In this document: positions 1 through 21,372 of the stretch, in pieces
How positions within the stretch are numbered: the first letter of the stretch is position 1
How the letters are laid out: each line of letters begins with the position of its first letter
Virus record (IMG/VR): IMGVR_UViG_3300044712_000982
Location: 1-21,372 of that record
Source: a virus
Direction: 5' to 3' (one strand)
Length of the DNA stretch: 21,372 bases
Made by a program: the position numbers and the translations under genes
The notes under the pieces: generated by a model
The model's input: only the letters and a program-made list of their open reading frames with translations
What the model was told of the DNA's origin: nothing
The model's database searches: none

Positions 1-119
1 GGTGCTCGGTGCTCGGTGCTCGGTGCTCGGTGCTCGGTGCTCGGTGCTCGGTGCTCGGTGCTCGGTGCTCGGTGCTCGGTGCTCGGTGCTCGGTGCTCGG
101 TGCTCGGTGCTCGGTGCTC
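1..119. repeat. Tandem heptamer repeat (GGTGCTC) x17, perfect, runs off the window edge
   Basis: Direct reading gives 17 exact copies at 1-119. Confidence 0.98.
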
Positions 120-517
120 TCCAGGTGGTTCTTGATGGCGCGGTTCGCGGCGGTAATCGCGCCGTCCGCGAGGTTGTAGCGCGTGGTGTTTACCTCGGCC
201 CCGGATGGCTGCCACCAGCGCCAGTAGTTGCCGGCCAGATGAACAATGACAACCCTTGCGTCACCTCTGAGCATCACGTACCGGCCTTCGTCGGTCACCC
301 ACACGTGCCCGTCGGGCGCTCCGGCGTTGGCAGTGTCGAGCACGGACCGGATAGCCGGATGCTCGGTGCCCGGCTCGCCCGCGCTCGGGCTGGTTGCGGT
401 GAGCTTGGCGAGGCTTTCCGCGATCGACACCAGCGCGTGCGCGTTAGCCACGTCCGCCTCGACGTGCTTGATCGTGTGCATGGCGAGTATTGCTTTCGCC
501 GCTGCAATGTGGTCCAT
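1..517 (-). CDS. Hypothetical phage protein, 3' end off-window; C-terminus is (STEHRAP)n encoded by the heptamer repeat
   Basis: ATG at 517 with AAGGAG RBS (522-527). Hand translation MDHIAAAKAILAMHTIKHVEADVANAHALVSIAESLAKL...AIKNHLESTEHRAPSTEHRAP has no stop before position 1, which explains its absence from the ORF track. Confidence 0.8.
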   Translation of the reverse strand, partial: MDHIAAAKAILAMHTIKHVEADVANAHALVSIAESLAKLTATSPSAGEPGTEHPAIRSVLDTANAGAPDGHVWVTDEGRYVMLRGDARVVIVHLAGNYWRWWQPSGAEVNTTRYNLADGAITAANRAIKNHLESTEHRAPSTEHRAPSTEHRAPSTEHRAPSTEHRAPSTEH

Positions 518-526
518 AGTTCTCCT

Positions 527-1065
527 TCAGGCTGCGATCTGCTGGCTTGCGGTGGTCTGGCTGATGGTGCGGGCGTGGGTCCAGCCGTTGATGGTGGGGC
601 GGCATCCCACGATGCGCTTGCAGGGCCCGTCGCCCAAAAGCGGCTTCACCCATCCGCGCATGGCGGCGGCCCTGATCTGGGTGTCGGTGAGCCGGCCGGT
701 TGGGACGCCGTGCACTACGGGGGCGCCGCGGTCGATGGTGCCGCCGACCCCGGCGAGCAGGATCGCGATGGCCTGAGACTCGGACATGTGGAGGCGTACT
801 CGACGGTGATCCGGTACACGCCGCGCGTCTCGGTGAGCCGGACGATGACGTTGCCGGCCGCGATGTTGCGGGTGTCGGCGGGCTCGACGACGGGCTGGAG
901 CTCGTCGGTGGTGGCGAACCACGGAGCGCGGTCGGCCGGGTCGGCGGGCTCTATGTCCCAGCGGTTGTTGCTGCCGGACCAGCCGGTGAGGATGACGCGG
1001 ACGCCGGTGGGGAGGTAGATGGCCTCTGCGCCGATCTCGTATCCGGTGGTCGTCGTCTGCGTCAT
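527..1065 (-). pseudogene. Probable single gene split by a frameshift near 788-792 (ORFs 715..1065 and 527..787), or two overlapping small genes
   Basis: Leaderless ATG at 1065 follows a TTGACA promoter. GC3-rich codons continue to ...GAG TAC GCC TCC, then switch frame to ATG TCC GAG (MSESQAIAILLAG...), which has no RBS. Confidence 0.45.
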
Positions 1066-1072
1066 GCCTAAG

Positions 1073-1102
1073 ATCTTAGGCCGATGTTCCTACTCCTGTC
1101 AA
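1073..1102 (-). promoter_or_regulatory. Leftward sigma70/HrdB-type promoter TTGACA-18-TAAGAT, leaderless to ATG 1065, overlapped by the 16-bp palindrome GCCTAAGATCTTAGGC (1066-1081)
   Basis: Perfect -35 (plus-strand tgtcaa 1097-1102), -10 at 1073-1078, 7 nt to the ATG. Confidence 0.75.
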
Positions 1103-1117
1103 GGAATCTAGGCATAC

Positions 1118-1146
1118 TTGCCTAGGCCAAGGAACTATGACACGAT
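1118..1146 (+). promoter_or_regulatory. Rightward promoter TTGCCT-17-(TGa)CACGAT, leaderless to ATG 1154; inverted repeat CTAGGCA-N4-TGCCTAG (1108-1125)
   Basis: Spacing, extended -10 and 7 nt to the ATG. Confidence 0.55.
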
Positions 1147-1153
1147 AGGTGAC

Positions 1154-1381
1154 ATGACCACGTTGAAGGACATCGTCAAGGCATACAAGGCCATTGACGT
1201 AGCACGAGAAAGGTACCGGCAAACGCTGCGTGACGGACTCGAAAATGGCGTGCAACAGGTCGATGTTTGCAGGGCGCTCGACCGCACCCGAGAGAGCGTC
1301 CGTCGCGACGCGATGACAGAGGAGGAACTGGAGCAGGCCCGAGAGGCCGACAGGCGCCGGAAAGCGCAACGAACCCTGTAG
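1154..1381 (+). CDS. Small HTH DNA-binding protein (putative local repressor)
   Basis: MTTLKDIVKAY...GVQQVDVCRALDRTRESVRR has an HTH-like pattern; the gene is divergent across operator-like palindromes. Confidence 0.7.
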   Translation: MTTLKDIVKAYKAIDVARERYRQTLRDGLENGVQQVDVCRALDRTRESVRRDAMTEEELEQAREADRRRKAQRTL

Positions 1382-1390
1382 TACCAGCAC

Positions 1391-1627
1391 CTAAACCCCC
1401 GGATGACGCACCGACGGCAAATCAGACACGCCATCCAGGGGCCGACGAGAGGAAGCCGTCGCGGCGCCCATGCTGACCGGGGTCGTTGCCTTGCGGCCCA
1501 CGATCAGACCGAGTCTGGCGAGCACGGCGAGCGTGCGCGGGTTGTGACCGCCGTCCAAGCCGGTAGCGATCAGTCCGAGCGTGTCCCGCTGAGCCTCGGT
1601 CAACGCATCCATGTCCAACGTTGCCAT
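1391..1627 (-). CDS. Hypothetical phage protein (winged-helix-like N-terminus)
   Basis: LTEAQRDTLGLI...RTLAVLARLGLI; TAATG coupling to the upstream gene. Confidence 0.55.
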   Translation of the reverse strand: MATLDMDALTEAQRDTLGLIATGLDGGHNPRTLAVLARLGLIVGRKATTPVSMGAATASSRRPLDGVSDLPSVRHPGV

Positions 1628-1899
1628 TACTTCACCTCCGCGATCCCGAGTCGGCCCAGTACGCGCGCCGCACGGGCGCCATCCTCGACCTGCCGGCGCA
1701 GCATCGTCAGGTTGCCGGCAATCTCATCGTCGGCCGCCTCGTAGCCGGCAACGTTCGGGACGACCAACGACATCTCGTGCCGGTCGTCAGAGTCGCGTTT
1801 CAGCCGCTGATAGCCACCGTCACCAGACCGATGCCCAACAACCGTCCAGCCCTCGGCCACGAGCGCCGCAACCAACACGGCCGGATCAACCTGCGTCAT
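1627..1899 (-). CDS. Hypothetical protein, weak HicA-fold resemblance
   Basis: LVAALVAEGWTVVGHRSGDGGYQRLKR...SLVVP; ATGA-coupled. Confidence 0.65.
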   Translation of the reverse strand: MTQVDPAVLVAALVAEGWTVVGHRSGDGGYQRLKRDSDDRHEMSLVVPNVAGYEAADDEIAGNLTMLRRQVEDGARAARVLGRLGIAEVK

Positions 1900-2156
1900 C
1901 GCGCACCATCCGCAGCGGCATCGTCAGCCGGCTCGACCTCGGCGTCACCGAAGCAAAGATCGTCGATGTCGAGGCTCCACGGCGGATCGCCGCTGGCCGG
2001 GTCGTAGTTGGACGTTGTGTATCCGCTACAGCAAATACACAGTCCAGCCGACGCGGCTGACTCCGCCTTCTCTCGGGCTTCGTCTTCGCTGCCAGCGGCG
2101 ACCGTCACAACCATCGTCGCCGTGGACCTGGCCGTCACCTTGTAGATCCTCGTCAT
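1896..2156 (-). CDS. Hypothetical phage protein (MTRIYKVTAR...AGSEDEAREKA)
   Basis: GAGAGG RBS; common phage 'vtveAeseeEA' motif. This is the C-terminal part of the track ORF 1896..2561. Confidence 0.7.
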   Translation of the reverse strand: MTRIYKVTARSTATMVVTVAAGSEDEAREKAESAASAGLCICCSGYTTSNYDPASGDPPWSLDIDDLCFGDAEVEPADDAAADGAR

Positions 2157-2160
2157 CGCG

Positions 2161-2313
2161 CTACCTCTCTCGCTGCTCGTTGATCGCGGCCTGTCGTGCC
2201 GCTGTTCGGGTCCGACGGCGCCTGGTGCGCCGGTCCTGGTGCACGCCGGCCGCACCCGACCGGCGCCGCTCCAACTCGGCGGCGACCCGGGCAGGATTCC
2301 GGCCGGGGCGCAT
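2161..2313 (-). CDS. Small Arg-rich phage protein (50 aa)
   Basis: Hand translation MRPGRNPARVAAELERRRSGAAGVHQDRRTRRRRTRTAARQAAINEQRER; fills the gap exactly and resembles a small basic actinophage family. Confidence 0.65.
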   Translation of the reverse strand: MRPGRNPARVAAELERRRSGAAGVHQDRRTRRRRTRTAARQAAINEQRER

Positions 2314-2314
2314 C

Positions 2315-2516
2315 TCAGGTCACGCTCACTGTGCGCATGACGAACTGCAACAGCTCGTCGTACGAGCCGCACCACCGCCTTCTCGGCGAAGTCGGTCGCG
2401 GCGTCCGAACCGACCTCGCGGCGGATGGCTCTGGATACGGCCCCGATGACCATGAAGGCGTTGCTGTCCAGCCCCGTCGACAGGTGGACGGTCACGTCCG
2501 GGTAGGTGATCTCCAT
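2315..2516 (-). pseudogene. Conserved small phage protein with a +1 frameshift near 2371-2376
   Basis: MEITYPDVTVHLSTGLDSNAFMVIGAVSRAIRR...FAEKA, then the expected family tail GSYDELLQFVMRTVSVT* lies in another frame; span is 202 nt (3n+1). Confidence 0.65.
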
Positions 2517-2553
2517 CGTGGGTCTCGCTTTCTCGCGCCGTAGCGCGGGGAGG

Positions 2554-2973
2554 TCAGGCAATCGAGCCGTGCTGGGCGTCCAGCAGGGCTTCCATCTCGG
2601 CCTCGGTCTTGCCGAGGTAATGGGCGACGGCCTCGATGAGGTCGGAGCCCGGGTCGAGTCGCGTGCGGAGCCACTCGGTCAGCTCGTCGCGCGTCATCGG
2701 CTGCGGGACGTGGATGCCGATCGCTGCGAGTGCCGCGAAGCCGTCCGGGGTGGCCGGGATCTGCATGCCCTGGACTTCCTTGCCGCGCGGGAAGCGCCAC
2801 GCCACTGGTCCGGTGCGGGCGATGAGTCCGGCGTCCTGGAGCTTGTATGCGGCGGCGGTGACGGTTCGGTCGCTGGTCTCGAATGCGCCGCGGTCCGAGC
2901 GCCAGAGGCTGCCGGTCGCGGCGGCGTGGAGGGCGTCGATCTGGGTTCCGCTGAGCTTCTTGGCGTTCGTCAT
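2554..2973 (-). CDS. Hypothetical protein (winged-helix-like N-terminus)
   Basis: MTNAKKLSGTQIDALHAAA...KLQDAGLIART; leaderless promoter upstream. Confidence 0.7.
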   Translation of the reverse strand: MTNAKKLSGTQIDALHAAATGSLWRSDRGAFETSDRTVTAAAYKLQDAGLIARTGPVAWRFPRGKEVQGMQIPATPDGFAALAAIGIHVPQPMTRDELTEWLRTRLDPGSDLIEAVAHYLGKTEAEMEALLDAQHGSIA

Positions 2974-2980
2974 GGGAAGT

Positions 2981-3009
2981 ACGCTACAACGTGCGTTGCG
3001 AGACCGCAA
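2981..3009 (-). promoter_or_regulatory. Leftward promoter TTGCGG-17-TAGCGT, leaderless to ATG 2973; inverted repeats CAACG-N2-CGTTG (2987-2998) and TTGCG-N4-CGCAA (2996-3009)
   Basis: Spacing and 7 nt to the ATG. Confidence 0.55.
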
Positions 3010-3045
3010 GCCATCTAGCGCTACCCACAAGGGTGAACAGAGGAC

Positions 3046-3073
3046 TTGACCGCCACAACACGCGCTGTATAGT
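3046..3073 (+). promoter_or_regulatory. Rightward promoter TTGACC-16-TATAGT, 6 nt before ATG 3080
   Basis: Near-consensus hexamers at the head of a long coupled operon. Confidence 0.6.
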
Positions 3074-3079
3074 GGAGGC

Positions 3080-3397
3080 ATGACGAGCACGCAGGTAGCA
3101 CTCCAGGTAGCCCACAGACTTCCCCCATTCTCCGTGCCGAGCGAAGACCACCCGCTCCACCCGCTCGTCATCCACTACCTCACGCTCCGAGAGATGGCGC
3201 GCGACGCTGACAGGCAGTGCGAAACTATCGCCCCCACCCCGTACACCATGGCCGGCGACCACCCCGCCGACGCCCTCACCGGACACGACCGAGACCACTA
3301 CATGTGGCTCAAGCACAAGCGCGACAACTGCACCCACGCCGCCAAAATGGCACACCGCGCACTTTGCGCCGTCGTCGACAACCTCGGAGGACTGTGA
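3080..3397 (+). CDS. Hypothetical phage protein
   Basis: First gene of the rightward operon; GC3 bias; TGATG coupling. Confidence 0.7.
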   Translation: MTSTQVALQVAHRLPPFSVPSEDHPLHPLVIHYLTLREMARDADRQCETIAPTPYTMAGDHPADALTGHDRDHYMWLKHKRDNCTHAAKMAHRALCAVVDNLGGL

Positions 3398-3531
3398 TGC
3401 CAACGAACAACATCATTCCCCGCAGCGATCGTGCCGGAATCGGGTGGCGCTGCACGGACTGCGGCGCATCATGGTCCGGACCGCGAGACCATACATGCGC
3501 AAACAGTAGGGGCGAACATGGCCGGAAGTGA
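3397..3531 (+). CDS. Small zinc-finger-like protein
   Basis: WRCTDCGASWSGPRDHTC; GGAGG RBS. Confidence 0.55.
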   Translation: MPTNNIIPRSDRAGIGWRCTDCGASWSGPRDHTCANSRGEHGRK

Positions 3532-3742
3532 CAAGATACTCACCGTCACCGAGGTGGCCGTACTCCTCGGAATCACCGAAGGCACATGGCGGGGCTACGT
3601 CTCCCGCGCGCGCCGTAGCCCCGGGATCAACCCGGCCCCACAGCCCCTGCCGGGCGACTCCGACCCTGTCACCCACCGCCCACGCTGGCGCCGCTCCGTC
3701 GTCCTTGAATGGAACGCCCGACGCCCAAAGGAGAAGCCATGA
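3518..3742 (+). CDS. MerR/AlpA/excisionase-like HTH protein
   Basis: LTVTEVAVLLGITEGTWRGYVSR...APQP...PRWRRSVVLEW. Confidence 0.75.
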   Translation: MAGSDKILTVTEVAVLLGITEGTWRGYVSRARRSPGINPAPQPLPGDSDPVTHRPRWRRSVVLEWNARRPKEKP

Positions 3743-4182
3743 CCGAGATGCGTAGCGCGCAAGCCCCCGGCTTTAGCTGTGGGGGGGATGTCAACGAGAC
3801 CCCATGGCCCATCGACCACGAAGGTCAGACCGTTCTCGTCGAGGCCGCCGTCTACGCGCTACCCGACCCCGACGACGAAGATCCGGACCGCTACTACACG
3901 TTCGACATCCCAACCGGAAACGGACTCCGCACCCTCGCGACCATCCGCGCCGACCACGTCCGCGACCACGTACACCGCATCCCCGAACCGCCAGCCGAAC
4001 CCACCATGGTCCGCGCGGACCGGCTGGCCGGCTTCGAGGTCGAGCTGTTCGGCGGCTGGTACAGCGTCGAGACCGTCACCGACGCCGGAGACGGCTTCGT
4101 GACAATCAACCTGCACTGCGAGTCGATGATCGTCACCCTCAACGGCGGCGACCTGATCCCCGCGAGACTCCCGGAGGAATAG
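3739..4182 (+). CDS. Hypothetical phage protein carrying a 15-codon IS-derived insert
   Basis: AAGGAG RBS and ATGA coupling; see element 3750-3794. Confidence 0.7.
   Translation: MTEMRSAQAPGFSCGGDVNETPWPIDHEGQTVLVEAAVYALPDPDDEDPDRYYTFDIPTGNGLRTLATIRADHVRDHVHRIPEPPAEPTMVRADRLAGFEVELFGGWYSVETVTDAGDGFVTINLHCESMIVTLNGGDLIPARLPEE
3750..3794 (+). mobile_element. 45-bp IS200/IS605-family end remnant (solo hairpin, PATE-like)
   Basis: CCCCCGGC-TTTA-GCTG(T)GGGG bulged hairpin followed by GGATGTCAA, ending in TCAA as at IS608/ISDra2 right ends. Removing it restores M-T-E-I-E-T-P-W in frame. Confidence 0.65.
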
Positions 4183-4184
4183 TC

Positions 4185-4616
4185 ATGCCAGCCGATCCCA
4201 ACCTTGCCGGTCGCGTCATCTCCGGCGCACCCATGTCCGTCGCTGAACTCGCCAACTGGATCAACACCGCCGAGCACGGCGAGTTGCGCGCCGCACTCCA
4301 CCGCATCGCCGACATCGCCACCGGACCAACCCCACGTTCGGCCGGGACACTCGTTGTCGCCGAGTCACCGGCCGGATCAGACGAGGACTCCACCGCCTAC
4401 GAGTGGTACGACGGATCCGACGACGACCCCGACGACCGGCCAGGCTGGTACGACGTCACCGGACGCGAATTCGGGCCGCGCAACCTGCACGAGATCCGCT
4501 ACCCGCACGGCTCCGAGCAGGCCAGCGACGACCCGCCACCATTCGAGCGGGAAGTCGACGGATGGTGGGCACACAACTCGGGCATCATCACGGCCATGTG
4601 CGGAGGTGTGGCGTGA
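4185..4616 (+). CDS. Hypothetical acidic phage protein
   Basis: GGAGG RBS; MPADPNLAGRVISG... Confidence 0.7.
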   Translation: MPADPNLAGRVISGAPMSVAELANWINTAEHGELRAALHRIADIATGPTPRSAGTLVVAESPAGSDEDSTAYEWYDGSDDDPDDRPGWYDVTGREFGPRNLHEIRYPHGSEQASDDPPPFEREVDGWWAHNSGIITAMCGGVA

Positions 4617-4861
4617 CCACGCCAGGCGTCCGCCCAGGCCAGACATGGGAGGCCATCGAGCCGCCCGGGTGCAACTATCGTGCCCTGATCAACGTCACGG
4701 CCGAACCAGACTCGGACGGGTGGGTAGCTGGCGTCTACCAGTGGCAGTACCGAACCGCCCACGGGACGTGGGTCGACTGTATCGGCCCGGGAGCGCCGCG
4801 CCGGACCCGCATCAAGGCGGAGAGCCTCGGCCGCCGATACCAACTCTTGGAGGAATCGTGA
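4613..4861 (+). CDS. Hypothetical protein ('RPGQTW' SH3-like), paralog of the N-terminal domain of 5374..5964
   Basis: GTGA coupling, GGAGG RBS, shared motifs. Confidence 0.7.
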   Translation: MTTPGVRPGQTWEAIEPPGCNYRALINVTAEPDSDGWVAGVYQWQYRTAHGTWVDCIGPGAPRRTRIKAESLGRRYQLLEES

Positions 4862-5028
4862 ACCTTAGATCATTGCTGGACCGGCTGGAGTACGAACGCG
4901 GCAGCGACCACGAGGACGACGAGGTGCTGTTGATGACGCCCACCGGGCGCCGCTACGAGATCCTGTCGCTCAATTGGGACGACAAGCACGGGCACTGGGT
5001 GCTCATCGGCGATCGGGCAGAAGCGTGA
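4858..5028 (+). CDS. Hypothetical phage protein
   Basis: GGAGG RBS, GTGA coupling; MNLRSLLDRLEYERG... Confidence 0.65.
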   Translation: MNLRSLLDRLEYERGSDHEDDEVLLMTPTGRRYEILSLNWDDKHGHWVLIGDRAEA

Positions 5029-5387
5029 GCGAGCCGACGCTTCCGCCCGGACTGCTCGACTACCTGGCGATCAGCGACCAGCGGCGCGCCGACGACGTCA
5101 CGGCAACGCTCGCCGCGATGACCGAGATGGGGCGAAGGCTCTTCCGTGAGGCCGCCGTGATGGGCTACGTCTGCGGCGCGCCGTCCATGCCCGGCGGGCA
5201 CAACGTCGAGATCCCCGGCGACAGGTGGATCGTCGAGCACGTGGTCACGTGCATTCGCGGCAACCTCAGCAACGACCTGTACCCGATCACCAACAACCTG
5301 ACGCGCCGCTGCGAAACATGCGGCAAACGGGCGCTCGACTGCGGCCACCCATGGCCACGCGATAAAGGAGACGATGATGGAGACTGA
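5025..5387 (+). CDS. Hypothetical actinophage protein (REAAVMGYV motif, C-terminal CxxC)
   Basis: GTGA coupling; codon bias. Confidence 0.7.
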   Translation: MSEPTLPPGLLDYLAISDQRRADDVTATLAAMTEMGRRLFREAAVMGYVCGAPSMPGGHNVEIPGDRWIVEHVVTCIRGNLSNDLYPITNNLTRRCETCGKRALDCGHPWPRDKGDDDGD

Positions 5388-5964
5388 CACCGTTTTGCCT
5401 GGCCAGGTGTGGACCAGGAACAATGAAGAATTAACGTTGGACGATGGAACCGTTCGTCAAATCCGCGAAATTTTCATCGTATCCGAGGTGGCAAGCAAAG
5501 GAATTATCGGCGAGTTCCAATCGCAATACCGAGACATGCCGCATGGAGAATGGGTCAAACGCGGAGGGCGTCGCCAGACGACAACCGTCGAGCGGCTCAA
5601 TAGGCTGTACCGGCTCGACGGCAGCGCCTGGCCCAACCCGAAACCGCCCGCCGCCGAGCAGCAGCGCGAGACCGAATCTGCCGCCGATACCATGCGCAAC
5701 GCCGCCACCCGGCTGCGGCGAGCCGTCCTCGCCATCAACGATGCCGCCGCCGAATGCGGACTCGTCGAACACGACATCGACGAGGCGTACATGTATCTTG
5801 CCAACGTCAGACCCGGGCTGTTCCGCGCAGCCTCCAGCGTTGTCGGGCCGAAGTCGATGCTCAAGCTCGCCGACCTGATGGACGGGCACGCCGATGAGGC
5901 CACCGAGATCGGCCCGGATCACCGGGCGCTCGCCGTAGCGCGGTCGATTCTCGGAGGTAAGTGA
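5374..5964 (+). CDS. Two-domain hypothetical protein (N-terminal 'LPGQVW' domain; C-terminal helical domain)
   Basis: AAGGAG RBS; the start may be 5377. Confidence 0.7.
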   Translation: MMETDTVLPGQVWTRNNEELTLDDGTVRQIREIFIVSEVASKGIIGEFQSQYRDMPHGEWVKRGGRRQTTTVERLNRLYRLDGSAWPNPKPPAAEQQRETESAADTMRNAATRLRRAVLAINDAAAECGLVEHDIDEAYMYLANVRPGLFRAASSVVGPKSMLKLADLMDGHADEATEIGPDHRALAVARSILGGK

Positions 5965-6335
5965 TGGGATACGCGATCATCAAGACAACGCGCGACCGGG
6001 ACGAATACGTTCTGTACTCCAGTAGTAGCGACACGCCCGTATTCCTGGGTACCCGTGCCGAAGTCATCACAGAACTCGGCGGCGATGTCACCACCAACCG
6101 GTGCCCGACATGCCGGCAGTGGAGTCCACGTTCCACCGTCCTACAGATGATGGAATGGGCCGACGAATATGGATCGTCCACCCACCTTGTCGGCCGCTGG
6201 GGCGACAGCGAGATCCGATATGGGCAGCATGGGCTGATGCGTCGTGAGGATCTGGCTCGCGTGGTCGAACTTCTCTCCGAATGTCGCGAAGATGAGGTGT
6301 TGGCGATGCTCAGTCCATTCGAGGTGACGTCGTGA
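5961..6335 (+). CDS. Hypothetical phage protein
   Basis: GGAGG RBS; IIK...DEYVLYSS...D.P motif; CxxC. Confidence 0.7.
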   Translation: MMGYAIIKTTRDRDEYVLYSSSSDTPVFLGTRAEVITELGGDVTTNRCPTCRQWSPRSTVLQMMEWADEYGSSTHLVGRWGDSEIRYGQHGLMRREDLARVVELLSECREDEVLAMLSPFEVTS

Positions 6336-6454
6336 CCGCCGTGTGGATCATGTTGGGGGTGGTCGTGACCGGCTGCGCGACCATGGCTGGCGTCCTCGCC
6401 TGGTCGACGATCGTCGTGCGCCGCGACCGCAATGCAGAGGACGGCCGCAAATGA
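6332..6454 (+). CDS. Small single-TM membrane protein (40 aa)
   Basis: Hand translation MTAVWIMLGVVVTGCATMAGVLAWSTIVVRRDRNAEDGRK; coupled at both ends. Confidence 0.6.
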   Translation: MTAVWIMLGVVVTGCATMAGVLAWSTIVVRRDRNAEDGRK

Positions 6455-6981
6455 CCCTCACCGCGTCGTTCGGATGGCAGGACGGCACCGAGCCGGTAAT
6501 GCCACCGCAGTCACCGGATGACCACGCCGAGCCAGTCGCGTCAGCGTCGGCCGACGTCGACCAGTTGCCGCCAACCCAATACCTGATCATGGAGACGCTC
6601 GCCGGACGGTGGCGCACCGGCGAACACATGTGGACCTTCCCCAATAGGCCGGCCATCACCCGCGCGCTCAAGGTGCTCGAAACGCTCGGGCTCATCGGCG
6701 TCCGCAGCGGACCTGTCGCCGACGCTACTCAGGCATGGCTTACTGATGTCGGCCGCGATCAGGTTGTACGACCCGAGTACACGTCACCGCTCGATGGCGC
6801 GGCCCACTCGGTGTGGCTGCACGGAAAATGGCGTTGGCTCACCGGCCAGATGACCACCAACGAGCGTGAGGCATTCTTCGAGGCAGCGAAGCGGCACAGC
6901 CTACACATGGATATCGGCGACCCGATCGGCCCGCTCGGCGATGATCAAGCATGGTGGCGTGACGGCGAGGAGCGGCGATGA
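6451..6981 (+). CDS. Hypothetical protein with a winged-helix-like central domain
   Basis: LPPTQYLIMETLAGRWRTGE..WTF...ALKVLETLGLI...AWLTDVGR; ATGA coupling. Confidence 0.7.
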   Translation: MTLTASFGWQDGTEPVMPPQSPDDHAEPVASASADVDQLPPTQYLIMETLAGRWRTGEHMWTFPNRPAITRALKVLETLGLIGVRSGPVADATQAWLTDVGRDQVVRPEYTSPLDGAAHSVWLHGKWRWLTGQMTTNEREAFFEAAKRHSLHMDIGDPIGPLGDDQAWWRDGEERR

Positions 6982-7358
6982 TCCGCCAACATACCTGCTG
7001 GTCGCTGGTTTGCGACCGATGCGGCGAGGGCTGGGATGACGACGACGGCACGCCGCACTTCGACACCGCCGATGAGGCCGTCGCGTGCGCCACGGTTGGC
7101 GAGTACGCACTGTTCCGGCGGCGCGGCGACCGAATCCTCTGCATCGGCTGCAACAACACCGCAGAATGCGAGGAAACCGGGCACCAGTATGGCGAGTGGC
7201 GCGACTGCAATCCCGGCGGCCAATACGCAGGCGTCACATACCGGGCCCGGTACTGCGACCGGTGCGGATGGCAAGACAGCGACCCGCCGTTCGCCGAGTT
7301 GTCAGACCTTGTCCACGCGGCGGTGACGATCAACAGCCTCGGCGAGGCGCCAGTCTGA
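6978..7358 (+). CDS. Cys-rich zinc-binding protein
   Basis: CDRCG, CIGC, C..GHQY, CDRCG; GAGGAG RBS. Confidence 0.7.
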   Translation: MIRQHTCWSLVCDRCGEGWDDDDGTPHFDTADEAVACATVGEYALFRRRGDRILCIGCNNTAECEETGHQYGEWRDCNPGGQYAGVTYRARYCDRCGWQDSDPPFAELSDLVHAAVTINSLGEAPV

Positions 7359-7386
7359 AAGCCGCGTGGCCTGCGATAATGCACCC

Positions 7387-7623
7387 ATGCCCCAAGCCGT
7401 CGAGGTCGATGTTTACGTGCGCGGATTCCCGGACGAGATCCACGTTCCGGCGTCCATCGGCGACGTCAGCCCCGACGGTGTGGCACGGCTCATCCACGCA
7501 GCCGCCGAGACCGCAGCGCAACGCGCCCGCGAGGCTGCCGCAGACTGCCAGCCACGGCACAGCACGCCGCTGACCCGCCCGTGGTTACCGGGCGTAACCG
7601 AACAGATTCCACGCACCGCCTAG
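7387..7623 (+). CDS. Hypothetical protein, probably leaderless
   Basis: TGcGATAAT extended -10 (7372-7380) lies 6 nt before the ATG. Confidence 0.55.
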   Translation: MPQAVEVDVYVRGFPDEIHVPASIGDVSPDGVARLIHAAAETAAQRAREAAADCQPRHSTPLTRPWLPGVTEQIPRTA

Positions 7624-7658
7624 ATCCACCGTTCGCCAACAACTCAAAAGGCACCATC

Positions 7659-7859
7659 ATGACCCTGCCCGGACTGCGCCGTACAACGTCCGCAACCGCC
7701 GAGATCCGCGCGCTCCGCGACGAGATCGCCGCACTCCGGGCCGAGGTCTCCGAGTTGCGAGAACGGGTGACGCCGAAACCGGTCGTCCGGCAGGCGCCAG
7801 GCATCGAGCGGGTTTGCGAGTGGGGGCCGTCGACCTATGCGGCGTCCCGGCGACGCTGA
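7659..7859 (+). CDS. Small coiled-coil protein
   Basis: EIRALRDEIAALRAEVSELRE heptads; AAAGG RBS. Confidence 0.6.
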   Translation: MTLPGLRRTTSATAEIRALRDEIAALRAEVSELRERVTPKPVVRQAPGIERVCEWGPSTYAASRRR

Positions 7860-8080
7860 GCGGCGATGACGCGGCGTAGCCCAGCAAGCCGTACGAACAC
7901 TTCGCGCCGGTCGGTGGCGTTGCCGCGCGCATCGAGCACGTAGCCCGAGCACCACGCGAACCCGTCGGCGGTGACCGGTCGGCCGACGGAGATCAGTTGC
8001 ATCCGGATGGCCCGGCCGCCCGAGAACTGCACGGACGCCGCCTTGCCGACGGTGACCGTGTCGCCCGGCCTAGGTGGCAT
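7835..8080 (-). CDS. Conserved Micromonosporaceae-type hypothetical protein
   Basis: PRPGD...AASVQFSGGRAIR...DGFAWCSGYVLDARGNATDRREVFV matches a family I recall from Micromonospora/Actinoplanes genomes (recalled, not searched). Confidence 0.7.
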   Translation of the reverse strand: MPPRPGDTVTVGKAASVQFSGGRAIRMQLISVGRPVTADGFAWCSGYVLDARGNATDRREVFVRLAGLRRVIAAQRRRDAA

Positions 8081-8306
8081 GGACGATCCGGCCGAGTGCC
8101 GCATACAGCAGCCGAGCGGATGCCACGTCGAGCGTGACGGCGTTCGCCGCGAGGGTCACGCCAGCCTCGACCTGGACGCCGTAGTCGGTGCGGCGGAGCC
8201 GGACGGTGCCGATGCCGTCTGCGGCTTTGGTGGTTGACCATTCGCCGACGCATCGATGGGTGTGGGCGCATGCGCCGGTACACCATGTTGGGCATTCGAC
8301 TGGCAC
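8070..8306 (-). CDS. Hypothetical protein (CPxWC...H, DUF6907-like)
   Basis: AGGAGG RBS before the GTG; CPTWCTGACAHTH. Confidence 0.6.
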   Translation of the reverse strand: MPVECPTWCTGACAHTHRCVGEWSTTKAADGIGTVRLRRTDYGVQVEAGVTLAANAVTLDVASARLLYAALGRIVHAT

Positions 8307-8440
8307 GAGGCCTCCTGGTTGCGGCGACGGGACTCCCTAGGTGCGCGGCACGGCCGCAACGCTTCGTGGTCCGCGCACTCCCGAGGGTAGATGGGGTCGC
8401 TCCCCACGTGCACGAATGTCACTCGATCGTGGCGGGGGAT

Positions 8441-8596
8441 CTACGCGGCGTGACGGCGCACTGATTCCAAGCCCGCCCGAACCAACTCGCGGACAGCCGC
8501 CGCCGTCGGCACGTGACGGGCCTCCGCGTACGCCTCGATCGCAGCCTTCAGCTCGGTGCTCATGCGCACCAGCATCGCCGTGTCGAGTCGTTCCAT
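8441..8596 (-). CDS. Ribbon-helix-helix (CopG/Arc-like) regulator, 51 aa
   Basis: Hand translation MERLDTAMLVRMSTELKAAIEAYAEARHVPTAAAVRELVRAGLESVRRHAA: beta strand, helix, turn, helix. TACGCT -10 (8604-8609) lies 7 nt before the ATG. Below the ORF-track size cutoff. Confidence 0.75.
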   Translation of the reverse strand: MERLDTAMLVRMSTELKAAIEAYAEARHVPTAAAVRELVRAGLESVRRHAA

Positions 8597-8603
8597 GCAG
8601 GCC

Positions 8604-8666
8604 AGCGTACTCCGATCGGACGGAAACCGCTATCGGCTAGCTATCGGCCGACGGTTGGTGTACTGT
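8604..8666. promoter_or_regulatory. Divergent promoter region for the RHH gene (left) and the Y RNA/Ro60 operon (right)
   Basis: Rightward -10 TACTGT (8661-8666) sits 8 nt before the first Y RNA. Palindrome TCCGATCGGA (8611-8620). Direct repeat GCTATCGGC at 8629 and 8640. Confidence 0.55.
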
Positions 8667-8674
8667 CAGTCTCA

Positions 8675-8759
8675 GCACTTCCGGTGCGAAGCCACCTCGG
8701 GTACTTCAAACTCCAAATTTGACCCATTCCCGAACCGGCAACCTTGACCTCGGAGGCGC
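8675..8759 (+). ncRNA. Y RNA-like unit 1, with an apical tRNA-Trp(CCA)-like anticodon stem-loop
   Basis: The 5' and 3' ends pair. GGTGCGAAG/CTTGACC Ro-type helix. Inner TCAAA-CTCCAAA-TTTGA (8706-8722). Lies upstream of Ro60. Confidence 0.75.
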
Positions 8760-8774
8760 AACAACTTCATACAC

Positions 8775-8845
8775 GCACCTTCCCGGTGCGCAGGTCCGGA
8801 CTTCTTCCGCTTGAAAAAAGCCGGACCACTTTGATCTCGGGAAGG
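8775..8845 (+). ncRNA. Y RNA-like unit 2, apical loop containing CTTGAAA (tRNA-Ser(UGA)-type anticodon loop)
   Basis: CCTTCCCG/CGGGAAGG terminal stem; GGTGCG/TTGATCT; GGTCCGG/CCGGACC inner stem. Confidence 0.75.
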
Positions 8846-8858
8846 AACGACATCGGGT

Positions 8859-8999
8859 GCGTGCCCGGTGCGAATGTCTGGACTTCTTCTCCTTTTAAGA
8901 GGGTGGTTGCGGGTTCGAGTCCCGCCGGTGACCTCGGTCGCTGTAGCTCAATGGCAGAGCGCCAAACGAAACGCCAGGCAGACTTGATCTCGGGCACGC
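8859..8999 (+). ncRNA. yrlA: YrlA-type Y RNA with a circularly permuted tRNA-Lys(UUU)-like domain
   Basis: GCGTGCCCG/CGGGCACGC stem and GGTGCGAA/CTTGATCT helix. T arm GCGGG-TTCGAGT-CCCGC (8909-8925), then a loop-closed 7-bp acceptor (8926-8943), then TA plus D arm GCTC-AATGGCA-GAGC (8944-8960). T-before-D order next to Ro60 defines YrlA. Confidence 0.9.
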
Positions 9000-9010
9000 T
9001 CACCAACGCC

Positions 9011-9044
9011 GCTCCCTCCCGCAGCCCAGCGAGAGGGAGTTTTT
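9011..9044 (+). terminator. Terminator-like hairpin that also sequesters the Ro60 Shine-Dalgarno
   Basis: GCTCCCTC..CGC/GCG..GAGGGAGT stem followed by TTTT, ending 1 nt before GTG 9046. Confidence 0.6.
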
Positions 9045-9045
9045 C

Positions 9046-10650
9046 GTGTCCAAATTCAACCGTCCCGGAACGCGCGTAGCCACCGGCAGTGGACCGATCG
9101 TCGCCGAGCGTACCCCGTCAACCGTCACGCACGAGGGTGGCGCCGGATACCTCCGCGATACCAAGAGTGAGCTGTTCCTTCTCGCGGTCAGCAACATGGT
9201 CGGAGAGAAGACCACATACGAAACGGCCGGCGACCGCGACGATCGGTACGCCACCCTGGTCCGGAAGGTGGCCGTGGATGACCCGGCGTGGATGCTCCAG
9301 TTCCTGCGCTGGCTCCGCACCGACGGCAACATGCGTTCGGCGTCACTCGTCGGTGCCGCGGAGTCGGTCAAGGCGCGCCTCGACGCGAAGCTCCCGTCGA
9401 TCCCCGCATACGAGGTTTCCGGATTCACGACGGACCGCGGCGTCGAGCGGACGATGATCGAAGTGGTGTGCCAGCGCGCTGACGAGCCGGGCGAGATGCT
9501 GGCCTACTGGACGTCGCGGTACGGCCGGAACCTGCCGAAGCCGGTCAAGCGCGGACTCGCCGACGCTGCGGCGCGGCTGTACACGCCGTACGCCCTACTC
9601 AAGTACGACACCGTGTCGCACGGAGTCCGGTTCGCCGACGTGCTGGAGTTGGCCCACGTCACCGGCACACACCCGTCGATCAAGGGGACGGAGCAGGGCG
9701 CGCTATTCCAAGCCGCGCTGGAGCGACGCCACGGCCGCGCCGAGATCACCCCGGTTCCGATGCTGCTGGCGAACGCGGCGCTGCGGAAGGGTGCCGCCGA
9801 GGATCCGTCGGTGCTGCTGGATGCGCAGCGGCTGCGCGAGGCCGGCATGACATGGGAGGACGTCCTCTCGCTTGCCGGACCGAGGTTCGACAAGGCGCGG
9901 CTGTGGACCGCCCTGATCCCATCGATGGGCTACATGGCGCTGTTGCGGAACCTGCGCAACTTCGACGAGTCTGGCGTGCCCGACGACGTAGCGCTCGGCG
10001 TCGCCGCGCGACTCGCAGACCCGGCCGAGGTGGCCAAGTCGAGGCAACTGCCGATGCGGTTTCTGTCCGCGCACAAGGCCGTGTCGTCGCTGCGGTGGGG
10101 CCACTACCTGGAGCAGTCACTCAACCACTCGCTCGGAAACGTGCCGACCCTCACCGGACGCACGCTCATCCTCGTGGACGTGTCCGGGTCGATGTCCTGG
10201 TCAATGTCGGACCGGTCGGAGCTCAACCGCGCCGAGTCGGCCGGGATCTTTGCGTCGGCGCTGGCGCTGCGGGCCGAGAACCCGACCATGGTGTGGTTCA
10301 ACGGCGTCTCCGGTCAGATTGCCGTGCCGAAGGGTGGCGCACTACTGCGGGTCGCACGGTCGATTCCACAGCCCGATGGCGGCACCTATACGGCGAACGC
10401 GCTGCGCTGCTGGTACGACGGGCATGACCGGGTCATCGTCGTCACGGATGAGCAGTACCACGGCGACAACCCGTCCGGCGCGATCCCGCAGTCGACTCCG
10501 ATGTATACATGGAATCTTGCTGGCCACCGGGCCGGCTCGACCCCGACGACGGCGAACCGGATGACATTCGGGGGGCTCACTGACGCGATGTTCCGACTGA
10601 TTCCCCTGGTCGAGTCCGGGCGTTCGGGGGTGTATCCCTGGCAGTCCTGA
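9046..10650 (+). CDS. rsr: Ro60 ortholog (TROVE plus vWA domain RNA-binding protein)
   Basis: 534 aa with TROVE motifs THEGGAGY, ELFLLAV, GNMRS, LLKY, MTWE, MGYMALLRNLRNF and RQLPMRFLSA; vWA MIDAS LILVDVSGSM...GGT...VVTDEQ. Confidence 0.95.
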   Translation: MSKFNRPGTRVATGSGPIVAERTPSTVTHEGGAGYLRDTKSELFLLAVSNMVGEKTTYETAGDRDDRYATLVRKVAVDDPAWMLQFLRWLRTDGNMRSASLVGAAESVKARLDAKLPSIPAYEVSGFTTDRGVERTMIEVVCQRADEPGEMLAYWTSRYGRNLPKPVKRGLADAAARLYTPYALLKYDTVSHGVRFADVLELAHVTGTHPSIKGTEQGALFQAALERRHGRAEITPVPMLLANAALRKGAAEDPSVLLDAQRLREAGMTWEDVLSLAGPRFDKARLWTALIPSMGYMALLRNLRNFDESGVPDDVALGVAARLADPAEVAKSRQLPMRFLSAHKAVSSLRWGHYLEQSLNHSLGNVPTLTGRTLILVDVSGSMSWSMSDRSELNRAESAGIFASALALRAENPTMVWFNGVSGQIAVPKGGALLRVARSIPQPDGGTYTANALRCWYDGHDRVIVVTDEQYHGDNPSGAIPQSTPMYTWNLAGHRAGSTPTTANRMTFGGLTDAMFRLIPLVESGRSGVYPWQS

Positions 10651-10661
10651 GCGGTAAACGT

Positions 10662-10693
10662 AGGCGGCCCCCGGCTTCGGTCGGGGGCCGTTT
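10662..10693 (+). terminator. Intrinsic terminator after Ro60
   Basis: GGCGGCCCCCGGC-TTCG-GTCGGGGGCCGTTT with a cUUCGg tetraloop. Confidence 0.8.
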
Positions 10694-10750
10694 GCCGTCC
10701 GTGTCGCATCGACGACTGCCCGCATCGACGGCGTAGGATCTTGGGCAAAG

Positions 10751-10866
10751 CTTCGGCCCGCAGAGCGCAAACTCTACGGGCCGTTGAAGAGCGGAGGCGA
10801 CCGCTCACCACACTGTTGGGTTCTGAGTCAACGGTAGCGCGGTCGCCTCCATCGATGCAAGGAGGC
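10751..10866 (+). promoter_or_regulatory. Structured 5' leader of the replication gene with alternative SD/anti-SD pairings
   Basis: Hairpin at 10754-10783. Perfect 12-bp stem 10793-10804/10839-10850. GCCTCC (10845-10850) is also complementary to the SD GGAGGC (10861-10866). Confidence 0.55.
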
Positions 10867-10873
10867 ACGCCGC

Positions 10874-11536
10874 GTGCGCGATGATGATCACTACGAGGAC
10901 GGCGACGATTACCGCCCATCCCCGATCGAATGGATGCAAACGGTCCGGCGGGCCAACATCCACCCCGAGCGTAAGGCCGCATGTCTGATCGTCGCTACCT
11001 ACGCTCACGTCGCCGACAGGCCGGACCTTGGCAAGGTACTCGGTGAGGGCATCTGCCCCGGCGTCGACCGACTAGCGCTCGACCTACGCCGCAGTGTCGC
11101 TACCGCACGGCGGCACCTGGAATGGATGCGCGACGTCGGGCTCATCGTGCTCATTCGTCGCGGAAACCGTCGGCGGCGGCAGTCTGACGAGTACCGCTTA
11201 GCGCTCTCCAACGACGCGCTCGCGAAGGCTGAGATTCCAGACCCCGACGAGTACAAGGAGTTGATCGGCTGCGCCAAGCAGCCCGACCGGGACCGCCACA
11301 AGGTACGCCGTGCGGCTCGACGACAGGACGGCGCAGCCGAACCGATTACCGCTCATGTAGTGAGCGGTAATGAGCCGATTACCGCTCAAAGTAGCGATGG
11401 ATTACCGCTCATCAGGAGTGAGCGCCCACCTATAGATGTAGACACCGACCATGTATCTATTACCGATCATGAAATGGTTGATCTTCGTACGGACCTCACC
11501 CTTTCGCGCGCGCGAGGCCCAGTGGAGAAAGATTAA
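10874..11536 (+). CDS. Winged-HTH replication initiator (lambda O-like position), probably truncated by a premature TAA (frame stays open to 11728)
   Basis: LIVATYA...CPGVDRLALDLRRSVATARRHLEWMRDVGLI...RRG...DEYRL (HTH_36-like); internal iterons; AAGGAGG RBS. Confidence 0.75.
   Translation: MRDDDHYEDGDDYRPSPIEWMQTVRRANIHPERKAACLIVATYAHVADRPDLGKVLGEGICPGVDRLALDLRRSVATARRHLEWMRDVGLIVLIRRGNRRRRQSDEYRLALSNDALAKAEIPDPDEYKELIGCAKQPDRDRHKVRRAARRQDGAAEPITAHVVSGNEPITAQSSDGLPLIRSERPPIDVDTDHVSITDHEMVDLRTDLTLSRARGPVEKD
11344..11469. repeat. Iteron cluster / putative replication origin inside the rep gene
   Basis: GATTACCGCTCA at 11344, 11377 and 11400. Inverted TGAGCGGTAAT at 11361 and partial TGAGCG at 11419. 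Variant ATTACCGATCA at 11459 within an AT-richer tract. Confidence 0.75.
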
Positions 11537-11740
11537 TCTCCCATCAGAGGTCAGCAACAACCGGCCGAGCCGCCTACCGGCGACCGGCCGGCACGAGCAT
11601 GCCGACCCGGCATCGGATGGTGCGTCGAATGCCACGCCACCAACGGCCAAGCCGTCCTCGCCGTCGACGCCGTCTCGGGCTCGCACTGCGCCCAGCACGC
11701 GCGCGGATTGCCGCTCACCGCGGCGTGAGAAGATCGGGCC

Positions 11741-11938
11741 ATGCACTACGCGCCAGCCGTCTACCGCCCGCGTCGCCGAAAGCTCACCCCCGAAGAGCTG
11801 GCGGCGCTGCCCAAGCTGTACCGCGACGGCTGGTCCATCCGCGCAATCGCCAAGTGGCACGACCAGGCCTACAGCACCACGCAGGCCAGGCTGGTCCGGG
11901 CCGGCGTCCAGTTCCGGCCGAAACGCGGCGGCAGCTAG
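11741..11938 (+). CDS. Small HTH DNA-binding protein
   Basis: LYRDGWSIRAIAKWHDQAYSTTQARLVRAGVQFRP. Confidence 0.8.
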   Translation: MHYAPAVYRPRRRKLTPEELAALPKLYRDGWSIRAIAKWHDQAYSTTQARLVRAGVQFRPKRGGS

Positions 11939-12141
11939 CGCACCACGCGCAGCTCCGGCCGTACGGCATCCGCAACCTCGGAGCCCTCGCGGATGCCCTC
12001 AGCGCGCCCGTACGCGCGCGACTCATCCACCAGCACCATCAGCCGGCGCAACATCACCTCGTCGCGCCGTGCGGCCGTGAGCGCCCACCACGCCCCGGCC
12101 GCGACACCAACCACAACGCCCGCTGTGAATCTCCACCCCAT
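11935..12141 (-). CDS. Small membrane-anchored protein
   Basis: N-terminal TM segment FTAGVVVGVAAGAWWALTA; downstream of the repressor. Confidence 0.55.
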   Translation of the reverse strand: MGWRFTAGVVVGVAAGAWWALTAARRDEVMLRRLMVLVDESRAYGRAEGIREGSEVADAVRPELRVVR

Positions 12142-12176
12142 CTGATCATCATCGCTGGTGGGGCGCCTGAATCCGG

Positions 12177-12647
12177 TCAGGCTGGCTCTGAAAACAGATC
12201 AAATTGGCGTGGCATCGTCGACTGCAACCGCAGCCGCTCATGCGCCCAGTCCCGCGACATCCGCAACTGTGCCAACATCTGCGCCCGCCCCGCAGCGTCC
12301 AGCTTCGGCCACGCATCCGACAACTCGCGCAGCTCGGCCGGATCGTCGCGACGGTCACGCTCCGGGGGCCACATCGCCAGATACGCCGCCGCCGCATCAC
12401 CGCGCCCGGCCGCCCGGAGATCGTCGGGGGTGAGGTCGACGACCCTCGCCATTTTGGCGATCGTGTGCGGCTTCATCCCGTTGCGGCTGCGGTAGCGGTC
12501 GCCGGTCGGGCCTGGCTCGTAGTTGGCCCAGGTGGCGCCGGTGAGGCCGGCTCGGCGGCCAGACTCGGTCAGGCTGAGGCCGAGTCGTTTACGGGCGCTG
12601 TGGAGCAGCCACGCGACCCGCGGGGTGCCCTCTGATCGTCCACTCAT
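12177..12647 (-). CDS. XRE-family HTH immunity repressor
   Basis: LHSARKRLGLSLTESGRRAGLTGATWANYE...TIAKMARVVDLTPDDLRAAGRGDAA; divergent from a Cro-like gene. The start could lie upstream (12698). Confidence 0.8.
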   Translation of the reverse strand: MSGRSEGTPRVAWLLHSARKRLGLSLTESGRRAGLTGATWANYEPGPTGDRYRSRNGMKPHTIAKMARVVDLTPDDLRAAGRGDAAAAYLAMWPPERDRRDDPAELRELSDAWPKLDAAGRAQMLAQLRMSRDWAHERLRLQSTMPRQFDLFSEPA

Positions 12648-12710
12648 CGATCGATCATCGCATGTAGACGTGTGAATAAGTGAGCGAAGTTTGGCCACCT
12701 TTGAGGACCC

Positions 12711-12777
12711 GTAACACTTCAGGTGCGAATCTCTTGGAAATCCGCTGGGATTCGCTGGCGTCCGCTAGACTTGGCTC
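12711..12777. promoter_or_regulatory. Lysis/lysogeny switch region with operators and a leaderless cro promoter
   Basis: TAGACT -10 (12766-12771) 6 nt before the ATG. TYCGCTRG repeats at 12741, 12751 and 12761. Imperfect inverted repeat GCGAATCTC/GGGATTCGC. Confidence 0.55.
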
Positions 12778-12990
12778 ATGACCGGGACACGAACACTCGC
12801 CGAAACGGTCAACGACCTGCGCAAACAGCGCGGACTCAGACAATCCGACCTCGCGCGGCAGGCCAACCTGTCGCCCAGCTACGTCAACGAGATTTGCGGC
12901 GGACTGAAGGTCAACCTTTCGGCCAAAACCCGCGACCAACTCGCCAGAGCGCTCAACGTCCAACCGGACGCACTCGGCGACGTCGCATGA
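12778..12990 (+). CDS. Cro-like XRE HTH protein
   Basis: LRKQRGLRQSDLARQANLSPSYVNEICGG...QLARALNV. Confidence 0.85.
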   Translation: MTGTRTLAETVNDLRKQRGLRQSDLARQANLSPSYVNEICGGLKVNLSAKTRDQLARALNVQPDALGDVA

Positions 12991-13000
12991 CAAAAAACGA

Positions 13001-13024
13001 GCGCCGCGGCTGCATCCGCGGCGC
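13001..13024. terminator. GC hairpin after cro (tR1-like, or a minus-strand terminator)
   Basis: GCGCCGCGG-CTGCAT-CCGCGGCGC preceded by AAAAAA. Confidence 0.45.
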
Positions 13025-13059
13025 CCATCACTCAACGATCAAATGACCTGGAGGGTCGT

Positions 13060-13257
13060 GTGAATACTAGCAAGATTCACGACCGTGACAATGATCAGTT
13101 CGTCGCACGGATCGAAGCCCTCGGGCTCGACCCCGACGAGATCGTCGAACTCGACCTTGGTTGCCACTCGGACCCTGCCGACGACGAATGGCACCAGGGC
13201 AACCCGCGAACCACGCTCGACCCGTCGTCGGTCGGCTACGGACGGGGCCGGCGATGA
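13060..13257 (+). CDS. Hypothetical protein
   Basis: GGAGG RBS; ATGA coupling to the next gene. Confidence 0.55.
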   Translation: MNTSKIHDRDNDQFVARIEALGLDPDEIVELDLGCHSDPADDEWHQGNPRTTLDPSSVGYGRGRR

Positions 13258-13646
13258 TCGGGCTCACCGTCGCCGAGGCCACAATCGCCGCGACGGCGAT
13301 CGACGCACTCAACCCCGACGCTCTCGACAGCTTCCTCGCTGAACTCCCCGAGGACGTGCGCGCGGCGGCCGGTGGCGTTGTCGCACGTGCACGCGCAGCC
13401 CGCCTGATGACCGCTGGTGAGGCGGAGACCGTCGCGGAGACCGCGGCGACCGTCCAACGCGTCCGTGATCTCCACGCTGCCAGCAGGAAGGCTGCCGGGC
13501 TGTACGTGCTCATGCTGCAAGCCACCGGCCCCGCCGCCACCGATTGCGGCGCGTCGGTTGCTGGGGCGGCGCGGATCCGACGGTGCGCAGAGGCCGCACT
13601 CGCCGAATACGACCGGCTCACGCCAGAGACGGCGGGTGTGCGGTGA
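13254..13646 (+). CDS. Ala-rich helical hypothetical protein
   Basis: Coupled at both ends; codon bias. Confidence 0.6.
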   Translation: MIGLTVAEATIAATAIDALNPDALDSFLAELPEDVRAAAGGVVARARAARLMTAGEAETVAETAATVQRVRDLHAASRKAAGLYVLMLQATGPAATDCGASVAGAARIRRCAEAALAEYDRLTPETAGVR

Positions 13647-14050
13647 AACTCCGCCAGCGTGCCCGCCAGGTGCTCGCAGATGCCCCGGCGTCGCCGATCC
13701 GAACCGTCCCCGAACTGCTTGGCGCTGTTGCCACCACCGACCGCGACGAGCACGTTTCAGCGGCGCGGGTCGAGATCGAGACCAGGTCGCTGCGCGCCGA
13801 GATGGAGCGGCTCGCCGACCGGCTCTCAACGGTGATCGCTGAGGCGTCGCGGCTGCGTGAGGCGTGGGAGTCGCTGCTCACCGATCACGGACCGCGCCGC
13901 ACCGGTACCCGATCGGGCCGGCAGGTGTGCCAAACCTGCCGCATCGGTTTCGACGCCGACTCGCAGCGGATGGTGTCGGCCATCTATCCGTGCCCGACGG
14001 CGCGTGCCGCTCTCCGGGCGCTCGGCATGAACGAAATGGGGTTGTCGTGA
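13643..14050 (+). CDS. Coiled-coil plus Zn-binding hypothetical protein (H...CxxC...YPCPT)
   Basis: GTGA coupling; the YPCPT tail is common in actinophage proteins. Confidence 0.65.
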   Translation: MKLRQRARQVLADAPASPIRTVPELLGAVATTDRDEHVSAARVEIETRSLRAEMERLADRLSTVIAEASRLREAWESLLTDHGPRRTGTRSGRQVCQTCRIGFDADSQRMVSAIYPCPTARAALRALGMNEMGLS

Positions 14051-14463
14051 GCGTCGCAAGTATCGCGATTCCGCCGGTCGAGCGGGTCACGCCCGTCAGG
14101 TTCGTCGACCACGCGCCCGTCTACGCCGAGGTCGCCGAGTGGGCCACCTCGCCGAGCGGGCTCGGCATGGACCCCGACCAGCTACCGGCCGTCGAGGCGC
14201 CACCGGAGTGGGTCACCACTAGCGACTCCCCGACGGTGCGGGCGTCCGCTCCGGTGCCGCGCGAAGAGCGCACACAGGTCGTCGTCGTTGCCGACCCCAT
14301 CCGCCCCGGCCAGTGGGTCGCACATCGGGCCGGGCGGTTCTCGGACGACCCGGCGGCGTGCGGCGCCGGGCACGGGTATCTCGCCGACGCCAACGAGTAC
14401 GAAGACCGCTGGTGCCAGGACCCGGCATGCACCGGCTTCACGTGGTTCGGGGGTGCGTCGTGA
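14047..14463 (+). CDS. Hypothetical protein (C-terminal H/C metal motif)
   Basis: GTGA coupling. Confidence 0.6.
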   Translation: MSVASIAIPPVERVTPVRFVDHAPVYAEVAEWATSPSGLGMDPDQLPAVEAPPEWVTTSDSPTVRASAPVPREERTQVVVVADPIRPGQWVAHRAGRFSDDPAACGAGHGYLADANEYEDRWCQDPACTGFTWFGGAS

Positions 14464-14693
14464 GATACGTGACCATCGACTTCCGGCTTCTCGTGTCAGT
14501 CGCGTTCGCAGTGCTCGCTGCTGGCCTGCTGTCGCTCACTTCCGGCCGTATCTCGTTCGCCACGCCATTTGAGGCGCTGCTGGTGCCGGCTCTGATCGGC
14601 GCAGCCTGCGGAATCGGGGCGTTTGCGGCGTGGCCTGCGTTCATCGGCTGGTACTGCGGCGTCGACCCGCTCGACGCGGAGGTGACGTCGTGA
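14460..14693 (+). CDS. Two-TM membrane protein
   Basis: Two hydrophobic segments; GTGA coupling. Confidence 0.65.
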   Translation: MRYVTIDFRLLVSVAFAVLAAGLLSLTSGRISFATPFEALLVPALIGAACGIGAFAAWPAFIGWYCGVDPLDAEVTS

Positions 14694-14911
14694 TCGACGT
14701 GACCGCCATGGTCGACGCGTTGCTCGGCGAGCACTGCGCCGACTGCACCTCTGAGTGCTGCACCCGTTGCGTCGCCGACTATCGGCTCGCCGGGCTCCTC
14801 GGCGAGGTCGGGGCGGCATACGGCGCGGGGGCGACGATCAGCCTGATCGGCGACCGGCACCCGGCCGTGATGGCCACACTCACGCCGTCACAGCGGAGGG
14901 CCGCCGCATGA
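14690..14911 (+). CDS. Small Cys-rich protein
   Basis: HCADCTSECCTRC; GGAGG RBS. Confidence 0.6.
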   Translation: MIDVTAMVDALLGEHCADCTSECCTRCVADYRLAGLLGEVGAAYGAGATISLIGDRHPAVMATLTPSQRRAAA

Positions 14912-15792
14912 CCGCCGTCCTCGAACCGCAGATAGTCGGACCGCCGACAGCCATCACCGATCCGGAGACTGACCGGCGCTACTACCTGCATCCCGTCACC
15001 GGCGAACGCTTCGTCTCGGTAACGACAGTGCTCAGCATTATCGAGAAGCTCGCGCTCCCGTACTGGTACGGGAAGATGGCCGCCGACGCAGTGCTTGACA
15101 ACATGTTGGCGCTGGTCCGATCGATCCACGTACAGGCGTGTGCGCCCGACGACATTCGCTGCGGTCGGTGCCTTTCATGTCTGATCTCAACGATCCGCAA
15201 CGCCGGCAACAACGAGCGCGATGCAGCCGCCGACCGCGGAACACGTTTCCACCACGTCGCCGAGCACTACGCGCTAACCGGCGAGATCATCCCACATGAC
15301 GACGACATCGCGGGGAACGTCTTTCATTTCCTCAGGTTTGTCAACATGCACAAGGTTACGTTCCAGGCGGCAGAGGTCACTGTTATCGACCGCGACGACA
15401 TGACCGGGGGAACCCTCGACACCGTCATCACCTGCGGATGGATGCCGCCGAAGCACCGTGACCTGATTGGCGTCCCGCTCTACGCCGACTACAAGACCGG
15501 ATCCCACATCTACGAGCAGGCCGCATTGCAGTTAGCGAAGTACCGCCGATCGCAGGCAGCCCTCCTGCCCGATGGGACCGAAGCGCGAATGCCAGACGGG
15601 CATTCCGAGGTAGGTCTATCTATACAGATAAGGCCAGACAACTTTTGGGTGCGGCCGGTCGCCGTCTGCGAGCAGGCGCACGCCAAGTTCCGCCACGCGC
15701 TCGCATTGTGGCGCGACATCAACGAGCCAGATTTGGATCTCGTTGGACGCGCCATGTACAAGCCCCGCCCCAAGCCCGCCACCACGGCGTGA
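14908..15792 (+). CDS. PD-(D/E)XK exonuclease (phage RecE/Cas4-like)
   Basis: SVTTVL, RGTRFH, AEVTV, GGTLD, DYKTG and LQLAKY motifs; GGAGG RBS. Confidence 0.85.
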   Translation: MTAVLEPQIVGPPTAITDPETDRRYYLHPVTGERFVSVTTVLSIIEKLALPYWYGKMAADAVLDNMLALVRSIHVQACAPDDIRCGRCLSCLISTIRNAGNNERDAAADRGTRFHHVAEHYALTGEIIPHDDDIAGNVFHFLRFVNMHKVTFQAAEVTVIDRDDMTGGTLDTVITCGWMPPKHRDLIGVPLYADYKTGSHIYEQAALQLAKYRRSQAALLPDGTEARMPDGHSEVGLSIQIRPDNFWVRPVAVCEQAHAKFRHALALWRDINEPDLDLVGRAMYKPRPKPATTA

Positions 15793-15800
15793 GGAGAACT

Positions 15801-16964
15801 ATGCCACTCATCGACACCCAACGCCGGCTCGGCCGCACCGGAGCAATCCGGCTCGGAAACCGGATACCAACCGGCGGAACCGGCCGCAACGGGAAACCCA
15901 AGACCCGCCCGAACAAGCTCGACACGTTCCGCGTCACCTCGCCGCACCGCGTCGTCGCCGACGCCGTTTCTCAGCTGTTCGGCGGAACCGTCGCCCAGTG
16001 GTCCGGTCCGTCCGGCCCCGAATTCGAGGTCATCACCACTGTCCGCGAGCTGCCCATCCTGGTGCCGCGGCAGAACATCGACCCCAACTACGAGATGTGG
16101 GGCAACCGATTTAAGTCCCGGCTGTGTGACGGCGCGACCGAGCGACTCCGGGGAACGCCGTGCCTGTGTCGCCGGTTTGACAACCATGAGCATTCGTGGT
16201 GGAAAGGTGTCTGCGGAGTCTGCGGGGTATCCGAGTCGTGGCGCGGCGAGCCGCACGAGCACGACTACGAGAGCGGATTCTGCGTGACCTGCGGATGCCG
16301 CCGGCCGTGCAAGCCGACCACCCGCGTCAACGTCATGATCCGTGGCGTGCCGGCGTCCGGCGTATTCAAAGTTGAGTCACATGGCATCAACGCTGCGGCC
16401 GAGTTGCCCGGATTCGCCGACATGATCAGCCAAGCCCCGGTGCCGCTCCCTGCGCGTCTGACCATGCGCTACGTCGACTCGCTACGGCTCGTCGTCAAGC
16501 CCGGCGGAGCCGAAACGACCGAGTCCCGCAAGTACTGGGTGCCCGAACTCAATTTCGACTGGCTTACGCCAGACATGGCCTACGCCGGCAGCGGACAACT
16601 GGAGCAGGCCGCTCGGGCGCAACTGGAGATCTCCGGGCCGCAAACCCTTCAGGCGATCGGTGCGGCGCCAGAGCGTCCGGCGGACGATACGCGCCAGGAC
16701 GACGATCAGAAACTGACGCCATCCAAGGTCGCCGAGATCGCCGTGAAGTGCACCAACGTCGCCCAGGTGCAGCAGCTTTGGCGCGAGGCTGCCGCAGACG
16801 GCGTACTGAACCTCGAAGTGTCGGACATGCTGACCGCGCGGGCCGCCGAACTCACCCCGAATCAACCGGCCCGGGGGAAGCAAGACGACGACGAGCCCGT
16901 TGATGCGGTCATCGTCGATGAAGATGAATGGCCGGACGTCGCGCCGATCGGCGGTGCGGCATGA
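15801..16964 (+). CDS. phiC31 gp3-like recombination directionality factor family protein with extra Zn modules and an acidic tail
   Basis: LIDTQRR..GAIRLG, RPNKLDTFRVTS, YEMW...RLCDG, CKPTTRVNVMI...GVFKVESHGINAAAEL; GAGGAG RBS. Confidence 0.75.
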   Translation: MPLIDTQRRLGRTGAIRLGNRIPTGGTGRNGKPKTRPNKLDTFRVTSPHRVVADAVSQLFGGTVAQWSGPSGPEFEVITTVRELPILVPRQNIDPNYEMWGNRFKSRLCDGATERLRGTPCLCRRFDNHEHSWWKGVCGVCGVSESWRGEPHEHDYESGFCVTCGCRRPCKPTTRVNVMIRGVPASGVFKVESHGINAAAELPGFADMISQAPVPLPARLTMRYVDSLRLVVKPGGAETTESRKYWVPELNFDWLTPDMAYAGSGQLEQAARAQLEISGPQTLQAIGAAPERPADDTRQDDDQKLTPSKVAEIAVKCTNVAQVQQLWREAAADGVLNLEVSDMLTARAAELTPNQPARGKQDDDEPVDAVIVDEDEWPDVAPIGGAA

Positions 16965-17302
16965 CCACCGACGACATCCGTACCCACGTCGACCCGCCGG
17001 GCGCCCGGACCACCTACGACGGGACGCTCCCTGTCGCGATCCGGCCGCGCAGCACCGACGCGGTCGCCGAACTCCACCGGCTGATCGACGGACGGGATTT
17101 CGCGACGGCGGTCAACCTGGTCGCCGACGCCCGGCGGACCGCTACCGAGGCCACCCGGACCGCCGATGCGCTCGCCGCGGTGTGGAACGAGCGTGGCCCA
17201 GCTGGCGACGCCCGCGGATGGCCCGTCGCGGTCGACATGCCCAACCCGGTCAACGTGCGGTCGGAGCGGCAGGTCGATGACGTCTGGGGGTCGGTGGCGT
17301 GA
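16961..17302 (+). CDS. Hypothetical protein
   Basis: Coupled at both ends. Confidence 0.6.
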   Translation: MTTDDIRTHVDPPGARTTYDGTLPVAIRPRSTDAVAELHRLIDGRDFATAVNLVADARRTATEATRTADALAAVWNERGPAGDARGWPVAVDMPNPVNVRSERQVDDVWGSVA

Positions 17303-17760
17303 GCACGTCGAGGCTGGCCGGTGCCACGGCGCCGGCCAGCACCACCCACACCCTCCACATACCGGTGCCGTCACGGTGGCTATCGGCCAACGACCGTATC
17401 GACCGGCGCCGAGGAACCCCGGACCGCCAGGCGTGGCGCGAAGCGGGCCGGACGTATGCGGTACAGGCCAGGCTGCCGCGCATGCTGCCGGCCGTACACA
17501 TCATCGCCCGGTGTCACGCCACAGACGCGCGACGCCGAGACGTCGGGAACCTCTACCCATCGGCGAAAGCGCTCGTCGATGGGCTCGTGGACTACGGGCT
17601 CATCCCCGACGACGACGACCGCCACCTGATCGGGCCGGACATGCGACGGGGTGCGCAGGTGTCGAAACGGCAGTACCCGGGGGGCGGGCTCATAGTCGTC
17701 ACGATCGTCGAACTTGCCGACGTGATCGAAATCGGGCAGCACGAGGTGATTGCGGCGTGA
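17299..17760 (+). CDS. RusA-like Holliday junction resolvase
   Basis: WLSAND...RRRDVGNLYPSAKALVDGLVDYGLIPDDD (D-x-x-N...K...D catalytic pattern). Confidence 0.8.
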   Translation: MSTSRLAGATAPASTTHTLHIPVPSRWLSANDRIDRRRGTPDRQAWREAGRTYAVQARLPRMLPAVHIIARCHATDARRRDVGNLYPSAKALVDGLVDYGLIPDDDDRHLIGPDMRRGAQVSKRQYPGGGLIVVTIVELADVIEIGQHEVIAA

Positions 17761-17939
17761 GCCCAGACGAACAACTCATGGTCGCGAGGCGGCGCCTGTC
17801 CGCAGCCGAGGCCCGTATCCAGTGCGCCATCGGGCGCTGCGAGGAACGCGTCCGGGCGCTGAGCGCTGAGCGCAACGGCGACGGGGTCGACGCGGTGTTG
17901 GAAGTCCTCGCCGAACTCACAAGAAAGGCAACACCGTGA
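17757..17939 (+). CDS. Small helical hypothetical protein
   Basis: GAGGTG RBS; GTGA coupling. Confidence 0.55.
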   Translation: MSPDEQLMVARRRLSAAEARIQCAIGRCEERVRALSAERNGDGVDAVLEVLAELTRKATP

Positions 17940-18130
17940 TTAATCCGGAGGCGCTGCTCACGCCGGCCGAGGTCGCGGCACTGTTTCGGGTCGATCCGAA
18001 GACTGTCCGGAAATGGGCGATCAACAAGAAGATCGGCGCGATACGTACACCCGGTGGCCATCGGAGATACAAGGCCGCCGAGGTGTACGCGATCCTCGGC
18101 CTCGAATCCGATCCGCAGGCTACGCCGTGA
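17936..18130 (+). CDS. bldC: BldC-family MerR-like transcriptional regulator
   Basis: LLTPAEVAALFRVDPKTVRKWA...IRTPGGHRRY closely follows Streptomyces BldC (LLTPAEVATMFRVDPKTVTRWA...IRTLGGHRRY). Confidence 0.85.
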   Translation: MINPEALLTPAEVAALFRVDPKTVRKWAINKKIGAIRTPGGHRRYKAAEVYAILGLESDPQATP

Positions 18131-18303
18131 TCGCCCGGCTGCGGGCATGGCTACGCACCCGGCCGTGCATGTGCGGACAGGGCTGCGGGCTGCGCTGCAA
18201 CCCGCACGACGACCGCGACGGGGCGCTACACCACAAGTGCCCGACGTGGAACAAGAGCGTCATCAAGCCGCAGCACTCGCCGCAGCACGCAAAGACGAAT
18301 TGA
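18127..18303 (+). CDS. Small Cys/His-rich protein
   Basis: CMCGQGCGLRC...HHKC; GTGA coupling. Confidence 0.5.
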   Translation: MIARLRAWLRTRPCMCGQGCGLRCNPHDDRDGALHHKCPTWNKSVIKPQHSPQHAKTN

Positions 18304-18382
18304 GGTTGGTGGCGCGGCTGCACCCTGCCGACGGCACACCGTCTACGGACCGCGCCACCACCCAACACGAGGAGAATATCGA

Positions 18383-19267
18383 ATGTCCGACGGAACACGA
18401 ATCGCCTGGACCGAAGCGACATGGAACATTGTCACTGGCTGCACGCGCTGCTCAAGCGGCTGCCTCAACTGCTACATCGCCAGCACCCCGCCATTCCGCA
18501 TGGTCGGCCGCCGCTTCGACCACGACGGAATCGGCGGAACTACCGGCGTCATACTCCACTCCGACAGGCTCGGCATCCCGCAGCGCTGGCGTAAGCCGCG
18601 CCGGATCTTCGTCTGCTCACTCGCGGACCTGTTCCACGACGACGTACCACCCAGCTTCATCGCTGACGCATTCGCGGTCATGTCGATCTGCCCGCAGCAC
18701 ACATTTCAGGTACTCACGAAACGCCACGGCCGACTGAAGACGCTGCTCACGTCGAATGCGTTCTGGCTCCTCGTCAACCGGGCACGCGAGATACGCGGCC
18801 ACGGCGACCTGCCCGGCATCGGCCCTCGCGTGCTCCCCAACGTGTGGATCGGCGTGAGTTGCGAGGACCAGGCGGCAGCGAACCTGCGGATCCCGGCGCT
18901 GCTCGACACCCCAGCGATGGTCCGGTGGGTATCTGCCGAGCCGCTGCTAGGACCAATCGACATGGACCGCGCCGACCGGGACGTGCTCCACGACGGCGGG
19001 ATTGACTGGGTTGTCATCGGCGGTGAGAGCGGAGCGAAGGCGCGTCCGTGCCGGGTCGAGTGGATCCGGTCCCTCGTCGGGCAGTGCGCCGACAGCGTTC
19101 ACACCAAGCCGTTCGTGAAGCAACTCGGGTCGGTCCTGGCGCAGTCCACGCTGATTGATGGGAAGTCCATCTACCGCAGCGATCCGAAGGGCGGGAAGTC
19201 CGAGCACATGCCGGCCGATCTTCGGGTTCGCGAGTACCCGCACGTCGAGGCGGTGGCGTCGTGCTGA
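18383..19267 (+). CDS. DUF5131 (Gp37/Gp68) family protein, radical-SAM-like
   Basis: IAWTEATWNIVTGCTRCSSGCLNCY, IFVCSLADLFH, FQVLTKR, NVWIGVSCE, SAEPLLG, DWVVIGGESG, FVKQLG. Confidence 0.92.
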   Translation: MSDGTRIAWTEATWNIVTGCTRCSSGCLNCYIASTPPFRMVGRRFDHDGIGGTTGVILHSDRLGIPQRWRKPRRIFVCSLADLFHDDVPPSFIADAFAVMSICPQHTFQVLTKRHGRLKTLLTSNAFWLLVNRAREIRGHGDLPGIGPRVLPNVWIGVSCEDQAAANLRIPALLDTPAMVRWVSAEPLLGPIDMDRADRDVLHDGGIDWVVIGGESGAKARPCRVEWIRSLVGQCADSVHTKPFVKQLGSVLAQSTLIDGKSIYRSDPKGGKSEHMPADLRVREYPHVEAVASC

Positions 19268-19476
19268 CCGCCCCGCCCGGATATCGGCAGATCGGCACGC
19301 TCATGGGCCGTGACGGCGCCATGGTCATCGCCTACCAGGCCAACAACGGCTACGGCTACCGGTGCGACCCGGCCACCGGTTGCGGTGCTGCGGCGACCGG
19401 TTGGGCCACCCAGGACGCGATCGAACGCCGCGCCGTCGCCCACCTCAACATCCACGGAGGGCAGGCGTCGTGCTGA
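19261..19476 (+). CDS. Small zinc-finger-like protein
   Basis: YRCDPATGCG...AVAHLNIH; coupled. Confidence 0.6.
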   Translation: MLTAPPGYRQIGTLMGRDGAMVIAYQANNGYGYRCDPATGCGAAATGWATQDAIERRAVAHLNIHGGQASC

Positions 19477-19760
19477 CCGCCACGCAACTCGCCGCGCAAC
19501 TGGTCGCCGACATGCCGGAACTTGAAGGCCAGGACGTCACGATCGGCGACGCGATCGTACTCATCACGACCGAGACCGCCATCGCCGAATGGATCGCCTG
19601 GCACCTGCACGGCGACACCGACGGCGACACCATCTCCTGCTGCTGCGGCTGGACACCGAACCAGGCGATGTCGGCCGACGAGCAGATCACGGCGCTCGAC
19701 GGGCACACCGCCGAAGCTCGTGCCGCGTTGCTCGCCGGGATCGGCGGTGATGCGCGATGA
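19470..19760 (+). CDS. Hypothetical protein
   Basis: GGAGG RBS; H...CCCGW...H. Confidence 0.6.
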   Translation: MLTATQLAAQLVADMPELEGQDVTIGDAIVLITTETAIAEWIAWHLHGDTDGDTISCCCGWTPNQAMSADEQITALDGHTAEARAALLAGIGGDAR

Positions 19761-20179
19761 CCCCCGGCACCTTCGCGGCCATCTTCGCGGCCCTCTACGC
19801 CGGCCACGTCGTCGGTGATCTCGTCGTGCAAACACACTGGCAGTCACAGCACAAGGCCGAACGGTCGTGGCGCGGCGTCGTCGCGATGGCCGGGCACCTC
19901 GCCGGATACGCGACAACCCAGATCGTGGCGCTCATTGCCGTCACGACGGTCGGCGCCAGATTCGGGCTGGCAGCGTCGATCGCGGGACTCGCGTTCTCGG
20001 TCAGCAGCCACGGGTTCATCGACAGGCGTTGGCCGGTCGTATGGATCCTCGACCGGACCGGCAGCGCCCAGTTCGCGCGCCTCGCATCGGGTGGCGTCAA
20101 CGGTGCATTCCAGGCCGATCAGGCGCTCCACGTCGGCTGCTGCTTCATCGCCGCGCTGATAATGGGGTGGCTGTCATGA
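19757..20179 (+). CDS. DUF3307 membrane protein
   Basis: GHVVGDLVVQT, GH, SHGFIDRR and DQALH motifs with TM helices. Confidence 0.85.
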   Translation: MTPGTFAAIFAALYAGHVVGDLVVQTHWQSQHKAERSWRGVVAMAGHLAGYATTQIVALIAVTTVGARFGLAASIAGLAFSVSSHGFIDRRWPVVWILDRTGSAQFARLASGGVNGAFQADQALHVGCCFIAALIMGWLS

Positions 20180-20739
20180 CTGACCCGATCGCCGGGCTCG
20201 GACAGATCCCCGGTGGTGTGGCGTGCGCCACCGGGCACCGCCCGCAGCACCTGCCGCCAGGGTCCACCAACTGGATCCGCACCGCGATGCTCCGGCTCAC
20301 CCGCGAGTTGCGCGAGCACCACGGCGTCACCACGGCGCGGACCGGCATGGCGTTGGGCGCCGACATGATGTGGGCGTGGGCCGCGCACATCACCGGGCTG
20401 ACGATCCACGCCGACATCCCATTCGTGCAGCAGCCGGACGTTTGGCCACGCAGGCACGACCGCGAGTACTGGACGAAGACCCGCGCGAGGGCGTCGTCGG
20501 AAACCATCTACGGCGACCTCGCGGGGCTGGAGGGGGACGACCGGAAGCGCCTAGCGATACGACTCCTGCATGCCCGCAACGACGGCATGCTCGCCGGCTC
20601 GAACATCGTCGTCGCACTGTGGGACCCGGACGTTGTGACTGGCGGCACCGCGTCTGCGGTGCGTAAGGCGCGCCAGCTTGGTCTGCCGATTGTGCACGTC
20701 AATCCGGCCGCGATGACCGTCACTCTGGACGGCGTGTGA
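20176..20739 (+). CDS. YspA/YpsA-like SLOG-superfamily protein
   Basis: TGHRP, TGMALGAD, IPF..Q...W, ARNDGML, ALWD...GGTASAV..A. Confidence 0.88.
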   Translation: MTDPIAGLGQIPGGVACATGHRPQHLPPGSTNWIRTAMLRLTRELREHHGVTTARTGMALGADMMWAWAAHITGLTIHADIPFVQQPDVWPRRHDREYWTKTRARASSETIYGDLAGLEGDDRKRLAIRLLHARNDGMLAGSNIVVALWDPDVVTGGTASAVRKARQLGLPIVHVNPAAMTVTLDGV

Positions 20740-20948
20740 TGGCCCGCCGCCTCGCTGCGGTACCGGCGGACACCGGCGCGACGCCAGGCATGTGGATTGG
20801 CGCGTCGTACGCGCTCGGGCGGTTAGTGTCGGCAGACGAGCCATATCAGCACATATGCGGCAGGTTCTTCACCGGTCGAGTGACTGGCCAGGAATTCAAA
20901 TTGTTTTCTCGCGACTGTTTCGCGTGTGGCATCGGGGAGATCGAGTAA
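20736..20948 (+). CDS. Hypothetical small protein
   Basis: Coupled at both ends; HICG...DCFAC. Confidence 0.55.
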   Translation: MMARRLAAVPADTGATPGMWIGASYALGRLVSADEPYQHICGRFFTGRVTGQEFKLFSRDCFACGIGEIE

Positions 20949-21372
20949 TGGTGGCCAAACACTGCTGCGCGTGCGGATGTGGTCAACACCCGGCCAACCA
21001 TCAAGCCGAGTACGTCAGGGGGCATCGTCCACACACTGTGAAGCTGTGTCGCGTGATTGAATGCGACCGCCATGTAAATCCACATGGTGCATTCGATCTA
21101 TGTAAATATCACTATGATCAATTCAGGGCATACCTGAGGAGGAAGCAAAACCCACCCATTACAGCGATCGAACGTTTTATGCGAAACGTCATTCAGGTAA
21201 ATGAATGCTGGATCTGGAAAGGTAGTTGTGATGGTAGTGGCTATGGGATGTTCAGCGATCGCAGCCGCAGCAAATGGTTGATGCGATCGCACCGCTGGTC
21301 ATACGAGTATTTCGTATCCGACATACCGGACGGACTCGAACTCGATCACCTATGCCACACCAATGACGCAAA
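20948..21372 (+). CDS. HNH endonuclease (truncated at the window edge), lower GC
   Basis: Hand translation MVAKHCCACGCGQ...ERFMRNV...ECWIWKG...GYG.F...SHRWSYEYFVSDIPDGLELDHLCH; TAATG coupling. Confidence 0.85.
   Translation, partial: MVAKHCCACGCGQHPANHQAEYVRGHRPHTVKLCRVIECDRHVNPHGAFDLCKYHYDQFRAYLRRKQNPPITAIERFMRNVIQVNECWIWKGSCDGSGYGMFSDRSRSKWLMRSHRWSYEYFVSDIPDGLELDHLCHTNDA

What the first reader, a model, noticed from the sequence alone, without database searches (positions are those of the whole stretch)
8675..10650. Ro60 plus a tandem array of three Y RNAs, each displaying a different tRNA anticodon loop (Trp-CCA, Ser-UGA, Lys-UUU): candidate phage anticodon-decoy system
Seen in sequence: three end-paired units (8675-8759, 8775-8845, 8859-8999) share CCGGTGCG(A/C)A at the 5' end, TTGA(C/T)CTCGG at the 3' end, and an ACTTC motif just inside the inner stem. 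Their stems differ in sequence but keep pairing. Just after ACTTC, each has a heptamer with the canonical C-U-anticodon-A-A pattern: CTCCAAA (8711-8717, in a perfect 5-bp stem TCAAA/TTTGA), CTTGAAA (8810-8816, stem degenerate) and CTTTTAA (8892-8898, stem TTCTC/GAGGG). Units 2 and 3 place it at identical spacing (GGACTTCTTC-NN-loop). Established: bacterial and some phage Ro60 (rsr) genes lie next to Y RNAs. tRNA-Lys(UUU) is cut by PrrC, PARIS AriB and MazF-mt9, and tRNA-Trp(CCA) and tRNA-Ser are targets of several M. tuberculosis VapC toxins. Inference: the RNAs are a modular 'Ro handle plus variable anticodon payload' cassette that, stabilised by Ro60, titrates or senses host anticodon nucleases or other anticodon-reading proteins (synthetases, modification enzymes). 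I am not aware of a described multi-anticodon Y RNA array, but could not search.
Basis: partly seen in the sequence, partly recalled or inferred. Interest (0 to 1): 0.93.

Follow-up and report, generated by a model that had tools for sequence, protein, structure and literature searches.

The report
Phage Y RNAs mimicking tRNA anticodon arms
A soil phage carries a Ro60 gene preceded by three small Y RNAs. In two of them, as in most relatives from actinobacteria and their phages, a hairpin drawn in the literature as a 'variable arm' has every sequence hallmark of a tRNA anticodon arm with a fast-changing 'anticodon'. What reads that arm is not known.

Summary
Confirmed: 8675-9000 holds three tandem Y RNAs just upstream of, and on the same strand as, a Ro60 (TROVE) gene in a 106-kb uncultivated actinophage. 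Covariance models built only from relatives return exactly these three units as their best hits.

Unit 3 is a YrlA whose core is a complete circularly permuted class-I tRNA. Rejoined in silico, it is called tRNA-Lys(UUU). The flagged hairpin is the stem-loop that Chen et al. 2014 drew as a 'V' arm.

In 150 unselected relatives this stem covaries and lies one 4-5-nt variable loop before the T arm. On a tree of 88 units, U33 never changes. C32, R37 and A38 are kept, and G36 goes with G37, while the triplet changed at least 54 times.

Unit 1 carries the same kind of hairpin (CUCCAAA). In unit 2, CUUGAAA is not presented in a hairpin. So two of the three 'anticodon displays' hold.

Arrays of 2-4 units and the anticodon-arm mimic are also the rule in actinobacterial genome contigs. 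Nothing points to a phage-specific decoy, and that function is untested.

The scan has reported Ro60/Y-RNA arrays on other DNA before (e.g. e1-3449518). Verdict: new variant of a known kind.

The parts
8675..8760 (+). Y RNA unit 1: short, YrlB-like. Ro60-binding stem plus one anticodon-arm-like hairpin.
   Evidence: Model R2, built from relatives only: 56.2 bits, E 2.7e-10. Model R1: 16.1 bits. Fold.
8706..8722 (+). Unit 1 hairpin: 5-bp stem and 7-nt loop CUCCAAA (C32 U33 CCA A37 A38 pattern).
   Evidence: Sequence. Fold. The same design is found in 24 other short units.
8777..8847 (+). Y RNA unit 2: short. Looks like an internally deleted paralogue of unit 3. CUUGAAA (8810-8816) is not closed by an anticodon-type stem.
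   Evidence: R1 40.4 bits. R2 44 bits. Local fold. Shares the unusual GGACUUCUUC with unit 3.
8859..9000 (+). Y RNA unit 3: YrlA-type. Ro60-binding stem enclosing a circularly permuted tRNA-like module.
   Evidence: R1 129.5 bits, E 3.5e-29, full length. Rfam YrlA 40.3 bits on the core 8900-8968, below the gathering score of 69.
8887..8903 (+). Anticodon-arm mimic of unit 3: 5-bp stem (two G-U pairs) and 7-nt loop CUUUUAA. This is the 'V' stem-loop of Chen et al. 2014.
   Evidence: Covariation in 150 relatives. RNAalifold. ARAGORN reads it as the anticodon arm after in-silico de-permutation.
8904..8908 (+). Variable loop UGGUU. U48 pairs with A15 (Levitt pair).
   Evidence: The 15:48 pair is G:C in 70 and A:U in 49 of 130 relatives.
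8909..8925 (+). T arm
8926..8943 (+). Acceptor-like stem: 7 bp, closed by a 4-nt loop.
   Evidence: A 7-bp stem is the usual form in relatives.
8944..8961 (+). U8 A9, D arm and G26
9011..9044 (+). GC-rich hairpin followed by five U. Terminator- or attenuator-like, and its 3' arm overlaps the Ro60 ribosome-binding site.
   Evidence: Fold -21 kcal/mol, z -3.75. Not called by the consensus terminator scan.
9046..10650 (+). Ro60 (Rsr) homologue, 534 aa
   Evidence: Pfam TROVE 5e-18. PDB 9KOP/9L5Y, Thermus phage phiLo Ro60, E 6e-28. 40-60% identity to more than 500 actinobacterial and viral homologues.

Best explanation
This is a phage rsr operon: three Y RNAs, a terminator-like hairpin, then Ro60.

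Shown here:
- Each RNA closes its ends into the family's Ro60-binding stem.
- Unit 3 is a YrlA whose effector module is a whole class-I tRNA in permuted order: anticodon arm, 5-nt variable loop, T arm, 7-bp acceptor-like stem closed by a loop, U8A9, D arm, G26. The Ro60 stem is joined at the 26/27 junction.
- Unit 1 keeps only the anticodon-arm-like hairpin.
- Unit 2 is a decayed copy without it.
- The anticodon-arm mimic is a selected feature of most actinobacterial and actinophage YrlAs. It is not a peculiarity of this phage.

Inferred:
- Ro60 binds the stem.
- As in M. smegmatis, RNase P opens the acceptor loop and CCA is added, leaving a nicked, Ro60-tethered, complete tRNA look-alike.
- The loop frame is kept (U33, R37, A38; U36-A37-A38 or G36-G37) because ordinary tRNA-handling proteins that touch the anticodon loop act on it. 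Candidates are the position-37 modification enzymes and possibly a synthetase.
- The identity of the triplet itself is not constrained.
For: Identity of the units.

Geometry: the distance from the CUUC motif to the T stem peaks sharply at 18-19 nt. The Levitt pair 15:48 holds in 119 of 130 relatives, which fixes the 4-5 nt before the T arm as the variable loop.

Stem: 82% of cells are paired in an unselected set of 150. Pairs 30:40 and 31:39 show 55 and 48 double changes. The covariation score is 0.387 against 0.141 in shuffles, reached by 0 of 500.

Loop: U33 in 75 of 75, C32 in 63, R37 in 71 and A38 in 72. G36 is followed by G37 in 11 of 11, and U36 by A37 in 49 of 54. There are 25 distinct triplets.

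Tree of 88 units with the loop excluded: position 33 changes 0 times and position 38 3 times, against 31 and 36 changes at positions 34 and 35 and 54 triplet changes. G36/G37 move together in 5-6 of 6 independent pairs.

tRNA finder: de-permuted unit 3 is called tRNA-Lys(ttt) by ARAGORN. 121 of 124 de-permuted relatives are called tRNA, against 76 of 124 when the arm is shuffled.

Public annotation: GenBank annotators labelled the 5' halves of such YrlAs as tRNA-Arg(tct) in Gordonia phage VanLee and tRNA-Ser(gct) in Streptomyces phage Alone3.

Against: - There are no expression data.
- The isolated hairpins are weak. Unit 1 folds at -0.9 kcal/mol. The minimum-energy fold of unit 3 prefers a 6-bp/8-nt-loop register. 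Neither beats shuffles, so the support is comparative only.
- The Rfam YrlA gathering score is not met (40.3 against 69 bits).
- About 40% of YrlA-type units (73 of 189) and Salmonella YrlA lack the hairpin, so some YrlAs work without it.
- The sequences are related, and the G36/G37 coupling reaches only p about 0.03-0.06.
- Whether a helix joined at 26/27 lets the hairpin stack under the D stem was not modelled.
Confidence: 0.7

Rival explanations
1. One reading: the Y RNAs are Ro60-stabilised decoys or sensors. Each presents a different anticodon loop to anticodon nucleases of host defence or toxin-antitoxin systems, or to other anticodon readers, to protect phage translation.
For: The loop frame is conserved while the triplet turns over very fast. 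In 18 loci with two signature loops, the two triplets always differ, although only 1.5 identical pairs were expected, so this is not significant. tRNA-cutting defences and phage tRNA countermeasures are documented (PMC11464382, PMC12409363, PMC5175351). The Salmonella RNA-repair operon that responds to damaged tRNAs (PMC7790460, listed) includes rsr and the yrl genes, as I recall it. One Streptomyces phage group has an RNA ligase gene next to Ro.
Against: The same architecture is found in actinobacterial genome contigs and in M. smegmatis, so it is not a phage invention. GUU and GCU dominate the triplets. No nuclease or repair gene is consistently adjacent: 148 downstream genes were heterogeneous, and the window's neighbours are replication and recombination genes. 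Unit 2 fails the structural test. There is no cleavage, binding or abundance evidence.
Confidence: 0.12
2. Relic or strut: the arm is left over from the dimeric-tRNA ancestor of YrlA. It is kept only as a stable hairpin that helps the L-shape fold. Nothing reads the loop, and the triplet drifts neutrally.
For: The dimeric-tRNA origin model is published. The YrlA models align to real tRNA-tRNA junctions, including the first tRNA's anticodon arm. Positions 32, 33, 37 and 38 are the ones that shape a U-turn loop (established tRNA structure). The arm is absent from about 40% of YrlA-type units and from Salmonella YrlA.
Against: U33 shows zero changes across 88 units, against more than 30 at the neighbouring positions. 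This is stronger than a generic hairpin loop needs. The G36-G37 and U36-A37-A38 combinations match the recognition motifs of the position-37 modification enzymes rather than any folding rule (inference from established tRNA biology). CU...AA is about 500-fold enriched over background hairpins.
Confidence: 0.25
3. Unit 3 is a genuine permuted tRNA-Lys gene that is processed into a decoding tRNA.
For: ARAGORN calls the de-permuted sequence a 72-nt tRNA-Lys. It has a 7-bp acceptor stem. [quoted passage not shown]
Against: No tRNA is detected in the window as encoded. The Ro60 stem would stay attached at 26/27, and I know of no bacterial pathway that religates there. The unit lies beside Ro60 in more than 150 loci. 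The phage already encodes tRNA-Lys(UUU) among its 33 tRNAs. The triplet changes freely among close relatives.
Confidence: 0.03

Closest known systems
Mycobacterium smegmatis YrlA and YrlB (Chen et al. 2014, PMC4201824)
   Same: Several Y RNAs lie just upstream of rsr on the same strand. YrlA is about 147 nt, with T arm, 7-bp acceptor-like stem and D arm in that order, and a further stem-loop before the T arm. It is bound by Rsr, cut by RNase P, and receives CCA. The reverse complement of the published YrlA-5' probe gives a 7-nt loop of the same CU...AA type.
   Different: Here there are three units and they are in a phage. The paper draws the extra stem-loop as a tRNA 'variable arm', with the Ro60 stem taking the place of the anticodon stem. 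I read it as the anticodon arm, followed by a normal 4-5-nt variable loop. There is no experimental evidence for this locus.
Salmonella Typhimurium YrlA, crystal structure 6CU1 (Wang et al. 2018, bioRxiv 10.1101/312249)
   Same: An L-shaped tRNA mimic with tRNA-type tertiary pairs, including the Levitt pair, mounted on a Ro60-binding stem.
   Different: The paper states that this YrlA 'lacks the anticodon loop'. It has no hairpin before the T arm and a 6-bp acceptor-like stem, and it lies in the rtcBA repair operon. The Rfam model built on this type scores unit 3 below threshold.
Thermus phage phiLo Ro60 with Yrl1/Yrl2 (PMC12135203)
   Same: A phage-encoded Ro60, and the best solved-structure match for this protein (E 6e-28), with two Y-like RNAs upstream.
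   Different: No anticodon term appears in that paper, and tRNA is mentioned only twice. Its proposed role is hijacking of host PNPase.
Phage tRNAs that neutralise anticodon nucleases, e.g. T5 tRNA-Lys versus PARIS AriB (PMC11464382)
   Same: A phage-encoded RNA that carries a lysine-type anticodon loop.
   Different: Those are working tRNAs that replace the cut host tRNA. They are not Ro60-bound mimics, and no decoy action has been shown for any Y RNA.
Circularly permuted tRNA genes of the red alga Cyanidioschyzon merolae (own knowledge; alluded to in Wang et al. 2018)
   Same: The 3' half of the tRNA is encoded before the 5' half.
   Different: Those are matured through a circular intermediate into decoding tRNAs. 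Here the ends stay joined to a Ro60-binding stem.

Membership tests
Y RNA (Ro60-associated small RNA) | Encoded next to a Ro60/TROVE gene on the same strand | tested here: met
   Units at 8675-9000 and Ro60 at 9046-10650, both on the + strand.
Y RNA (Ro60-associated small RNA) | The 5' and 3' ends pair into a long stem carrying the conserved Ro60-binding motif (GNCGAAN0-1G in Chen et al. 2014; 'CGAA motif' in PMC12135203) | tested here: inconclusive
   The stems are present and covary. The CGAA core is present in units 1 and 3. Unit 2 and most relatives have CGCA. The first G of the published motif is U here.
Y RNA (Ro60-associated small RNA) | Bound by Ro60 in vivo | not testable with these tools
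   Needs immunoprecipitation.
YrlA (Rfam RF02553) | Reaches the Rfam gathering score (69 bits) | tested here: not met
   40.3 bits, local to model positions 22-89. tRNA-tRNA junctions in the same phage score 20-29 bits.
YrlA (Rfam RF02553) | T arm, acceptor-like stem-loop and D arm in that order inside the Ro60 stem, with tRNA-type conserved nucleotides and the 15:48 Levitt pair | tested here: met
   A15:U48 in unit 3. 119 of 130 relatives keep G:C or A:U.
   129.5 bits, E 3.5e-29, model positions 1-142.
tRNA anticodon stem-loop signature | 5-bp stem, 7-nt loop, U at loop position 2, purine at position 6, followed by a 4-5-nt variable loop and the T arm | tested here: met
   Unit 3 meets all of these. 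Unit 1 meets the stem and loop features but has no T arm. Unit 2 does not meet them.
Canonical tRNA gene | Contiguous cloverleaf detectable by a tRNA finder, with an open acceptor end | tested here: not met
   ARAGORN finds none in the window. A tRNA is called only after in-silico de-permutation. The acceptor stem is closed by a loop.
Anti-defence decoy of anticodon nucleases | Binding to, or cleavage by, a nuclease and anticodon-dependent protection | not testable with these tools
   No linked nuclease or repair gene. Needs biochemistry and genetics.

The most novel reading that the evidence does not exclude
Ro60 operons of actinobacteria and their phages encode arrays of Y RNAs that use one constant Ro60 handle to present different, rapidly evolving anticodon loops. 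These loops serve as baits (decoys, sensors or substrates) for proteins that read anticodon loops, such as anticodon nucleases of defence and toxin-antitoxin systems. This would make Ro60 particles part of the conflict over tRNA integrity.
Probability: 0.15. Interest if true: 0.9.

Novelty: new variant of a known kind. Interest (0 to 1): 0.6.

Why it matters
The protein partner of the tRNA-like domain of bacterial Y RNAs has been unknown since 2014, and the published description says YrlA lacks an anticodon loop. Most actinobacterial and actinophage YrlAs in fact carry a selected anticodon-arm mimic. Its loops match the motifs used by position-37 modification enzymes (U36-A37-A38, G36-G37). 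This gives concrete candidates and cheap tests in M. smegmatis, Streptomyces and Gordonia phage systems.

It also supports the dimeric-tRNA origin of YrlA. And it explains why tRNA finders and GenBank records label the 5' halves of these Y RNAs as tRNA genes.

Tried and rejected
- Rfam at gathering thresholds found nothing in the window.
- ARAGORN found no tRNA in the window.
- The consensus scan found no promoter or terminator.
- Single-sequence thermodynamics do not support the hairpins on their own.
- RNAalifold on 16 short units did not recover the hairpin, because MAFFT mixed stem registers. Model R2 is therefore frame plus sequence only.
- Within-array diversity of triplets: 0 identical among 18 pairs against 1.5 expected, not significant.
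- A search for a conserved partner gene downstream of Ro60 in 148 loci found none. The upstream set was not scanned.
- PHROGs on 20 neighbouring ORFs found replication and recombination genes but no RNA-repair or nuclease gene.
- Gene conversion from the phage's own tRNA-Lys is rejected. The stems differ, and the UUC/GRG stem base is family-specific.
- By eye, I saw no complementarity between the triplet and the 3' linker that held across relatives.
- The two Wolin-lab reviews (PMC6047535, PMC10870794) are not held. I could not check whether they already note the anticodon-like loop. The papers I could search do not.
Full report
WHAT IS THERE. The window is the first 21.4 kb of a 106,285-bp virus record with direct terminal repeats. 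It is GC-rich (66%) and carries 33 tRNA genes elsewhere in the genome. ORF 9046-10650 is a Ro60 homologue: Pfam TROVE 5e-18, best solved relative the Ro60 of Thermus phage phiLo at E 6e-28, and 40-60% identity to several hundred actinobacterial and viral proteins. The closest bacterial ones are from Micromonosporaceae. The closest cultured phages are 112-116-kb Streptomyces phages and Gordonia phages.

THE THREE UNITS. I built a covariance model from 12 related YrlA sequences, none from the window. A second model built from 16 short units of relatives scores unit 1 at 56.2 bits and unit 2 at 44 bits. Rfam's own YrlA model recognises only the T/acceptor/D core of unit 3, at 40.3 bits against a gathering score of 69. 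The units are therefore Y RNAs of the YrlA/YrlB kind. Arrays are the rule: 71 of 75 viral loci and 67 of 76 genomic loci have 2-4 such units upstream of Ro60.

WHAT THE FLAGGED HAIRPIN IS. Chen et al. [quoted passage not shown] Wang et al. 2018 state that Salmonella YrlA 'lacks the anticodon loop'.

I collected 160 loci and examined every T arm preceded by the motif:
- The motif-to-T-stem distance peaks sharply at 18-19 nt.
- The usual layout is a 5-bp stem (UUCNN/NNGRG), a 7-nt loop, 4-5 nt, then the T stem.
- The last of those 4-5 nt forms the Levitt pair with D-loop position 15. It is G:C in 70 and A:U in 49 of 130 cases. The spacer is therefore the variable loop (commonest forms AGGUC and UGGUU), and the hairpin ends at position 43, which is where an anticodon arm ends.
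- In an alignment of 150 units not selected for pairing, 82% of cells pair. The two variable pairs show 55 and 48 double substitutions. The covariation score is 0.387 against 0.141 in shuffles, reached by 0 of 500.
- RNAalifold predicts the hairpin without any input from me.

THE LOOP. In 75 distinct perfect hairpins, position 33 is U in 75, position 32 is C in 63, position 37 is a purine in 71 and position 38 is A in 72. G36 is always followed by G37 (11 of 11), and U36 is usually followed by A37 (49 of 54). There are 25 different triplets. Background 5-bp/7-nt hairpins from the same loci show CU...AA in 0.13%, against 76 of 116 here. On a tree of 88 units built without the loop columns, position 33 never changes and position 38 changes 3 times. 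Positions 34 and 35 change 31 and 36 times, and the triplet changes at least 54 times. G36 and G37 change together in 5-6 of 6 independent pairs, never in opposite directions (p about 0.03-0.06). These are the rules of real anticodon loops (U-turn U33, purine 37, G37 after G36; established tRNA knowledge). The stem base UUC/GRG is specific to the family, so the arm evolves in place rather than being recopied from tRNA genes.

UNIT BY UNIT.
- Unit 3 has all the parts. When the pieces are rejoined in tRNA order in silico, ARAGORN calls a 72-nt tRNA-Lys(ttt). It does the same for 121 of 124 relatives, against 76 of 124 when the arm is shuffled.
- Unit 1 has a perfect 5-bp stem and the loop CUCCAAA. 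24 other short units carry CU...AA loops in the same place. Short units are heterogeneous, however, and this hairpin is weak on its own.
- Unit 2 shares the odd GGACUUCUUC with unit 3 and looks like an internally deleted copy. Its CUUGAAA aligns with the loop consensus but has no closing stem, and the local fold buries half of it.

INDEPENDENT ECHO IN PUBLIC RECORDS. The annotated 'tRNA-Arg(tct)' of Gordonia phage VanLee and 'tRNA-Ser(gct)' of Streptomyces phage Alone3 lie inside YrlA units just upstream of the Ro-like gene (102.8 and 52.6 bits). tRNA finders took the arm for an anticodon arm. The YrlA models also align to genuine tRNA-tRNA junctions, from the first tRNA's anticodon arm to the next tRNA's D arm. 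This fits the published dimeric-tRNA origin model.

FUNCTION. Nothing here tests function. Several results argue against a phage-specific decoy:
- The design is equally common in actinobacterial genome contigs, and the same loop type is present in M. smegmatis YrlA.
- No nuclease or repair gene travels with the cassette.
- Some YrlAs lack the arm altogether.

[quoted passage not shown] I infer that the loop frame is kept because anticodon-loop enzymes act on it. The decoy or sensor idea stays open at low odds. Its literature premises are sound.

LIMITS. There are no expression data and no 3D test. The sequences are related to one another. Two relevant reviews could not be read. The scan has described Ro60/Y-RNA arrays on other DNA before.

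Noticed in passing
L171:1254-1394 (Gordonia phage VanLee, NC_073474.1, about 65453-65593): The GenBank feature 'tRNA-Arg(tct)' (record 65454-65525) is the 5' half of a YrlA-type Y RNA (102.8 bits). A second unit lies at L171:1110-1239. This is probably a mis-annotation caused by the anticodon-arm mimic.
   Followed up: partly
L173:2269-2417 and 1921-2068 (Streptomyces phage Alone3); L175:2277-2413 and 1924-2069 (BRock): Two YrlA-like units lie upstream of the Ro-like gene. In Alone3 the annotated 'tRNA-Ser(gct)' overlaps the first. In both phages the Ro gene sits inside the tRNA array.
   Followed up: partly
L172:1038-1460 (Gordonia phage Trax): Three small 'hypothetical protein' CDS (genes 91-93, 43-50 aa) lie over Y RNA units found by the model. 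They are probably not genes.
   Followed up: no
L174:2756-3508 (Streptomyces phage JustBecause): A gene annotated as RNA ligase lies immediately upstream of the Ro-like gene, with a YrlA-like unit at 2517-2677. This is a possible link to RNA repair in that phage group only.
   Followed up: no
window 9011-9044: A strong hairpin (-21 kcal/mol, z -3.75) followed by five U. Its 3' arm is the Ro60 Shine-Dalgarno sequence. It could end most transcripts after the RNAs and mask Ro60 translation.
   Followed up: partly
window 8441-8596 (- strand): A 51-aa ORF with coding-type GC3, divergent from the Y RNA array. It has a weak PHROG hit (phrog_24852, 4e-5, unknown function). It may be a small regulator of the operon.
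   Followed up: partly
G000 97436-100558 and 82803-82876: The phage has 33 tRNA genes, including Trp-CCA, Ser-UGA and Lys-UUU. The anticodon loops of its own tRNA-Lys(UUU) and tRNA-Trp(CCA) have the same heptamers as units 3 and 1, but their stems are unrelated.
   Followed up: partly
loci L004-L170, region downstream of Ro60: The gene after Ro60 differs from locus to locus: hydrolases, transporters, resolvase, integrase, portal, Mrr-type nucleases. The Y-RNA/Ro60 cassette behaves as a self-contained, mobile module.
   Followed up: partly
short units in many loci, e.g. L031:1247, L034:1247, L067:1245: A second recurrent class of short Y units carries UUC-UUNNGGU-GAA, a 3-bp stem with a 7-nt loop of the U-U-NNG-G-U type. 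This class was not analysed further.
   Followed up: no

What the first reader, a model, noticed from the sequence alone, without database searches (positions are those of the whole stretch)
8887..8961. YrlA retains a complete circularly permuted tRNA-Lys(UUU), opened at position 26/27 with the anticodon arm intact
The order read is: anticodon arm 5-7-5 (8887-8903), 5-nt variable loop TGGTT, T arm (8909-8925), 3' acceptor strand CGGTGAC, a 4-nt linker CTCG, 5' acceptor strand GTCGCTG, U8A9, D arm (8946-8960), G26. All tRNA arms are present with canonical lengths. Characterised YrlAs, as I know them, keep the D, T and acceptor arms and continue into the Ro-binding stem in place of an anticodon loop. 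The closed acceptor end cannot be aminoacylated, so this would be an unchargeable full mimic and a possible evolutionary intermediate from tRNA to Y RNA. A less likely alternative is processing and ligation into a mature tRNA, as for permuted tRNA genes. TGGT (8904-8907) can also pair with GCCA (8961-8964), so an alternative fold exists.
Basis: partly seen in the sequence, partly recalled or inferred. Interest (0 to 1): 0.8.

Follow-up and report, generated by a model that had tools for sequence, protein, structure and literature searches.

The report
Phage Y RNA mimicking a whole tRNA
Next to a soil phage's Ro60 gene lies a known kind of small RNA (YrlA) whose tRNA look-alike part includes an anticodon arm built from two separate stretches of the RNA, a design shared by about 60 relatives but not described in the papers I could read.

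Summary
The sequence elements are all at the stated coordinates, and the re-permuted sequence is called tRNA-Lys(UUU) by ARAGORN. The RNA is a YrlA-type Y RNA (8859-8999) just upstream of rsr/Ro60 in a complete 106-kb actinophage genome.

Two parts of the reading need correcting.
- **Break point.** Covariation in 39 to 105 related YrlAs shows the outer two anticodon-stem pairs are G8903-C8962 and G8902-C8963, formed with the strand after the D arm. They are not U8887/U8888 pairing with G8903/G8902. Only C8889-C8891 / G8899-G8901 and the 7-nt loop form a local hairpin. The arm is composite, and the permutation opens at 28/29, not 26/27.
- **Lys identity.** 63 of 105 relatives share the design and keep U33, R37 and A38, but carry 26 different triplets.

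The hairpin is routine in actinobacterial and actinophage YrlAs. M. smegmatis YrlA appears to have it; Chen 2014 called such hairpins "V". "Unchargeable" is unsafe, because M. smegmatis YrlA, also with a 7-bp acceptor, is cut by RNase P and gains CCA in vivo.

Verdict: a known RNA family with a structural variant I found undescribed. It most likely acts as a whole-tRNA mimic tethering Ro60 to a tRNA-binding partner. This scan has noted other permuted YrlA-like RNAs elsewhere, but none of those shown describes this composite arm.

The parts
8859..8999 (+). Whole YrlA-type Y RNA (ends approximate)
   Evidence: My covariance model R1 matches 8861-9000 at 129.8 bits. MFE fold with paired ends.
8861..8867 (+). 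Lower Ro60-binding stem, 5' strand; pairs with 8991-8997
   Evidence: 7 pairs, 100% of cells paired in 39 sequences, 4 pairs with double changes.
8867..8876 (+). GGUGCGAAUG, the clade's version of the Ro60-contact motif GNCGAA(N)G
   Evidence: Nearly invariant in alignment A2. Motif defined in Chen 2014.
8875..8881 (+). Upper Y stem, 5' strand; pairs with 8974-8980
   Evidence: 7 pairs, 91% of cells paired, 6 pairs with double changes.
8882..8888 (+). 5' single-stranded linker ending in the invariant CUUC motif (8886-8889).
   Evidence: CUUC is invariant in all 39 sequences, including YrlAs without the hairpin. U8887/U8888 show no covariation with 8903/8902.
8889..8901 (+). Cis hairpin: C8889-G8901, U8890-A8900, C8891-G8899 (tRNA 29:41, 30:40, 31:39) with loop CUUUUAA 8892-8898 (32-38)
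   Evidence: Pairs 32:43 (GC16/CG15/UA2) and 33:42 (AU24/CG7/GC3) covary. Among 63 relatives: U33 59, R37 62, A38 61.
8902..8903 (+). G42 and G43, which pair in trans with C8963 (28) and C8962 (27)
   Evidence: Columns 45:115 are 100% paired with 19 double changes; 46:114 are 95% paired. 0 of 10000 shuffles reach the observed count.
8904..8908 (+). Variable loop UGGUU (44-48); U48 pairs with A15
   Evidence: Levitt pair columns 51:100 are TA23/CG16, 100%.
8909..8925 (+). T arm GCGGG UUCGAGU CCCGC
8926..8943 (+). 7-bp acceptor stem closed by CUCG. The predicted RNase P site is between G8936 and G8937
   Evidence: 7 pairs, 95% of cells paired, 6 pairs with double changes. The cleavage site is inferred from M. 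smegmatis YrlA.
8944..8961 (+). U8, A9, D arm GCUC AAUGGCA GAGC, G26
8962..8963 (+). C27 and C28, the trans partners of G8903 and G8902
8964..8973 (+). 3' single-stranded linker back to the Y stem
   Evidence: No conserved pairing found in the all-column scan.
9046..10650 (+). rsr, the Ro60 orthologue (534 aa, TROVE domain)
   Evidence: Pfam PF05731 E 5e-18. PHROG 850 RNA-binding protein E 4e-44.
8779..8847 (+). YrlB-like Y RNA (same handle, no tRNA body)
   Evidence: R1 match at 49.3 bits over the model ends. Fold z-score -3.7.
8675..8759 (+). Third Y-RNA-like unit with the same 5' and 3' handle motifs
   Evidence: Read from the sequence and folded. It is not among the R1 matches listed in the window.

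Best explanation
This is a YrlA-class Y RNA of an actinophage. Its paired ends carry the Ro60 (Rsr) docking site. Its middle folds as a circularly permuted, complete tRNA body.

The anticodon arm is composite. Positions 27-28 (C8962, C8963) come from the strand leaving the D arm and pair with G8903 and G8902. Positions 29-31 (C8889-C8891) come from the strand entering from the Ro60 stem and form a 3-bp hairpin with G8899-G8901, capped by a 7-nt U33...A37-A38 loop. If stacked, the two pieces give a 5-bp stem, so the tRNA is opened at 28/29 and hangs from the Ro60 handle by two single-stranded linkers.

Shown here: the sequence elements, the covariation of all helices, and the recurrence in 60 of 63 relatives that have this hairpin.

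Inferred:
- It does not decode. It serves as the effector module that lets the Ro60 ring engage a tRNA-recognising protein.
- It is handled by tRNA enzymes. By analogy with M. smegmatis YrlA, RNase P probably cuts at 8936/8937 and CCA is added.

The UUU triplet is one of many and is probably not a Lys identity signal.
For: - Context: rsr is 47 nt downstream. Rfam YrlA matches at E 1.3e-7. The genome is a complete 106-kb phage with 32-33 ordinary tRNAs, including its own Lys(ttt).
- An unbiased all-column scan of the MAFFT alignment A2 picks out 45:115, 46:114, 32:43, 33:42 and 15:48, besides the known helices.
- The count of structure pairs for the composite model: 95.5% of cells paired, 24 pairs with double changes, 0 of 500 shuffles as high, slid controls 37-45%.
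- Of 63 relatives with the hairpin and a 7-nt loop, 60 have both trans pairs, 123 of 126 cells Watson-Crick. The cis outer pairs give 27 of 126 Watson-Crick cells.
- Slide control: 45:115 scores 1.00 against at most 0.51; the cis outer pairs score 0.85-0.87 against 0.85-1.0.
- An independent metagenome set repeats the pattern.
- All 32 re-permuted relatives are called tRNAs, with many different isotypes.
- M. smegmatis YrlA, with a 7-bp acceptor, is cut by RNase P and gains CCA in vivo (Chen 2014, PMC4201824).
- The canonical partner identities for tRNA tertiary contacts are present in the window sequence: U8-A14, A15-U48, G18/G19 with U55/C56, C13-G22-G46 (read).
Against: - The nearest-neighbour energy model does not favour the composite arm for this single sequence.
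- RNAalifold predicts neither the hairpin nor the trans pairs.
- Coaxial stacking of the two pieces is inferred, not shown.
- The match is below Rfam's gathering score.
- The effector is unknown, even for the characterised YrlAs.
Confidence: 0.8

Rival explanations
1. One reading: a self-contained cis anticodon arm (5 bp, 8887-8891 with 8899-8903), the tRNA opened at 26/27, and C8962/C8963 unpaired. It might also exist as a second conformer that exchanges with the trans pairs.
For: The cis hairpin is possible in this sequence and scores 2.5 kcal/mol better than the composite in the energy model. 48 of 63 relatives could form both outer cis pairs. ARAGORN accepts this permutation. tRNA finders use this hairpin when they call 'tRNAs' inside the VanLee and GiJojo YrlAs.
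Against: The U partners never vary and belong to a CUUC motif that is also invariant in YrlAs without the hairpin. The pairing is no better than slid controls. 15 of 63 relatives cannot form both pairs, while 60 of 63 form both trans pairs, almost all Watson-Crick. Sequences with C at position 42 mismatch U but match a G after the D arm.
Confidence: 0.1
2. Anticodon-loop decoy or sensor. The displayed anticodon stem-loop, with its freely varying triplet, could bait enzymes that recognise anticodon loops, such as anticodon nucleases, toxins or modification enzymes. Ro60 and its partners would then capture, degrade or report on them.
For: The loop frame (U33, R37, A38) is conserved while positions 34-36 take 26 different values. 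The phage invests in tRNA supply, with 32-33 tRNA genes. An earlier first-reader note on this same window (e1-5629283) proposes the decoy idea. The first Y unit also carries a 5-bp, 7-nt-loop hairpin.
Against: The same design is equally common in bacterial chromosomes of Micromonosporaceae, Streptomycetaceae and Nocardia, so it is not a phage-specific counter-defence. The YrlB-like units of relatives have UUC...GAA hairpins with loops of varied length that are not anticodon-like. Variable triplets also fit plain neutrality. No nuclease or toxin partner lies nearby.
Confidence: 0.08
3. A permuted tRNA gene that is processed and ligated into a working tRNA-Lys(UUU).
For: All tRNA parts are present and a 7-bp acceptor could be opened by RNase P. 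Wang 2018 raised this possibility in general terms.
Against: The phage already encodes tRNA-Lys(ttt) and tRNA-Lys(ctt). It has no RtcB, PF09414-type RNA ligase or CCA-adding enzyme. By inspection there is no bulge-helix-bulge motif at the junction. Relatives carry triplets that are, to my knowledge, unusual for bacterial tRNAs, such as GCG, ACU and AGG. The discriminator would be C, whereas bacterial tRNA-Lys uses A73 (my knowledge). The ends are instead conserved as a Ro60 handle.
Confidence: 0.02

Closest known systems
Mycobacterium smegmatis YrlA (Chen et al. 2014, PMC4201824)
   Same: It lies upstream of rsr and is Rsr-bound. It has the T arm, 7-bp acceptor, D arm order and a total length of about 147 nt (here about 141). 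Its published 5' probe, reverse-complemented, reads CCA CUUCUAA UGG AA UGGUC: the same 3-bp hairpin, 7-nt U33...A37-A38 loop, two further bases, then a 5-nt variable loop.
   Different: The published text labels stem-loops in this position 'V' (variable arm) and does not describe the trans pairs or the loop as anticodon-like. I could not fetch the genome to check its positions 27-28. Its triplet is UCU, not UUU.
Salmonella Typhimurium YrlA (Rfam RF02553 consensus; crystal structure 6CU1, Wang et al. 2018, bioRxiv 10.1101/312249)
   Same: The same family topology, T and D arm sequences, variable loop and tertiary pairs. The first anticodon-stem pairs are formed in trans between the strand before the variable loop and the strand after the D arm.
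   Different: There the trans stem continues for more than 10 bp into the Ro60 module. There is no cis hairpin and no anticodon loop ('YrlA lacks the anticodon loop'; consensus). Its acceptor has 6 bp and is not cut by RNase P. The window RNA scores only 40 bits against that model.
Circularly permuted tRNA genes of red algae and some archaea (Soma 2007; Chan 2011, as cited in Wang 2018)
   Same: The 3' half precedes the 5' half, the acceptor end is closed in the primary transcript, and all tRNA parts are present.
   Different: Those are cut at a bulge-helix-bulge motif and ligated into decoding tRNAs. Here the junction is a conserved Ro60-binding stem with long single-stranded linkers, the triplet is not conserved, and the phage encodes no ligase.
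Tandem (dimeric) tRNA transcripts, proposed ancestors of YrlA (Sim and Wolin 2018, as cited in Wang 2018)
   Same: The order matches: anticodon arm, variable loop, T arm and 3' acceptor of tRNA 1, a short spacer, then 5' acceptor and D arm of tRNA 2. Real tandem tRNAs in phage arrays match my model from the anticodon hairpin through the D arm at 24-44 bits. The window's 8900-8960 region matches the Val-His tRNA junction of the same phage at 76% identity.
   Different: In YrlA both flanks pair into a Ro60 handle and the acceptor halves pair with each other. No isotype-specific kinship was found: the re-permuted RNA is 78% identical to the phage's tRNA-Lys against 74% for four other tRNAs.

Membership tests
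YrlA (Y RNA-like A, Rfam RF02553) | Encoded next to an rsr/Ro60 (TROVE) gene | tested here: met
   rsr at 9046-10650, Pfam TROVE E 5e-18. The RNA ends 47 nt upstream.
YrlA (Y RNA-like A, Rfam RF02553) | 5' and 3' ends pair into a stem carrying the Ro60-contact motif GNCGAA(N)G | tested here: met
   Two covarying helices, 8861-8867/8991-8997 and 8875-8881/8974-8980. The motif here is UGCGAAUG, which departs from the published pattern at its first base; the clade consensus is GGUGCG(A/C)A.
YrlA (Y RNA-like A, Rfam RF02553) | tRNA-like module in the order T arm, closed acceptor stem, D arm, with the 15:48 Levitt pair | tested here: met
   The 15:48 columns are TA23/CG16.
YrlA (Y RNA-like A, Rfam RF02553) | Reaches Rfam's gathering score (69 bits) | tested here: not met
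   40.3 bits. Every relative tested also scores below the cut-off (29.6-47 bits), so the Rfam model under-covers this actinobacterial and actinophage clade rather than excluding this one RNA.
YrlA (Y RNA-like A, Rfam RF02553) | Bound by Rsr in vivo | not testable with these tools
   Needs immunoprecipitation or gel shift.
Genuine (decoding) tRNA | Contiguous cloverleaf with a free acceptor end | tested here: not met
   ARAGORN finds no tRNA in the native window. The acceptor is closed by CUCG. Only the permuted sequence scores as a tRNA.
Genuine (decoding) tRNA | Anticodon conserved among orthologues | tested here: not met
   26 triplets among 63 homologous loops.
Permuted tRNA genes processed by splicing endonuclease | Bulge-helix-bulge motif at the junction of the 3' and 5' halves | tested here: not met
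   By inspection: linkers of 7 and 10 nt flank a 7-bp helix, with no 3-4-3 bulge-helix-bulge. The phage has no RtcB or RNA ligase.

The most novel reading that the evidence does not exclude
In a large group of actinobacterial and actinophage Ro60 particles, the Y RNA displays a complete anticodon stem-loop whose triplet is under diversifying selection. This would make the particle a programmable bait or sensor for anticodon-directed nucleases, toxins or modification enzymes. After RNase P opening and CCA addition, it could even be a two-piece tRNA that is aminoacylated.
Probability: 0.1. Interest if true: 0.8.

Novelty: new variant of a known kind. Interest (0 to 1): 0.5.

Why it matters
The partner that YrlA's tRNA-like domain recruits to Ro60 is still unknown. 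Published work pointed to the tRNA elbow and treated YrlA as lacking an anticodon loop.

In a large actinobacterial and actinophage subgroup, the whole tRNA, anticodon loop included, is mimicked through a conserved two-strand construction. This widens the list of candidate partners to proteins that read the anticodon arm. It also gives a concrete picture for the dimeric-tRNA origin model (order 29-76, spacer, 1-28).

It explains why tRNA finders and GenBank records call spurious tRNAs inside these RNAs. It shows too that Rfam's YrlA model misses this clade at its threshold.

Tried and rejected
- **TGGT/GCCA alternative fold** (8904-8907 with 8961-8964): 72% of cells paired, the first pair mostly broken and no real covariation. 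Rejected.
- **Shifted 6-bp hairpin** CUUCUU/AAGAGG from the MFE fold: it stems from the CUUCUUCUC repeat of this sequence, and I saw no equivalent in the relatives I inspected.
- **RNAalifold on A2** predicted neither the hairpin nor the trans pairs. Nearest-neighbour energies cannot decide between the models.
- **Isotype kinship:** the re-permuted RNA is only marginally closest to the phage's tRNA-Lys, 78% against 74% for others. No evidence of recent capture.
- **U36/A37 as a strict rule:** it held in the first set but not in the metagenome set. Dropped.
- **YUAY pairing with the loop's UAA:** no covariation seen by eye. Dropped.
- **Sim and Wolin 2018 review:** not held. Chen 2014 supplements are not held.
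- **Promoter and terminator consensus scan:** nothing found.
- **RNA repair and processing genes:** no RtcB, CCA-adding enzyme or PF09414 RNA ligase in the phage. Neighbouring ORFs gave no RNA-repair function.

Full report
**What is in the sequence**

The window is the first 21.4 kb of a complete 106,285-bp phage genome with direct terminal repeats. Position 9046-10650 encodes a 534-aa TROVE-domain protein, the Ro60 orthologue Rsr.

Upstream lie three units that share a CCGGUGCG(A/C)A 5' motif and a UUGA(U/C)CUCGG 3' motif. The last unit, about 8859-8999, holds the finding.

The sequence 8937-8961 + 8887-8932 is called tRNA-Lys(ttt) by ARAGORN. The native window yields no tRNA.

Rfam's YrlA model matches 8900-8968 at 40.3 bits (E 1.3e-7), below its gathering score of 69.

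The phage has 32-33 ordinary tRNA genes at 97-100 kb, including Lys(ttt) and Lys(ctt). Its Rsr is 40-46% identical to those of Streptomyces phages of the BRock/GiJojo type, Gordonia phages and Arthrobacter phage Atuin. It is 55-57% identical to Rsr of Micromonosporaceae genomes.

**Relatives**

I collected rsr loci from three collections:
- IMG/VR: 16 loci.
- GTDB genomes: 36 loci.
- Metagenomes: 60 loci.

I also fetched eight GenBank phage loci and the Myrna and Phabba tRNA arrays.

A plain MAFFT alignment of 39 rsr-proximal YrlAs (A2) was not fitted to any structure. On it, the two Ro60-handle helices, the T arm, the 7-bp acceptor and the D arm are 91-100% paired, with many double changes. 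The Levitt pair 15:48 is TA in 23 sequences and CG in 16.

**The anticodon arm is composite**

I scanned all column pairs of A2 without a model. The scan recovered the known helices and four further pairs.
C8889-G8901 is invariant C-G.
- The other two join G8902 to C8963 (GC19/AU13/CG5/UA1/GU1, every sequence paired) and G8903 to C8962 (GC30/UA3/AU2/CG2).

These last two are tRNA pairs 28:42 and 27:43. They are made with the strand that follows the D arm and G26, as in the Rfam YrlA consensus.

They belong to a CUUC motif that is invariant even in YrlAs with no hairpin. Their apparent pairing is no better than with partners slid by 1-3 columns: 0.85-0.87 against 0.85-1.0. The trans pairs score 1.00 and 0.95 against at most 0.51 and 0.79.

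Sequences with C at position 42 mismatch the U but match a G after the D arm.

The composite model gives the best whole-structure counts: 95.5% of cells paired, 24 pairs with double changes, and 0 of 500 shuffles as high.

So positions 27-28 come from the 3' side (C8962, C8963) and positions 29-31 from the 5' side (C8889-C8891). The permutation therefore opens at 28/29, not 26/27.

**How general it is**

I built a covariance model from A2 (R1). Across all loci it found 105 distinct YrlA-type RNAs (tally).
- 63 have the 3-bp cis hairpin with a 7-nt loop.
- Of these, 60 have both trans pairs, 123 of 126 cells Watson-Crick. The cis outer pairs give 27 of 126 Watson-Crick cells.
- The loop keeps U33 (59/63), a purine at 37 (62/63) and A38 (61/63).
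- Positions 34-36 take 26 different values. UUU occurs twice.

All 32 relatives that I re-permuted are called tRNAs by ARAGORN, as Thr, Ile, Met, Arg, Lys, Asn, Ser, Glu, Pro or Leu. The Lys(UUU) label is therefore an accident of this phage, while the tRNA-like frame is conserved.

A second class has a 4-5-bp all-trans stem, and several of these carry a small UUC...GAA hairpin. It includes L006, L007, L009, L042a, L021 and members from Streptomyces phages and Atuin.

The Rfam consensus, based largely on proteobacteria, has a long trans stem and no hairpin. The whole actinobacterial clade scores below Rfam's threshold.

**What was already known**

Chen et al. [quoted passage not shown]

Their M. 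smegmatis YrlA-5' probe, reverse-complemented, reads CCA CUUCUAA UGG AA UGGUC. That is the same hairpin, 7-nt loop, two further bases and 5-nt variable loop. The best-characterised actinobacterial YrlA therefore appears to share the design, although I could not fetch its locus to check positions 27-28.

Wang et al. 2018 state that Salmonella YrlA "lacks the anticodon loop", and they cite the dimeric-tRNA origin model.

In the papers I could read, I found no description of the hairpin as an anticodon stem-loop mimic or of the two-strand stem. The Sim and Wolin review was not available.

**Function**

What is shown is structure and conservation. The rest is inferred.

The handle should bind Rsr. 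The module should fold as an L-shaped tRNA, because the canonical tertiary partners are all present.

M. smegmatis YrlA also has a 7-bp acceptor. It is cut by RNase P and acquires CCA in vivo. The closed acceptor here is therefore probably opened at 8936/8937, and 'cannot be aminoacylated' is not safe. Whether it is charged is unknown.

Maturation into a real tRNA is unlikely:
- The phage has its own Lys tRNAs.
- It has no RtcB, RNA ligase or CCA-adding enzyme.
- There is no bulge-helix-bulge junction.
- The flanks are conserved as a Ro60 handle.

A decoy role for the displayed loop is possible. However, the design is as common in bacterial chromosomes as in phages, and variable triplets also fit neutrality.

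**Limits**

For this one sequence, the energy model slightly prefers the cis hairpin or a shifted hairpin. RNAalifold predicts neither element. Alignments A4 and A5 are fitted to my model and lean towards it, so the key counts rest on A2. No transcript or probing data could be obtained.

**Verdict**

This is a new member of the YrlA family. It shows a widespread structural variant that I found unreported: a composite, complete anticodon arm.

Noticed in passing
L066:1204-1275 (Gordonia phage VanLee), L063:1269-1343 (Streptomyces phage GiJojo), L004:2477-2548 (Mycobacterium phage Myrna): GenBank annotates tRNA-Arg(tct), tRNA-Arg(cct) and tRNA-Asp here. Each overlaps a full-length YrlA match to my model (107.7, 56.6 and 73.1 bits). 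ARAGORN reproduces the first two calls but finds no tRNA in Myrna or Phabba. Rfam's tRNA model does not hit the VanLee one. These look like YrlA 5' halves mis-called as tRNAs.
   Followed up: partly
window 8706-8722: The first Y-RNA-like unit carries a 5-bp hairpin with a 7-nt loop, UCAAA CUCCAAA UUUGA, right after its ACUUC motif, although it has no T or D arm. YrlB-like units of relatives instead have UUC...GAA hairpins with loops of varied length.
   Followed up: partly
L004:2475-2612 and L005:2475-2613 (mycobacteriophages Myrna, Phabba): A full-length YrlA of the composite type (loop CUGUCAA) sits inside the tRNA array. A tblastn search with this window's Rsr found no Mycobacterium phage at E 1e-5, so their Ro60 partner is either very divergent or absent.
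   Followed up: no
L022, L023, L024, L027, L029, L032, L054 (Micromonosporaceae genomes), 500-1150 nt upstream of rsr: In several bacterial genomes, rsr and its Y RNAs lie directly downstream of dense tRNA arrays, as in phages. These loci may be prophage-derived or mobile islands.
   Followed up: no
G000:C1:100294-100350: The T arm, acceptor and D arm stretch of the YrlA matches the junction of the phage's own tandem tRNA-Val(tac) and tRNA-His(gtg) genes at 76% identity. The 5' acceptor plus D arm is closest to tRNA-His.
   Followed up: partly
L069:729-1481 (Streptomyces phage Kela): In this phage an annotated RNA ligase gene lies immediately upstream of the Ro-like gene. The window's phage has no RtcB or PF09414 RNA ligase.
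   Followed up: no
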